In this document: positions 1-13,716 of the stretch, in pieces
How the letters are laid out: the number at the start of each line of letters is the position of its first letter
How positions within the stretch are numbered: position 1 is the stretch's first letter
Virus record (IMG/VR): IMGVR_UViG_2737471853_000004
Span: 1-13,716 of that record
DNA from: a virus
Taxonomy: Duplodnaviria > Heunggongvirae > Uroviricota > Caudoviricetes
Direction: 5' to 3' (one strand)
Length of the DNA: 13,716 nucleotides
Program-made: the position numbers and the translations under genes
The notes under the pieces: generated by a model
The model's database searches: none
Told to the model about the DNA's origin: nothing
The model's input: only the letters and a program-made list of their open reading frames with translations

Positions 1-69
1 AATAAAACCGGCATAGGCCACGCTATTTCATGGCTCTGGTTTTCTCTATTAAGGAGCTTCTGTAATGGC

Positions 70-588
70 TTATTCGATCAGCAATTCAGGCTGCGTTACC
101 TGCATGATGTGCTCATGCTCCACAGCCAGAACACGTTTCTCTTTCTTCCGCTCGTTCATCAACCGGCTGCCGATCGTGCCCTTCAACTTTGACCGCGTTT
201 CTTTGATGGCGTAGCGGTGCTGCATTTCTTCTCCCATCGCCATGCGTCGGCTTAGCTGCTCGGCCATCCAGTTAAAGGCATTGATGTAGCACTCCTTTAC
301 TGCGGCAGCTGTTTTTCCAGTGAACCCCATCACGAGCATCATGCATCCATCGCGTGTGATGTTATACATGGGCTGAACATCGCCATTTTTATCAATGAAA
401 TCAATGGGCGCAAAATTGCGCAGGGTGAAGTCGTCGGAGCATTTCAGGTTACGTATGGCGCGCAAAACGTCTTTGTGTCGCTTGCCAAAGTAGTCAGCCA
501 CCTTGAGTGATGTCGTGATTATCTTGTTGTCGAGGGTCGTGACCATTTCGCGGAAGTCGAAGGCCGGAATAACTGACGGATTATTCAT
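70..588 (-). CDS. rha: Rha-family phage regulatory protein (antirepressor-like)
   Basis: Translation contains TTSLKVADYFGKRHKDVLRAI and LVMGFTGKTAAAVKECYINAFN, which fit the Phage_pRha family as I recall it. Start trimmed to the Met of MNNPSVIPAF (ATG at 586-588); the longer ORF-track extension runs through the upstream terminator hairpin. Confidence 0.6.
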   Translation of the reverse strand: MNNPSVIPAFDFREMVTTLDNKIITTSLKVADYFGKRHKDVLRAIRNLKCSDDFTLRNFAPIDFIDKNGDVQPMYNITRDGCMMLVMGFTGKTAAAVKECYINAFNWMAEQLSRRMAMGEEMQHRYAIKETRSKLKGTIGSRLMNERKKEKRVLAVEHEHIMQVTQPELLIE

Positions 589-730
589 AGCGTCTTTACC
601 TTTTAGAAAGTGAGCCTGTCTCACAGAAAAGCCGCCCGAGAGAGGTCGCCACCTATAACGGCATTTCTCAGGCTCGCTTACTGAAAGGCTCTCGTTAATA
701 TGCGCGTGAGATGCGCTGTGAAATTCAGAT

Positions 731-755
731 ATAAAAAAGCCCCGCATCGCGAGGC
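731..755 (-). terminator. Candidate intrinsic terminator downstream of Rz
   Basis: On the minus strand, GCCUCGC-GAU-GCGGGGC (7 bp stem with one G-U, 3-nt loop) is followed by UUUUUUAUAU. The loop is tight, so confidence is moderate. Confidence 0.4.
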
Positions 756-787
756 TCATTAAATGGACTTTGTGATTTGCAAAAAAA

Positions 788-1225
788 TTATTTCAGGCAT
801 TGCGTCCTGATGTACTCCTGCAGGTAGTTAACCTGCGCGGTTATCCTGTCGATTCCACTTCGGAGACGGTAATAATTGAGTTCAGCATCTGCTGTAAGTC
901 CTGGGCTTTCTCCATCGCCCATGCCGCTGGCTCCGGTCGTTGACTTTGCACAGGTGGCGGCGACTTGCAGGCGCTTACGACCAGCAGAAACATCAGCACG
1001 GAGACTTTCGATAGTCGCGTTAGCATCAGCAAGCTCCTTTGTGTATCTGGCGTCGAGTTCTGCTACATCACGTTGACGCTTCTGCATGTCAGCGATGATG
1101 GATGTGGCTTTATCACGCTGATCTTTGTAGGCGATGGCGTTATCACGGTAATGATTAACAGCCCATGACAGACAGACGATGATGCAGATAACCAGAGCGG
1201 AGATAATCGCGGTGACTCTGCTCAT
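788..1225 (-). CDS. Rz: Rz-type i-spanin
   Basis: N-terminus [31 protein letters not shown] matches lambda Rz as I recall it; the remainder is diverged. Overlaps the R stop and sits directly after the endolysin, as in lambda. Confidence 0.85.
841..1032 (-). CDS. Rz1: Rz1-type o-spanin embedded in Rz in an alternative frame
   Basis: ORF lies wholly inside Rz. It has a lipoprotein-like signal with lipobox VSAC followed by a Pro-rich stretch ([13 protein letters not shown]), the typical architecture of embedded Rz1 genes. Confidence 0.7.
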
Positions 1226-1698
1226 ACCTCAATCTCTCTGACCGTTCCGCCTGCTTCTTTGAATTTTGCAATCAGGCTGTCAGCCTTATGCTCGAACTGA
1301 CCATAACCAGCACCCGGCAGTGAAGCCCAGATATTGCTGCAACGGTCGATTGCCTGACGGATATCACCACGATCAATCATCGGCAAAGCGCCACGCTCCT
1401 TAATCTGCTGCAATGCCACAGCATCCTGGCTTTTCGGAGAGAAGTCTTTCAGGCCAAGCTGCTTACGGTAGGCATCCCACCAACGGGAAAGAAGCTGGTA
1501 GCGTCCGGCGGCTGTTGATTTGAGTTTGGGGTTTAGCGTGACAAGTTTGCGAGGGTGATCGGAGTAATCAGTGAATAGCTCTCCTCCTACAATGACGTCA
1601 TAACCATGATTTCTGGTTTTCTGACGTCCGTTATCAGTTCCCTCTGACCACGCCAGCATATCGAGGAACGCCTTACGTTGATTATTGATTTCCACCAT
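1222..1698 (-). CDS. R: Endolysin R (lambda-type lytic transglycosylase)
   Basis: The 158-aa translation [39 protein letters not shown]... is recognisable as lambda R essentially along its whole length. Confidence 0.9.
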
Positions 1699-2005
1699 CT
1701 TCTACTCCGGCTTTTTTAGCAGCGAAGCGTTTGATAAGCGAACCAATCGAGTCAGTACCGATGTAGCCGATGAACACGCTCGTTATATAAGCGAGATTGC
1801 TACTTAGTCCGGCGAAGTCGAGAAGGTCACGAATGAACCAGGCGATAATGGCGCACATCGTTGCGTCGATTACTGTTTTTGTAAACGCACCGCCATTATA
1901 TCTGCCGCGAAGGTACGCCATTGCAAACGCAAGGATTGCCCCGATGCCTTGTTCCTTTGCCGCGAGAATGGCGGCTAACAGGTCATGTTTTTCTGGCATC
2001 TTCAT
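1682..2005 (-). CDS. S: Holin S (S107/S105 dual-start)
   Basis: 107 aa beginning [20 protein letters not shown] with the dual-start Met-Lys-Met motif. The upstream CCCCTTATTGGGG hairpin (sdi-like) and RBS match the lambda S leader. Confidence 0.9.
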
Positions 2006-2247
2006 GTCTTAGCCCCAATAAGGGGATTTGCTCTATTTAATTAGGAATAAGGTCGATTACTGATAGAACAAATCCAGGCTACTGTGTTTAGTAATCAGAT
2101 TTGTTCGTGACCGATATGCACGGGCAAAACGGCAGGAGGTTGTTAGCGCGACCTCTTGCCACCCGCTTTCACGAAGGTCATGTGTAGAAGTCCGCAGCGT
2201 AACTATCACTGATGAATTCAGGATAGCCAGTGGCTACGGCTCAGTTA

Positions 2248-2323
2248 TGGTGCTGTTTAACGGACTTGAACCGCTACCCATTCGCTTACAAGGCGACCGC
2301 TCTACCATTGGAGCTAAAACAGC
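2248..2323 (-). tRNA. tRNA-like gene, anticodon UGU by hand folding (Thr)
   Basis: The minus strand reads GCTGTTT-TA-GCTC-CAATGGTA-GAGC-G-GTCGC-CTTGTAA-GCGAA-TGGGT-AGCGG-TTCAAGT-CCGTT-AAACAGC-A-CCA. It has a 7-bp acceptor stem, a canonical D arm, a GGTTCAAGTCC T arm and an encoded CCA. The anticodon stem has one mismatch, so the isotype call is tentative. Confidence 0.55.
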
Positions 2324-2328
2324 ATGTT

Positions 2329-2403
2329 TGGCGGGACAGCGTGGACTCGAACCACGATAAGAAGGTTAACAGCCTTCCGTAATCACCTTTATACGACTGA
2401 CCC
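2329..2403 (-). tRNA. tRNA-like gene, anticodon GUU by hand folding (Asn); possibly degenerate
   Basis: The minus strand reads GGGTCAG-TC-GTAT...TTAC-G-GAAGG-CTGTTAA-CCTTC-TTAT-CGTGG-TTCGAGT-CCACG-CTGTCCC-G-CCA. T arm and anticodon arm are perfect and CCA is encoded. The acceptor stem has one T-T mismatch and the D stem is only 3 bp. Confidence 0.5.
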
Positions 2404-2466
2404 AAATAAAAAAAGCCACCGTTGCAACTTAAGAGTCACTAACGGCAGCTTACCTTCTAATTATGG

Positions 2467-2985
2467 CTAAATGGATAATTGCATGTCAAGGCTTTTAACA
2501 GCAACATGCTTAACTTTCTCAACACGTTTACGCATTTTGAAAGCATTTTGCATTGGCTGGTACAAAACAAATAACGATGCTTTCAGGATGTCGTCAATTT
2601 CGTTTCTACAGGTTGCCAGTGAAGGTTTTCTCCATCCCTCGCCACCACGTCCACACATCTTGCGTGGCTTTGCAGTCGCGTGATAGTAGGATGCAATTGC
2701 TCGCTTAGATGAACCATGAGCGTAGTAGCTGAGGAGGATGCCAAAGGCTTTTTTGTCAATGTACATGACGGAATCGACGACCTGAGAAATCAACATTCCA
2801 TCATCATCATTGCACATTGGCCTTGTCATAACTCTTCCCGGCTCTACGCTCTCCATGAACTTCGCTATTACGCTGCTCATGCGCTTTTCCAGACGACCTG
2901 AATAAACCCATGCGCCCCACAGTTCAAGCCAGCCATTCAGCCACTCGTGCTGCTCTTTGGTGAGGTTTAGTTCTCTTATGCCCAC
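2467..2985 (-). CDS. Late-gene antiterminator Q, non-lambda Q family
   Basis: 172 aa at the Q position between the nin region and the lysis cassette. Contains LELWGAWV and [13 protein letters not shown], which resemble the WGAW and Cys/Asp-rich motifs I recall from 933W-type Q proteins. It is not lambda Q. Confidence 0.65.
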
Positions 2986-3647
2986 GCGCCTTCTCCCTGT
3001 ACCTGAATCAATGTGAGGTTTCCGCAGAACACTGCGCCGGTATCGATATACATCTGGTTGGCAAACTTGAGTGGTTTCACTGCTGGCGTATGACCAAAGA
3101 TGAACGTGTCAGCTCCTTTGATTTCTTTCACGATCCCGTCTTGTGAGTTGCTGATTCGTTCGCGGTTCCAGATTACCTGCTGATGATCAACTGGCTTTCC
3201 AAATTCGTATTCGTCACAAGGATAATCGGCGTGGCAGATGACATATTTTTTACCTTCGCTCACCAGTTCGATGATTAACGGAAGTTCATCTGCTTTATGG
3301 GCAAGAGCTTTAGCCAGAATTTCTTTGTCGTAATCGAGATTAAAGAACCAGCCACCGCCATTAAACAGCCAGTGATTGACGTTTCCACGCTCTGATAAGC
3401 CATCAATCATCATTTGCTCATGGTTTCCACGTACAGCTCGGAACCAGGGGAATGTGATTAATTCCAGACATTCGACGTTCTCTGTACCGCGATCGACCAA
3501 ATCGCCAACCGAGATAAGCAGGTCTTTTTTGGTGTCGAATCCCATCGTCTCCAGTTTTTTCATCAGGTTCGTGTAGCATCCGTGCAGATCGCCAACTACC
3601 CAAATATTTCGGTATTTGCTGCCATCAATTTTTTCGTAATAGCGCAT
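2976..3647 (-). CDS. ninI: Ser/Thr protein phosphatase (lambda PP, NinI)
   Basis: [29 protein letters not shown]...GNHE carries the metallophosphatase GDxHG/GDxxDRG/GNHE motifs and is near-identical to lambda PP as I recall it. Start trimmed to MRYYEK (ATG 3645-3647). Confidence 0.9.
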
Positions 3648-3831
3648 CTCTTTCACTCCATCCGCGATGAACCATGAGAACGTCGTTGACGATGGCGTGC
3701 ATTTTCCCGTCTTTATCATCAACGTATTTTCTGACCGTACCGCGACTACATTTCAGTCTGCGTGCTACTTCTGTCTGGTTTCCGTATGCTTCAACGAGCA
3801 TGTCTGGAATGGTTTTTACTGAGAACGTCAT
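3625..3831 (-). CDS. ninH: NinH (small HTH protein)
   Basis: 68 aa [37 protein letters not shown]... matches lambda NinH. Its ATG overlaps the ninG stop as ATGA. Confidence 0.85.
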
Positions 3832-4439
3832 GCGGCCTCACTTCTGCTATTTCGCAGGTCTTTGAGTTTCTGTTGGTACTCTGCCTTGATCGCCTTGCAC
3901 TCTTCGATAGTCCAGCGATGGCGGCTATGGTTTGATTCGATTTCGTCTACTGCTTCCTGCCCTATGCGATTAATCAGTTCGACGCGATACGGAACGAGAT
4001 TTCCGCTTTTATGCTGGTTGCACACCACGCATTGCTTGTGAATATTGCGTTCATCAAATCGGAGTTGAGGTGCCGCAGCAGTTGTCCGGTAATGTCCGGC
4101 ATCCCACTGAGCAGACGTGAGCGTTCCGCACGAGATACATGGTAAGTCGCGGTCTCTTTCTCTGATGAAGGCGTTTACGGCTTGCTGGGCTTGTTTAATC
4201 CAGTAACTGCGGGGCTTTAAGGCGAGTTTTCGAATCTTCAGTTTATCTTTCTGTTTCTGCTCCTCTCGTCGTCGTTTCTTCTCTGCTGCTTTTTCCGCTT
4301 TTTCGCGTTCTTTGCTTCGTCGTTCGAGTGCTATCTTTGTTCCACACTCTGGAGAGCACCACCACTGATTAGCGAATGCAGGGTGAAACCATTCCCGACA
4401 TTCATCGTTTTTACATCGTCTTCGCGCTGGTTTAGCCAT
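3828..4439 (-). CDS. ninG: NinG / Rap recombination endonuclease
   Basis: 203 aa [33 protein letters not shown]... with Cys-rich clusters, matching lambda NinG (Rap). Confidence 0.9.
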
Positions 4440-4608
4440 CGTCTTCTTCCTCGTACATTGAGCTATTCGGATCGCTCATCAGTTCTGCGAAGCAGTGCTC
4501 ACACACGTGAACTTCCAGCACATGCAGCTTCTGACCGCAGTTAGCGCACGTTAAAGCCCGCTCGACGCTTTCTTTCTGGTATTGGAGGGATTGGGATGGG
4601 CTAAGCAT
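4432..4608 (-). CDS. ninF: NinF
   Basis: Not in the ORF track (58 aa). Hand translation of the minus strand gives [58 protein letters not shown], matching lambda NinF. Its stop overlaps the ninG ATG (ATGGCTAA). Confidence 0.8.
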
Positions 4609-4960
4609 TATTGGCGTCCTGCATCATGAGAAAGACAATCATGGCGGCGCGGAGGGAATTTTCATGTATAGCTCGCTTAGATTTACAGTCGGCCACACCA
4701 CGTGCACCCCACTCGTCTTCATCGAGATTGATAATGCTAATCCTGTACTTCTCAATAATCGGCCATGAGGCGCTAGGATCATTGCAGTAGTCAGGTAAAG
4801 GGTTTAATGGCTCAAAAGTTGTATCAGCATTTCCGTAATACCATTTGTTGGTGTTATTCCCTGATGTTTCCGGTTTACATGCCCAAAGGCCTTTAAAAAT
4901 TATGTCTCCTACCATTCTGTTAATTTCAAAATCACTTAACTGTGAATAATCCATTGTCAT
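4601..4960 (-). CDS. Hypothetical protein between ninE and ninF (NinX-like position)
   Basis: ORF occupies the slot where P22-like nin regions carry ninX; lambda has no gene here. Start is ambiguous: the ATG at 4958-4960 overlaps the ninE stop as ATGA, while the ATG at 4952-4954 has GAGGAA about 7 nt upstream. No catalytic motif recognised. Confidence 0.5.
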
Positions 4961-5133
4961 TTCCTCGCACGATGTCTTAGCCACCGGATATCCCACAGGT
5001 GAGCCGTGTAGTTGAAGGTTTTTACGTCAGATTCTTTTGGGATTGGCTTGCGTTTATTTCTGGAGCGTTTCGTTGGAAGGTATTTGCAGTTTTCGCAGAT
5101 GATGTCGGTGATACTTCGTCGCTGTCGTCTCAT
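4957..5133 (-). CDS. ninE: NinE
   Basis: [52 protein letters not shown]... matches lambda NinE. Start trimmed to MRRQRR (ATG 5131-5133), overlapping the methylase stop. Confidence 0.8.
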
Positions 5134-5657
5134 GCCGTCCTCCTGACGCCCTGCCCGATCGCCATCAATGCCGCTTTGGATACGGTAGTAAACATCCGTC
5201 GAGGACTGATGAACGGTCGCCAAATCAGCAGCATTGAGCCTTTGCTGTTTCCCTTCTTCTCCAGCCCCGTCGATGGTTCGATAAAATTAATCCGTCCATC
5301 AGTGATGATGCGAACTTCGTCAACGCTCTCCAGAGCCTTGCTGAACCATCCGACTGACATATCCTCTGGCACAAGCATCACTACCGTCTGTCGCTGTTGT
5401 ATGCACTGCTCAGCGGCTTTTTCTACCCACGGCCTGATATTGCTGTACGGTGGGTTATTCCAGATTGCACCGTGGCTTACCCACTCAGAATTGAGCGCGT
5501 CGTCGGCCTCAGTTAACCAGTGAGCGCACAGAGCATTTTTGTCGCTCGCTGCCGAATCCAGCCAGAATCCAAACTCAATATCCAGTGCATCAAAAAGCCA
5601 AAGCGGCGTTTGCCAGCAGTCCTTGTCGTGTGCTGGCGTATTTGATTTGATAGTCAT
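5130..5657 (-). CDS. Phage DNA N6-adenine methyltransferase (Dam-like, orphan)
   Basis: Contains the NPPY catalytic motif (IWNNPPYS) and a [12 protein letters not shown]-terminal region typical of the phage N6-adenine methylase family. Start trimmed to MTIKSN (ATG 5655-5657), overlapping the ninB stop. It sits where lambda has ninC/ninD. Confidence 0.8.
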
Positions 5658-6094
5658 GCAGCCCGATCTCCCCATCGCGCTTTCCATTCGAGAGCCAGTC
5701 GCGCTTCGTCTGACCACTTAACGCCACGCTCTGTACCGAATGCCTGTATAAGCTCTAATAGCTCCGCAAATTCGCTTACACGCATCCTGCTGGTTGACTG
5801 GCCTATTACCACAAAGCCATTCCCGGCAAGGTTAGGAACAACGTCCTGCTGCTTTAATGCAGCTGTAAAAACGCACTTCCAGCTTTCTGCATCCAGCCAG
5901 CGACCATGCCATTCAACCTGACGAGAGACGTCACCAAGGCAAGCCCAAAGCTTTCGATTCTGGTCTAAGCTGCGGTTGCGTTCCTGAATGGTTACTACGA
6001 TTGGTTTGGTTGGGTCTGGAAGGATTTGCTGTACTGCGTGAATAGCATTTTGCTGAAGTTCTGGAGATCGAATTTCAAAGGTCAGTTTTTTCAT
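5654..6094 (-). CDS. ninB: NinB (Orf recombination mediator)
   Basis: MKKLTFEIRSPELQQNAIHAVQQILPDPTKPIVVTIQERNRSLDQNRKLWACLGDVSRQ... is near-identical to lambda NinB. Start trimmed to MKKLTF (ATG 6092-6094) with GAGGGAAG upstream; the ORF-track extension begins at a TTG. Confidence 0.9.
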   Translation of the reverse strand: MKKLTFEIRSPELQQNAIHAVQQILPDPTKPIVVTIQERNRSLDQNRKLWACLGDVSRQVEWHGRWLDAESWKCVFTAALKQQDVVPNLAGNGFVVIGQSTSRMRVSEFAELLELIQAFGTERGVKWSDEARLALEWKARWGDRAA

Positions 6095-6110
6095 GACTTC
6101 CCTCTCCCCC

Positions 6111-6142
6111 AAATAAAAAGGCCTGCGATTACCAGCAGGCCT
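6111..6142 (-). terminator. Intrinsic terminator between ren and ninB (tR2-like)
   Basis: On the minus strand, AGGCCUGC-ugguaauc-GCAGGCCU (perfect 8-bp GC-rich stem, 8-nt loop) is followed by UUUUAUUU. The position matches lambda tR2. Confidence 0.6.
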
Positions 6143-6167
6143 GTTATTAGCTCAGTGATGTAGATAG

Positions 6168-6458
6168 TCATTGCCTTACCTCCATAAGCGCCCTATTAAT
6201 AAACGCCGTCATTGGATTTGCACATCCCCACCCCGTACCATCTTGATTTCTTTTAATTGGCTCCTTCTTCACTTTGCGTTTTGCATAAATAACCGTCTTC
6301 CACTTACGCTCAACAACACTCAAATGTCCTTGTTTCACCATATGCCTTGCTGCTTGAGCGATTCTGTTATTTGGTATTCCGGTGATCAGTGCTAATTCAT
6401 GTGGGGAGAATTGTTCATGAGTTTTCAGATATTCCAGGATGATTTCTTTTCCAGTCAC
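6168..6458 (-). CDS. ren: Ren-like protein
   Basis: 96 aa starting MTGKEIILEYLKTHEQFSPHELALITG, similar in its N-terminus, length and position to lambda Ren. The start codon appears to be GTG (6456-6458) with AGGAG 6 nt upstream, overlapping the DnaC-like stop. Confidence 0.65.
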   Translation of the reverse strand: MTGKEIILEYLKTHEQFSPHELALITGIPNNRIAQAARHMVKQGHLSVVERKWKTVIYAKRKVKKEPIKRNQDGTGWGCANPMTAFINRALMEVRQ

Positions 6459-7300
6459 GATCTGCTCCTGTAACTATCCCATGTAAACGCAAGAGTGCAC
6501 CCGCCGCCATCATTCATCCTGTCAATAACACGCTCACCAATGAATGCAGACAGTTCATCTTTGCTCTGGTTGCTAATCAGGATTGTTGGCTTCATGCGCT
6601 CGTAGCGGGTGTTGATGATTTCGAACATGATCATCTTTTCCGCCTCGCTTCCAAACTGCACACCAACCTCATCGATAATTAGCAGGTCAGGTTTAGTGAA
6701 CTGTCGGATCACTTCATCCTCTGTGCGGGTGGAGTTTTTCGACCATGTTGATTTATATTCTCTGGCAATTTTCAGCGCCGTTGTGAAAATAGCTGAGCTT
6801 TGATGTTCCGTAATTGCGTGCCGGGCGATAGCCAGTGCAAGATGATTCTTTCCAGTACCAGGCTTTCCACACATAACCAGCCCACCGCCTTTCTGTAACC
6901 TCTCAGGCCATTTGCTGGCGTATGCCTGACACACCCTGAGCACTCTCTTTGCATCGTCGTTGACTGGCTCGTAGTTCTGTAGTGTGCAACCCTTGAATCG
7001 TTCAGGAATATCAAGATTATTCAACAGAAACTCGACATTGCGCTTACGTGATTCCTCGTCGATTTTAATCTTCTCTGCCTGTAGCCGAATAAGCTCATCT
7101 CTCATGCATTCCGGGCATTCGCTAGGTCTTGAGGCAAACTTAATTGGCCCAGTCGAGTAACGGTTACGCTGCTCAAACTCACCATGTTTTTCACAGATGC
7201 CAGTGCCAATTTCTACAGATGTATGCTCGATAGCAATTGGCGGAGAACTCAATTCTGCAAGTTTTTTCTCCAGTTGGGAGATCTTTTCATCCAGCGTCAT
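6455..7300 (-). CDS. DnaC-like replicative helicase loader (AAA+ ATPase)
   Basis: Walker A GKPGTGKNHLA, Walker B LLIIDEVG, and an N-terminal Cys-rich region. Start trimmed to MTLDEK (ATG 7298-7300) with AGGAG 5 nt upstream. It occupies the lambda P position. Confidence 0.85.
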   Translation of the reverse strand: MTLDEKISQLEKKLAELSSPPIAIEHTSVEIGTGICEKHGEFEQRNRYSTGPIKFASRPSECPECMRDELIRLQAEKIKIDEESRKRNVEFLLNNLDIPERFKGCTLQNYEPVNDDAKRVLRVCQAYASKWPERLQKGGGLVMCGKPGTGKNHLALAIARHAITEHQSSAIFTTALKIAREYKSTWSKNSTRTEDEVIRQFTKPDLLIIDEVGVQFGSEAEKMIMFEIINTRYERMKPTILISNQSKDELSAFIGERVIDRMNDGGGCTLAFTWDSYRSRS

Positions 7301-7302
7301 GT

Positions 7303-8145
7303 TCACTCCTGCGCCCATGAAGGCATTTCAGTTTGTCCGTAATCTTTGGTGGCAAAGTTTTCCTGCATAGCTCGATGCTGCGGCCTCGGTTGAGATTTCC
7401 CCTTTGGAGTCTTGGGCTCAAAAATCCCCTGCCAACCACTGGCGATGCTCTGGTTTATAATTTCTTCAGGTGTATATCCCTTCTCCAGACTTCTGCTTAG
7501 AACGTTGATAGCCTGAGTGACGCTTTGCTTAGACTTGATCGACTTACCTATCTCCTTACGATAGGTAACCCACGACAACCATGTTTCTGCTGATAACCAA
7601 TCAGGCAACTCTGTTTCTAGCGGGTCGAACTTCTGAGAAACTTTTTTGGGGGATATAGGGGGTTTATTAATATTTTCTTTTGTCTTTAAAGAATGTCTTT
7701 TGTGTGTCTCTAACTTCGAGACATTGAGTGTCTCTAATTTGGAGACATTTTTTGTCTCTAACTTCGAGACAAAGTTGCTAACTTGGAGACACTTGCTGAA
7801 TTGCCACGCAGATACCTCCCTGTTTACACCGATTTGATTTCCATCCATAAACAGGCAATTCATTGAAATCAGTTCTTTTTTAGCCTTGTTAACATTCTGC
7901 CTTGATAGTCCTGTTAACTGAGCAATTTGCTCATCGGCTATTCGATCTGTTTTCTTATTGAATCCATATGTTTTCCGGACGTAGGCCAGCATAACTTTCA
8001 ACTGGCGAGCGGTTAAATCGGCACTTGCGATAGCTTCCAGCAGCTCGTTAGCGAATCTGGTGTAACCATCATCGATATCAGCCACTCTTCGCTCCTGTTC
8101 AACAGGTTCACTCTTCGGCAGGTAAAATACTTCAGCCAGGCTCAT
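7303..8145 (-). CDS. O: Replication initiator O-like protein (origin-binding N-domain, non-lambda C-domain)
   Basis: The N-terminal region DDGYTRFANELLEAIASADLTARQLKVMLAYVRKTYGFNKKTDRI parallels the lambda O N-domain. The central VSKLET repeats are encoded by the iterons. Start chosen at MSLAEV (ATG 8143-8145) with GGAGG 6 nt upstream. Confidence 0.8.
   Translation of the reverse strand: MSLAEVFYLPKSEPVEQERRVADIDDGYTRFANELLEAIASADLTARQLKVMLAYVRKTYGFNKKTDRIADEQIAQLTGLSRQNVNKAKKELISMNCLFMDGNQIGVNREVSAWQFSKCLQVSNFVSKLETKNVSKLETLNVSKLETHKRHSLKTKENINKPPISPKKVSQKFDPLETELPDWLSAETWLSWVTYRKEIGKSIKSKQSVTQAINVLSRSLEKGYTPEEIINQSIASGWQGIFEPKTPKGKSQPRPQHRAMQENFATKDYGQTEMPSWAQE
7705..7791. repeat. Replication-origin iterons, four about 19-bp inverted-symmetry repeats at 24-bp spacing
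   Basis: TGTCTCTAACTTCGAGACA at 7705-7723, TGTCTCTAATTTGGAGACA at 7729-7747, TGTCTCTAACTTCGAGACA at 7753-7771, and TTGCTAACTTGGAGACA at 7775-7791. An AT-rich tract at 7640-7700 flanks them on the side downstream in the O reading direction, the same arrangement as lambda ori inside O. Confidence 0.75.
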
Positions 8146-8776
8146 TTCCAACCTCCGCATCAAAGCATTGGGCTTCAAGAGACTTAACCATCACCACACT
8201 GCCATCTGTATTAATAACTATCGATGAGTTATATTTGCTTATCAGTTGCTTCGCGTAATCAATTCCGGCGCGAATAAGGAAATTTTTCACCGCAGGAAGA
8301 TGACCAACTACACTACCCAGACCTTGCTCTATAAGCTCCTCATTAAGATCAAGCTCATTTTCATGGCGAAAAGAAATGAATGAGTCGTAAATTGCGTATT
8401 CTGCCGTCTCGCCATTTCTTTCAGGGCCAACCAGCGCCCTTATTTCATTTAGAGATTCATAAAGATCATTATCTTCAAGCTTGAAAAACTCTCGATTATC
8501 ACTAAGCCTCTCTTTTGCAAAGGCTTTATGAATAAGTTTTTCATCTGATGCGGGATTATTTGAATGAAAGGCTGCTATCACCTTAAATGGCTTAGGAACG
8601 CCAGTAGAGGCTGAAATTTCTTTAGCCCTAACTTCTGGTGAATGCTTAGTCATCCCAATCTTATAAATTCCCGGCATGCACTCATTCGAAAGCACATAAA
8701 CAAAGCCATTTGATTTAAAATCATCTGGCACCTTCATGCTCTTCAGAACCTGGAATTTGTCATTTTCGTATGTCAT
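8132..8776 (-). CDS. T5orf172 / GIY-YIG-like domain protein, function unknown
   Basis: GFVYVLSNECMPGIYKIGMTKHSPEVRAKEI...KLIHKAFAKERLSDNREFFK fits the T5orf172 motif pattern as I recall it. AGGAG lies 5 nt upstream of the ATG. It is inserted between cII and O, where lambda has no gene, and its last 14 nt overlap the O start. Confidence 0.5.
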   Translation of the reverse strand: MTYENDKFQVLKSMKVPDDFKSNGFVYVLSNECMPGIYKIGMTKHSPEVRAKEISASTGVPKPFKVIAAFHSNNPASDEKLIHKAFAKERLSDNREFFKLEDNDLYESLNEIRALVGPERNGETAEYAIYDSFISFRHENELDLNEELIEQGLGSVVGHLPAVKNFLIRAGIDYAKQLISKYNSSIVINTDGSVVMVKSLEAQCFDAEVGNEPG

Positions 8777-8810
8777 AATTACTCCTGTGGATTGATCCAG
8801 TCTTTCTACA

Positions 8811-9089
8811 TCAGGCCTCGAAGAATTCGCCGTTCTTCGGGGCTTTTTCTTTTGTCAGCATTCTGGCTACTTTCTTAGCCAGTTCAGCCAACTCCTCGTC
8901 TTCAACACCCCATTCAAGAACAGCCAGAAGCATGGCCATCTTTGGGATAAAGCTGTCTTTCCATCGCGAAATTTGCGATTCATTGATCCCTAATGCATCA
9001 GCAACCTTTCGCTGACCACGTACAGCAATTCGATTCAGGATGTTGCTTGTAATTGCATTCGCTTTCTTGCGAGTACTTGTAAGTTGCAT
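8811..9089 (-). CDS. cII: CII-like transcriptional activator
   Basis: MQLTSTRKKANAITSNILNRIAVRGQRKVADALGINESQISRWKDSFIPKMAMLLAVLEWGV parallels lambda CII (SQISRWK and MLLAVLEWGV conserved), though the protein is diverged. The upstream leader TTGTTATCTAAGGAAATACTTACATATG is the lambda cII leader. Start trimmed to this ATG (9087-9089). Confidence 0.8.
   Translation of the reverse strand: MQLTSTRKKANAITSNILNRIAVRGQRKVADALGINESQISRWKDSFIPKMAMLLAVLEWGVEDEELAELAKKVARMLTKEKAPKNGEFFEA
8814..8853 (+). terminator. Intrinsic terminator antisense to the cII 3' end (oop-like)
   Basis: Plus strand CCUCGAAGAA-uucgccg-UUCUUCGGGG (10-bp stem with one G-U, 7-nt loop) followed by CUUUUUCUUUU. It lies antisense to the cII 3' end, as the oop terminator does in lambda. 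Confidence 0.6.
9043..9056 (+). promoter_or_regulatory. Candidate CII-binding site TTGC-N6-TTGC (PRE-like)
   Basis: TTGCTTGTAATTGC on the plus strand, inside the cII N-terminal coding region and oriented toward cro and cI. The tetrad repeat is perfect, but the -10 is not clear and the spacing to the cII ATG differs from lambda. Confidence 0.4.
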
Positions 9090-9168
9090 ATGTAAGTATT
9101 TCCTTAGATAACAATTGATTGAATGTATGCAAATAAATGCATACACCATAGGTGTGGTTTAATTTGAT

Positions 9169-9200
9169 GCCCTTTTTCAGGGCTGGGATGTGTAAGAGCG
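9169..9200 (-). promoter_or_regulatory. nutR (boxA and boxB)
   Basis: The minus strand reads CGCTCTTACACAT (boxA, 9188-9200) and GCCCTGAAAAAGGGC (boxB, 9169-9183), between cro and cII. Confidence 0.8.
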
Positions 9201-9207
9201 GGGTTAT

Positions 9208-9417
<210 letters not shown>

Positions 9418-9432
9418 TTAGTACATGCAACT

Positions 9433-9502
9433 ATTATCACCGCTAGAGGTAAAATAGTCAACACGCACGGTGTTAGATATTTATCCCTTGCGGTGATAGA
9501 TT
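9433..9502. promoter_or_regulatory. Right operator OR1-OR2-OR3 with divergent promoters PR and PRM
   Basis: OR1 at 9435-9451 (TATCACCGCTAGAGGTA), OR2 at 9459-9475 (CAACACGCACGGTGTTA), OR3 at 9482-9498 (TATCCCTTGCGGTGATA). PR -35 TTGACT and -10 GATAAT are on the minus strand; PRM -10 TAGATT is at 9497-9502 ahead of the cI ATG at 9509. Confidence 0.9.
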
Positions 9503-9505
9503 TAA

Positions 9506-10222
<717 letters not shown>

Positions 10223-10253
10223 TTGTTTTATTTTTCACGTAATAGGATGATTT

Positions 10254-11015
10254 ATGACACAGTTTCAACTTGCATTAATCGCTAGAGAAGTTGATGGAGA
10301 AGTCATCCATCTTCGCACCAAAGACGGATACATCAATGCCACCGCGATGTGCAAGTCTGCGGGGAAGCTACTTGCTGACTATACACGACTAAAAACAACA
10401 CAAGATTTTTTTGATGAATTATCACGCGATATGGGGATTCCCATATCGGAGTTAATTCAATCATTTAAAGGCGGAAGAGCAGAGAATCAAGGGACTTGGG
10501 TTCATCCAGACATCGCAATTAATTTAGCTCAGTGGCTATCTCCAAAATTTGCAGTGCAAGTATCGAGATGGGTGCGTGAGTGGATGTCAGGTGAAAGAGC
10601 GCCTGCCGAACTCCCTATCCACCTTAAGCGGTATATGACAAACCGAGGCAGAGTTCCTCATACGCACTTTTCTATGCTTAATGAACTGACGTTTAACTTG
10701 GTTGCGCCACTTGAACAGGCCGGATATACGCTGCCAGAAAAAATGGTCCCTGATATTTCAGAGGGTAGGGTTTTCTCGCAATGGCTCCGTGACAACCGGG
10801 GGGTTGAGCCGAAGACATTCCCAACATATAACCATGAGTACCCAGATGGCCGGACATTCCCGGTACGTCTATACCCAAACGAATATCTTGCAGATTTCAA
10901 ACAACACTTCAACGAAGTGTGGCTGCCTCAGTACGCTCCTAAATATTTTGCTGAACGAGACCAAAGGGCATTGACGTTGATTGAGAAAATCATGCTACCT
11001 GACCTTGATTCCTAA
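10254..11015 (+). CDS. KilA-N domain protein in the rexAB position (candidate BstA-like abortive-infection protein)
   Basis: The N-terminal roughly 110 aa (GEVIHLRTKDGYINATAMCKSAGK...GTWVHPDIAINLAQWLSPKFAVQVSRWV) fit the KilA-N fold pattern; the C-terminal roughly 140 aa are unassigned. The gene starts 31 nt after the cI stop on the same strand and is followed by a terminator. Confidence 0.6.
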   Translation: MTQFQLALIAREVDGEVIHLRTKDGYINATAMCKSAGKLLADYTRLKTTQDFFDELSRDMGIPISELIQSFKGGRAENQGTWVHPDIAINLAQWLSPKFAVQVSRWVREWMSGERAPAELPIHLKRYMTNRGRVPHTHFSMLNELTFNLVAPLEQAGYTLPEKMVPDISEGRVFSQWLRDNRGVEPKTFPTYNHEYPDGRTFPVRLYPNEYLADFKQHFNEVWLPQYAPKYFAERDQRALTLIEKIMLPDLDS

Positions 11016-11021
11016 ATGTTA

Positions 11022-11046
11022 TTCCCGGCCAAGAGCCGGGTTTTCT
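11022..11046 (+). terminator. Intrinsic terminator ending the cI / KilA-N transcription unit
   Basis: CCCGGC-caaga-GCCGGG (6-bp GC stem, 5-nt loop) followed by TTTTCTTT, 7 nt after the stop codon. Confidence 0.6.
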
Positions 11047-11204
11047 TTGCCTCACGATCCCCCTCACCCAAGAACACATAACCAATTGTATTTATTTGAA
11101 AATTAATAGATACAACTCACTAAACATCGCAATTCAGATCTCTCGATCACCTTCCCAATCCACACAACCCTGCAAAGAATAAATCTATATAAAAACATAC
11201 AGAT

Positions 11205-11267
11205 AACCATCTGCGGTGATAAATTATCTCTGGCGGTGTTGACATAAATACCACTGGCGGTGATACT
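11205..11267 (+). promoter_or_regulatory. Left operator OL3-OL2-OL1 with promoter PL
   Basis: OL3 AACCATCTGCGGTGATA at 11205-11221, OL2 TATCTCTGGCGGTGTTG at 11225-11241, OL1 TACCACTGGCGGTGATA at 11249-11265. PL -35 TTGACA at 11239-11244 and -10 GATACT at 11262-11267, reading toward N. Confidence 0.9.
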
Positions 11268-11307
11268 AAGCACATCAGCAGGATGCACTGACCACCATTG
11301 AAGGTGA

Positions 11308-11338
11308 GGCTCTTAAAAATTTAGCCCTGAAGAAGGGC
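11308..11338 (+). promoter_or_regulatory. nutL (boxA-like and boxB)
   Basis: boxB GCCCTGAAGAAGGGC at 11324-11338 is preceded by GGCTCTTAAAAA (boxA-like, with a first-base difference from the CGCTCTTA consensus). Confidence 0.8.
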
Positions 11339-11448
11339 AGCATTCAAAGCAGAAAGCTTTGAGTAGCGCGAAATGCAGCTGCAAGACAGCAACCGTGGAG
11401 ATAAGCATCACGGCGCGTTACTCAAAGCTAACTGACAGGAGAATCCAG

Positions 11449-11775
11449 ATGGATGCACAAACACGCCGCCGCGAACGTCGCGCAGAGAAACAGGCTCAAT
11501 GGAAAGCAGCAAATCCCCTGTTGGTTGGGGTAAGCGCAAAACCAGTTAACCGCCCTATTCTCTCGCCGAATCGCAAACCGAAATCACGAGTAGAAAGCGC
11601 ACTGAATCCGATAGACCTTACGGTGCTGGCTGAATACCACGAACAGATTGAAAGCAACCTGCAACGTATTGAGCGCAAGAATCAGCGCACATGGTACAGC
11701 AAGCCACGCAGTGAAATGGGTGTGACTTGTGTTGGTCGCCAGAAAATGAAATTAGGCAGCAAACCACTTATTTGA
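11449..11775 (+). CDS. N: Antiterminator N
   Basis: MDAQTRRRERRAEKQAQWKAANPLLVGVSAKPVNRPIL..., with the arginine-rich boxB-binding motif; lambda N-like but diverged toward the C-terminus. Start trimmed to the ATG at 11449 with a GGAG RBS. Confidence 0.9.
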   Translation: MDAQTRRRERRAEKQAQWKAANPLLVGVSAKPVNRPILSPNRKPKSRVESALNPIDLTVLAEYHEQIESNLQRIERKNQRTWYSKPRSEMGVTCVGRQKMKLGSKPLI

Positions 11776-11785
11776 GGACTGATAC

Positions 11786-12028
11786 ATGAGAGTAAAAACT
11801 ATGGGCGCAAGCCCATTAAGTGGTCGTATTTTTCAAGGAACATTAAACACTGAAAAAGGAATGTGGGTGGGAAAGAAAGAAGATGTAACCGAACAGGCAG
11901 TTAAGGCAGTAGCTGAACACATGATGATAAAAGACCAGAAATATGCATACGAAACGAAGGATGGCAAATGGCTGATAATAAGTCATCAAATAGTTGATAA
12001 ATTACCAGAAGAGTTTATTGCTGATTAA
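11786..12028 (+). CDS. Hypothetical 80-aa protein immediately downstream of N
   Basis: GAGGA lies 7 nt upstream of the ATG, 11 nt after the N stop. No family recognised. It occupies the region where lambda carries ral and sieB. Confidence 0.5.
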   Translation: MRVKTMGASPLSGRIFQGTLNTEKGMWVGKKEDVTEQAVKAVAEHMMIKDQKYAYETKDGKWLIISHQIVDKLPEEFIAD

Positions 12029-12156
12029 AATTATTTTGGCATAAACAACAGAATAAACACTGCACTGTGTATTCATTCCAACGAGTGAATACACGGAGCA
12101 ATGTCGCTCGTAACTAAACAGGAGCCGACTTGTTCTGATTATTGGAAATCTTCTTT

Positions 12157-12183
12157 GCCCTCCAGTGTGAGGGCGATTTTTTA
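12157..12183 (+). terminator. Intrinsic terminator (tL2-like) upstream of ea10
   Basis: GCCCTC-cagtgt-GAGGGC (6-bp stem) followed by GATTTTTTAT. Confidence 0.55.
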
Positions 12184-12202
12184 TCTATGAGGATATGAAT
12201 AG

Positions 12203-12571
12203 ATGTCAAACATCAAAAAATACATCATTGATTACGACTGGAAAGCATCAATAGAAATTGAAATCGACCATGACGTAATGACAGAGGAAAAACTTCACCA
12301 GATTAATAATTTCTGGTCAGACTCTGAATACCGACTCAATAAACACGGCTCTGTATTAAATGCTGTATTAATCATGCTGGCGCAACATGCTCTGCTTATA
12401 GCAATTTCAAGCGACTTAAATGCATATGGTGTTGTGTGTGAGTTCGACTGGAATGATGGAAATGGTCAGGAAGGATGGCCTCCAATGGATGGTAGCGAAG
12501 GAATAAGAATTACCGATATCGATACATCAGGAATATTTGATTCAGATGATATGACTATCAAAGCCGCCTGA
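12203..12571 (+). CDS. ea10: Ea10-like protein
   Basis: 122 aa MSNIKKYIIDYDWKASIEIEIDHDVMTEEKLHQINNFW... with an acidic C-terminus. I recall it as lambda Ea10, and the position upstream of cIII agrees. Confidence 0.7.
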   Translation: MSNIKKYIIDYDWKASIEIEIDHDVMTEEKLHQINNFWSDSEYRLNKHGSVLNAVLIMLAQHALLIAISSDLNAYGVVCEFDWNDGNGQEGWPPMDGSEGIRITDIDTSGIFDSDDMTIKAA

Positions 12572-12594
12572 GCGCAGCGTTACCGCATACCAAT

Positions 12595-12620
12595 AACGCT
12601 TCACTCGAGGCGTTTTTCGT
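12595..12620 (+). terminator. Candidate hairpin plus U-tract between ea10 and cIII
   Basis: AACGCUUC-acuc-GAGGCGUU (8-bp stem with one G-U) followed by UUUCGUUAU. The U-tract is interrupted, so this may be an attenuator or RNA-processing structure rather than a full terminator. Confidence 0.35.
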
Positions 12621-12643
12621 TATGTATAAATAAGGAGCACACC

Positions 12644-12808
12644 ATGCAATATGCCATTGCAGGGTGGCCTGTTGCTGGCTGCCCTTCCGAATCTTTACTT
12701 GAACGAATCACCCGTAAATTACGTGACGGATGGAAACGCCTTATCGACATACTTAATCAGCCAGGAGTCCCAAAAAATGGATCAAACACTTATGGCTATC
12801 CAGACTAA
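12644..12808 (+). CDS. cIII: CIII (FtsH inhibitor)
   Basis: Not listed separately in the ORF track. Hand translation from the ATG at 12644 (AAGGAG RBS) gives [54 protein letters not shown], which is lambda CIII. Confidence 0.85.
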   Translation: MQYAIAGWPVAGCPSESLLERITRKLRDGWKRLIDILNQPGVPKNGSNTYGYPD

Positions 12809-12920
12809 ATTCACTATCGCCACTTTTATTGGCGATGAAAAGATGTTTCGTGAGGCCGTCGACGCTTATAAAAAATGGATATTAATACTGAAACTGAGAT
12901 CAAGCAAAAGCATTCACTAA
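12777..12920 (+). CDS. kil: Kil (host-killing, FtsZ inhibitor)
   Basis: [47 protein letters not shown] (47 aa) matches lambda Kil. It overlaps the cIII 3' end in another frame, as in lambda. Confidence 0.8.
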
Positions 12921-13027
12921 TCCCCTTTCCTGTTTTCCTAATCAGCCTGGCATTTCGCGGGCGATATTTTCACAGCCATTTTCAGGAGTTCAGCCATGAA
13001 CGCTTATTACATTCAGGATCGTCTTGA
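12875..13027 (+). other. Short ORF encoding a Gam-long N-terminal-like peptide, out of frame with gam
   Basis: Hand translation gives [50 protein letters not shown]. Its first roughly 35 aa resemble the N-terminal extension of lambda GamL, but the frame diverges just before the Gam ATG. Confidence 0.35.
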
Positions 13028-13292
13028 GGCTCAGAGCTGGGCGCGTCACTACCAGCAGATCGCCCGTGAAGAGAAAGAGGCAGAACTGGCAGACGACCTG
13101 GAAAAGGGTCTGCCCCAGCATTTGTTTGAATCGCTATGCATCGATCATTTGCAACGCCACGGGGTCAGCAAAAAAGCCATTACCCGTGCGTTCGATGACG
13201 ATGTTGAGTTTCAGGAGCGCATGGCAGAACACATCCGGTACATGGTTGAAACCATTGCTCACCACCAGGTTGATATTGATTCAGAGGTATAA
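12996..13292 (+). CDS. gam: Gam (RecBCD inhibitor), short GamS form
   Basis: 98 aa [56 protein letters not shown]... matches lambda GamS. GGAG RBS upstream. Confidence 0.9.
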
Positions 13293-13297
13293 AACGG

Positions 13298-13716
13298 ATG
13301 AGTACAGCACTCGCAACGCTGGCTGGGAAGCTGGCTGAACGTGTCGGCATGGATTCTGTCGACCCACAGGAACTGATCACCACTCTTCGCCAGACGGCAT
13401 TTAAAGGTGATGCCAGCGATGCGCAGTTCATCGCATTGTTGATCGTCGCCAACCAGTACGGCCTTAATCCGTGGACGAAAGAAATTTACGCCTTCCCTGA
13501 TAAGCAGAACGGCATCGTTCCGGTGGTGGGCGTTGATGGCTGGTCCCGCATCATCAATGAAAACCAGCAGTTTGATGGCATGGACTTTGAGCAGGACAAT
13601 GAATCCTGCACATGCCGGATTTACCGCAAGGACCGTAATCATCCGATCTGCGTTACCGAGTGGATGGATGAATGCCGCCGCGAACCATTCAAAACCCGCG
13701 AAGGCAGAGAAATCAC
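13298..13716 (+). CDS. bet: Bet (Red-beta single-strand annealing protein), 3'-truncated by window end
   Basis: Hand translation from the ATG at 13298 gives MSTALATLAGKLAERVGMDSVDPQELITTLRQTAFKGDASDAQFIALLIVANQYGLNPWTKEIYAFPDKQNG..., which is lambda Bet. The ORF runs off the end of the window. Confidence 0.9.
   Translation, partial: MSTALATLAGKLAERVGMDSVDPQELITTLRQTAFKGDASDAQFIALLIVANQYGLNPWTKEIYAFPDKQNGIVPVVGVDGWSRIINENQQFDGMDFEQDNESCTCRIYRKDRNHPICVTEWMDECRREPFKTREGREI

Follow-up and report, generated by a model that had tools for sequence, protein, structure and literature searches.

The pairing of a tRNA-Asn and a tRNA-Thr gene in the late leader of phage 21-type lambdoid phages is already known and widely annotated. 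[quoted passage not shown] A 351-nt query around the two tRNAs found matches in 115 phage records, including BTP1, Sf6, phage 21, SfI, SPN9CC and vB_SosS_Oslo and mostly annotated with tRNA-Asn plus tRNA-Thr, as well as in 1133 of 5426 complete E. coli genomes. The pair found in phage 21, Sf6, BTP1, SfI and many other phages shows 96-99% identity. With annotations in dozens of phage records and a presence in about a fifth of complete E. coli genomes, the cassette is ordinary as a finding, and its value lies in being a clean example of temperate-phage tRNAs wired to the late switch.

The copy described here lies in a stretch of 13,716 nucleotides of a Caudoviricetes virus (IMG/VR record IMGVR_UViG_2737471853_000004, positions 1 to 13,716), referred to as the window. 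Its two genes are almost certainly genuine, expressed elongator tRNA genes and members of the known cassette. For the locus as a whole, the explanation that we hold with considerable confidence is a phage 21/Sf6-type late-switch tRNA cassette, dependent on Q and serving the supply or replacement of isoacceptors.

Arrangement of the late leader

Read along the minus strand, the locus runs from a phage 21-type Q gene through PR', tR', tRNA-Asn, a 5-nt spacer, tRNA-Thr and a conserved hairpin block to lambda-type S, R and Rz genes. The original prediction had placed two tandem minus-strand tRNA genes with UGU (Thr) and GUU (Asn) anticodons between Q and S, in the leader of the late operon, and ARAGORN, Rfam and the ORF map reproduce this arrangement, with exactly the same coordinates. 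ARAGORN reported two tRNA genes in the entire 13.7-kb window, with those same anticodons: tRNA-Asn(GUU) at 2329-2403 (75 nt) and tRNA-Thr(UGU) at 2248-2323 (76 nt), both on the minus strand and separated by the spacer AACAT (2324-2328).

Upstream, the ORF map places NinI at 2976-3722 and the antiterminator gene Q at 2467-2985, both on the minus strand. The 172-aa Q product matches PF06530 (Phage_antitermQ, 90.3 bits) and is 86% identical in amino acids to Q of phage 21; no similarity to lambda Q was detectable in the protein comparison. The late promoter PR' (TTGACA, 18-nt spacer, CATAAT; 2460-2489, minus strand), with 11 of 12 matches in the promoter scan, is embedded in the 3' end of the Q gene and aligns with the annotated PR' of Sf6 and the PR'/QBE of phage 21. 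No other sigma-70-like site was found in the scan of 1950-2650, a scan that weak promoters could escape. In the PR' spacer, the direct repeat ATTATCCA/TTTAGCCA (2479-2464) takes the place of the phage 21 Q-binding element, and from this position the repeat may be regarded as a putative QBE. Alignment with the annotated phage 21 start would put the transcription start at about 2453.

PR' is followed by a long hairpin with a U-tract at 2404-2451 (minus strand), which RNA folding and homology identify as tR', the intrinsic terminator of the short PR' leader RNA. It folds at -21.5 kcal/mol (z -4.6), no shuffled sequence folded as well, and the last base of its U-tract lies one before G1 of tRNA-Asn. 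Homologous terminators are annotated in phage 21 and Sf6, the annotation in the phage 21 record (OL657228) citing Guo, Kainz & Roberts 1991 (PMID 1704887). The tRNA genes are thus located right after a 21-family Q, PR' and tR'. Beyond tRNA-Thr, BLAST and MAFFT delimit a block of 62 nt on the minus strand (2186-2247) that the window shares with lambda, phage 21 and Sf6; within it a 55-nt hairpin (2188-2242) folds at -28.2 kcal/mol (z -4.25), and in phage 21 seven consecutive Ts come after this hairpin and give it a terminator-like look. According to the ORF map, the first protein-coding genes downstream of the tRNAs in the late operon are the minus-strand lysis genes S (1682-2005), R (1222-1698) and Rz (788-1225), of lambda type, with nucleotide identities of 93% to lambda and 97.5% to Sf6 genes 60-63.

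It had further been proposed that lambda-like leader sequence resumes immediately after the 3' end of tRNA-Thr and that this marks a recombination junction. The first point holds: BLAST and MAFFT show lambda homology of 93% between 2257/2246 and 977 as well as in NinI, and none in the interval separating the two. The break in homology with lambda is therefore real, but it is not private to this phage, since Sf6 is collinear with the window over 3100-795 (97.5%). The homology with phage 21 covers 2998 to 2186, beyond which that phage continues with a pinholin module of its own. Because Sf6 is collinear and the 62 nt are common to lambda, phage 21 and Sf6, the junction at the tRNA-Thr 3' end is, as judged from these alignments, a standing boundary between a Q21-PR'-tR'-tRNA module and a lambda-type lysis module and not a private event. 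The same boundary, bridged by the common 62 nt, was found in many phages. At the junction lambda has AACAGCAC in common with the 3' end of tRNA-Thr. A tRNA relic in the lambda late leader, which this stretch brought to mind, was considered and rejected in favour of a chance extension; an Rfam search of the lambda leader at E-values up to 10 gave no tRNA-like match.

The location of the cassette exactly on a mosaic boundary invites the idea that the genes serve primarily as RNase P/RNase E signals at which the lysis mRNA is cut off from the Q-loading leader, or else as hot spots of recombination where modules are exchanged, with decoding being secondary. The conserved hairpin downstream of the cassette would fit such a role, as would chimeras of the phage tRNA-Thr with a host-like thrU, found in JLK-2012 and about 10 IMG/VR loci, which point to recombination inside the tRNA-Thr gene. 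However, the same late operon works in lambda and P22 with no tRNA at this place, the phage 21 tRNA-Thr functions as a tRNA in vivo, and the anticodons, identity elements and CCA are all conserved, which would be needless for a mere processing signal. We thus regard this explanation as scarcely credible.

Structure and conservation of the two tRNAs

Both genes fall in the tRNA family RF00005, for which the gathering score is 29 bits. The covariance model gives 61.2 bits (E-value 1.8e-11) for tRNA-Thr and 55.3 bits (7.3e-10) for tRNA-Asn, so the covariance check proposed with the original prediction, like that with ARAGORN, returns both genes over threshold and with the expected isotypes. Host thrU, thrT and asnT reach 73-75 bits with the same model (thrU 73.8, asnT 72.6), and the phage tRNAs accordingly score 12-17 bits under the host isoacceptors; with glyT at 64.9 and tyrU at 53.4 bits, the phage scores fall inside the range of bona fide host tRNAs. 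The predicted T arms, encoded CCA and anticodon loops are all present. The T-loop sequences of the pair are GGTTCAAGTCC and GGTTCGAGTCC (UUCAAGU and UUCGAGU T loops), both molecules have the D-loop GG and an encoded 3' CCA, and the anticodon loops are CTTGTAA in tRNA-Thr and CTGTTAA in tRNA-Asn, each of 7 nt with U33 and a purine at 37.

The elements recognized by the synthetases were compared with the sets given for E. coli and other bacteria (PMC9976931). tRNA-Asn carries the E. coli AsnRS set, namely G34, U35, U36, A37 and G73. tRNA-Thr, which has A73, carries G1-C72, C2-G71, G4-C69, G35 and U36 of the ThrRS set. G4-C69 and G5-C68 are listed as tRNA-Thr identity elements for bacteria (PMC9976931); the 5-68 pair is U-A in the window tRNA-Thr and A-U in host thrU and thrT. 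Relative to the majority form of the family, the window tRNA-Thr shows the compensatory change of G5-C68 to U5-A68 plus A26G, and the window tRNA-Asn differs from that of phage 21 at a single D-loop position (nt 20). The anticodon stem of tRNA-Thr consists of 4 bp plus a G27.A43 mismatch.

The original prediction had also noticed a T-T mismatch in the acceptor stem of tRNA-Asn and a short D stem, and had suggested that this gene might be a decaying copy. Both oddities are there, as U4.U69 and as a D stem of 3 bp with U13.U22, but the suggestion of decay did not survive comparison with other copies. Of 9 distinct tRNA-Asn variants 6 have U4.U69, which is the state of at least 80 among the 88 copies; other combinations at position 4/69 are rare (three copies with U-C, one with U-G and one with G-U). 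In the tRNA-Asn of Klebsiella phage Mulock, a diverged copy, compensatory double changes have occurred at 6-67, 7-66 and 28-42, and U4.U69 and U13.U22 are kept. Across 81 haplotypes, nucleotide diversity (pi) is 0.008 for tRNA-Asn, the lowest of the region and hence marking its most conserved element, against 0.06 for tRNA-Thr, a value that counts the chimeras in, and 0.15-0.37 for the flanks; spacer and flanks together range over 0.11-0.37. Decay of tRNA-Asn is not supported by these comparisons, and U4.U69 is, on the copies aligned, the majority state of the family. Part of the high identity among copies comes from recent horizontal spread and not from selection.

Covariation was counted by tRNA position in a script, MAFFT having put the one gap of tRNA-Asn inside the T stem. 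Within the close family, double changes were seen at 4 of 21 stem pairs in each tRNA, with 90-95% of cells paired; when the P1 and host tRNAs were added, 12-14 of 21 stem pairs showed double changes, and over both sets 90-96% of cells were paired. The comparison with host tRNA-Thr and tRNA-Asn genes that had been proposed was also carried out. A recent origin of the phage genes as host copies was considered and rejected, the identities being 54/78 with thrU, 56/79 with thrT and 48/78 with asnT, i.e., about 62-71%.

The array was further surveyed in 120 IMG/VR loci, selected by an anticodon/T-arm pattern, together with annotated loci. Asn-Thr arrays numbered 88 among the fetched loci, and the inter-tRNA spacer was AACAT or AATAT in 86 of 89 copies. 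tRNA-Asn was the constant first member of the array, the later members being Thr, Thr-Gly, Phe-Thr-Arg or, in phage L, an odd gene derived from tRNA-Thr. The window pair, with Asn first and Thr second and both near-identical to the type copies, belongs to this cassette.

These data bear on the view that one or both genes, and tRNA-Asn above all, are non-functional hitch-hikers of the Q21 module. Their deficit of 12-17 Rfam bits relative to the host isoacceptors, the two non-canonical stem positions of tRNA-Asn and the statement of the SfI authors that the significance of tRNA-Asn is unclear would all be compatible with relics. Nevertheless, the supposed relic is the most conserved element of the locus and never yields its first place in the array, its Mulock homolog has re-paired three stem positions and retained both odd pairs, its identity elements and T-loop/D-loop signatures are intact, and changes at 4/69 are rare. 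A relic status is in our opinion very unlikely.

Probable late expression, codon demand and possible nuclease resistance

The order of elements suggests how the tRNAs would be made. Transcripts from PR' would normally end at tR', one base short of tRNA-Asn, and Q-modified RNA polymerase would read through it, so that the late transcript would yield the two tRNAs before anything else. These would be released by RNase P and 3' trimming, with CCA already encoded, and would furnish isoacceptors during bulk late translation. Q-dependent late expression, as deduced from the position of the genes, seems to us highly probable. Expression data for these tRNAs in BTP1 were sought in the literature, and nothing useful was found.

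Two benefits of such tRNAs have to be weighed. The first is that they only raise the capacity for late-gene codons and have no part in defence evasion. ACA is used 16.6 times per 1000 codons in the 21 window genes and 17.2 times in Sf6 late genes, about twice the 8.4 of 45 K-12 genes (Fisher p 3e-5 for the window and 3e-7 for the Sf6 late genes). For Asn, E. coli K-12 has several gene copies of the tRNA, and neither the window nor the Sf6 counts revealed a clear excess of Asn codons over the host, which speaks against codon supply as the reason for that gene. The SfI paper also found no clear Asn excess, and its ACA figures, 17.3 against 7.1, agree with the window counts. ACA is read by a single host tRNA, encoded by single-copy thrU (PMC12445682), and in the phage L coat gene AAC makes up 24 of 25 Asn codons according to the phage L paper; both facts favour a supply function. 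With one host reader of ACA and about twofold phage use of that codon, supply would matter for tRNA-Thr. However, tRNAs meant merely to add capacity need not differ so widely from the host genes, nor have anticodon stems that are rebuilt exactly at nuclease contact positions.

The second benefit concerns the P2 Old nuclease, which cleaves host tRNA-ThrU after C28 and C40, in a paired CNG motif, and thereby kills cells infected by lambda (PMC12445682). Rescue from P2 Old is provided by phage tRNAs-Thr(UGU), that of phage 21 being expressly named among them, and hardly or not at all by host tRNAs-Thr, an outcome that pure codon supply does not anticipate; the rescue by the phage 21 tRNA-Thr was obtained by plasmid expression (PMC12445682). 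tRNA-Thr21 resists cleavage, at site 1 almost completely, which is credited to its shorter anticodon stem and altered pairs (PMC12445682). The anticodon arm of the window tRNA-Thr (27-43) is identical to that of phage 21, with G27.A43, U28-A42, UCG at 28-30 and CGA at 40-42, against CUG/CAG and 5 bp in the host thrU arm. The window tRNA-Thr is thus of the tRNA-Thr21 class in sequence, having UGU, the shortened stem and the altered CNG at 28-30/40-42. It differs from the phage 21 molecule at 5-68 and nt 26, and would be expected to share its Old resistance.

On this basis tRNA-Thr may act as a nuclease-resistant stand-in for host tRNA-ThrU destroyed by P2 Old, and by analogy with tRNA-Thr21 we lean towards such replacement as its main selective benefit. 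That codon supply by itself accounts for the cassette appears doubtful to us. Codon supply and nuclease-resistant replacement are not mutually exclusive. A lambda-type Gam, the trigger of P2 Old, is encoded in the window. The timing is awkward, in that Old is triggered by early Gam and the tRNAs are made late. ACA codons are present in early genes needed before Q (3 in N, 10 in O, 7 in the P-like gene), and Q itself has 1.

A similar argument can be extended to the PARIS nuclease AriB. Of the three main targets of this nuclease, two have the specificities of the window pair, Thr(UGU) and Asn(GUU), and the former is also the principal substrate of Old; for tRNA-Lys a change of U39 abolishes AriB cleavage (PMC12409363). 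The region of the AriB site reads UAAUCA in host thrU and UAAUCC in asnT, as compared with UAAGCG in the phage tRNA-Thr and UAACCU in the phage tRNA-Asn (window, phage 21, Sf6 and Mulock). Both window tRNAs therefore carry substitutions around the U36AAUC|N41 site, and each of the two phage tRNAs has rebuilt pairs at 31-39 and 29-41. The paired CNG motif, present in host thrU and asnT, is absent from both window tRNAs. A random stem would usually lack the CNG and AriB motifs anyway. The loss of CNG as a general rule for phage Asn and Thr tRNAs was examined and rejected: P1 tRNA-Thr and Mulock tRNA-Asn keep the paired motif, and P1 tRNA-Asn keeps the AriB site UAAUCA. Since P1 tRNA-Thr and Mulock tRNA-Asn retain CNG, the motif argument for tRNA-Asn has been downgraded. 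A resistant tRNA-Lys(UUU), the prime AriB target, was absent from the window in the ARAGORN search, and in the Sf6 and phage 21 stretches examined tRNA-Asn and tRNA-Thr are the only tRNA genes.

Nuclease-resistant replacement as the main selective benefit of tRNA-Asn can be put forward only tentatively, as something possible that we do not favour, and a share of tRNA-Asn in a role against Toprim nucleases is likewise rather doubtful. That the whole cassette would represent counter-defence against OLD-family Toprim tRNases, i.e., Old of P2 prophages and AriB of the PARIS system of P4 satellites, we hold to be somewhat unlikely. U4.U69 and U13.U22 might be evasion features at distal nuclease contacts. 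In the literature, no paper testing or discussing a phage 21-type tRNA-Asn in counter-defence was found. If tRNA-Asn were a second resistant replacement, this would explain the joint travel of both specificities in lambdoid, P22-like and P1 phages.

Comparison with related systems

Phage 21 (OL657228) has the same order of Q, PR', tR', tRNA-Asn and tRNA-Thr, and its tRNA-Asn and tRNA-Thr differ from those of the window by 1 and 3 nt, respectively, next to the closely related Q protein described above. It differs in having the S21 pinholin and a SAR endolysin downstream, where the window has lambda-type S-R-Rz, and in its promoter-spacer repeat, which is ATTGAGCA/AATGAGCA instead of the window repeat. 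The resemblance extends over the lysis genes in Sf6 (AF547987) and in HK446, mEp234, HF4s, Bas106, BTP1 and SfI, which share NinI, Q, PR', qut, tR', tRNA-Asn, tRNA-Thr, S, R and Rz as well as the anticodons. Only point changes separate the window from this group, at 5-68 and nt 26 of tRNA-Thr, at nt 20 of tRNA-Asn and at one base of the promoter-spacer repeat.

The original prediction had likened the placement of the genes to that of tRNA genes in Stx-type phages, and this is correct as far as the slot is concerned. In Stx phage 933W, Q, pR', qut and terminators are followed by ileZ-argN-argO and then stx2, so that the tRNAs likewise precede the first late protein genes. However, 933W carries Ile, Arg and Arg tRNAs and a Q of another family; a putative promoter for the tRNAs is annotated there, and the distance from promoter to tRNAs is about 400 nt. 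The window has neither ileZ-argN-argO nor a 933W-type Q, and the likeness is positional only; by its Q and by tRNAs that are 97-98% identical to the phage 21 and Sf6 copies, the cassette is of the phage 21/Sf6 type.

The tRNA-Lys, tRNA-Thr and tRNA-Asn of T5 neutralise AriB (PMC11464382; PMC12409363), and T5 shares with the window Thr(UGU) and Asn(GUU) tRNAs that are altered in the anticodon stem near the site of cleavage. In the window tRNAs the substitutions affect U39 and nt 41, which are the Mut1 and Mut2 positions. T5 is a large virulent phage with a tRNA array, in contrast to the temperate lambdoid phage of the window, which is without tRNA-Lys(UUU) and for which AriB resistance is a prediction from sequence. 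In P1, trnA(Asn) and trnT(Thr UGU) combine both specificities in the same order, 2 nt apart, and its tRNA-Thr is about 80% identical to that of the window. P1 differs in the genomic context of the pair and in the lineage of its tRNA-Asn, and its tRNAs preserve the cleavage motifs (paired CNG in tRNA-Thr, UAAUCA in tRNA-Asn) that both window tRNAs lack.

Atypical genes in the tRNA array

The second slot of the tRNA array, i.e., the position after tRNA-Asn that is held by tRNA-Thr in the window, phage 21 and Sf6, is occupied in phage JLK-2012 (locus L127, 803-878) by a chimeric tRNA-Thr, and our analysis revealed such genes at the same slot in further fetched tRNA-array loci (L011, L034, L085, L087, L097, L104, L105, L117, and L116). 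Nucleotides 1-26 of the chimera are those of the phage tRNA-Thr, the remainder being similar to the host thrU, and in most of these loci the next gene is tRNA-Gly(UCC). The JLK-type chimera carries two anticodon-stem mismatches (A27.C43 and C28.U42); it was not called by ARAGORN and scored 49 bits with the Rfam tRNA model. The chimeric tRNA-Thr is evidence that tRNA genes of phage and host have recombined.

In addition, phage L/ST64T carries a gene annotated as tRNA-Leu(TAA) (L125, 601-672; also present in L098), of which both the 5' and the 3' end are common to phage tRNA-Thr. Its anticodon arm is non-canonical, ARAGORN made no call for it, and its Rfam score is 42.1 bits. This gene looks like a remodelled tRNA-Thr and not a class II tRNA-Leu.

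Late promoter and leader

Inside the promoter spacer of the window, a direct repeat ATTATCCA/TTTAGCCA is found on the minus strand (2464-2479). At this position phage 21 has the Q-binding element ATTGAGCA/AATGAGCA, while Sf6 has ATTAGCCA/TTTAGCCA, whose upstream copy is a single base different from that of the window. Based on this comparison of spacer repeats, the Q specificity of the window is probably Sf6/L-like rather than 21-like.

Directly 3' of tRNA-Thr on the minus strand lies a 62-nt block (2186-2247) common to lambda, phage 21 and Sf6, which lambda carries even though it has no tRNAs. The block contains a 55-nt hairpin (2188-2242; -28.2 kcal/mol, z -4.25), and in phage 21 seven consecutive Ts come after the hairpin, so that it resembles a second terminator. 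The block is possibly the equivalent of one of lambda's tandem late terminators.

Remaining genes and comparison with phage P1

The early-left region of the window (N, ea10, cIII, kil, gam, and the start of bet) is 94-98% lambda-like and includes, on the plus strand, the lambda cIII thermoregulator element (12631-12689; Rfam, 88.5 bits) and a gam region (12875-13292). The latter matches lambda Gam in two separate reading frames (residues 1-37 and 16-138), and this split implies an insertion or deletion with respect to lambda Gam as annotated (138 aa). The ORF for the short form of Gam (98 aa; 12996-13292, plus strand) is intact. On the minus strand, a gene for a Rha-family regulatory protein (PF09669; 70-759) is located just downstream of Rz, and the nin region contains a phage Dam-type N6-adenine methyltransferase gene (PF05869; 5130-5717), accompanied by NinB and NinX homologs.

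Finally, phage P1 (L131, 601-754) carries tRNA-Asn(GUU) followed, after a 2-nt gap, by tRNA-Thr(UGU), and thus both specificities recur, in unchanged order, in an unrelated phage.

Follow-up and report, generated by a model that had tools for sequence, protein, structure and literature searches.

The closest described relative of the gene analysed here is the dam gene of phage VT2-Sakai (H0105, BAA94133), the product of which is known as M.EcoVT2Dam. In a passage of PMC6602927 that cites Radlinska & Bujnicki 2001, this protein is described as an orphan methyltransferase 'known to target 5'-GATC-3'', and a passage of PMC7556043 places the same 2001 paper among those on phage Dam-like genes. The gene itself is already known: its annotation in 933W and VT2-Sakai dates from around 1999-2000, its cloning as M.EcoVT2Dam from around 2000-2001, and nowadays NCBI names it automatically. 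It corresponds to L0094 in 933W and to dam in phi24B, an annotated dam is also present in the Stx2 phage 1717, and 99%-identical homologues are listed for HK97 and the prophage CP-933V. In phi24B the gene comprises 528 nt, its product is 100% identical to that of VT2-Sakai and 99% identical to that of HK97, and its transcript level shifts significantly upon prophage induction (PMC3342100).

The Dam proteins of phage T1 (M.T1) and of the Haemophilus phage HP1 (orf13) are the founders of the family PF05869/TIGR01712, and both are named as relatives in the VT2-Sakai annotation. They are about 30-40% identical to the protein described here, and like it they are small orphan enzymes with motif IV near residue 70. 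Their genetic contexts are different, as they originate from virulent T1-like phages and from the P2-like HP1, respectively, and are not part of a nin region. Proteins of T1-like phages such as Tls, which are annotated as dam or DNA methyltransferase, are 32-38% identical across more than 80% of the length. The alpha-class GATC methyltransferases E. coli Dam, T4 Dam and DpnM, which are assigned to PF02086, are much more distant. A structural alignment with them covers 105-110 residues at 8-11% identity, and the phage protein is about 100 residues shorter and does not contain their inserted target-recognition domain. Compared with E. coli Dam and T4 Dam it represents the same function in a different family.

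M.EcoPA8orf6770P from the Stx phage phiPA8 is likewise an orphan adenine methyltransferase, encoded by prophages of the lambdoid Stx type and annotated as a DNA methylase. In contrast to the dam gene described here it belongs to the MT-A70 family, carries a DPPW motif and is encoded at another locus (gp5). Its activity depends on a partner protein, and 16S rRNA is its preferred substrate (PMC10810198), which is a warning against trusting annotations. An identity of our protein with this prophage-encoded rRNA methyltransferase was considered and rejected due to the different family, motif and location in the prophage.

The DNA analysed here, referred to as the window, is a stretch of 13,716 nucleotides and represents a lambdoid phage early region in reverse, with the genes of the rightward operon on the minus strand. 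These are, in the order of transcription, cII, a T5orf172/GIY-YIG-like ORF, O, a DnaC/IstB-like loader, a ren-like ORF, ninB, dam, ninE, ninX, ninF, ninG, ninH, a NinI-type phosphatase, Q, holin S, endolysin R, Rz and a Rha-like gene. The plus strand encodes cI, a KilA-N/BstA-like gene, N, a DUF2528 gene and gam. The surrounding phage is a mosaic that differs from VT2-Sakai: its cro, ninF-ninI and lysis genes are lambda-like, P is replaced by a DnaC-like loader, and cI has a BstA-like gene as its neighbour.

The dam coding sequence is located at 5130..5657 on the minus strand, with the ATG at 5657..5655 and the TGA at 5132..5130, and encodes 175 amino acids. A GGAG sequence is found 10 nt upstream of the ATG (5668-5671, minus strand). 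The gene is preceded by ninB (orf; 5654..6094, minus strand; PF05772, 2.6e-54), which encodes a recombination mediator, and followed by ninE (4957..5133, minus strand; PF05322, 7e-44, full length). An earlier note on this DNA had proposed an NPPY methyltransferase that is joined to both neighbours by ATGA overlaps, and both parts of that proposal agree with our data. The motif is encoded by codons 68-71 (5445..5456, minus strand), where it was read from the translation as the catalytic motif IV, (D/N)PP(Y/F), of N6-adenine methyltransferases. The plus strand reads TCAT at 5654..5657, where the TGA of ninB overlaps the ATG of dam, and again at 5130..5133, where the TGA of dam overlaps the ATG of ninE, hence both junctions are 4-nt overlaps. 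These ATGA overlaps suggest translational coupling of dam to ninB and ninE. The ribosome-binding site of ninE, AGGAGG, lies within the 3' end of dam (5139..5144, minus strand), 5 nt before the ninE ATG. A longer reading frame of 195 amino acids that begins at GTG 5717 was rejected, because residues 2-4 of the 175-aa form are where the family profiles set in. Furthermore, the homologues have 175 amino acids, and it is the ATG at 5657 that makes the ATGA junction with ninB.

The dam product was assigned to its family by profile searches. The Pfam family PF05869, 'DNA N-6-adenine-methyltransferase (Dam)', matches residues 4-169 on profile positions 1-167 of 169 (6.4e-65; 218.4 bits versus a cut-off of 28.1) and is the only Pfam family that matches at E <= 0.01. 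The NCBIfam equivalog TIGR01712, 'phage N-6-adenine-methyltransferase', matches residues 2-168 on profile positions 1-165 of 165 (9.7e-80; 265.9 bits versus a cut-off of 97.05). A match to phrog_111, 'DNA methyltransferase', was obtained at 1.2e-87, and the best matches of the protein in PADLOC are 'orphan methyltransferase' models. In the same Pfam search at E <= 0.01 no match was found to PF02086, the family of E. coli Dam and T4 Dam. The MT-A70 family PF05063 was not matched in Pfam either, and the motif is NPPY and not DPPW.

The profile search could have revealed that the AdoMet-binding motif is missing. The methyltransferase assignment withstood this check, as the matches are full-length and well above the curated cut-offs and a class I fold is predicted. 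The designation 'Dam-like' used in the earlier note has to be divided: it is appropriate for the target, since GATC is reported for the 174/175-identical M.EcoVT2Dam in the passage cited above, but not for the family, which is PF05869/TIGR01712 with no match to PF02086. Overall, we consider it highly probable (about 90%) that the protein is an AdoMet-dependent DNA N6-adenine methyltransferase of this small phage family, in effect the GATC-methylating M.EcoVT2Dam, and that it is an orphan.

A search of the PDB by sequence revealed only matches at chance level (SdiA, E 0.24), and no solved structure of the family was detectable in this way. The AlphaFold model has a mean pLDDT of 86.5 and a pTM of 0.85. 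The predicted fold is that of a Rossmann-like class I AdoMet-dependent N6-adenine methyltransferase. The protein corresponds more or less to the bare catalytic domain, with 175 amino acids and no separate target-recognition domain. An N-terminal motif comprises codons 29-38 (5544..5573, minus strand) and forms the first strand and loop of the Rossmann-like core. Strand 31-36 of the model lies within this motif, while NPPY is found at the end of strand 64-68. In an alignment of the protein with 46 complete or nearly complete homologues (47 rows, identity of at least 59%) the residues N68, P69, P70 and Y71 are invariant, and so are F29, F31, L33, D34 and A36. From its position in the modelled fold, the FxFxLDxA strand-loop near the N-terminus is presumed to be the AdoMet-binding motif I. 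It would bind AdoMet, and NPPY would hold the flipped-out adenine.

Nearly all of the best structural neighbours are AdoMet-dependent N6-adenine methyltransferases with a class I Rossmann-like fold. The best neighbours are CAPAM (score 10.1), M.TaqI (9.5), M.BseCI (9.0), E. coli Dam (8.7), MmeI (8.7), a type I M subunit (8.5) and CamA (8.4), whereas METTL3/METTL14 and METTL4 gave only weak Foldseek matches with E > 0.1. The closest solved structure, PCIF1/CAPAM, is an RNA cap adenosine methyltransferase and not a DNA enzyme. This raises the question if the main or an additional substrate is RNA, namely an adenine in rRNA, mRNA or tRNA, possibly with the help of a partner protein. A precedent from an unrelated family is a phage 'DNA adenine methyltransferase' that prefers 16S rRNA (PMC10810198). 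However, the literature passages on the near-identical M.EcoVT2Dam speak against an RNA substrate, and we regard it as very improbable.

The protein differs from M.EcoVT2Dam, which is of equal length, in a single position (174 of 175 residues identical) and represents the A174T allele. The T for A at residue 174 lies outside of the profile-matched region 4-169 and falls into the lower-confidence C-terminal tail of the model. This bears on the possibility that the enzyme methylates adenine in DNA with a specificity other than GATC or with a relaxed one. The small size of the protein would be in favour of such an assumption, as there is no separate domain that recognizes the target. Moreover, small changes can shift the specificity in other methyltransferase families (PMC6602927), an adenine methyltransferase from a Serratia prophage has an extremely relaxed specificity (PMC7556043), and in E. 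coli methylomes the activity of the enzyme is indistinguishable from that of the host Dam. On the other hand, the only change compared to M.EcoVT2Dam affects the penultimate residue, and methylomes of STEC strains with 99%-identical copies gave no unexplained extra adenine motif that could be attributed to the enzyme (PMC6602927). A different specificity is hence very unlikely, and GATC remains the favoured target.

At the DNA level nine nucleotides differ between the two dam genes, eight of which are synonymous and one is non-synonymous. This ratio, together with the invariant NPPY and N-terminal motif in the 47 aligned rows, indicates purifying selection. It also argues against the assumption that the gene is an inactive remnant carried in the nin region. 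Such a remnant would be conceivable, as the nin-region genes of lambda are non-essential (PMC8022706) and truncated and fused versions of the protein are found in the databases. However, the reading frame is intact and full-length, every invariant residue of the family is present, and among the homologue clusters the 175-aa form is the dominant one with thousands of member sequences. We therefore consider a remnant extremely improbable, even less probable than an RNA substrate or a different specificity, and the gene most probably encodes a functional methyltransferase.

Copies of at least 95% identity are present in 1566 of 5426 complete E. coli genomes (about 29%), where they are annotated as 'phage N-6-adenine-methyltransferase' and flanked by NinB and NinE. 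Among the phage records, tblastn revealed at least 95% identity in 244, which are mostly Stx-converting and other lambdoid coliphages, and the order ninB-dam-ninE is annotated in hundreds of phages as well. As a discovery the dam gene thus matters little; it is an intact copy of a long-known methylase that is common in lambda-like E. coli phages.

The window was compared by BLASTN to positions 38000-46500 of lambda, together with the lambda annotation. The homology to lambda stops at window position 5654, which corresponds to lambda 41084, the final base of ninB, and restarts at 5144, which corresponds to lambda 42080 and lies at the ribosome-binding site of ninE, 10 nt before the ninE ATG. 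The DNA on the ninB side is 94.2% identical to lambda 40553-41084 and that on the ninE side 94.6% identical to lambda 42080-42263. Between them a 509-bp cassette (5145..5653, minus strand) without a counterpart in lambda takes the place of lambda 41085-42079, which comprises ninC and most of ninD. The replacement of ninC/ninD between ninB and ninE, which had been proposed before, is thus confirmed by these boundaries and by the identification of the neighbours as NinB and NinE in Pfam. In VT2-Sakai dam likewise separates ninB from ninE and shares the same 4 nt with each of them.

The gene has the features of a lambdoid nin cassette: within the rightward early operon it follows the replication genes and precedes Q, it is tightly packed and it has ATGA-type overlaps. 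In this region 4-nt overlaps are found at ninB/dam, dam/ninE and ninG/ninH, and ATGA overlaps are typical of nin regions (PMC8022706). A fixed linkage of ninB and dam was also considered, but is not general. An Edwardsiella prophage encodes a 72%-identical homologue that has replication genes on one side and rusA on the other, overlaps both neighbours by 4 nt and is not accompanied by ninB, which indicates that the position in the early-right operon is the conserved feature and not a particular neighbour.

Two further observations concern this region. Relative to lambda, a ninX gene (PF10765, P22 NinX / DUF2591; 4601..4996, minus strand) is inserted between ninE and ninF. The listed ORF overlaps ninE by 40 nt, thus the true start of ninX is probably located further downstream. 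In the Klebsiella phage PIN1 a distant match to the Dam family was found (PQ803402.1, 12457-13056; 28% identity, 91% of the query). It underlies a CDS that is annotated as 'phosphoadenosine phosphosulfate reductase', as is lambda NinC, which is replaced by dam here. The PIN1 CDS may be a fusion or a mis-annotation.

The absence of a cognate endonuclease, as stated in the earlier note, was confirmed for the window. None of the ORFs of at least 90 amino acids in these 13.7 kb matched a restriction endonuclease family, nearly all of them match ordinary lambdoid gene families, and the direct neighbours of dam are NinB and NinE. The only candidate for a hidden cognate nuclease, the T5orf172/GIY-YIG ORF at 8132..8776 (minus strand), was rejected. 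It is 2.5 kb away from dam, with ninB, the ren-like ORF, the loader and O in between. Among the phage records a single close match was found for it, compared to 244 for dam, and VT2-Sakai contains a 48-aa ORF at that place, yet a near-identical dam.

This 214-aa T5orf172/MUG113 (GIY-YIG-like) ORF is located between cII and O and shares 47 nt with the listed O ORF. In PADLOC, matches were obtained to the candidate PDC-S57 (4.5e-29) and to PD-Lambda-1, in the latter case to the C-terminal part. The one close relative among 50,697 phage records is found in CurroJimenez_Bas106 (99.1%). It is possibly a defence or homing-type nuclease module.

A hairpin with a T tract that resembles an intrinsic terminator was identified by a terminator scan just upstream of ninB (6109..6142, hairpin 6142..6119, minus strand). 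It consists of an 8-bp stem with 6 GC pairs followed by TTTTATTT and sits within the block that shares 94.2% identity with lambda 40553-41084. We take this position to be that of lambda tR2. Such a tR2-like terminator upstream of ninB would place dam within the N-dependent delayed-early transcript. The gene would then be transcribed as part of the rightward early operon in the delayed-early phase after infection or induction, and this placement fits the induction-responsive expression of dam in phi24B. Ribosomes may pass from ninB into dam and on into ninE via the ATGA overlaps.

Since E. coli hosts are normally Dam+, it is not evident what the phage gains from a second GATC methylase. The phage enzyme might methylate GATC on the fast-replicating phage DNA quicker than the host Dam does, or act in hosts without Dam. 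GATC methylation would shield the phage DNA from GATC-directed restriction of the MboI/DpnII type, and it could also keep away host proteins whose action is directed at GATC in the un- or hemimethylated state, MutH and SeqA among them. The virion DNA of P22 and lambda is reported to be undermethylated by the host Dam (PMC8022706), and a phage GATC methylase made during replication would close this gap. According to PMC7556043, what phage-encoded Dam enzymes do biologically is 'still not well understood'. For the present gene we infer protection from restriction or full methylation of the fast-replicating phage DNA.

The window contains 42 GATC sites compared to 71 expected from trinucleotide frequencies (ratio 0.59) and 53 expected from base composition. 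CTAG (0.32) and AGCT (0.65) are likewise depleted, and because of that little weight is given to the low number of GATC sites. It is rather unlikely, although less so than the alternatives on substrate, specificity and activity discussed above, that the main role is one other than restriction evasion, be it full GATC methylation directed against MutH, SeqA or methylation-sensing defences, or a second, RNA-directed adenine methylation. Full GATC methylation of replicating and recombining phage DNA would fit the place of dam among the recombination genes ninB and ninG (or rusA), and an RNA-directed second activity is hinted at by PCIF1/CAPAM as closest structural neighbour.

The window as a whole is mosaic: some blocks are lambda-like (93-99% identity), others are non-lambda cassettes. 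None of the phage records and complete E. coli genomes searched covers more than 71% of it in one place. The replication module is unlike that of lambda, with a DnaC/IstB-like AAA+ loader (PF01695; 6455..7318, minus strand) in the position of lambda P. The loader is followed by a 96-aa ORF (6168..6458, minus strand) that matches phrog_1687 (MarR-type regulator, 6.7e-40) and phrog_142 (Ren-like, 2e-13).

On the plus strand a gene of 253 amino acids (10254..11015) is located directly downstream of cI, where lambda has rexA/rexB. It contains a KilA-N domain (8.2e-27), matches BstA in PADLOC (2.5e-20) and over its full length phrog_6287, 'BstA abortive infection system' (1.8e-82). The immunity region thus probably includes a prophage defence gene of the BstA type. 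Where bet should begin on the plus strand after gam, a 127-aa ORF was found on the minus strand (13259..13642). This ORF matches phrog_18788 (5.9e-88), a group of unknown function, and is possibly an antisense frame to which annotations have been given time and again in phage records.

Follow-up and report, generated by a model that had tools for sequence, protein, structure and literature searches.

What is a nuclease-like gene doing between cII and the replication initiator gene of a lambdoid phage? Phage genes of the T5orf172/GIY-YIG type are usually dismissed as homing endonucleases, and a literature search returned nothing linking GIY-YIG, lambdoid phages and cII. The window analysed here, a 13,716-nt stretch of DNA from a lambda-like prophage (Caudoviricetes), contains such a gene, ORF214. 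Its family would offer a tractable test of that view in the best-understood phage system. As the preliminary description of the locus had indicated, the 214-aa ORF lies between cII and O. The features of the region are the following (window coordinates).

6455..7300, minus strand: DnaC/IstB-like helicase loader, which follows O in the replication operon
7303..8145, minus strand: 280-aa replication initiator O (Phage_rep_O), whose codons 1-15 are part of the cassette defined below
7700..7795, no strand assigned: origin iterons within O, about four copies of TGTCTCTAAnTTnGAGACA with a spacing of 24 nt
8132..8776, minus strand: ORF214, 214 aa in two domains, pI 5.1, 24 kDa; coordinates include the stop codon
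8441..8707, minus strand: N-terminal T5orf172/MUG113 nuclease domain (GIY-YIG superfamily), residues 24-112 of ORF214
8135..8431, minus strand: acidic C-terminal domain of ORF214, residues 116-214, net charge -9, pI 4.45
8786..8856 (approximate ends), plus strand: oop-like antisense RNA with two hairpins and a T-run; putative start site
8811..9089, minus strand: cII, 92 aa counted from the conserved ATG

ORF214 encodes a predicted GIY-YIG nuclease with a private C-terminal domain

Profile searches with ORF214 gave matches above the cut-offs for Pfam T5orf172 (PF10544, 57.4 bits, cut-off 20, residues 24-112) and MUG113 (PF13455, 60.9 bits, cut-off 22.3, residues 38-111), with E-values of about 1e-16 for the N-terminal half. 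No meaningful match was found in NCBIfam. A fold search recovered the GIY-YIG alpha/beta fold, the top matches being SLX1, At-HIGLE and I-TevI. The T5orf172/GIY-YIG-like assignment first made from the sequence is thus borne out. Residues Y27, Y38, G41, R50, E53, H83, R95 and E96 are invariant in 38 sequences of the family. The GIY-YIG motif is represented among them by Y27, Y38, G41, R50 and E96, the latter within R95-E96-F97-F98. By motif pattern, the invariant Tyr, Tyr, Arg and Glu are catalytic-type residues, and Mg-dependent endonuclease activity is a predicted property of the protein.

The C-terminal domain has an alpha-alpha-beta-hairpin-alpha topology and is acidic across the whole family (net charge -2 to -12, pI 4.1-5.9). 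Sequence and fold searches found no relatives of it outside the ORF214 family, in agreement with the earlier remark that the last 100 or so residues are unassigned. It is confined to its own architecture, with 14 clusters among 1.84 billion representatives. Pfam and the fold search revealed no DNA-binding module (Zn finger, HTH or RepA_N) in ORF214, nor the long-target DNA-recognition module expected of a homing endonuclease. The protein contains two cysteines (C33 and C203) and gives no Zn-finger match. A TM segment, DUF4041 and an initiator-like DNA-binding domain are also absent, as judged from Pfam, PADLOC profiles and the fold search. The RefSeq name "GIY-YIG nuclease family protein" is right for ORF214 but silent on this private domain and on the conserved position of the gene.

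The dN/dS ratio is 0.09-0.11 in both domains, at saturating dS, and both domains are under purifying selection. A sensitive blastn search of 5426 E. coli genomes detected no decayed cassette remnant or degenerate copy. Taken together, these two results argue for long-term selection for the protein. Synonymous divergence is higher in ORF214 than in the neighbouring O. The preliminary description had allowed for a spurious or decaying ORF, should domain matches and conservation be lacking. The family is conserved and its domain is recognized; with the low dN/dS and the intact copies, this possibility is ruled out. ORF214 is a genuine, intact gene for a predicted GIY-YIG/T5orf172-type nuclease.

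The cassette carries new start signals for O

Alignment of the junction with copies of this O gene that lack ORF214, together with a search for the O allele, defined the limits of a cassette. The cassette and the elements around it are as follows.

8101..8770, minus strand: 670-nt cassette comprising ORF214 codons 3-214, a new O Shine-Dalgarno sequence and a new 15-codon O leader (MSLAEVFYLPKSEPV)
8132..8145, minus strand: the ORF214 stop and the O start overlap here by 14 nt
8152..8156, minus strand: new O Shine-Dalgarno sequence GGAGG, within the 3' end of ORF214 and 6 nt ahead of the O ATG, as read from the sequence
8771..8810, minus strand: conserved linker from cII to the next gene, with Shine-Dalgarno AGGAG (8782-8786) and ATG ACA (8771-8776)

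The boundaries are precise: the cassette begins after ATGACA and ends before GAACAGGAGCG. Within them, 42 nt of ancestral O (codons 3-16, NTAKILNFGRGNFA) have been replaced by the 670-nt cassette. The replacement patch over O codons 3-16, adjoining ORF214, is 47% identical, and beyond codon 15 O is 98.5-99.6% identical to cassette-less alleles. An extra gene is present, as first described, but it was not simply wedged between cII and O. The GC content of ORF214 is 40.3%, versus 46.2% for the window.

In cassette-less phages, the linker constitutes the RBS and start of O. ORF214 begins with this ancestral RBS and with the first two codons of O, so that the strong RBS originally attributed to ORF214 as its own is actually that of O. 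ORF214 has taken over the ancestral O RBS, and O has been given a replacement RBS and a 15-codon leader. The 14-nt overlap noted earlier was confirmed and would allow translational coupling of the two genes.

The -10 region of the oop-like promoter, placed using lambda pO data (PMC5869508), falls on the opposite strand of the linker. The -35 and upstream region of this promoter lie in the ORF214 coding sequence and not in O. Since the cassette replaces this part of the promoter, CII control may change whatever ORF214 does. The oop-like RNA (fold -27.7 kcal/mol, z -5.3) has a terminator-like site at 8813-8845; Rfam contains no family for this RNA. On the sense strand between cII and O, no promoter or terminator stood out beyond chance, and it is probably PR that drives ORF214 in the early lytic phase.

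The cassette is rare in E. coli and its empty site is common

ORF214 was found in 19 of 5426 E. coli genomes and in phage Bas106, an isolated and culturable member of the BASEL collection. A single O allele is present in all 19 (98.3-99.5% identity over 829 nt). The same allele occurs without the cassette in about 27 E. coli genomes, the 98.5-99.6% identity starting at window position 8100. Sporadic presence with precise boundaries, as expected for a free-standing homing endonuclease gene, is thus observed. One cII protein (WP_000424164.1) occurs both with and without the cassette. The left flank does vary among carriers; even where the remainder of cII differs, its last 45 nt or so are common to all cassette-bearing phages. 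ORF214 copies at least 98.8% identical are found on phages with differing immunity regions and virion types. The empty site is among the most conserved lambdoid sequences, with 95-99% identity in 1639 of the 5426 genomes. Despite this abundance, a single O allele carries the cassette in E. coli, and diverse recipient alleles and co-conversion tracts, the footprints of homing, were not seen.

ORF214 relatives always precede a replication initiator gene

Relatives with 35-83% identity are found across Enterobacterales, always immediately upstream of a replication initiator, and at least three initiator types are represented. Those at 35-60% identity precede divergent Phage_rep_O-like, MARSRN-type or HTH_36/DnaD-like initiators. 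The distance from the end of the family gene to the initiator start lies between -29 and +12 nt at about 74 of 80 loci from IMG/VR, at 6 of 7 from GTDB and on all 8 contigs that were looked up. Conversely, when 80 MARSRN-type initiator genes were inspected, 57 had a family member directly upstream and none had an empty slot. One cluster at 55% identity or more is paired with three initiator types, and there is no apparent sign that the family has co-evolved with a particular initiator. Such synteny patterns are no less compatible with a function linked to the replication module than with selfish homing.

The shared linker and its ATGACA start precede lambda-type O, DUF2740/orf48-like small ORFs or ORF214, and in relatives the slot is occupied by an unrelated HNH nuclease or by a protein of 134 aa. 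These contents bear out the earlier idea of a variable hotspot at the cII-O junction. In other phages, small leader ORFs in the slot (DUF2740; a 53-aa ORF) overlap the replication gene by 8-14 nt. As far as these comparisons go, ORF214 is one of several alternative cassettes for an optional first slot of the replication operon. A targeting domain common to the occupants was sought with hhalign; the C-terminal domain of ORF214 aligned with the HNH and 134-aa proteins at a probability of 0.2%, which speaks against any such common domain.

The C-terminus of E. coli SSB reads DDDIPF. In other clades, ORF214 relatives end in E[DE]P[IL]PF or EE[LI]PY, as does the HNH protein of the slot, even across a 9-12-nt gap to the next gene. 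These tails resemble the SSB C-terminus. They are absent from the clade of the window, and in abutting gene pairs the tails VEF and GGF are largely set by the Shine-Dalgarno sequence of the next gene and a TTT TAA spacer. For both reasons, aromatic tails were partly discounted as a functional motif. In some PHROG families, T5orf172 or HNH appears to be joined to the N-domain of an initiator; PHROG 8130 seems to be such a case, with T5orf172. P0033, a seeming fusion of the ORF214 C-terminus with O, was judged to be a frameshifted metagenome contig and not a natural fusion.

A possible homing-endonuclease-like cassette and its alternatives

The reading we favour, with a probability of roughly 40%, is that ORF214 is an optional, horizontally exchanged cassette of the homing endonuclease type, selfish or partly domesticated, lodged in the translation-start region of O. 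ORF214 would be translated at the rate formerly that of O, and O by coupling or from its new Shine-Dalgarno sequence. The product would cut DNA. Its most probable target would be lambdoid genomes without the cassette, in or close to the hyper-conserved cII/oop/O-start junction, which the cassette breaks up and replaces in its own genome. Recombinational repair could then carry the cassette along, or it could travel by ordinary exchange of modules through the conserved linker. Because the start signals of O now lie within the cassette, losing it imprecisely would abolish replication, and this would help it to persist. If selfish, ORF214 would show how a mobile nuclease locks itself in by capturing an essential gene's own start signals and by rewriting the promoter region of the CII-controlling oop RNA.

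Several observations argue for this homing-type cassette. Among the putative free-standing homing endonuclease genes of ICP1, T5-like and other phages, T5orf172 genes form the main class; they cluster beside essential genes, those of the replisome included, where recombination boundaries lie (PMC10448857). ORF214 shares the nuclease superfamily, the fold and the invariant motif residues with such genes of ICP1 and T5-like phages and with T4 Seg proteins and I-TevI. As in I-TevI and the Seg proteins, a catalytic domain of about 100 aa is followed by about 100 C-terminal residues. Like phage homing endonuclease genes, it is intergenic beside an essential conserved gene, low in GC and located at an exchange boundary, and its presence is polymorphic on a single O allele and with one cII protein. 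The precise boundaries with the 47%-identical patch, the widespread empty site, the near-identical copies across differing immunity regions and virion types, and the HNH nuclease in the same slot of relatives, HNH being the other classic family of free-standing homing endonucleases, point in the same direction. In contrast, characterised T5orf172 homing endonucleases have Zn-finger or RepA_N modules, whereas the C-terminal domain of ORF214 is acidic and lacks these as well as HTH. The single O allele is contrary to frequent homing with short co-conversion tracts. Selection for the protein without degenerate copies, and a slot kept before at least three initiator types across 35-83% protein identity, never empty in the MARSRN-type modules, are also unlike phage homing endonuclease genes.

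In the main rival, ORF214 is a replication-associated accessory nuclease, the working and non-selfish first cistron of the replication operon. We regard this as possible, if somewhat improbable. The acidic domain, or the C-terminal peptide in other clades, would dock on the initiator or the helicase-loader complex, or else on replisome and SSB-partner proteins of the host. The GIY-YIG domain would then nick or process DNA, for instance at host forks or in starting or switching the mode of replication. Strict synteny whatever the initiator type, the occupied MARSRN-type slots, purifying selection on both domains with no pseudogenes found, and a C-terminal domain that is protein-interaction-like and restricted to one architecture favour such a role. 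So do the SSB-like tails of other clades and of the slot HNH protein, and the apparent PHROG fusions. There is a precedent: HNH proteins beside the terminase genes of HK97-like phages are packaging components and not homing endonucleases. However, lambda and the roughly 27 carriers of the same O allele manage without ORF214, which therefore cannot be essential for O-type replication. The lack of an aromatic tail in the clade of the window, the origin of the VEF and GGF tails as Shine-Dalgarno and spacer products, and the pairing of one cluster with three initiator types without sign of co-evolution also weigh against it. A generalization is more doubtful: that in many Enterobacterales lambdoid phages the first replication-operon cistron is a dedicated nuclease, T5orf172/GIY-YIG or interchangeably HNH, coupled to the initiator and bearing either a peptide like the SSB C-terminus or an acidic domain for docking, which would work in phage replication or host-replisome takeover (e.g. 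nicking for rolling-circle replication, acting at SSB-partner proteins) and not in selfish homing. If ORF214 is functional, lambdoid replication would include a nuclease step, or a contact with the replisome, that has gone unrecognised. To distinguish these readings, the locus offers a fixed, coupled position before the initiator, natural plus and minus versions of one O allele, and the culturable phage Bas106.

It is unlikely that ORF214 is an early-lytic conflict nuclease. As such it would destroy or disable a competitor, be it a satellite or PICI or a rival prophage or plasmid, or else a nucleic-acid component of host defence. ICP1 uses its T5orf172 nuclease Odn in conflict (PMC8263062, PMC10448857), and SNIPE (PD-lambda-1) uses such a nuclease in the opposite direction (PMC13190303). 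The PADLOC profiles PDC-S57 (4.5e-29) and PD-Lambda-1 (1.4e-11) match ORF214, its distribution in E. coli is sporadic and its synonymous divergence exceeds that of O. Nevertheless, these matches are limited to the shared nuclease domain. Only profile positions of about 354-450 out of 491-496 align for PD-lambda-1, with no Pfam DUF4041, and the best PDC-S57 profile (212 positions) aligns at positions 3-94 only (ORF214 residues 21-113); membership of either system was rejected, ORF214 lying in the PR operon and in no defence island. SNIPE is a host defence protein of about 490 aa with an N-terminal membrane anchor, DUF4041 and a C-terminal GIY-YIG domain, whose catalytic Glu (E414) is needed for activity (PMC13190303). 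ORF214, from a phage early lytic operon, has neither TM segment nor DUF4041, and since it is within the PR operon a defence role expressed in the lysogen is disfavoured. As in Odn and the T5orf172/RepA_N fusions, a T5orf172 nuclease is paired with a replication initiator and origin, but ORF214 and the initiator are separate adjacent genes and ORF214 has no initiator-like (RepA_N-like) domain or Zn finger. A dN/dS of about 0.1 gives no hint of diversifying selection, and conflict would leave the fixed position before the initiator unexplained. Less probable still, ORF214 would have no catalytic role, either as a domesticated CapR-like regulator or inhibitor or as a mere leader cistron, retained since O has come to need it for translation. 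With CapR there is a case of T5orf172 proteins domesticated as regulators (PMC8096241), and the cassette does alter the oop promoter. CapR-type Zn fingers are CxxC...CxC DNA-binding domains (PMC10448857); with two cysteines and no DNA-binding motif found, ORF214 was not assigned to this group. The invariant catalytic-type residues and full-length purifying selection are unexpected for a mere spacer, and O has a good Shine-Dalgarno sequence of its own. A leader role is illustrated by the P22 orf48/DUF2740 ORFs between c1/cII and the replication gene, which share with ORF214 the slot, the linker, the ATG ACA start and the 8-14-nt overlap. Unlike ORF214, to which they are not homologous, they are 48-53 aa long and have no nuclease domain.

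Organization of the cII-O region

The window corresponds to a lambda-like prophage that reads right to left. Its features are as follows.

Features of the window (coordinates, strand, description)
2248-2403, minus: tRNA-Thr (tgt) and tRNA-Asn (gtt), downstream of the Q-like antiterminator gene
left of the loader (lower coordinates), minus: lysis genes, Q-like gene, nin-region genes
6455-7300, minus: DnaC/IstB-like helicase loader (PF01695, phrog_50), not lambda P
7303-8145, minus: Phage_rep_O (O)
7700-7795, inside O: origin iterons, about 4 copies of TGTCTCTAAnTTnGAGACA with 24-nt spacing
8132-8776, minus: ORF214, 214 aa
ca 8771-8856, plus: oop-like antisense RNA against the cII 3' end; two hairpins and a T-run, -27.7 kcal/mol, z -5.3
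8811-9089, minus: Phage_CII
9208-9408, minus: lambda-type Cro
9509-10222, plus: lambda-like cI
10254-11015, plus: KilA-N domain protein, 253 aa (PF04383, 8e-27), directly downstream of cI

The KilA-N gene may be an accessory gene expressed in the lysogen; in lambda, its place after cI is occupied by rexA and rexB.

The start codon of ORF214 is the ATG at 8776, and AGGAG precedes it by 5 nt. The TGA stop codon (8132-8134) lies beyond the O start codon (ATG, 8143-8145), giving a 14-nt overlap, and the Shine-Dalgarno (SD) sequence of O, GGAGG at 8152-8156, is within ORF214. Reading of the sequence confirms the limits and overlap given in the preliminary description, which did not state the strand (minus). 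In a metagenome contig, a 202-aa predicted protein (P0033) consists of the last ca 65 residues of ORF214 continued in frame by O. It most likely reflects a frameshift or an assembly error at the 14-nt overlap rather than a natural fusion.

The cassette carries the start signals of O

Alignment of cassette-bearing and cassette-less forms of the junction defined exact boundaries. The linker ...ACTGGATCAATCCACAGGAGTAATT followed by ATG ACA is common to both. The cassette-less form then continues with AAT ACA GCA AAA, the lambda-type O N-terminus MTNTAKILNFGRGNFA, and the cassette-bearing form with ORF214. Identity restarts at GAACAGGAGCG (window 8100). Thus, a 670-nt segment (8101-8770), the cassette, replaces 42 nt. 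It provides O with an SD and a 15-codon leader that are both new. The leader (MSLAEVFYLPKSEPV) is homologous to the codons it replaces but has diverged from them (ca 47% nucleotide identity, counted on the alignment). Because ORF214 uses the RBS and first two codons of the ancestral O, the strong RBS initially regarded as its own is in fact borrowed.

The start of ORF214, ATTATGACA, has TGTCATAAT as reverse complement, which matches the oop promoter's -10 region in position. Hayes et al. placed the oop 5' end at lambda 38,675 and the -10 region 8-13 nt to its right; full oop activity in lambda requires up to 94 nt to the right of this 5' end, into O (PMC5869508). From the sequence, this double use is the probable reason that all occupants of the slot, the position following the linker, begin with Met-Thr. 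The -35 and upstream regions of oop are made of ORF214 coding sequence in the window, whereas they belong to O in lambda. Hence the cassette could affect oop and, via oop, the control of CII, which may not be the same in phages with and without the cassette. A search of Rfam gave no family matching the oop-like RNA.

A T5orf172 protein with an acidic C-terminal domain

Profile, motif and fold tests all support the early assignment of ORF214 to the T5orf172/GIY-YIG family. RefSeq already labels it "GIY-YIG nuclease family protein", and its PHROG families (8430, 16524) are listed as function unknown. Of the 439 positions of the phrog_8430 profile, ORF214 matches the final 165 alone; a long N-terminal extension may thus be present in some relatives.

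The nuclease domain (residues 24-112) is followed by an acidic C-terminal domain (residues 116-214). A profile of the latter, searched against 1.84 billion cluster representatives, gave only 14 matches. Ten of comparable size (216-245 aa) have the domain at the same C-terminal position; the remaining matches are four short fragments; one weak match lies in a 1368-aa protein. This domain is acidic in every family member (net charge -2 to -12, -9 in ORF214), and the pI of whole ORF214 is 5.1. In contrast, characterized T5orf172/GIY-YIG homing enzymes have DNA-binding modules of another kind, and none was found in ORF214. Comparison with alleles 83% and 68% identical gave, for each of the two domains, dN/dS of 0.09-0.11 (dS 1-2); dS of the neighboring O is 0.35-0.56. 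The GC content of ORF214 is low, 40.3% versus 46.2% for the window.

Distribution in E. coli

ORF214 is rare in E. coli, with 20 copies in 19 of 5426 complete genomes, all at least 98.8% identical. One isolated phage also carries it: Bas106, a P22-like phage of the BASEL set, which shows the same tRNA-Thr/tRNA-Asn arrangement after the Q-like gene as the window. The order cII-ORF214-O is constant while repressors, cro genes and virion modules differ between carrier phages. An O allele 98.5-99.6% identical is present without ORF214 in ca 27 further genomes; there, O begins 32-34 nt after cII, as in lambda. The cII protein WP_000424164.1 is common to both forms. No decayed copy of ORF214 was found among the 5426 genomes.

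Two side observations concern the replication genes. In two genomes (H36, H37), O matched as two pieces whose joined span exceeds the query by 48-68 nt, possibly because of iteron copy number. At three loci (L002, L003, L006), O or the loader gene is interrupted or closely followed by IS elements (ISKpn26, IS3 family, IS2), so that many of the E. coli copies may be in defective prophages.

The sequence of the empty site, made of the linker and the initial ca 60 nt of lambda-type O, occurs in 1639 of the 5426 genomes at 95-99% identity. In other prophages, the same linker and ATGACA lead into small leader ORFs, DUF2740 (P22 orf48-like) and a 53-aa ORF, that overlap other replication genes by 8-14 nt. 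Lambda-type O, leader ORFs and ORF214 thus share linker and ATGACA: the slot is a general mosaic joint, in line with the variable hotspot suspected in the preliminary description.

The slot precedes several types of initiators

Homologues of ORF214 (35-83% identity) were found in prophages of Klebsiella, Pantoea, Pectobacterium, Cronobacter, Enterobacter, Mixta and Dryocola, and in metagenomes. In nearly all inspected loci, the family gene is directly upstream of a replication initiator, after cII or YdaT: 8/8 looked-up contigs, 6/7 GTDB loci (in L021, the remaining one, the contig breaks off just within a lambda-O-like start) and ca 74/80 IMG/VR loci. The initiator starts at -29 to +12 nt from the family gene. 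At least three initiator types are observed: Phage_rep_O-like, with N-termini divergent among themselves; the "MARSRNIKPGFF" (MARSRN) type, a PHROG replication initiation protein; and HTH_36/DnaD-like. Among relatives of the cassette, the loader is either lambda P or DnaC/IstB-like. Since initiators and loaders vary, and a single cluster of the family (at least 55% identity) is paired with three initiator types, the slot, not a particular partner, is the constant.

Conversely, the gene directly upstream was scored in 80 loci with a MARSRNIKPGFF-type initiator (IMG/VR L124-L203). It belongs to the ORF214 family (T5orf172) in 57, encodes a 266-aa HNH endonuclease (PF01844, 1e-13) in 11 and a 134-143-aa protein (phrog_30464, function unknown, acidic end DYELEDA) in 12. 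The slot was empty in none of the 80. The profile phrog_8130 matches both the MARSRN-type initiator N-domain and the T5orf172 domain, and phrog_5718 matches the initiator N-domain and HNH. From these matches, both look like Odn-style initiator-nuclease fusions.

Possible roles of the cassette

We favor, with a probability of roughly 40%, a mobile cassette encoding a nuclease, either selfish or semi-domesticated, that is locked in because it owns the start signals of O. Homing-type mobility agrees with the nuclease family, with the published behavior of T5orf172 genes, located next to essential genes and at exchange boundaries (PMC10448857), and with the low GC content. It also agrees with the clean presence/absence polymorphism, the diverged patch of the essential gene O adjoining the cassette, the hyper-conserved empty site and HNH as alternative occupant. 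However, the protein is acidic with no DNA-binding module found, the cassette goes with a single O allele in E. coli although 1639 genomes are potential recipients, decayed copies are absent, purifying selection is strong, and one initiator lineage always has an occupied slot. These points fit a protein serving the phage in connection with replication. A replication-associated accessory nuclease is a possible, if less probable, explanation; the apparent initiator fusions and Odn (PMC10448857) point the same way. On the other hand, lambda and the carriers of the same O allele without ORF214 show that ORF214 is dispensable for O-type replication. A nuclease acting in conflicts, against satellites, rivals or host defence, appears unlikely, and a non-catalytic or leader role of ORF214 still more so.

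ORF214 was also compared with SNIPE/PD-lambda-1, PDC-S57, Odn and CapR. Each was rejected, having the nuclease domain alone in common with ORF214, which misses their defining second module. Our literature search found no paper on ORF214. What is new is the anatomy of the cassette, with capture of the O start and a private acidic domain, together with a conserved slot that precedes initiators of different types and interchangeably holds HNH, and with a replaced oop promoter region. Thanks to the culturable phage Bas106 and the natural plus/minus alleles, the cassette is directly testable.

C-terminal tails

Most family clades other than that of the window have an aromatic C-terminal residue, as in ...GIYGPEQPVEF or ...E[DE]P[IL]PF; the ORF214 of the window has no such tail. 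The E[DE]P[IL]PF tails belong to 235-aa members of other clades, and the HNH protein of the slot ends with ...EE[LI]PY. Where two genes abut, the last residues are set by a TTT TAA spacer and the SD of the next gene. At the loci with EPIPF or ELPY tails (IMG/VR L075, L084-L087, L175, L177; GTDB L024, L025), a gap of 9-12 nt precedes the next gene, and the tails thus are not by-products of its ribosome-binding site. Both E[DE]P[IL]PF and EE[LI]PY resemble the C-terminal peptide of SSB, DDDIPF.

Follow-up and report, generated by a model that had tools for sequence, protein, structure and literature searches.

A probable oriλ-like replication origin, with GTCTC-N7-GAGAC iterons and an adjoining A/T-rich tract, inside the initiator gene of a lambdoid Escherichia coli phage

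Replication origins of the λ type have been known since 1979. In λ, the origin comprises four 18-bp iterons and an A+T-rich region of 38-40 bp, all within the O gene (PMC3349717; PMC5043065; PMC6022878). Dimers of the O protein bind the iterons and open the adjacent A+T region of about 40 bp on supercoiled DNA, and the origin is activated by transcription from pR (PMC5043065; PMC3349717). The O protein also binds A/T-rich single-stranded DNA (PMC7466680), and three iterons were enough for normal growth of λ according to the work of Moore et al. (1981) as it is cited in PMC7466680. There is a division of labor within the initiator, the N-domain and the iterons providing origin specificity and the C-domain recruiting the helicase loader (PMC6022878), and the principle of initiator/iteron specificity has already been stated for λ, P22 and L (PMC8022706).

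Other phages have variants of this arrangement. The Stx phages have six iterons, compared to four in λ (PMC7466680); in 933W and P27 the λ iteron sequence and the P loader were kept and the copy number varies in frame inside O, as it does in the relatives of the locus described here. The gene 18 origin of P22 and the origin of phage L have an O-family initiator with its own iterons inside the gene. The P22 repeats are of the TTTACC...GGTAAA type, and P22 encodes its own DnaB-type helicase, gp12, rather than a loader.

The window analyzed here, a 13.7-kb stretch of viral DNA, contains an iteron array and an A/T-rich tract that very probably serve for the initiation of theta replication in an E. 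coli phage or prophage of the lambdoid, mEpX1/N7/Bas106-like kind; this origin would resemble oriλ and likewise lies inside the initiator gene. The genes and the promoter that surround it were as follows:

7303-8145, minus strand: O-family replication initiator gene, 280 amino acids (PF04492, TIGR01610)
6455-7318, minus strand: DnaC/IstB-like AAA+ helicase-loader gene, 287 amino acids (PF01695, PF00308, NF005931)
beyond the loader gene, minus strand: ren-like and nin genes of a lambdoid early-right operon
8132-8776, minus strand: gene for a T5orf172/MUG113-domain protein, same operon
8811-9149, minus strand: cII, same operon
9208-9408, minus strand: cro, same operon
9433-9461, minus strand: pR-like promoter TTGACT-17-GATAAT, a consensus match upstream of cro
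9509-10222, plus strand: cI

The first-pass annotation, made from the sequence without database searches, had called the gene at 7303-8145 O, an identification borne out by matches to PF04492 (E 4e-36, 123.8 bits, cut-off 28.7) and TIGR01610 (E 1e-31, 108.9 bits, cut-off 45.5). A GGAGG ribosome-binding site precedes the ATG at 8145 by 6 nt, and the gene has this start in the annotation of phage Bas106 as well. The N-terminal DNA-binding domain extends over approximately residues 22-119 (7789-8082) and is followed by a linker, approximately residues 119-165, that is encoded by the iterons and the A/T-rich tract. The protein is 48% identical to λ O over residues 9-119 only, and BLASTP against λ O found no similarity beyond residue 119. 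A sequence search of the PDB returned no solved O structure, and a profile search gave only weak matches (E 0.02-1) to winged-helix regulators; with these matches taken as a hint, the N-domain is probably a winged helix. A single-sequence AlphaFold2 model of the domain had a pLDDT of 44 and was unusable.

The loader gene and the 3' end of O share 16 nt. Its product matched PF01695 (IstB_IS21, E 1.8e-18), PF00308 (the DnaA ATPase, E 3e-8) and NF005931 (DnaC, E 2.8e-45), although the score in the last case, 154.8 bits, was below the equivalog cut-off of 357. Judged from these profiles, the protein is a relative within the DnaC/IstB/DnaA clade of AAA+ proteins and not an orthologue of E. coli DnaC. 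It is not a Phage_lambda_P protein, and the O-P pair of λ, in which a PF06992 loader accompanies a λ-like O C-terminus, is not what this locus encodes, the C-terminal half of O being unlike that of λ O. The proposal that a DnaC-type loader gene takes the place of λ P thus held. Synteny by itself suggests that O and this loader may make contact.

The elements inside the O gene were located as follows, with sequences given in the direction of O:

7773-7791, minus strand: iteron 1, a half-site, TGTCTCCAAGTTAGCAACT
7753-7771, minus strand: iteron 2, TGTCTCGAAGTTAGAGACA, a 6-bp dyad without mismatches, translated as VSKLET
7729-7747, minus strand: iteron 3, TGTCTCCAAATTAGAGACA, an exact pattern match at the 24-bp period
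7705-7723, minus strand: iteron 4, TGTCTCGAAGTTAGAGACA, an exact pattern match that adjoins the A/T-rich tract
7663-7704, minus strand: A/T-rich, purine-skewed tract, presumed to be the DNA unwinding element
7648-7662, minus strand: C-rich element CCCCCTATATCCCCC, bordering the A/T-rich tract on the side away from the iterons and encoding PPISP of a proline-rich linker

The window has three exact matches to TGTCTC-N7-GAGACA (7705-7723, 7729-7747 and 7753-7771), compared to an expectation of 0.01, and three or more occurrences were found in none of 200 dinucleotide-preserving shuffles. Tandem Repeats Finder reported the array at 7700-7771 (period 24, 3.0 copies, score 109) and no second substantial tandem array in the 13.7 kb. 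The three exact dyad iterons and one half-site lie inside the O reading frame, directly after the region coding for the N-domain. The first-pass annotation had described four dyad copies of about 19 bp, spaced 24 bp apart and encoding a repeated VSKLET. This description is exact for iterons 2-4, while the fourth copy, iteron 1, differs on each point. Its first arm is intact, but the second, GCAACT, has three mismatches to GAGACA, so that it is a half-site; it lies 20 bp upstream of iteron 2, which is the ITN1-ITN2 spacing of λ; and, as the translation across the array (...CLQVSNF VSKLETKN VSKLETLN VSKLETHK...) makes clear, the frame in which this DNA element is read differs from that of the other iterons and gives CLQVSN. 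Iteron 1 is almost unchanged among the closer relatives, and the junction between iteron 4 and the A/T-rich tract, GAGACACACAAAAGACA, is common to all relatives.

A search of Rfam with the origin region gave no match, and GATC does not occur in 7550-7850. A terminator call at 7726-7750 on the plus strand consists of iteron 3 and the A5 spacer read on the antisense strand and was set aside as a by-product of the palindrome.

In plasmids, the iterons are found outside the rep gene and in most cases function in concert with DnaA boxes. In the window, the palindromes are inside an ORF and the O gene region, 7300-8200, contains neither a DnaA box (with up to one mismatch) nor an IHF consensus, and the locus is not a plasmid-type iteron origin. 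The logic is nonetheless the same as in the origins of pSC101, R6K, RK2 and P1, where an array of initiator-specific sites is found beside an A/T-rich unwinding region (PMC5043065).

In oriλ and in the window alike, the origin is inside the O gene, just past the region coding for the N-domain, and downstream of cro and cII; in λ this is the pR operon, and in the window an operon with a putative pR-like promoter, a consensus match. Both have four sites of 18-19 bp, although the first in the window is a half-site, leaving three full sites compared to four in λ. In the λ record, the iteron starts (39034, 39054, 39078 and 39101) are spaced 20/24/23, and those of the window 20/24/24. The last iteron in each case runs straight into an identical 12-mer, ACACAAAAGACA, with which the A/T-rich tract of about 40 bp begins; the tract is on the same side in both and is A-rich beyond the 12-mer. 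The 12-mer begins 433 nt into λ O and 440 nt into the O gene of the window, but it is read in codon phase 1 in λ (D-T-K-D-T) and in phase 2 in the window (T-H-K-R-H), and because the phase differs the conservation is that of DNA and not of protein. The layout is therefore that of oriλ, as had been proposed, and the iteron sequence is different, as had also been proposed: the arms are (T)GTCTC/GAGAC(A) in the window and TCCCTC/GAGGGA in λ. Two further differences are that the A/T-rich tract is followed by the C-rich element in the window and by a GAATTC-centered palindrome in λ, and that the O C-terminal domain of the window is unrelated to that of λ O and is partnered by the DnaC/IstB-like AAA+ protein instead of P.

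The same architecture was found in Klebsiella phage 6 LV-2017, which has O (49% identity across 97% of its length) and a DnaC-like loader, and in PhiR12_5 and phiES15, which have O and P. The iteron arms of these three phages are TTACC, GTCAC and TTAGC, respectively, each with its own matching putative recognition helix. In P22, as in the window, the iterons are followed by ACACAAAAGACA and then by a C5-N3-C5 element.

The 40-mer at 7664-7703 has a GC content of 17.5%, compared to a mean of 46.2% for the window; it is tied for the lowest GC of all 40-mers in the window and is the second least stable by nearest-neighbor energy. The A/T-rich tract of about 40 bp lies directly downstream of the last iteron in the direction of O, and it contains two copies of the motif ACAAAAGA, at 7696-7703 and 7676-7683. 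The first-pass annotation had placed an AT-rich stretch at 7640-7700; the side of the iterons was correct, but the tract proper is 7663-7704, and 7648-7662, far from being AT-rich, is the C-rich element. Variants of this element of the form C5-N3-5-C5 follow the A/T-rich tract at many loci with various iteron types, and are also present in P22, phiES15 and Klebsiella phage 6 LV-2017, and the element may be a putative boundary mark of the unwinding zone.

Relatives were collected in two ways. A DNA-pattern scan, in which viral contigs were searched for pairs of neighboring perfect iterons, gave 65 loci, which were oriented by anchoring on GAGACACACAAAAGA. An O N-domain at least 73% identical lay directly upstream wherever the locus reached that region, and the last iteron started AGTCTC in six of these loci. 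This sample is biased toward perfect arms and no conservation statistics were taken from it. The statistics came from a protein-based scan with one genome per species, which gave 77 O-family loci with 31-91% N-domain identity.

The motif ACAAAAGA was found within 360 nt past the N-domain in 69 of the 77 loci, at a density of 4.0 per kb compared to 0.07 per kb elsewhere on the same strand of the same loci. Its median position was 87 nt past the end of the N-domain, which is directly after the last iteron, and the usual layout was ACAAAAGACA, about 5 nt, a second ACAAAAGACA and then AAGACA, with 2-3 copies about 15 nt apart. The motif was present with all iteron types and all loader types, in hosts that included Enterobacterales, Aeromonas, Burkholderiales and several candidate-phyla-radiation (CPR) and other metagenome-assembled genomes (MAGs). 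It also occurs in λ, P22, Klebsiella phage 6 LV-2017, phiES15, PhiR12_5 and mEp213, and φ80 has the variant ACAAGAACAAGAACA. Translation of the motif gives T-K-D in 49 loci and H-K-R in 15, the window included, and two loci have it in the third frame. A literature search for the motif found no description of it; the comparisons of 1979-81 (cited in PMC5043065), which lay outside that search, may note the similarity among λ, φ80 and 82.

It is a tentative suggestion, and one less likely than not to be correct, that ACAAAAGA(C)A is a specific element of the whole O family and not mere A/T-rich filler. Such an element could be a putative engagement site on the opened strand for an invariant part of O, for example RKTYG(F/W)NK, or for the incoming helicase complex, by analogy with the DnaA-trio of bacterial oriC. 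Alternatively, it could be a homology patch at which N-domain/iteron and loader modules recombine. The family-wide ACAAAAGACA element is the one lead from this locus that might repay experiments.

The tract and its motif bear on one alternative, that the iterons are O-binding sites for titration or autoregulation, of a handcuffing type or as a relic, and that the working origin is elsewhere in the genome. The window covers only 13.7 kb of a genome of roughly 40 kb, the remainder of which might contain a second origin, and with iteron 1 degenerate there are three full sites rather than four, which would accord with such a role. Against it, next to the array lies the 40-mer that ties for the lowest GC in the window; the tract carries ACAAAAGA, a mark of the origin side in λ, P22 and nearly all members of the family; the window has no other tandem array; and three iterons suffice in λ, as Moore et al. 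(1981) are cited in PMC7466680. The titration reading is consequently quite improbable.

Conservation of the iterons was assessed in 12 lineages of the protein-based sample that have GTCTC-type arrays (58-91% N-domain identity), which together contributed 36 full units. In the 5-bp arms, 99% of the bases were kept, all positions being invariant in 36 of 36 units except for two, at 35/36 and 31/36. At the four central positions, however, the majority base was found in only 44-69% of the units, and the spacers varied freely. The third-codon positions inside the arms (GTC, GAG) were invariant in six of six columns. Among columns of the N-domain in which these sequences do not differ in amino acid, the corresponding figures were just 1 of 16 for four-fold and 2 of 22 for two-fold sites. 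The central codons switch among K, N, S, D and R and among L, P and S. Because the synonymous sites of the arms do not vary, even though amino acid changes occur at the central codons, selection acts on the palindrome and not on the VSKLET peptide. The copy number varies by whole 24-bp units, for example at loci L005, L014, L026 and L047, and relatives have arrays with one extra unit and of up to five iterons.

This pattern leaves very little room for a second alternative, that the repeat matters only in the protein, a VSKLETxN linker having been expanded by slippage with no cis-acting role of the DNA. The 24-bp unit is in frame and gives three copies of VSKLET, and the number of copies differs among relatives, two points in its favor. 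But an expanded linker would explain neither the frozen synonymous positions of the arms beside central codons that change the amino acid, nor the reading of the same DNA in a different frame in iteron 1, nor a dyad symmetry that has no rationale at the protein level, nor the presence of different palindromes at the same place in homologues. We regard it as even less probable than titration.

Of the 77 loci, 51 have perfect 5-N7-5 dyads in repeated form immediately past the N-domain; with the search limited strictly to such dyads, many distant loci had none. For each initiator, the putative recognition helix was taken as the segment aligned to the HTH helix of the winged-helix regulators, an alignment that is weak (E 0.02-1). 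Among the 51 dyad-bearing loci and the named phages, arm type co-varied with the motif of this helix:

GTCTC arms: helix SRQNVNKAKKEL, 12 of 12 loci
GTCAC arms: helix PRQKVN.AKNEL, 16 loci
TTACC arms: helix LPHKCSAAKS.L, 8 loci
TTAGC arms: helix HHTHVCKAKN
GTTAC arms: helix AKAHVSVAVREL
TCCCTC arms (λ): helix PVKRCNEAKLEL
TTTACC arms (P22): a helix of its own

One relative that is 63% identical overall (L137) has TTAGC arms, whereas another that is only 58% identical (L077) retained GTCTC arms, so that arm type follows the helix and not the overall identity. Together with the synonymous constraint, the co-variation is consistent with specific binding of O to its cognate iterons. The helix segment and the sites are separated by about 60-200 bp, and the N-domain and the iterons by no more than about 60 bp, so that co-inheritance contributes to the co-variation. 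The nearest neighbor of the pair in the window is PRQKVNKAKNEL with GTCAC-N7-GTGAC, which is one arm position removed from GTCTC-N7-GAGAC.

The least probable reading, that the palindromes are RNA or DNA hairpins (a pause site, a terminator or a translational regulator inside O) and not protein sites, could appeal to the 6-bp stem that each unit can form, to a hairpin plus T-run flagged at 7726-7750 on the plus strand and to the compensatory way in which arms always change between iteron types, but the flagged hairpin is antisense to O, there is no variation of the G-U type in the 36 units, all copies in a genome share their arms and the arm type tracks the putative recognition helix, and in λ, footprinting identified the homologous elements as sites for O dimers (PMC5043065; PMC7466680).

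The unit formed by the N-domain and the GTCTC iterons was found in combination with different partners. In one locus (L071) the same N-domain and iterons are joined to a λ-like O C-terminus and a PF06992 P protein; in four (L078, L051, L054 and L082) the unit is joined to DnaB-type helicases and in two (L070 and L043) to a DUF6475 protein. It also occurs with two subtypes of the DnaC/IstB-like loader, one in the window and L015 and the other in L069, L075 and L060. The C-terminal region of O and the type of loader change together across loci, which supports the division of labor known for λ, with specificity in the N-domain and iterons and recruitment of the loader in the C-domain (PMC6022878). 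The joint between modules lies within or just past the A/T-rich tract; in the comparison with Hafnia phage Pocitis76, identity continued through the C-rich element and then collapsed. The mosaic joint between a specificity module and a loader module was thereby located at, or just beyond, the conserved A/T tract.

If the array and tract function as an oriλ-like origin, a pathway can be drawn up from λ and from homology. Minus-strand transcription from the pR-like promoter would produce O and the loader and, to judge from the consensus match and its context, would cross cII, the T5orf172 gene, O and the origin within it. The three palindromic iterons, with the core GTCTC-N7-GAGAC repeated every 24 bp, would be occupied by dimers of the O N-domain, and the half-site probably weakly, and the bound O and DNA would form a bent 'O-some'. 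The O-some, assisted by negative supercoiling, would then melt the adjoining 42-bp A/T tract that starts with ACAAAAGACA. The C-terminal domain of O, which is not of the λ type, would recruit the phage DnaC/IstB-like loader together with host DnaB, in place of λ P, and after DnaB had been placed on the strands so opened, replication would pass to the primase and Pol III of the host.

The picture of lambdoid replication is unchanged by this assignment, and its significance is modest. To the cognate combinations of initiator helix and iteron it adds that of SRQNVNKAKKEL with GTCTC-N7-GAGAC, and the SRQNVNKAKKEL and PRQKVNKAKNEL pairs would be a convenient start for a specificity swap and for orthogonal λ-type replicons. 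A literature search (mEpX1; lambdoid with DnaC and iterons; the motif) found no description of the GTCTC iteron type or of origin experiments with it. The sequence itself is already public in several phages and prophages, where, as far as we found, the origin is neither annotated nor described. The O region is 99% identical to that of Escherichia phages CurroJimenez_Bas106, N7 and mEpX1, the records of which have no origin feature and label the genes 'O-like replisome organizer' or 'replication protein' and, for the loader, 'DnaC-like helicase loader'. The assignment would provide a replication origin for the mEpX1/N7/Bas106-like phages and for related prophages: the 191-bp origin segment was present in 47 of 5426 complete E. 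coli genomes (about 1%), always in the chromosome and annotated only as 'replication protein'.

The A/T tract (7663-7704) adjoining the GTCTC-type iterons of the predicted λ-type origin, inside the initiator gene O, carried two copies of a short motif.

7676-7683 and 7696-7703, minus strand: copies of the ACAAAAGA motif

The sequence ACAAAAGA(C)A, found immediately 3' of the last iteron in 69 of the 77 O-family loci from the protein-based scan of other genomes (loci L069-L145), was usually present in two to three copies per locus and was enriched 59-fold relative to the flanks. It occurred with all iteron types, loader types and hosts, and was read in three different frames among the loci. Both λ and P22 also carried the motif, while in φ80 the variant ACAAGAACAAGAACA took its place. 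Further loci entered under the motif were L002, L146 and L148-L151.

The far end of the tract was closed by a second element.

7648-7662, far end of the A/T tract: C-rich element CCCCCTATATCCCCC

Variants of the form C5-N3-5-C5 recurred in non-λ-P modules, and G5 often came next to create a G/C palindrome. In contrast, λ-P-type modules had GATTATTCGTC(A/C)GAGAATTCTGGCGAATCCTCTGAC. Entered under the C-rich element were many O-family loci together with P22, phiES15 and Klebsiella phage 6 LV-2017. What is constrained here may be either the DNA itself or a Pro-rich linker.

The same O N-terminal DNA-binding domain and GTCTC iterons were joined, in L071, L073 and L074 (Pantoea), to O C-terminal regions of the λ type accompanied by P, and were fused to DUF6475 partners in L070 and L043 and with DnaB-type helicases in L078, L051, L054 and L082. 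The mosaic joint in these loci was located inside or just 3' of the conserved A/T tract.

The array itself varied. Five iterons, one extra 24-bp unit, were present in L005, L014, L026 and L047, and in L016 a copy of iteron 4 replaced iteron 3 and its spacer, an arrangement that points to an intra-array event, either gene conversion or slippage. The O genes of L076 (Morganella psychrotolerans), where a 25-nt iteron spacing broke the frame, and L143 (Serratia symbiotica) were disrupted by frameshifts or stops. Since the iterons and the ACAAAAGA motif were still recognisable, these two loci look like decaying prophage origins.

Upstream, the start of O was overlapped by the end of an inserted gene.

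8132-8776, minus strand: T5orf172/MUG113-domain gene (GIY-YIG-related), 214 aa, between cII and O

Of two close relatives, Bas106 has this gene, labelled 'hypothetical protein', whereas mEpX1 lacks it and O lies directly 3' of cII; correspondingly, the first ~15 O codons differ.

The N-terminal ~130 aa of the DnaC/IstB-like loader (6455-7318) contained an extension with the Cys/His pattern ICEKH ... ECPEC, which looks like a zinc ribbon. The 242-aa loader subtype of relatives had no such extension, and the last ~20 O residues (ENFATKDYGQTEMPSWAQE) co-occurred with the long subtype.

An Rfam search gave no match for a strong terminator-like hairpin, which lies where λ has its oop RNA terminator. 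It is listed with other features of the window.

8813-8855, plus strand: hairpin, 14-bp stem and T-run, antisense to the cII 3' end
2251-2403, minus strand: two tRNA genes, late-regulatory region
10254-11015, plus strand: KilA-N domain gene adjoining cI
12631-12689, plus strand: λ cIII thermoregulator element (Rfam RF01804, 88.5 bits)

Follow-up and report, generated by a model that had tools for sequence, protein, structure and literature searches.

A predicted pO-oop-tO transcription unit antisense to cII in a lambdoid phage that carries a T5orf172 gene after cII

The OOP RNA of phage lambda is a 77-nt transcript (Krinke and Wulff 1987, 1990) that is antisense to the 3' end of cII, with its start just ahead of the next gene's Shine-Dalgarno sequence. 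Its 5' end has been mapped at position 38675, and the -10 element of its promoter, pO, lies 8-13 nt upstream of that start (PMC5869508). OOP lowers cII through RNase III cleavage of the duplex (Krinke and Wulff 1987, 1990, as cited in PMC7067206, PMC2327240 and PMC5869508), and a functional confirmation is given in PMC5869508. In the latter study a pO fragment of 45 nt showed no activity and one of 94 nt was required, so that the sequence 46-94 nt upstream of +1 matters as well. Two further members of the family have been observed as RNAs, namely OOP-BTP1, reported from the transcriptome of Salmonella phage BTP1 (PMC7067206), and the oop of P22, sequenced as a 63-nt RNA that begins GAUUGAUCCAGUCUUUCUACAUCAGGCCUC in a 2026 RNA-seq study (PMC13397905). 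At the DNA level, a 33-bp region comprising pO and the 5' part of oop is conserved across lambdoid phages, 23 of which are aligned in a supporting figure (Hayes et al. 2012, PMC3349717), and a hybrid-promoter situation at pO has already been published for a lambda/P22 hybrid (PMC3349717).

We analyzed a 13,716-nt stretch of a Caudoviricetes genome (positions 1 to 13,716 of IMG/VR record IMGVR_UViG_2737471853_000004), which is referred to below as the window. It is a lambdoid early region that reads mostly from the minus strand (Table 1). The immunity genes are about 97% identical to those of lambda, whereas cII is of the HK620/Sf6/P22-C1 type, and cII is followed by a T5orf172 gene whose product is named by PGAP 'GIY-YIG nuclease family protein'. 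Escherichia phage CurroJimenez Bas106, the top overall phage match of the window, is 98.6% identical to it over 8000-9200 and has the same T5orf172 gene, annotated as hypothetical, and carries no annotated RNA feature at the oop site. The region between cII and T5orf172 is very probably the pO-oop-tO transcription unit of a lambdoid phage, antisense to cII, as judged from its sequence, in which every feature of the lambdoid oop family that can be tested at this level was found.

Table 1. Coordinates of the pO-oop-tO region and of the neighboring genes in the window
Feature	Position	Strand	Basis or remark
DnaC-like loader	6455-7318	-	
O	7303-8145	-	
ori iterons	7700-7794		
T5orf172/MUG113 gene, GIY-YIG superfamily, 214 aa	8132-8776	-	Pfam 2.3e-15 and 1.8e-16; PADLOC PDC-S57 4.5e-29
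pO -35-like hexamer TGGAAT, 3/6 to TTGACA	8751-8756	+	Sequence; 17-bp spacer to -10; in T5orf172 codons 7-9
pO extended -10: TG (8771-8772), one base, CATAAT (8774-8779)	8771-8779	+	Aligns with lambda pO -10 at 38683-38688
Invariant 31-nt core: extended -10, discriminator, +1, first 15 nt of oop	8771-8801	.	Homology breakpoints
CTG-N10-CAG palindrome, LexA-box-like	8785-8800	.	Overlaps +1; same place in lambda
Predicted oop RNA, 63-66 nt	8787-8852	+	3' end within U-tract at ~8851-8853
Weak 5' stem-loop of short (P22-type) oop form	8787-8809	+	Fold
cII, 92 aa, HK620/Sf6/P22-C1 type	8811-9089	-	Pfam Phage_CII 7.5e-42; start codon per Sf6 and HK620 annotations
tO intrinsic terminator	8813-8853	+	14-bp stem 8813-8826 with 8832-8845; 5-nt loop 8827-8831; U-tract 8846-8853
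cro	9208-9408	-	
cI	9509-10222	+	

The unit contains the invariant core, which Stx phages, HK106, mEp234 and others share at 100% identity while their flanks are unrelated, and in hundreds of records the homology begins or ends exactly at 8771 on the left or at 8801 on the right. The published 33-bp region reads ACTGGATCaATCcACAGGAGTaATTATGaCAAA, and the reverse complement of window positions 8771-8801 reads ACTGGATCAATCCACAGGAGTAATTATGACA. The core is the same element as boundary sequence 5 of HK620 (Clark et al. 2001), with nothing different, and it appears in the Sf6 record as 'bsq5; boundary sequence'; like that element, it is a short conserved stretch with nonhomologous alternative modules on both sides. 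The window is a further example of a module, here T5orf172 together with an O allele beginning MSLAEVFYLPK, joined at the boundary sequence 5 linker. When compared with lambda, CATAAT-TACTCCT-GTGGATTGATCCAGT of the window aligns with CATAAT-GACTCCT-GTTGATAGATCCAGT, and the two phages share the 7-nt discriminator spacing, 13 of the first 15 transcribed bases and a CTG-N10-CAG palindrome at +1.

Read on its other strand, the core provides the gene after cII with its ATG and, at 8782-8786, with AGGAG as Shine-Dalgarno sequence. Because the core is also a ribosome-binding site, a start codon and a recombination junction, its conservation alone is no proof of promoter function. A different explanation would be that no functional RNA is made at all, the core being kept only for translation of the next gene, as its ribosome-binding site plus start codon, and for recombination, as a linker, with a passive hairpin and a pO that is dead from its weak -35. 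The AGGAG and ATG on the opposite strand and the demonstrable mosaic junction are in agreement with such an explanation, and so are the match of the -35 at only 3 of 6 positions and the fact that a simple promoter scan did not call the pO site. The evidence from the promoter contexts, from the terminator and from the related phages, given below, points the other way.

By sequence, pO is laid out as TGGAAT, 17 bp, TG-T-CATAAT, 7 nt and G8787. A preliminary description of this region, made from the sequence alone, had picked out CATAAT as a -10-like hexamer and called the -35 poor, and both observations hold, the first also by alignment with the pO -10 of lambda. What it had overlooked is the TG at 8771-8772, which turns the element into an extended -10 reading TGTCATAAT. 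A TG extended -10 makes up for a weak -35 in sigma-70 promoters, which argues against a dead pO. The first nine codons of T5orf172 carry the -35 and the start of the -10, and the CAT at 8774-8776 reads on the opposite strand as the ATG with which T5orf172 starts, the AAT next to it (8777-8779) being noncoding on that strand. The arrangement is the same in lambda, where the CATAAT overlapping the ATG of the next gene is the reverse complement of ATTATG in O and where the -35, TTGAGT, lies at O codons 7-9.

The left side of pO differs from phage to phage. At the 17-bp spacing, the -35 position reads TTGAGT where a lambda-type O follows cII, TGGTAA or TGGTCA with orf48, TGGTAT with a gp53-like gene, TTGATT with the O of Klebsiella GZ7, TTGAAA with a Yersinia gene, and TGGAAT with T5orf172. 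Across 21 upstream contexts, pooled from all scans and less than 60% identical to one another, the hexamer at this spacing matched TTGACA at a mean of 3.33 of 6 positions versus 1.49 at control offsets (resampling p < 1e-5), and its first position was T in 20 of the 21. A TGN extended -10 was found in 12 of these contexts, including that of the window and all common E. coli and Salmonella ones. The hexamer of the window, matching at three positions and backed by the extended -10, is thus ordinary for a pO. A -35-like hexamer that is selected in 21 unrelated coding contexts is inexplicable by a role of the core as ribosome-binding site or linker.

The genome scan behind part of these contexts used one genome per species and found the core in prophages of many Enterobacterales. 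Many of the nonenterobacterial matches were lambda DNA or vector t0 cassettes, that is, contamination, and therefore they were not used as evidence of host range. The vector cassette met in this way is the 'lambda t0' of cloning vectors of the pQE and SEVA type. It is the oop terminator cassette of lambda, with the same GACTCCTGTTGATAGATCCAG start, and it corresponds to the lambda allele without pO, whereas the window has a P22-type hairpin together with the promoter. The wide use of lambda t0 supports tO-type hairpins as efficient terminators.

The hairpin of the window begins at the final base of the cII stop codon (TGA, minus strand, 8811-8813) and is the top-ranking terminator-like site within 7500-10500. 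Its 14 pairs, of which 6 are G-C and 3 are G-U, are followed by UUUCUUUU, as expected for the intrinsic terminator of an oop unit, and the tail at 8846-8853 reads TTTCTTTT. The strong plus-strand terminator that the preliminary description had reported is therefore present, and it is stronger than described there, the 10-bp stem given at that time being the inner part of the longer one. The segment 8787-8856 folded at -27.2 kcal/mol versus -14.1 +/- 2.6 in shuffled sequences (z = -5.0), and none of 200 shuffles folded as well. No terminator-like site was found at tO on the minus strand, the U-tract being present on the plus strand only, and so rightward transcription from pR into the replication genes would not be blocked here. 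For the same reason, we rejected the hairpin as a terminator of the pR transcript. A longer antisense transcript ending at tO was also rejected, the sole other promoter-like site nearby on the plus strand being that at 8099-8128 (9/12), which came from a scan that yielded fewer sites than shuffled sequences did.

The core was also searched for in IMG/VR, where it was present at 120 loci; with phage records added, this made 126 oriented copies. These copies comprise 29 distinct oop sequences, among which the 67-nt allele of the window is the commonest (32 of 126), and every one of the 29 ends with a strong hairpin and a U-tract. Stems folded individually showed that the hairpin is kept across 10 alleles with several pair changes on both sides, compensatory changes being found in the P22, Erwinia 49, Klebsiella GZ7, lambda, phi21/Stx and Yersinia alleles. 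The stem of the short-form alleles stays at 14 pairs while several positions change on both sides; for instance, the window and Erwinia 49 have G-C as the eighth pair of the window stem, where P22 and Klebsiella GZ7 have A-U, and inner pairs vary as well. The long-form alleles (lambda, phi21/Stx and Yersinia) have unrelated stems that are equally good. This comparison was made allele by allele because the terminator stems are out of register in a gapless alignment, and RNAalifold picked up nothing beyond the weak 5' helix in a set of nine short-form oop sequences. Erwinia and Klebsiella phages have one pair of that helix exchanged on both sides, with A-U in place of G-C. The CII tails encoded by the alleles are not the same, …APKNGEFFEA versus …PQDCGNSFEA. 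That the stem is maintained by changes on both sides despite an altered protein sequence speaks for selection of the hairpin as RNA or as a terminator rather than as coding sequence, and this, together with the restriction of the U-tract to the plus strand, is at odds with a passive hairpin.

The start of the predicted RNA would be G8787, if placed by homology with the mapped lambda start, or G8790, if placed by the 5' end found for P22 by RNA-seq. Its transcription would run opposite to that from pR and begin between cII and the next gene, and its 3' part lies over the 3' end of cII, with which it overlaps by 42 nt (8811-8852), that is, the last 13 codons and the stop codon. Complementarity to the pR transcript starts just 5' of the T5orf172 Shine-Dalgarno sequence, reaches 42 nt into cII and is complete, as is inherent in a cis-antisense RNA. 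Earlier claims of an oop-like RNA and of a hairpin antisense to the last cII codons are thus supported, both by this position and by homology to lambda pO/oop, BTP1 OOP and P22 oop, and of the claim of a roughly 70-nt antisense RNA the small RNA stands with the length corrected to 63-66 nt. A search of the region against Rfam gave no family at gathering score and only chance-level matches at E up to 10; Rfam 15 apparently has no oop model, so the missing match is no argument against oop.

Close relatives of the predicted RNA are those of BTP1 and P22. BTP1 DNA is identical to the window at 8790-8857, and the window therefore has the RNA body and terminator of a molecule already observed by experiment. 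The only differences between the two phages from the -10 to 8790 are three bases. The first 30 nt of P22 oop equal window positions 8790-8819 (30/30), the two-domain architecture is the same, and features named 'oop', a promoter and a terminator, are annotated in the P22 record at the homologous place. The terminator stem of P22 is as long as that of the window, with about five pairs changed. What differs in both P22 and BTP1 is the supplier of the -35, which is TGGTCA from orf48, a homologue of HK022 gp53, and not a T5orf172 gene. Detection of the same RNA body in BTP1 and of a close homologue in P22 also argues against a locus that makes no functional RNA, which we consider very improbable.

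Compared with lambda OOP, the predicted RNA is shorter (63-66 nt versus 77 nt) and overlaps cII by 42 nt instead of 52-55 nt. In both phages the intrinsic terminator lies inside the cII coding region, with stems that are unrelated in sequence (12 bp in lambda as folded here, 14 bp in the window). The long 5' stem-loop of lambda (GATCCAG...CTGGAT) is absent from the RNA of the window because the C-terminal allele of cII is of the P22/HK620 type. The -35 is TTGAGT within O in lambda and TGGAAT within T5orf172 in the window.

The position of pO in the 5' end of T5orf172 had been taken as a sign that insertion of this gene may have rewired the control of cII by oop. The location is correct, and the other parts of the proposal are not supported. 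A recent insertion was rejected on two grounds, first, that T5orf172 has its own O allele downstream and interrupts no lambda-type O and, second, that divergent homologues occupy the same slot across several genera. The E. coli allele shows 98-100% amino acid identity in 27 IMG/VR loci, in 26 of which, all those with downstream sequence available, it is followed by the same O allele (MSLAEVFYLPK…); it is also present in at least 19 of 5426 complete E. coli genomes. Across these 27 loci the core links it, with the same T5orf172-borne -35, to at least four oop/cII allele classes. T5orf172 proteins that are only 32-56% identical hold the same slot, directly behind the core, in Pantoea, Dryocola, Klebsiella, Enterobacter/Cedecea and another Enterobacterales genome; the arrangement of T5orf172 after cII is therefore old and recurrent, and apparently tolerated. 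As for rewiring, the pO of lambda itself lies in the 5' end of the next gene, and a pO inside the gene after cII is the normal lambdoid architecture, its -35 half falling in every lambdoid phage within the first ten codons of that gene. The -10, the discriminator, the +1 and the LexA-like palindrome are all in the invariant core, so they are unaffected by which gene follows cII; only the side to the left of 8771, with the -35, varies with the neighbor, and the -35-like hexamer is kept there at 17 bp in the 21 independent contexts, that of the window being typical.

Nevertheless, oop could be made and the -35 and upstream region supplied by T5orf172 could still materially change the strength or regulation of pO, and with it the control of CII, relative to phages with O after cII. 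Where the window has TGGAAT as its -35, lambda has TTGAGT, and so has phage N7, in which O comes directly after the oop/cII allele of the window. A purely quantitative difference in pO strength in the T5orf172 context is possible because the sequence 46-94 nt upstream of +1, which lambda pO needs for activity (PMC5869508), differs here. In addition, pO lies about 1 kb from the ori iterons in the window versus about 350 bp in lambda, and this larger distance could matter for the interplay of pO and pR that has been proposed in replication control (PMC3985674). Against a material change stand the unaltered core, the average score of the window hexamer, the production of the RNA in P22 and BTP1 with orf48 upstream and a TGGTCA -35, and the retention of a T-initial hexamer at the same spacing by the divergent T5orf172 homologues of several genera. 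We consider such a change unlikely.

On this basis the following course of events can be proposed. Sigma-70 RNA polymerase would start at the extended -10, aided by the weak -35, and transcribe rightward on the plus strand from G8787 or G8790 until it stops at the hairpin and U-tract of tO, which would yield the RNA of 63-66 nt. The RNA would pair with the pR transcript over a stretch that begins just ahead of the next gene's Shine-Dalgarno sequence and takes in the last 13 codons of cII, and, by analogy with lambda, RNase III would cut the duplex, destabilizing the cII mRNA, lowering CII and biasing the phage toward lysis. To our knowledge, RNase III-dependent down-regulation of cII by oop is known for lambda only. 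A further effect of pO firing against pR may be that less rightward transcription enters the replication genes. For the copy in the window, transcription, the exact RNA ends, the RNase III mechanism and LexA control are inferred by analogy.

The palindrome that overlaps +1 matches only 13 of 20 positions of the LexA consensus. CTG-N10-CAG occurs 5 times in the window versus 3.3 expected, so on its own the pattern is at chance level. PMC5869508 cites a lambda LexA site 'within oop-pO', for which a literature search gave no exact coordinates. By likeness of place, the palindrome may tentatively be seen as the counterpart of the lambda site, and pO may be under LexA control.

The main role of the unit might lie elsewhere than in antisense control of cII, with pO firing head-on against pR to tune O-P transcription and the initiation of replication, as proposed for lambda plasmids. 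In that system inactivation of pO lowers plasmid copy number and raises pR read-through (PMC3985674), and OOP was found to have little part in the elimination of CII after SOS induction (PMC2327240). In the window, pO is about 1 kb away from the ori iterons, which speaks against replication as the main target, and the two roles are in any case mutually compatible. We regard replication control as the main role as rather doubtful, and antisense control of cII remains the preferred reading.

As an antisense RNA oop is textbook knowledge, and publications or annotations already cover the element and its core, the recombination junction inside pO, and the RNAs of P22 and BTP1. The useful outcome of this analysis is a correct annotation, since it adds an unannotated small RNA gene with its promoter and terminator to this prophage or phage. 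What is mildly new is that at least 21 unrelated genes located after cII have, within their N-terminal codons, a -35-like hexamer that is statistically maintained. It may be, although we put this forward tentatively and at somewhat less than an even chance, that pO is split across the recombination junction, the -10/+1 half riding with the linker and the -35 half being re-created in the first ten codons of each post-cII gene, which would impose a DNA-level constraint on unrelated proteins. Candidate traces of such a constraint are Gln9, which is invariant among six T5orf172 proteins while residues 2-8 are freely variable and whose codon in the window provides the first two bases of the -35 hexamer, and the combination of [Y/F]-Q at residues 8-9 with a CCTGG Dcm site, which is common to three gene families. 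The locus is a clean natural example of a promoter that overlaps coding sequence across a recombination hotspot, and as such it is of modest evolutionary interest. If pO is indeed split in this way, each neighbor, including a possible defense-type gene such as T5orf172, would set a different level of oop and hence a different bias between lysis and lysogeny.

The pentamer CCTGG, which constitutes a Dcm methylation site (CCWGG), was found at one and the same offset from the -10 hexamer of the oop promoter pO in three unrelated genes that alternatively follow cII in lambdoid phages, i.e., orf48, the gp53-like gene, and the T5orf172 gene (8750-8756 in the window). In each of the three protein products, the site falls on residues 8-9, which read [Y/F]-Q, and Gln9 was unchanged across six divergent T5orf172 proteins. 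This shared pattern could reflect selection on the -35 region of pO or another cause.

The T5orf172 protein of the window matched PDC-S57 (4.5e-29), a candidate defence family of PADLOC, as well as the C-terminal domain of PD-Lambda-1. Genes of the T5orf172/MUG113 type (194-230 aa) recurrently come immediately after cII and the oop core, the invariant 31-nt stretch around the pO -10 and the oop RNA start, in prophages of several Enterobacterales genera (loci L214, L234, L195, L209, and L166), and these homologues share only 32-56% identity with the window protein. Many oop-core matches in non-enterobacterial assemblies, e.g., Bradyrhizobium, Pseudoxanthomonas, Herbaspirillum, Cuspidothrix, and Aeromonas, look like contamination (L160, L167, L170, L177, L182, L190, L211, L230, and L232); the contigs are short and of low coverage, and they contain DNA of phage lambda or "lambda t0" terminator cassettes of the pQE/SEVA type (AAGCTTAATTAGCTGAGCTTGGACTCCTGTTGATAG...).

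Further features of the window
Feature	Position	Strand	Remarks
tRNA-Thr (TGT) and tRNA-Asn (GTT) genes	2248-2403	-	
Q antiterminator gene	2467-2985		
Phage Dam-type N6-adenine methyltransferase	5130-5717	-	nin region; 9.4e-65
Four iterons	7700-7794		24-nt spacing; GTCTCTAAYTTSGAGACA; within O gene
T5orf172/MUG113 gene	8132-8776	-	GIY-YIG superfamily
cII, long form	8811-9149	-	112-aa ORF as annotated in phage Bas106
nutR boxB of lambda	9169-9183	-	perfect; GCCCTGAAAAAGGGC on minus strand; between cro and cII
KilA-N domain protein	10254-11015	+	253 aa; 8.2e-27
cIII RNA thermometer of lambda	12631-12689	+	Rfam RF01804; full length; 88.5 bits
cIII	12644-12808	+	

The 112-aa cII call of Bas106 is probably an over-extension. 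The cII genes of phages Sf6 and HK620 start at the ATG at 9089, yielding 92 aa, and this start agrees with that of the Pfam domain, whose first residue is number 21 in the long form. The O-gene iterons are likely to be the replication origin. The intervening T5orf172 gene places them about 1 kb away from pO; the distance in lambda is about 350 bp.

The RF01804 match is located at the start of cIII, and the two tRNA genes lie immediately downstream of Q, resembling the tRNA clusters of Stx-type phages. The KilA-N gene is situated between cI and N, where lambda carries instead rexA/rexB, and it is probably an accessory gene expressed in the lysogen.

Follow-up and report, generated by a model that had tools for sequence, protein, structure and literature searches.

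A short KilA-N/BstA_C gene in the rexAB slot of a lambdoid prophage, a probable BstA-family defence cassette with an embedded palindrome

Gene content and transcription of the immunity slot

The window, that is the whole stretch of 13,716 nucleotides that was analysed, is a lambdoid prophage of mosaic make-up that has the immunity of lambda. In the operon considered here the upstream gene is the cI repressor gene (positions 9509–10222, plus strand), which shows 98% nucleotide identity to the cI region of lambda and encodes the Pfam domains HTH_3 and Peptidase_S24. It is followed on the same strand by an open reading frame for a protein of 253 amino acids (10254–11015, plus strand), which starts 31 nt past the cI stop and is preceded by an AGGA ribosome-binding site at 10244–10247, six bases 5′ of the ATG. 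A Rho-independent terminator made of a G+C-rich hairpin and a T-run lies at 11024–11048 (plus strand), and the right edge of the immunity slot is formed by the PL promoter with the OL operators (11239–11267, plus strand), which was located by a promoter scan in a region with 90% identity to the PL/OL region of lambda.

Alignment with phage lambda defines the borders of the slot precisely. The 98% identity that extends from cII through cI stops at position 10223, one base after the cI stop, no lambda homology is present within 10224–11023, and identity is back at 11024, at 90%, one base beyond the position of the rexB stop. The 1401 bp of lambda that comprise the cI-rexA spacer, rexA and rexB are represented by 800 bp in the window. 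Thus, rexA-rexB has been replaced to the base, and the terminator is t_imm of lambda, which in lambda lies downstream of rexB. The initial annotation had described a single 253-amino-acid gene in the rexAB slot, on the same strand and 31 nt past cI, in agreement with this alignment, and had ended it in a terminator at 11022–11046, which is placed at 11024–11048 and identified as t_imm. The open reading frame shows no homology to RexA or RexB, its sole Pfam match being KilA-N.

The promoter scan found PR (9461–9433, minus strand) and PL at their lambda positions and detected no sigma-70-like promoter between cI and the open reading frame, where a weak or non-canonical promoter is still possible. 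The slot and the promoter scan are most simply explained if PRM/PRE drive the gene together with cI in the lysogen, which is also the most likely arrangement.

RexA-RexB is an abortive-infection-type defence that is expressed from the lysogen, and it consists of a sensor and a membrane ion channel. The window gene resembles it in lying on the same strand between cI and t_imm, where it would likewise be transcribed by PRM/PRE read-through. The two are unlike in that there is no similarity in sequence or domains, and the window gene is predicted to encode one soluble protein of a DNA-binding type.

Comparison of synonymous divergence with eight relatives shows that the open reading frame is under strong purifying selection. 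In some copies of the gene, codon 114 is a stop and the gene is inactive, which indicates that it is dispensable.

Domain architecture and family membership

The protein contains two domains. Residues 13–112 (10290–10589, plus strand) form a canonical KilA-N DNA-binding domain of the APSES-type fold, recognised by Pfam PF04383 above the gathering threshold with E=8.2e-27, and residues ~120–247 (10611–10994, plus strand) form a BstA_C domain. By fold and sequence family the N-terminal domain is akin to the KilA-N/APSES domains of P1 KilA, Mbp1 and Bqt4, unlike which it is fused here to BstA_C. A KilA-N fit of the N-terminal half had been proposed earlier, with the advice to run a profile search, and the Pfam match to residues 13–112 bears it out. 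The C-terminal half had at that point matched nothing recognised, a statement that no longer holds, as profile comparison identifies this half as BstA_C (PF26567).

Several searches connect the protein to BstA. The PADLOC model for BstA matches residues 120–237 with E=2.5e-20, covering model positions 149–271 of 292 only (42%), and PHROG 6287, named 'BstA abortive infection system, replication inhibitor', aligns from one end to the other with E=1.8e-82, while an NCBIfam search of the protein gave no match. Precomputed domain assignments list both PF04383 and PF26567, the latter named 'BstA_C', in 120 of 120 listed close homologues, and PF26567 alone in BstA of BTP1 and in 120 of 120 of its listed homologues. 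BLASTP against BstA-BTP1 aligns residues 133–251 only, with 29% identity and E=5e-15, and the identity to the BstA-Ec type is 22%, in the C-terminal domain only.

Profile-profile comparison of the short-form and BstA families gives 97.8% probability end to end, and hhalign of the C-terminal domains gives 98.3% (E=2.5e-14). The N-terminal halves of the two families show no significant similarity in hhalign (E=0.075, from shallow alignments with Neff about 2.3, which leave room for a distant relationship), and the BstA N-region has no Pfam KilA-N match. Fifteen invariant or near-invariant positions carry the same residue in the short form and in long-form BstA, namely R126, N130, P135, F139, S140, E144, D167, S169, G171, W177, H194, Y207, P208, F215 and Y231.

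Judged from sequence, the protein is a short variant within the BstA family, in which a canonical KilA-N domain stands where BstA has its N-region; the membership is secure because the BstA_C domain, the architecture and the slot all agree. The kinship with BstA that the initial annotation had suggested is thus borne out through the C-terminal domain (PADLOC, PHROG 6287, PF26567 and hhalign), and its suspicion of a distinct family or a fusion is in line with the exchanged N-terminal domain. PHROGs already labels the family BstA, and the gene is not a new kind of system. The variant indicates that the BstA_C effector domain also pairs with a canonical KilA-N domain.

The window protein and BstA are alike in their BstA_C domain with the conserved residues of the family, and in a two-domain layout with an N-terminal DNA-binding domain of the KilA-N class. 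Both are encoded by a single gene directly 3′ of a prophage repressor and followed by a terminator. They differ in length, with 253 amino acids in the window protein as opposed to about 300–307 in BstA, and in the position of the C-terminal domain, which comprises residues ~156–307 in BstA-BTP1 and ~120–247 here. The N-terminal domain is a canonical Pfam KilA-N domain that does not align to the BstA N-region at the profile level.

The E. coli homologues of BstA listed by Owen et al. 2021 (PMC8585504) are five in number and 849–918 bp long, and none has 762 bp. A literature search found no experimental test of the short KilA-N plus BstA_C form, and searches on follow-up of the BstA mechanism, on PF26567 and on phage PhiR5_2 returned nothing relevant. 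The same published list contains a 747-bp entry from Yersinia rohdei, which by its length alone may be a short form (PMC8585504).

Occupants of the slot and mobility of the cassette

The slot is shared with long-form BstA. The BstA-Ec-type homologue of strain 2012C-4431 (Owen Table S1) sits in the identical slot of another lambda-immunity prophage; its length equals that of the tested gene from NCTC10963, and it is 42.5% identical to BstA-BTP1. Its flanks are 98.5% identical to the window up to the cI stop and 88% identical beyond the gene, where the homology runs from position 11035 of the window through N. The rexAB slot therefore alternately holds rexAB, a long-form BstA or the short form. 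This precise three-way allelism, together with the mobility of the cassette and the covarying palindrome embedded in it, is what the analysis adds to the existing family label.

An identical gene follows cI in Escherichia phage PhiR5_2, where it is annotated as a hypothetical protein. Among 5426 complete E. coli genomes, 139 have a relative, with 15 identical copies and 22 that are at least 95% identical, and IMG/VR holds 403 related stretches. The bulk of the 117 E. coli genomes in the band of 60–80% nucleotide identity is accounted for by WP_000200358, a protein of 257 amino acids with 87% amino acid identity. Its slot differs, since in the loci examined it adjoins hokD in Rac-like prophages.

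In strains H6, DY612 and 81, copies with at least 96% nucleotide identity follow unrelated repressors. Among the viral contigs of IMG/VR, the gene and relatives of it (at least 92% identical) follow an S24-type repressor at 46 of 79 loci, at least 14 different S24-type repressors being found upstream, and 14 of 20 representative upstream open reading frames that were scanned are S24 repressors. A homologue in a Proteus phage is also placed after cI. The moving unit consists of a 3′ relic of a cI-type gene (..SQWPEETFG*), a 30-nt leader, the open reading frame and the terminator hairpin. In the window the leader occupies 10196–10253 (plus strand), comprising the last ~27 nt of the cI-type reading frame and a spacer of 30–31 nt, and is delimited by the copies of at least 96% identity behind other repressors. 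The terminator is retained 3′ of the cassette in other prophages. As a cassette, the gene has thus entered the position behind the repressor in many immunity types.

More distant members are found beside a gene for an MmeI-type restriction-modification enzyme in an integrase island, or near an Abi_C gene, and these settings resemble defence islands. Others are located after P4-type primases or Prim-Pol genes, or stand alone in chromosomes. The short KilA-N plus BstA_C form is widespread, and the textbook rexAB slot of lambda is among its sites.

Search for a self-immunity element

A prophage that carries bstA escapes its own defence through aba, a DNA element inside the bstA locus (PMC8585504). 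The aba element of BTP1 is 63 bp long, extends across the start codon and needs its terminal CCCGCC direct repeats; it works as DNA, requires a high copy number and is specific for each BstA (PMC8585504).

A BTP1-like aba at the start codon of the window gene was considered and rejected. No direct repeat of at least 5–6 nt straddles the ATG at a spacing of 30–100 nt, the 8-mers that recur with one mismatch around the start codon are few and at chance level, direct and inverted repeats in general are likewise at chance level, and the leader is not conserved in variants of 78–93% identity.

A different element was revealed by synonymous divergence, which was followed in a sliding window against eight relatives. 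It is saturated (0.8–1.0) along most of the gene and falls to 0.21–0.57 at codons 51–80 in every comparison. This region holds the palindrome CGATATGGGgATTCCCATATCG (10427–10448, not assigned to a strand), which has 9-bp arms and one central asymmetry and spans the third base of codon 58 to codon 65 (R-DMGIPIS). The element is defined by the dip in synonymous divergence, by frozen codons, by arm variants, by covariation and by the z-score of its hairpin.

Relatives contain a perfect palindrome of 16–24 bp at the same codons. Six arm variants were distinguished: V1, CGATATGGGAATTCCCATATCG (22 bp), at six loci; V2, CCGATGCGGGAATTCCCGCATCGG (24 bp), at one locus; V3, GGTCCATGGGAATTCCCATGGACC (24 bp), at two loci; and V4, CCGATGTCGGAATTCCGACATCGG (24 bp), V5, CCGTTACGGGAATTCCCGTAACGG (24 bp), and V6, CGAAACGGGAATTCCCGTTTCG (22 bp), at one locus each. 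In these variants the two arms change symmetrically and the encoded amino acids change along with them. Shorter palindromes of 12–16 bp are present at other loci.

The codons within the palindrome are nearly fixed. In 18 diverse genes the fraction of the major codon is 0.94–1.00 at codons 59 and 61–64 (GAT, GGA, ATT, CCC and ATA), as compared with a gene-wide mean of 0.52, and among the 3-, 4- and 6-fold degenerate codons outside the palindrome only I68 (0.86) reaches 0.85. The core GGAATTCC is near-invariant at synonymous sites, GGA and ATT each being used in 17 of 18 genes.

Because the palindrome overlaps codons, covariation of amino acids is predicted, and it was assessed by the rule that codon 64 or 65 begins with the complement of the second base and then the complement of the first base of codon 60 or 59, respectively, the third base being free. 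Among 75 proteins with the G-I-P motif the rule is obeyed by 63 for the pair (60,64), with the combinations M-I/M, T-V, V-T, A-A and I-I (shuffle mean 29.0), and by 66 for the pair (59,65), with D/E-S, V-T, S-D and A-A (shuffle mean 34.5). Neither count is reached in any of 5000 shuffles, which ignore relatedness. Each pair shows at least four different types of double change, and the pairs (58,66) and (57,67) are at their shuffle means in the same 75 proteins. In 44 proteins without G-I-P the excess at (60,64) is absent and that at (59,65) is weak (6/44 against a mean of 2.6, reached in 35 of 5000 shuffles). In a sister clade, where the motif is QTGLPEQ, the palindrome is absent and the codons vary.

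The palindrome folds stably on either strand, with dG of -15 to -20 kcal/mol and z of about -3.8 to -4.5. It is present once in the window and once in the 37.8-kb phage 673R7, and nothing comparable was seen in the long-form BstA genes examined. Literature searches found no description of a conserved palindrome at a constant place within KilA-N genes, nor of this palindrome sequence in connection with phages. The palindrome itself is real, and selection on it acts at the DNA or RNA level.

The palindrome in other genes and in non-coding DNA

The palindrome is not confined to genes with BstA_C. Among 150 diverse representatives there are 128 instances of the KilA-N domain in proteins without BstA_C. 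The G-I-P motif is present in 54 of these instances, and the covariation rule is obeyed in 43 and 42 of the 54 at the two pairs, with the new pair types L-R, R-R, S-E and N/K-L. The arm variants V2, V3, V5 and V6 are found both inside KilA-N reading frames, including those on giant-virus MAG contigs, and outside of them, and two cyanophage genes with KilA-N only contain degenerate palindromes.

The exact 20-mer GATATGGGAATTCCCATATC is found in more than 120 IMG/VR stretches. Among the 120 matches listed, 31 lie in KilA-N reading frames (16 with BstA_C and 15 with other C-termini) and 89 are non-coding, at least 52 of the latter in one conserved context ~50 nt upstream of hok/sok. Of 5426 E. 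coli genomes, 3061 show homology to this hok-adjacent stretch, 667 of them with at least 80% coverage, numbers that count the stretch and not the palindrome. The hok-adjacent orphan occupies the slot of the Rac-type KilA-N/BstA_C gene; only about 36 nt are common to both, an overlap that speaks neither for nor against the orphan being a deletion relic of that gene. The palindrome embedded in the gene may explain a conserved orphan site beside hok/sok in E. coli prophages.

These occurrences bear on what the palindrome is. It could act as a hairpin in RNA or single-stranded DNA, such as an RNase III site, an element of mRNA stability or a translational pause, or it could be a recombination hotspot, in each case unrelated to the encoded protein. 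The stable fold on either strand is consistent with this, as are the compensatory changes of the arms, which are known from structured RNAs, the tolerance of a few G-T pairs, with mismatches too rare to tell an RNA from a DNA element, and one orphan copy that is terminator-like, with an AT-rich extension and a T-run. However, a hairpin does not account for the near-invariance of the core at synonymous sites, which includes the would-be loop positions, nor for an identical 20–22-mer that recurs in unrelated coding and non-coding flanks, and Rfam shows no known RNA family in the cassette. This explanation is unlikely, albeit one to be reckoned with. Sequence-specific recognition of the palindrome, most simply by a KilA-N dimer, is favoured over a generic hairpin on account of the invariant centre and of the identical 20–22-mer in unrelated surroundings.

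Proposed function

The BstA proteins BstA-BTP1, BstA-Ec and BstA-Kp protect against many phages, among them lambda, phi80, P1 and T7 (PMC8585504). BstA acts by abortive infection, in which it localises to replicating phage DNA and blocks replication, a mechanism characterised for BTP1 BstA, and the tested BstA proteins with 41–48% identity to BTP1 BstA all gave comparable phage resistance (PMC8585504).

The reading of the window gene as a defence gene is based on its homology with BstA of BTP1, E. coli and Klebsiella (Owen et al. 2021, PMC8585504), and homology and position together argue strongly for an abortive-infection function. By analogy, the open reading frame would form a one-gene defence cassette of the prophage that belongs to the BstA family and is of the abortive-infection type, with the palindrome as the best candidate for self-immunity, a reading to which a probability of roughly two in three is given.

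The protein, in which a short linker joins KilA-N (13–112) to BstA_C (about 120–247), would be expressed in the lysogen together with cI and would stay idle until a heterologous phage begins lytic DNA replication. The KilA-N domain would then engage the replicating phage DNA, and BstA_C would stop the phage from replicating, with the infected cell being sacrificed. On induction the carrier prophage would need to escape from its own protein, for which the palindrome at 10427–10448 is the best candidate.

The protein might instead provide defence or exclusion that does not kill the cell, or that acts at a step other than DNA replication, if the mechanism has diverged along with the N-terminal domain. 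Such divergence would be in line with an N-terminal domain not detectably related to that of BstA, with the low identity of the C-terminal domain (only 29% to BstA-BTP1 and 22% to the BstA-Ec type) and with a slot that also hosts the mechanistically unrelated RexAB. It is nevertheless very unlikely in view of the conserved BstA_C core that is kept and of the comparable resistance given by BstA proteins with 41–48% identity to that of BTP1 (PMC8585504).

Annotation as a regulator or antirepressor is common among KilA-N proteins, and a match to phrog_129 points the same way here; the protein could be a DNA-binding regulator, either an autoregulated factor or antirepressor-like, that has the palindrome as its operator and causes no abortive infection. 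An operator would fit the distribution of the palindrome, which also occurs in KilA-N genes whose C-termini differ and close to promoter-proximal non-coding DNA, for example upstream of hok/sok. On the other hand, the C-terminal half is a BstA_C domain with its conserved residues kept, the slot is lysogenically expressed and shared by rexAB and the BstA-Ec-type homologue, and an antirepressor co-transcribed with cI would harm its own prophage. A purely regulatory function is consequently improbable, and the abortive-infection cassette remains the preferred reading.

Within the preferred reading, the palindrome and aba of BTP1 are alike in being a short DNA element in the gene's own locus, present in a single copy per phage, and the differences in the palindrome arms between homologues parallel the cognate specificity of aba. 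They are unlike in several respects. The window gene lacks a 63-bp aba-type element at the start codon and has instead a palindrome of 20–24 bp in the part that encodes KilA-N, some 175 nt from the start of the gene; this palindrome also occurs as orphan copies and in KilA-N genes that lack BstA_C. Its presence in genes without BstA_C weakens a strict equation with aba, and the palindrome may instead, or also, be an autoregulatory operator.

In its most specific form, the self-immunity proposal takes the palindrome, with its core and symmetric arms, as a double-stranded DNA ligand of a dimeric KilA-N domain and as an aba-like marker of self, the orphan copies being immunity-only decoys. Replication of the carrier prophage would amplify the palindrome and thereby titrate or silence the defence protein, and orphan palindromes such as those beside hok/sok would let co-resident or competing prophages escape. 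An aba-like role with orphan decoys would fit the published logic of BstA; as a whole this combination is rather unlikely. If it were true, a specificity code of the BstA type could be read in the codons of the defence gene itself. The natural variants with symmetric arms make the palindrome a cheap handle on DNA recognition by KilA-N and on the distinction of self from non-self.

Coexistence of the gene with an orphan site is seen in E. coli ML35, the example for the proposed escape of a co-resident prophage, which has the identical window gene and an orphan palindrome in another prophage. One contig carries a window-type gene with an orphan palindrome 5.6 kb away.

Occupants of the cI-to-terminator slot

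The slot between cI and t_imm, which holds the 253-aa KilA-N/BstA_C gene in the window, can also carry a long-form BstA. In L096, a locus from E. coli O178:H19 2012C-4431, a homologue of the BstA-Ec type lies on the reverse strand (1336–2241) exactly in this position, within a lambda-immunity prophage; the DNA on either side of the gene matches the window at 98.5% and 88% identity. Its identity to BstA-BTP1 is 42.5%, and the BstA homologue of 2012C-4431 appears in Table S1 of Owen et al. (2021; PMC8585504).

On the 5' side of the cassette, the final ~27 nt of a cI-type ORF (..SQWPEETFG*) are present as a relic at window positions 10196–10222. The relic is kept as non-coding DNA even after unrelated repressors (loci L012, L013 and L016–L049), and the cI of BTP1 ends in the same C-terminal motif. 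Both the relic and the terminator hairpin at the opposite edge of the cassette resemble conserved linkers that serve the exchange of morons.

Split copies and relatives in other slots

Two copies of the gene, in E. coli H6 (L012, 2840–2842) and strain 81 (L014), have codon 114 changed from GAA to TAA (window position 10593). The stop falls exactly in the inter-domain linker and thus divides the gene into a separate KilA-N ORF and BstA_C ORF. The two copies are divergent, with 97.5% and 99.0% identity to the window gene, and the strain 81 copy additionally contains frameshifts; the common stop reflects either inactivation in parallel or an allele that has recombined.

A 257-aa variant with 87% amino-acid identity to the window protein (WP_000200358) is found in Rac-like prophages (L003, L015 and L098), for example at 12608–13381 of phage vB_EcoS-673R7. 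It is located between hokD and a DUF551 gene, not 3' of a repressor, and runs opposite to the replication genes. Of the 117 E. coli genomes that fall in the 60–80% nucleotide-identity band, most carry this variant. More distant KilA-N/BstA_C homologues, at 4001–4774 of L100, 4001–4762 of L101 and 4001–4792 of L102, lie directly 3' of P4-type primase (Zn_Ribbon_Prim/Toprim_3/DUF927) or Prim-Pol/AAA_25 genes and adjoin P63C-domain genes, and these neighbours suggest that the genes are carried by elements that are satellite-like or otherwise self-replicating.

Palindrome copies outside the gene

The perfect palindrome CGATATGGGAATTCCCATATCG is also present as non-coding orphan copies, outside any KilA-N ORF, ~50 nt 5' of hok/sok in the nin regions of lambdoid prophages (L190, 5371–5390; L228, ~2582–2601; and about 52 further loci among the matches listed). 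DNA homologous to the flanks of these copies occurs in 3061 of 5426 E. coli genomes, a count of the flanking DNA and not of the palindrome. Other orphan contexts also occur, the copy in L131 being terminator-like. The symmetric arm variants V2 and V6 lie within long KilA-N proteins (456–628 aa) on three IMG/VR GVMAG contigs (L240, L247 and L254), for which the giant-virus MAG assignment is the record label. Judged by contigs so labelled, the palindrome is not limited to bacteriophages.

Other genes and features of the window

In the window, cII and the O-type replication gene are separated by an inserted 214-aa T5orf172/MUG113 (GIY-YIG-like) ORF on the reverse strand (8132–8776). This ORF hits the PADLOC candidate system PDC-S57 at E=4.5e-29, and a second match (E=1.4e-11) falls in the C-terminal region of PD-Lambda-1. 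With it, the immunity/replication region may carry a second defence moron. The nin region encodes, on the same strand, an orphan Dam-type N6-adenine methyltransferase (5130–5717; Pfam Dam, E=9e-65; PADLOC orphan MTase). Two phage-borne tRNA genes on the reverse strand, tRNA-Thr(TGT) at 2248–2323 and tRNA-Asn(GTT) at 2329–2403, separate the Q-like region from the lysis genes. The PL operon has a cIII leader of the lambda type, as confirmed by a forward-strand match to the Rfam cIII thermoregulator Lambda_thermo (12631–12689, 88.5 bits).

Follow-up and report, generated by a model that had tools for sequence, protein, structure and literature searches.

A DUF7446-family cassette gene between N and ea10 in the early-left operon of a lambda-immunity lambdoid phage or prophage

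The 80-residue open reading frame (ORF) that directly follows the antitermination gene N in this virus sequence is, with near certainty, a real gene, carried as a cassette and encoding a member of the DUF7446 protein family. The window, by which we mean the whole stretch of 13,716 nucleotides analysed, is a lambdoid phage or prophage with lambda immunity and contains 98 ORFs of at least 40 amino acids. PL transcription runs on the + strand, along which the order is PL, nutL boxB, N, the ORF, ea10 and cIII (Table 1).

The 80-residue protein matches the Pfam family DUF7446 (PF24233) with an E-value of 5.6e-29 and a score of 100.2 bits, which exceeds the gathering threshold (24.1), residues 4-72 aligning with positions 2-70 of the 70-position profile. 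It also matches PHROG 1578 (E 1e-40), a group with no known function. DUF7446 was the sole match in the Pfam scan, which returned no Ral family, and a search of NCBIfam gave no match. All 29 aligned homologues likewise match DUF7446, and an identical protein is held in RefSeq under the name 'DUF7446 family protein' (WP_001264184.1), encoded directly after N in Escherichia coli FDAARGOS_944. The family motif G-x-S-P-[LI]-T-G-x-I-[YF]-x-G ... W-x-G-x-K-x-D-V-T ... A-x-x-A-V is present in the window protein as G7, S9, P10, L11, G13, I15, F16, G18, W27, G29, K31, D33, V34, T35, A38, A41 and V42. The protein is a typical DUF7446 member and has already been catalogued, whereas the earlier note on this DNA had recognized no family and treated the protein as novel; the HMM searches that it recommended have supplied the family name and thereby close a gap in the annotation. 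A literature search found no paper that mentions DUF7446, and a motif search in the files of an accessory-gene screen, which seem to contain no protein sequences, gave no match.

Comparison of the coding sequence with five homologues of 93-98% amino-acid identity gave dN/dS values of 0.11-0.33. Against a Salmonella copy of 81% identity, synonymous sites are saturated (34.5 differences over 46 sites) and dN is 0.095. Sixteen residues are invariant among the 29 aligned homologues, which extend down to 40% identity. Judging from these substitution patterns, the ORF is under purifying selection, in agreement with the earlier view that it is a gene. A chance ORF, or a decaying remnant without function, has the small size of the frame alone in its favour and can practically be discounted, given that the HMM E-values range from 1e-29 to 1e-41, that the protein is conserved in phage groups far removed from one another, that dN/dS is far below 1 and that the fold is predicted with confidence.

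Table 1. Features of the early-left region and neighbouring parts of the window (positions are those of the window)
Feature	Position	Strand	Basis or remark
cI-like repressor gene	9509-10222		
BstA-like gene (253 aa)	10254-11015	+	Pfam KilA-N, E 8e-27 (N-terminal); PADLOC BstA, E 2.5e-20 (C-terminal)
PL promoter (TTGACA, 17 nt, GATACT)	11239-11267	+	promoter scan, 10/12 matches; sequence common to lambda
Hairpin GCCCTGAAGAAGGGC, presumed nutL boxB	11324-11338	+	sequence; hairpin flagged by scan
N leader, differing from lambda	~11345-11410	+	boxB to N ribosome-binding site
Antiterminator N (108 aa)	11449-11775	+	Pfam N36, E 1.5e-26
Mosaic substitution, 325 bp (variant N C-terminus and DUF7446 gene)	11706-12030	+	pairwise alignment with lambda
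Shine-Dalgarno sequence GAGGA of the ORF	11774-11778	+	sequence; 7-nt spacer to ATG
DUF7446-family gene (80 aa)	11786-12028	+	ATG start, 80 codons, TAA stop
Palindrome ATGGGCGCAAGCCCAT inside the ORF	11801-11816		terminator-like flag, minus strand
Conserved intergenic linker TTATTTTGGCATAAACAACAGA at cassette boundary	12031-12052	+	flank comparison
Strong intergenic RNA hairpin, 14-bp core stem	12061-12100	+	RNA fold; identical in lambda
Intrinsic terminator (hairpin and T-run)	12155-12184	+	terminator scan; first downstream of PL
ea10 (DUF2528), next gene 3'	12203-12571	+	Pfam DUF2528, E 1.8e-47
Lambda cIII thermoregulator RNA element	12631-12689	+	Rfam RF01804, 88.5 bits; at cIII start
cIII	12644-12808	+	gene order in window

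The ribosome-binding site of the ORF overlaps the TGA stop codon of N (11773-11775), a layout that is also kept in the E. coli prophage copies. The boundaries of the ORF, the GAGGA seven nucleotides upstream of its start and the terminator beyond it had all been placed correctly in the earlier note, as confirmed by the sequence and a terminator scan. A promoter scan upstream of the ORF revealed no promoter-like site except PL, and the terminator scan found no intrinsic terminator from PL to the ORF, including the interval between N and the ORF. The ORF therefore appears to lie on the immediate-early N message, and as far as intrinsic terminators are concerned its transcription would be independent of antitermination by N. 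Of the proposal that it is read in an N-antiterminated PL transcript, co-transcription with N from PL thus stands, while the need for antitermination falls away. The PL promoter is repressed in lysogens and is the sole promoter found, so the ORF should be silent in the lysogen. The sequence of the terminator is that of the lambda site upstream of ea10, as seen in the alignment with lambda, and presumably corresponds to tL2a; ea10 itself is identical to lambda over nearly its full length. The hairpin upstream of N is likewise presumed to be boxB, by analogy with lambda.

Alignment with lambda shows that the ORF has been exchanged as part of a compact module. Near-identity extends from the ribosome-binding site of N to position 11705, inside the 3' end of N, and resumes at 12031, only 3 nt past the ORF stop. 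The divergent 325 bp are thus flanked by lambda identity, which places the ORF within a true substitution. The lambda counterpart is approximately 1.03 kb long and holds the 3' end of N, sieB (on the opposite strand), orf28 and ral; this sieB/orf28/ral segment is absent from the window, in keeping with the earlier suggestion that the ORF replaces the ral/sieB region of lambda. The last 23 codons of N (11706-11772; ending ...PRSEMGVTCVGRQKMKLGSKPLI) belong to the substituted module and are unlike those of lambda N, whose C-terminal part contacts RNA polymerase. The 3' end of this N variant also lies directly 5' of the DUF7446 gene in three E. coli prophages.

The edges of the cassette are formed by sequences found elsewhere in lambdoid phages. 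The linker TTATTTTGGCATAAACAACAGA lies 3' of ral in lambda and 3' of the DUF7446 gene in the window, and with small differences it also follows DUF7446 in an E. coli prophage (L001), the P22-like phage SE1 (L002) and other prophages (L014 and L017). Where ral is located upstream, the post-ral sequence GTGGCCTTTATTTTT stands directly 5' of the ribosome-binding site of DUF7446. Lambdoid phages exchange cassettes at shared boundary sequences of this kind. Recombination has put the self-contained cassette together with the variant 3' end of N into the N-to-ea10 interval, displacing sieB, orf28 and ral.

Several further features of the region were recorded. Between boxB and the start of the N coding sequence, both identical to lambda, the N leader is shorter than its lambda counterpart and different in sequence, which makes it a second, small mosaic patch on the 5' side of N. 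The RNA fold of positions 12030-12200 has a z-score of -5.2, and the strong hairpin within it, between the cassette linker and the terminator, is kept in several prophages. The only match in an Rfam scan was the cIII thermometer. The palindrome inside the ORF (ATGGGCGCAAGCCCAT), whose 6-bp arms pair perfectly around a GCAA loop, was considered as a conserved RNA element and set aside, since the more divergent homologues lack it; it probably arises incidentally from the codons that specify M-G-A-S-P-L. Directly 3' of the cI-like repressor gene, in the position of lambda rexA/rexB, a 253-residue protein combines an N-terminal KilA-N domain with a C-terminal match to the PADLOC BstA model, from which we conclude that a BstA-like abortive-infection defence gene occupies the immunity region. 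The prophage of E. coli FDAARGOS_944 (L001), which carries the identical N and DUF7446 module, has an IS4 element between the repressor gene and N (L001 3961-5307) and an IS600 element after cIII (L001 6567-7723), and this copy is probably defective.

In lambdoid and P22-like elements the DUF7446 gene is always found in the early-left operon, from N to cIII/kil. A survey of neighbours in 80 IMG/VR loci gave N as the upstream gene in 18 (with gaps of 7-10 or 60 nt), Ral in 11 (gap of 27 nt) and a 75-residue protein in ten; downstream, a P22-orf78-like protein was found in 14 and cIII in 13. The annotated phage and prophage examples agree with this survey, the gene invariably being part of a run of early or accessory genes, and an intact ral is likewise directly upstream in phage SE1 and in E. 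coli 04-00955. No conserved partner gene emerged from the 80 loci, the neighbours being variable. P22 gene 17 and orf78 are interchangeable small early genes of the same N-to-cIII slot; their translations and that of orf87 look unrelated to DUF7446, on comparison by eye. In Salmonella P22-like prophages (L007 4330-4914; L065) the gene after DUF7446 encodes a pentapeptide-repeat protein, a fold that can mimic DNA.

These arrangements bear directly on a comparison with Ral (PF11058), the restriction-alleviation protein of lambda. Both are small early proteins of the same operon. The 3' boundary of the DUF7446 cassette is the exact end of ral in lambda, ral is missing here and expression of the ORF is expected to be immediate-early, all of which would suit a functional analogue that alleviates type I restriction, as the earlier note had proposed. 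However, homology to Ral is lacking both in BLASTP (E 0.089) and in hhalign, where a 100-sequence DUF7446 profile gave a probability of 0.18% against a 23-sequence Ral profile. Ral has invariant cysteines at C11 and C17 and near-invariant ones at C20 and C26, whereas no cysteine is conserved in DUF7446. In addition, ral and DUF7446 are often immediate neighbours, as in the survey and the two genomes above, and are therefore not alternatives: DUF7446 is neither an allele nor a substitute of ral. Its near-absence from plasmids (one match in 72,556 records) is a mild argument against a general anti-restriction function, since anti-restriction genes are common on plasmids. We consider a Ral-type role decidedly improbable.

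The same replaced segment holds sieB in lambda, and the DUF7446 gene occupies part of the interval, which carries sieB in P22 as well; this is what might be expected of a SieB-like superinfection-exclusion protein or another prophage-encoded defence, the second function suggested in the earlier note. SieB of lambda and P22, however, is a protein of approximately 190 residues encoded opposite to PL, with its own annotated promoter in P22, whereas the 80-residue DUF7446 protein is read from the PL strand with PL as the sole promoter-like site upstream, and is predicted to be a soluble α/β domain with no long hydrophobic segment. The Pfam scan of the protein showed no homology to SieB, and DUF7446 is present in every listed record of the Ackermannviridae, which are virulent. 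The sole PADLOC match, to the DndE model, is weak for the window protein (E 0.0078). It recurs in 15 of the 29 members (best E 4e-4) with an alignment limited to the C-terminal half of the model, while no DndE family was detected for any of the 29 in a Pfam scan at E up to 1 and searches of the PDB by sequence and by fold brought up no DndE entry; the match is probably spurious. An exclusion or defence function is accordingly very improbable. The protein may have a broader counter-defence role.

The family is phage-restricted and widely distributed. Close copies occur in 45 of 5426 complete E. coli genomes (0.8%), all of them chromosomal. Among deposited phages, copies with 95% amino-acid identity were confined to nine members of the SE1 group, which are P22-like phages of Salmonella. 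Copies with 50-58% identity occur in every Ackermannviridae record among the matches listed (approximately 160), namely in Kuttervirus and in relatives from Klebsiella and Dickeya, and further members occur in Serratia phage Eta and in Klebsiella and Salmonella phages of 60 kb. One branch has as its best match in the phage collection an uncultured human faecal phage. When 1.84 billion representative proteins were searched with a profile, 345 clusters were obtained (E at or below 1e-3), and the best 150 of these consist mostly of proteins of 60-100 residues, nearly all stand-alone; lack of conservation in related phages, which the earlier note had named as the mark of a chance ORF, is thus the opposite of what was found. 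Ten longer DUF7446 proteins were scanned for functional hints from domain fusions, which yielded only DUF551, a zinc ribbon and VIT1 (probable gene-calling artefact) and no known sponge domain.

Outside the lambdoid phages the gene has other surroundings. In phage contigs of 55-60 kb (L010-L013, ~4231-4803) the stop codon of DUF7446 overlaps the start of an HD_4 hydrolase gene, and in the 60-kb phages methylase, YAcAr and NADAR genes lie upstream of it. The HD_4 protein is (p)ppGpp-hydrolase-like, and its gene shares an early block with methylase-like, YAcAr, NADAR and ParB-HTH genes. The cluster in these contigs looks nucleotide-centred and counter-defence-like. In the Kuttervirus Maynard, DUF7446 is one of the small genes between those for the major capsid and tail-tube proteins, and a YAcAr gene is located two genes downstream.

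An AlphaFold2 model calculated from the 29-sequence alignment has a pLDDT of 90.2 and a pTM of 0.67, and predicts strands at residues 2-8, 15-21 and 26-33, a helix at 35-49 and two more strands at 53-56 and 62-65, from which the DUF7446 protein would be a small soluble α/β domain. Neither fold searches with this model nor sequence searches of the PDB matched a solved structure, so the structure-based search that the earlier note had recommended led to a confident model and to no relative; no significant superposition was obtained with the PC4/Sub1-like single-stranded DNA-binding fold. The family has a net charge of approximately zero and a median pI of 6.9, which gives no hint of a ligand; a DNA mimic or a DNA binder might have shown a charge bias, but DUF7446 proved neutral.

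Conservation among 122 diverse representatives is concentrated in residues 1-50, the C-terminal hairpin and tail being variable. The most constant position is T35 (121 of 122), followed by G18 (119), I15 (116), D33 (111), V34 (106), K31 (104, with arginine in another 13), S9 (102), P10 (99) and W27 (94). The conserved segments comprise the S9-P-L-T-G13 loop, I15, G18, W27 and K31-x-D33-V-T35 at the start of the helix. If the strands form an antiparallel meander, the K-x-D-V-T segment would be at the same end of the sheet as the S-P-L-T-G loop that connects strands 1 and 2, by the helix N-terminus. This arrangement, derived from secondary-structure topology alone rather than from coordinates, suggests a single conserved polar binding pocket at the N-terminus of the helix.

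On this basis we tentatively propose, as our preferred reading though one to which we would give somewhat less than an even chance, that DUF7446 is a stand-alone binding protein of the lytic cycle with a role in counter-defence or host takeover. The protein would be made with N as an immediate-early product on infection or induction and would remain silent in the lysogen. It would act alone, without a partner gene and without enzymatic activity, on a host component or a host-derived molecule conserved across bacterial phyla, and would be neither a Ral-type enhancer of EcoKI modification nor a SieB-type exclusion protein. The proposal draws on a combination of traits, the gene being stand-alone, phage-restricted, presumably immediate-early, dispensable in lambdoid phages in general and strongly conserved, and present in all listed Ackermannviridae records. 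In support of counter-defence, P22 gene 17, which according to its annotation in the P22 record allows growth on Fels-2 lysogens, maps to the same N-to-c3 interval and provides a precedent for a counter-exclusion gene in this slot. Against it, a motif search found DUF7446 absent from the supplements of the EVADES catalogue of 268 anti-defence proteins, and strong purifying selection together with presence in every listed Ackermannviridae record is unusual for arms-race inhibitors. Also against it is the position of the gene in Ackermannviridae, between capsid and tail-tube genes and outside any obvious early block.

The same conserved residues could serve a different purpose. The protein might be a nucleic-acid-binding accessory factor for phage DNA or RNA metabolism (replication, recombination or transcription), in which case the conserved loop, the lysine and the helix N-terminus would hold backbone phosphates. 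This is on balance unlikely, though we regard it as a serious alternative to the host-directed binding protein proposed above.

In a more specific variant of the counter-defence proposal, DUF7446 would be a class of small phage proteins, not recognised so far, that counter defence by binding a molecule derived from a nucleotide, for instance an immune signal or an alarmone. The SPLTG loop, K31, D33 and T35 would make up the binding pocket together with the helix N-terminus. The model for comparison is provided by the phage immune-signal sponge proteins Tad2 (PF11195), Acb4 (PF13876) and Sequestin (PF21825), which like DUF7446 are small, stand-alone and phage-restricted, are spread over phages of different phyla and have conserved polar residues with a putative pocket (PMC12265669). 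There is no sequence relationship between DUF7446 and these proteins, which are different Pfam families, and Sequestin is α-helical (PMC12265669), unlike the predicted α/β domain of DUF7446. Binding of a signal molecule would explain conservation of the family from human-gut phages to Ackermannviridae and lambdoid prophages, and the HD_4, NADAR and YAcAr neighbours in some phages. The argument depends on the putative pocket and on these neighbours in two phage groups, and it is weakened by the lack of fusions to known sponge domains, given the fusion behaviour of the sponge families (PMC12265669); we consider this variant quite unlikely.

The locus is an ordinary lambdoid mosaic and a clear example of cassette exchange at conserved linkers, and the ORF that the first reading had left without a family now has its place in the catalogued family DUF7446. 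The window offers no better handle on the function of DUF7446 than any other member would. The family is widespread, strongly conserved and uncharacterised, and the assignment of a function would annotate many phage genomes at once.

What the first reader, a model, noticed from the sequence alone, without database searches (positions are those of the whole stretch)
12875..13028. Apparent +1 frameshift separating the Gam-long N-terminal extension from the GamS core
The sequence upstream of the Gam ATG encodes [34 protein letters not shown], which resembles the N-terminal extension of the 138-aa lambda GamL. In this window the frame then departs ([16 protein letters not shown], stop at 13025-13027) instead of running into MNAYYIQ. 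Relative to my recollection of lambda (AGC TAT TTC AGG AGT TCA GCC ATG) this window reads AGCCATTTTCAGGAGTTCAGCCATG, which is consistent with one extra T in a T-run. If real, only GamS (98 aa) is made. It could also be a sequencing error in a homopolymer, or a site of programmed slippage.
Basis: partly seen in the sequence, partly recalled or inferred. Interest (0 to 1): 0.45.

Follow-up and report, generated by a model that had tools for sequence, protein, structure and literature searches.

The report
Common natural short-Gam allele
The one-base difference from phage lambda is real, but it is the commonest natural version of this gene junction in E. coli prophages: it only removes lambda's optional 40-residue leader and leaves the conserved 98-residue RecBCD inhibitor GamS intact, so the finding is ordinary.

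Summary
Lambda reads AGC TAT TTC AGG. The window reads AGC CAT TTT CAG G: C for T at 12977 and a T-run of four instead of three (12979-12982). The ATG at 12875 therefore opens a 50-codon ORF that stops at 13025-13027 and does not run into gamS (12996-13292).

It is not a sequencing error. The 523-bp kil-gam stretch is 100% identical to an independent complete genome. The allele occurs at 2900 places in 2590 of 5426 complete E. coli genomes, against 973 places in 901 genomes for lambda's allele. It is tightly linked to the adjacent C/T difference.

GamS has its own AGGAG 7 nt upstream and fills the 98-position Pfam Gam model end to end. Gam homologues 71-76% identical start at the same Met, and none has an in-frame upstream ATG. 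The ATG at 12875 has no Shine-Dalgarno sequence.

Programmed slippage is unlikely. CAU_UUU_C is a known +1-prone tetranucleotide. However, it has no stimulator, and related T4 loci with a different upstream gene have no ATG in that frame.

Verdict: a known, majority allele that encodes only GamS. Lambda's 138-codon GamL ORF is the lineage-specific state. Low interest.

The parts
12777..12920 (+). kil CDS (47 aa). The ATG at 12875 lies inside it in another frame.
   Evidence: RefSeq annotation of the identical stretch in E. coli AL.H8 gives kil at window-equivalent 12777-12920. An AGGAG lies upstream.
12875..13027 (+). 50-codon ORF. It is the out-of-frame remnant, or counterpart, of lambda's GamL N-terminal extension. 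It overlaps the kil 3' end and the first 32 nt of gamS. It is probably not a functional gene.
   Evidence: ORF list. No Pfam or NCBIfam match. Anti-SD pairing upstream of its ATG is only -2.0 kcal/mol. Related T4 loci with a different upstream gene have no ATG in this frame. Public records name it 'host-nuclease inhibitor protein Gam', presumably by similarity to the GamL N-terminus.
12921..12995 (+). 75-nt kil-gam spacer. It behaves as non-coding intercistronic DNA that travels with gam.
   Evidence: Haplotype alignment of 73 distinct upstream sequences shows homopolymer length polymorphism at two places: C4/C5/C6 just after the kil stop, and T3/T4 before the SD. Homology to prophages with a different upstream gene begins at about 12914.
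12977..12982 (+). The variant site CATTTT (lambda TATTT): C12977 plus a T-run of four at 12979-12982. In the upstream frame it reads CAU_UUU_C.
   Evidence: Alignment with lambda and Stx phages. Allele-specific searches. Codon phasing.
12984..12988 (+). Shine-Dalgarno AGGAG of gamS, 7 nt before the ATG.
   Evidence: Sequence. Duplex with the 16S 3' end is -6.9 kcal/mol. An equivalent AGGAG or AGGAA lies at the same spacing in divergent homologues.
12996..13292 (+). gamS CDS: the 98-aa host-nuclease (RecBCD) inhibitor Gam.
   Evidence: Pfam PF06064 at 214.5 bits, covering 1-98 of 98 model positions. Four conservative differences from lambda residues 41-138. The solved structures 2UUZ and 5MBV cover essentially this part: 5MBV residues 41-138, 2UUZ residues 40-138. 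PGAP annotates exactly this CDS.
13298..13716 (+). Start of bet (Red beta), giving the synteny kil-gam-bet.
   Evidence: Annotation of the identical region in AL.H8.

Best explanation
This is the pL-operon kil-gam junction of a mosaic lambdoid prophage or phage. It carries the common 'T4' allele (CATTTT) of the 75-nt kil-gam spacer. In this allele the ATG inside kil (12875), which starts the 138-codon GamL ORF in lambda, is one base out of frame with gam and yields at most a 50-codon dead-end ORF.

Gam is made as the 98-aa GamS protein from its own AGGAG and ATG at 12996 (inferred from sequence signals and family conservation). It would inhibit RecBCD as lambda GamS does (inferred from about 96% identity to the structurally characterised protein).

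The spacer is effectively non-coding, so homopolymer length changes in it are tolerated. Lambda's T3 state, which happens to fuse the kil-internal ATG in frame to gam, is the lineage-specific condition.
For: 1. The difference is real and reproducible. An independent complete genome is 100% identical over 523 bp.
2. It is the majority allele. Allele-specific 50/49-mers find T4 at 2900 places in 2590 of 5426 complete E. coli genomes and T3 at 973 places in 901 genomes. Phage records split 90 to 90. Each allele is in at least 120 IMG/VR contigs.
3. Linkage with the adjacent SNP (C+T3 0 times, T+T4 2 times) excludes random homopolymer miscalls.
4. The family architecture is 98 aa. Pfam Gam has 98 positions. 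It matches window GamS 1-98 and lambda Gam 41-138. Homologues 71-76% identical, from Citrobacter, Pseudescherichia, Escherichia sp. ESNIH1 and an unnamed Enterobacteriaceae, start at the same Met behind AGGAG or AGGAA. None has an in-frame upstream ATG.
5. Start signals differ: -6.9 kcal/mol anti-SD pairing for the gamS ATG against -2.0 for the 12875 ATG.
6. The GamL frame is also broken in other ways. A C-run deletion in lambda-like loci accounts for 8 loci, and T3 loci with a different upstream gene have no ATG.
7. PGAP annotates the 98-aa CDS in both T4 and T3 genomes.
8. GamS alone is the form crystallised and shown bound to RecBCD (PMC5218532).
Against: - There are no expression data for this phage. 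That GamS is the only product is inferred.
- GamL expressed from a plasmid is active, and in some K. pneumoniae strains slightly more effective than GamS (PMC5218532). The extension is therefore not necessarily inert where it exists.
- Among loci with an intact GamL ORF, the few polymorphisms in extension codons 17-40 are 4 synonymous to 3 non-synonymous. This is a borderline excess of synonymous changes (my binomial estimate is p about 0.05), so weak selection on GamL in the T3 lineage cannot be excluded.
- The spacer is well conserved and stays attached to gam across prophages with different upstream genes. It could have a regulatory role that I did not resolve.
Confidence: 0.88

Rival explanations
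1. Low-level or programmed +1 ribosomal frameshifting at CAU_UUU_C (12977-12983). Ribosomes that start at 12875 slip tRNA-Phe from UUU to UUC and continue into gam, giving a 138-aa GamL-like protein alongside GamS.
For: [quoted passage not shown] 2016, PMC5009743). A +1 slip exactly there would give a 138-aa product that differs from lambda GamL in the extension only at T16I, P25L and Y35H.
Against: - No SD-like stimulator lies upstream of the site: the sequence there is UUUUCACAGCCAU.
- The 0-frame A-site codon is CAG, which is neither a stop nor, to my knowledge, a rare codon (sequence).
- The ORF's own ATG has no SD (-2.0 kcal/mol).
- In all 65 T4 loci that carry a different upstream gene and were tabulated (classes seen at least twice), this frame has no ATG at all. 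The arrangement is therefore not conserved with the allele.
- Outgroups have no upstream ORF.
- Any product would be a small fraction of a weakly initiated ORF.
Confidence: 0.05
2. Sequencing or assembly error: a homopolymer miscall that added a T.
For: The difference lies in a T-run, which is a typical site of homopolymer errors.
Against: - The run is only 4 nt long.
- The same allele is in 2590 complete genomes, 90 phage records and at least 120 IMG/VR contigs.
- It is tightly linked to the adjacent T/C SNP.
- The window is 100% identical to an independent genome over 523 bp.
Confidence: 0.01
3. The 50-aa ORF (12875-13027) is a genuine small protein of its own, for example a membrane peptide given its [13 protein letters not shown] stretch. 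In this reading it is not a leftover.
For: The exact 50-aa sequence is called on 32 contigs, and cluster relatives on up to 976 contigs. It contains a hydrophobic segment.
Against: - It has no SD and no family match.
- It exists only where kil happens to sit upstream of a T4 spacer. It is absent from T4 loci with the other upstream gene and from outgroups.
- Its last 16 residues are an out-of-frame read of the gamS start.
- Its database names are all 'host-nuclease inhibitor protein Gam', consistent with naming by similarity to GamL.
Confidence: 0.04
4. Transcriptional slippage on the T-run restores the GamL frame in a fraction of mRNAs.
For: A homopolymer is present at the site.
Against: The run is 4 T. 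From my own knowledge, productive RNA-polymerase slippage in E. coli needs runs of roughly 8-9 or more A or T. The longest run in 12861-13000 is A6 at 12870.
Confidence: 0.01

Closest known systems
Phage lambda gam (GamS, residues 41-138; PDB 2UUZ, 5MBV)
   Same: The protein is 98 aa with 4 conservative differences (L22I, M35L, A57V, S61A). It has the same AGGAG-N7-ATG start, the same kil-gam-bet synteny, and a full-length Pfam PF06064 match.
   Different: No difference of functional note was found. The differences lie only upstream of the start codon.
Phage lambda GamL (138-aa annotated ORF, NP_040618 / P03702)
   Same: The 12875 ATG and the first 34 codons are homologous, with 2 amino-acid differences (T16I, P25L).
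   Different: The window has one extra T plus T-to-C at the junction, so the extension is out of frame and ends after 50 codons. No 138-aa product can be made by standard decoding.
gam of Stx-converting phages (AU5Stx1, BP-4795, 06-3462, Stx2-converting phage 86) and many E. coli prophages
   Same: They carry the identical CATTTT allele. gam is annotated as 98 aa. In some records the 50-aa fragment is additionally annotated as 'host-nuclease inhibitor protein'.
   Different: Only a few SNPs. The best phage record is 97.9% identical over the 523 bp.
UUU_Ynn +1 shift-prone sites (E. coli argI error site; Yersinia YopN-TyeA)
   Same: The tetranucleotide UUU_C is in the right phase for a +1 shift that would restore the long frame.
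   Different: There is no evidence of use and no stimulators. The upstream ORF is weakly initiated and is not conserved among carriers of the allele.

Membership tests
Gam host-nuclease inhibitor (Pfam PF06064) | End-to-end match to the family profile above the curated cut-off | tested here: met
   214.5 bits against a cut-off of 25, with residues 1-98 on profile positions 1-98 of 98.
Gam host-nuclease inhibitor (Pfam PF06064) | Red-operon synteny (kil or equivalent, then gam, bet, exo) in a lambdoid pL operon | tested here: met
   cIII, kil, gam, bet and exo are annotated in this order in the identical stretch of AL.H8. The cIII thermoregulator RNA lies at 12631-12689.
Gam host-nuclease inhibitor (Pfam PF06064) | Own translation start (SD plus ATG) at the conserved Met | tested here: met
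   AGGAG at 12984-12988, a 7-nt spacer, -6.9 kcal/mol. Five divergent homologues have the same arrangement.
Gam host-nuclease inhibitor (Pfam PF06064) | Binds and inhibits RecBCD as a DNA-mimic dimer | not testable with these tools
   Inferred from 94 of 98 residues identical to lambda GamS, whose complex with RecBCD is solved (PMC5218532).
Lambda-type GamL isoform (138 aa) | ATG 40 codons upstream, in frame with the GamS Met and with no intervening stop | tested here: not met
   The 12875 ATG is 121 nt upstream (3n+1). The gamS frame is closed 18 codons upstream and contains no ATG.
Programmed +1 ribosomal frameshift (prfB-like, or UUU_Y type) | P-site codon whose tRNA can re-pair in the +1 frame | tested here: met
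   CAU_UUU_C: tRNA-Phe can re-pair UUU to UUC. UUU_Ynn is described as +1-prone.
Programmed +1 ribosomal frameshift (prfB-like, or UUU_Y type) | Slow 0-frame A-site codon (stop or rare codon) and/or an SD-like stimulator just upstream | tested here: not met
   The A-site codon is CAG, which is not a stop codon. Upstream the sequence is UUUUCACAGCCAU, with no purine-rich tract. The only AGGAG lies downstream of the site.
Programmed +1 ribosomal frameshift (prfB-like, or UUU_Y type) | Conservation of the two-ORF arrangement, with an initiable ORF1, among relatives that carry the shift site | tested here: not met
   All 65 T4 loci with the alternative upstream gene tabulated (classes seen at least twice) have no ATG in that frame. 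Outgroups have no upstream ORF. The ORF1 ATG lacks an SD.
Transcriptional slippage site | Long A or T homopolymer (about 8-9 nt or more; my own knowledge) | tested here: not met
   The T-run is 4 nt.
Sequencing artefact | Not reproducible in independent assemblies and not linked to neighbouring variants | tested here: not met
   2590 genomes carry it. It is linked to C12977.

The most novel reading that the evidence does not exclude
In prophages that combine kil with the T4 spacer, ribosomes that start at the kil-internal ATG occasionally shift +1 at CAU_UUU_C. This would yield a small amount of a 138-aa GamL-like protein (Y35H). The long isoform would then be kept at a much lower dose than in lambda, making a natural homopolymer 'dimmer' for the GamL:GamS ratio.
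Probability: 0.04. Interest if true: 0.4.

Novelty: already known. Interest (0 to 1): 0.1.

Why it matters
The practical value is small.
- The 50-aa ORF annotated in many records as 'host-nuclease inhibitor protein Gam' is best treated as an annotation by-product.
- The 98-aa CDS is the gene.
- The comparative data suggest that lambda's GamL is a lineage-specific in-frame fusion, not a conserved isoform. This is worth knowing for people who choose between GamL and GamS constructs in recombineering or RecBCD-inhibition work.

It does not open a new question.

Tried and rejected
- Codon-position and pN/pS test. I tested whether the extension is under coding selection. There were too few polymorphisms: 7 in extension codons 17-40. 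The gamS control was noisy because metagenomic and recombinant sequences were pooled. I treat the test as inconclusive.
- RNA folding. Folding the spacer plus the gamS start with the T3 and T4 versions gave the same structure and the same energy, -26.3 kcal/mol. There is no sign that the extra T changes accessibility of the ribosome-binding site.
- Rfam. Nothing matched in the kil-gam spacer.
- Lambda records. I looked for annotated terminators or other features in lambda records J02459 and NC_001416 across the spacer. Only CDS features are listed.
- Literature. I tried to read Murphy 1991, Court 2007 and the lambda ribosome-profiling paper for direct evidence on which Gam form is made in vivo. 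None is held in the library.
- Source of the window. The whole window is not contained in any single phage or E. coli record of the collections, with at most 71% coverage. It is a mosaic lambdoid element, and only its right end is identical to AL.H8.
- Contamination. Many genome-contig hits in unrelated taxa, such as Pseudomonas, Shewanella and Bacillota, are low-coverage contigs whose Gam match is 96% identical to the query. The one I inspected (L249, Shewanella) carries lambda's own sequence. They are probably lambda spike-in or contamination, and I did not use them as evolutionary evidence.

Full report
**What is there**

The window's right end is the pL-operon recombination region of a lambdoid element on the + strand. 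The features, in order, are:
- the cIII thermoregulator RNA (Rfam Lambda_thermo) at 12631-12689;
- cIII at 12644-12808;
- kil at 12777-12920;
- a 98-codon gam at 12996-13292;
- bet from 13298.

These coordinates follow the RefSeq annotation of E. coli AL.H8, which is 100% identical over 12778-13300.

An ATG at 12875, inside kil in another frame, opens a 50-codon ORF ending with TGA at 13025-13027. Its first 34 residues are the counterpart of the N-terminal extension of lambda's annotated 138-aa Gam.

**Check of the observation**

Alignment with lambda NC_001416 and with two Stx phages shows lambda ...CACAGC TA-TTT CAGGAG... and the window ...CACAGC CATTTT CAGGAG.... The T-run is one base longer (12979-12982), and the base two positions before it is C instead of T (12977).

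The two starts are 121 nt apart, so the upstream ORF is out of frame with gamS. Lambda's record does annotate the 138-codon ORF.

**Not an error, and not rare**

- The best phage records fall into two length classes over the 523-bp query: 523 bp (Stx phages and others) and 522 bp (lambda and lambda-like).
- I then used allele-specific 50-mer and 49-mer queries, built so that every 28-base megablast seed word spans the variant site.
  - The window's allele (T4) is at 2900 places in 2590 of 5426 complete E. coli genomes.
  - Lambda's allele (T3) is at 973 places in 901 genomes.
  - In deposited phage records the split is 90 to 90. I suspect lambda laboratory derivatives inflate the T3 count, but I did not check this.
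- The recombinant combinations are nearly absent: C+T3 was found 0 times and T+T4 twice. The run length is therefore inherited together with the neighbouring SNP, which a miscall process would not produce.
- The two T+T4 contigs sit on different backgrounds, one lambda-like with kil and one with the other upstream gene. The run has therefore changed length more than once.

**What the family looks like**

- Pfam's Gam model has 98 positions. It aligns end to end with the window's GamS (214.5 bits) and with residues 41-138 of lambda Gam. The 50-aa ORF matches nothing.
- The solved structures cover essentially this 98-residue part: 5MBV residues 41-138, 2UUZ residues 40-138.
- A scan of one genome per species found five Gam homologues 71-76% identical, in Citrobacter (two), an unnamed Enterobacteriaceae, Escherichia sp. 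ESNIH1 and Pseudescherichia.
  - All five begin at the Met equivalent to GamS Met1, 7-8 nt behind AGGAG or AGGAA.
  - None has an in-frame ATG upstream. In three the frame is closed within 1-5 codons.
- The conserved gene is therefore the 98-aa one.
- Among 218 related loci, the 138-codon ORF is intact only where a T3 spacer sits behind kil and the C-run after the kil stop has five C's (93 loci).
  - It is broken by a one-base C-run deletion in 8 lambda-like loci.
  - It has no ATG in 8 T3 loci with a different upstream gene.
  - It is absent from all T4 loci but one, an unrelated upstream read-through.
- The 75-nt spacer thus carries length polymorphism in two homopolymers. That is the behaviour of non-coding DNA.

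**Start signals**

The gamS ATG has AGGAG 7 nt upstream, with -6.9 kcal/mol pairing to the 16S 3' end. This is the same as the AGGAG upstream of kil and similar to bet. The 12875 ATG follows GCTTATAAAAA and pairs at only -2.0 kcal/mol.

PGAP annotates the 98-aa CDS both in a T4 genome and in a T3 genome where the long ORF is open.

**Slippage**

In the upstream frame the site reads CAU_UUU_CAG. UUU_Ynn is described as especially prone to +1 shifting in bacteria (Atkins et al. 2016, PMC5009743). A +1 shift exactly there would give a 138-aa product whose extension differs from lambda GamL only at T16I, P25L and Y35H.

Several points count against it:
- No SD-like element lies upstream of the site.
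- The next 0-frame codon is CAG, which is neither a stop nor, to my knowledge, a rare codon.
- The ORF has a poor start.
- All 65 T4 loci tabulated that carry the alternative upstream gene ('phage encoded cell division inhibitor', ending at the same TAA) have no ATG in that frame.

The arrangement is thus an accident of which gene sits upstream. I give use of the site about 5%. Transcriptional slippage on a 4-nt run is not credible, on my own knowledge of the run lengths required.

**What remains uncertain**

- I have no expression data.
- The literature I could read states that Gam exists as GamL and GamS, and that both are active when expressed from plasmids. GamL was sometimes slightly more effective than GamS in K. 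pneumoniae (PMC5218532). A review says only that the two forms are 'presumably' made from two starts (PMC11610958).
- The primary papers that might show which form lambda makes in vivo were not available.
- My polymorphism test of the extension was underpowered and, if anything, leaned slightly towards synonymous changes within the GamL-intact lineage (4 synonymous, 3 non-synonymous). I do not claim that GamL is meaningless in lambda. I claim only that it is not a conserved feature of the family and is absent here.

**Comparison and novelty**

The window's gam is an ordinary member of the Gam family and carries the allele typical of Stx-converting phages and of most E. coli prophages. The exact 50-aa ORF is already in public databases on 32 contigs, and close variants on up to 976 contigs. 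It is named 'host-nuclease inhibitor protein Gam', including in Stx2-converting phage 86. Phage 06-3462 annotates both pieces.

I found no paper that discusses the polymorphism, but the sequence state itself is commonplace. I file it as already known, with low interest.

Noticed in passing
window 12945-12962 (+), T-rich tail to 12972: A terminator-like hairpin, GCCTG-GCATTTCG-CGGGC followed by GATATTTTCA, lies inside the kil-gam spacer. The fourth stem base (12948) takes all four bases among related loci, and lambda has C, which makes a perfect GC stem. It may correspond to one of lambda's tL2 termination sites. That is from memory and was not verified.
   Followed up: partly
window about 12914-12920, and L282 501-707: Many E. 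coli prophages carry a different 68-aa gene ('phage encoded cell division inhibitor protein') in place of kil. It ends at the same TAA, and homology to the window resumes exactly there. The kil stop codon therefore looks like a mosaic recombination joint, and the spacer always travels with gam.
   Followed up: partly
window 12921-12925: A second homopolymer length polymorphism lies directly after the kil stop: TAA+CCCCC in lambda, TAA+TCCCC in the window, and C4 or C6 in other loci. The C4 variant independently breaks the GamL frame in otherwise lambda-like phages.
   Followed up: yes
window 12631-12689 (+): Full-length match to Rfam RF01804, the lambda cIII thermoregulator element (88.5 bits).
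   Followed up: no
window 2248-2403 (-): Two adjacent tRNA genes, tRNA-Thr(TGT) and tRNA-Asn(GTT), lie in the late-regulatory part of the window.
   Followed up: no
window 1-12200: The window as a whole is a mosaic. No phage or complete E. coli genome in the collections covers more than 71% of it in one place. AL.H8 matches perfectly only at the right end and has different genes further left.
   Followed up: partly
loci L247-L260 (genome-contig hits): Gam-encoding contigs turn up in assemblies of unrelated organisms such as Pseudomonas, Shewanella, Neobacillus, Kitasatospora and Enterococcus. Several have coverage near 1x. The one inspected (L249, Shewanella) carries lambda's own sequence. They are probably lambda DNA contamination or spike-in in public assemblies.
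   Followed up: no
L261, L262 (E. coli ECMA0423, Shigella flexneri SFBU1023): A Gam homologue 83% identical has a different N-terminus (..SAYPIFDRIEE..). It has no ATG at the usual position and only a GTG 9 codons upstream, overlapping an AGGAG. Its start is unclear.
   Followed up: no
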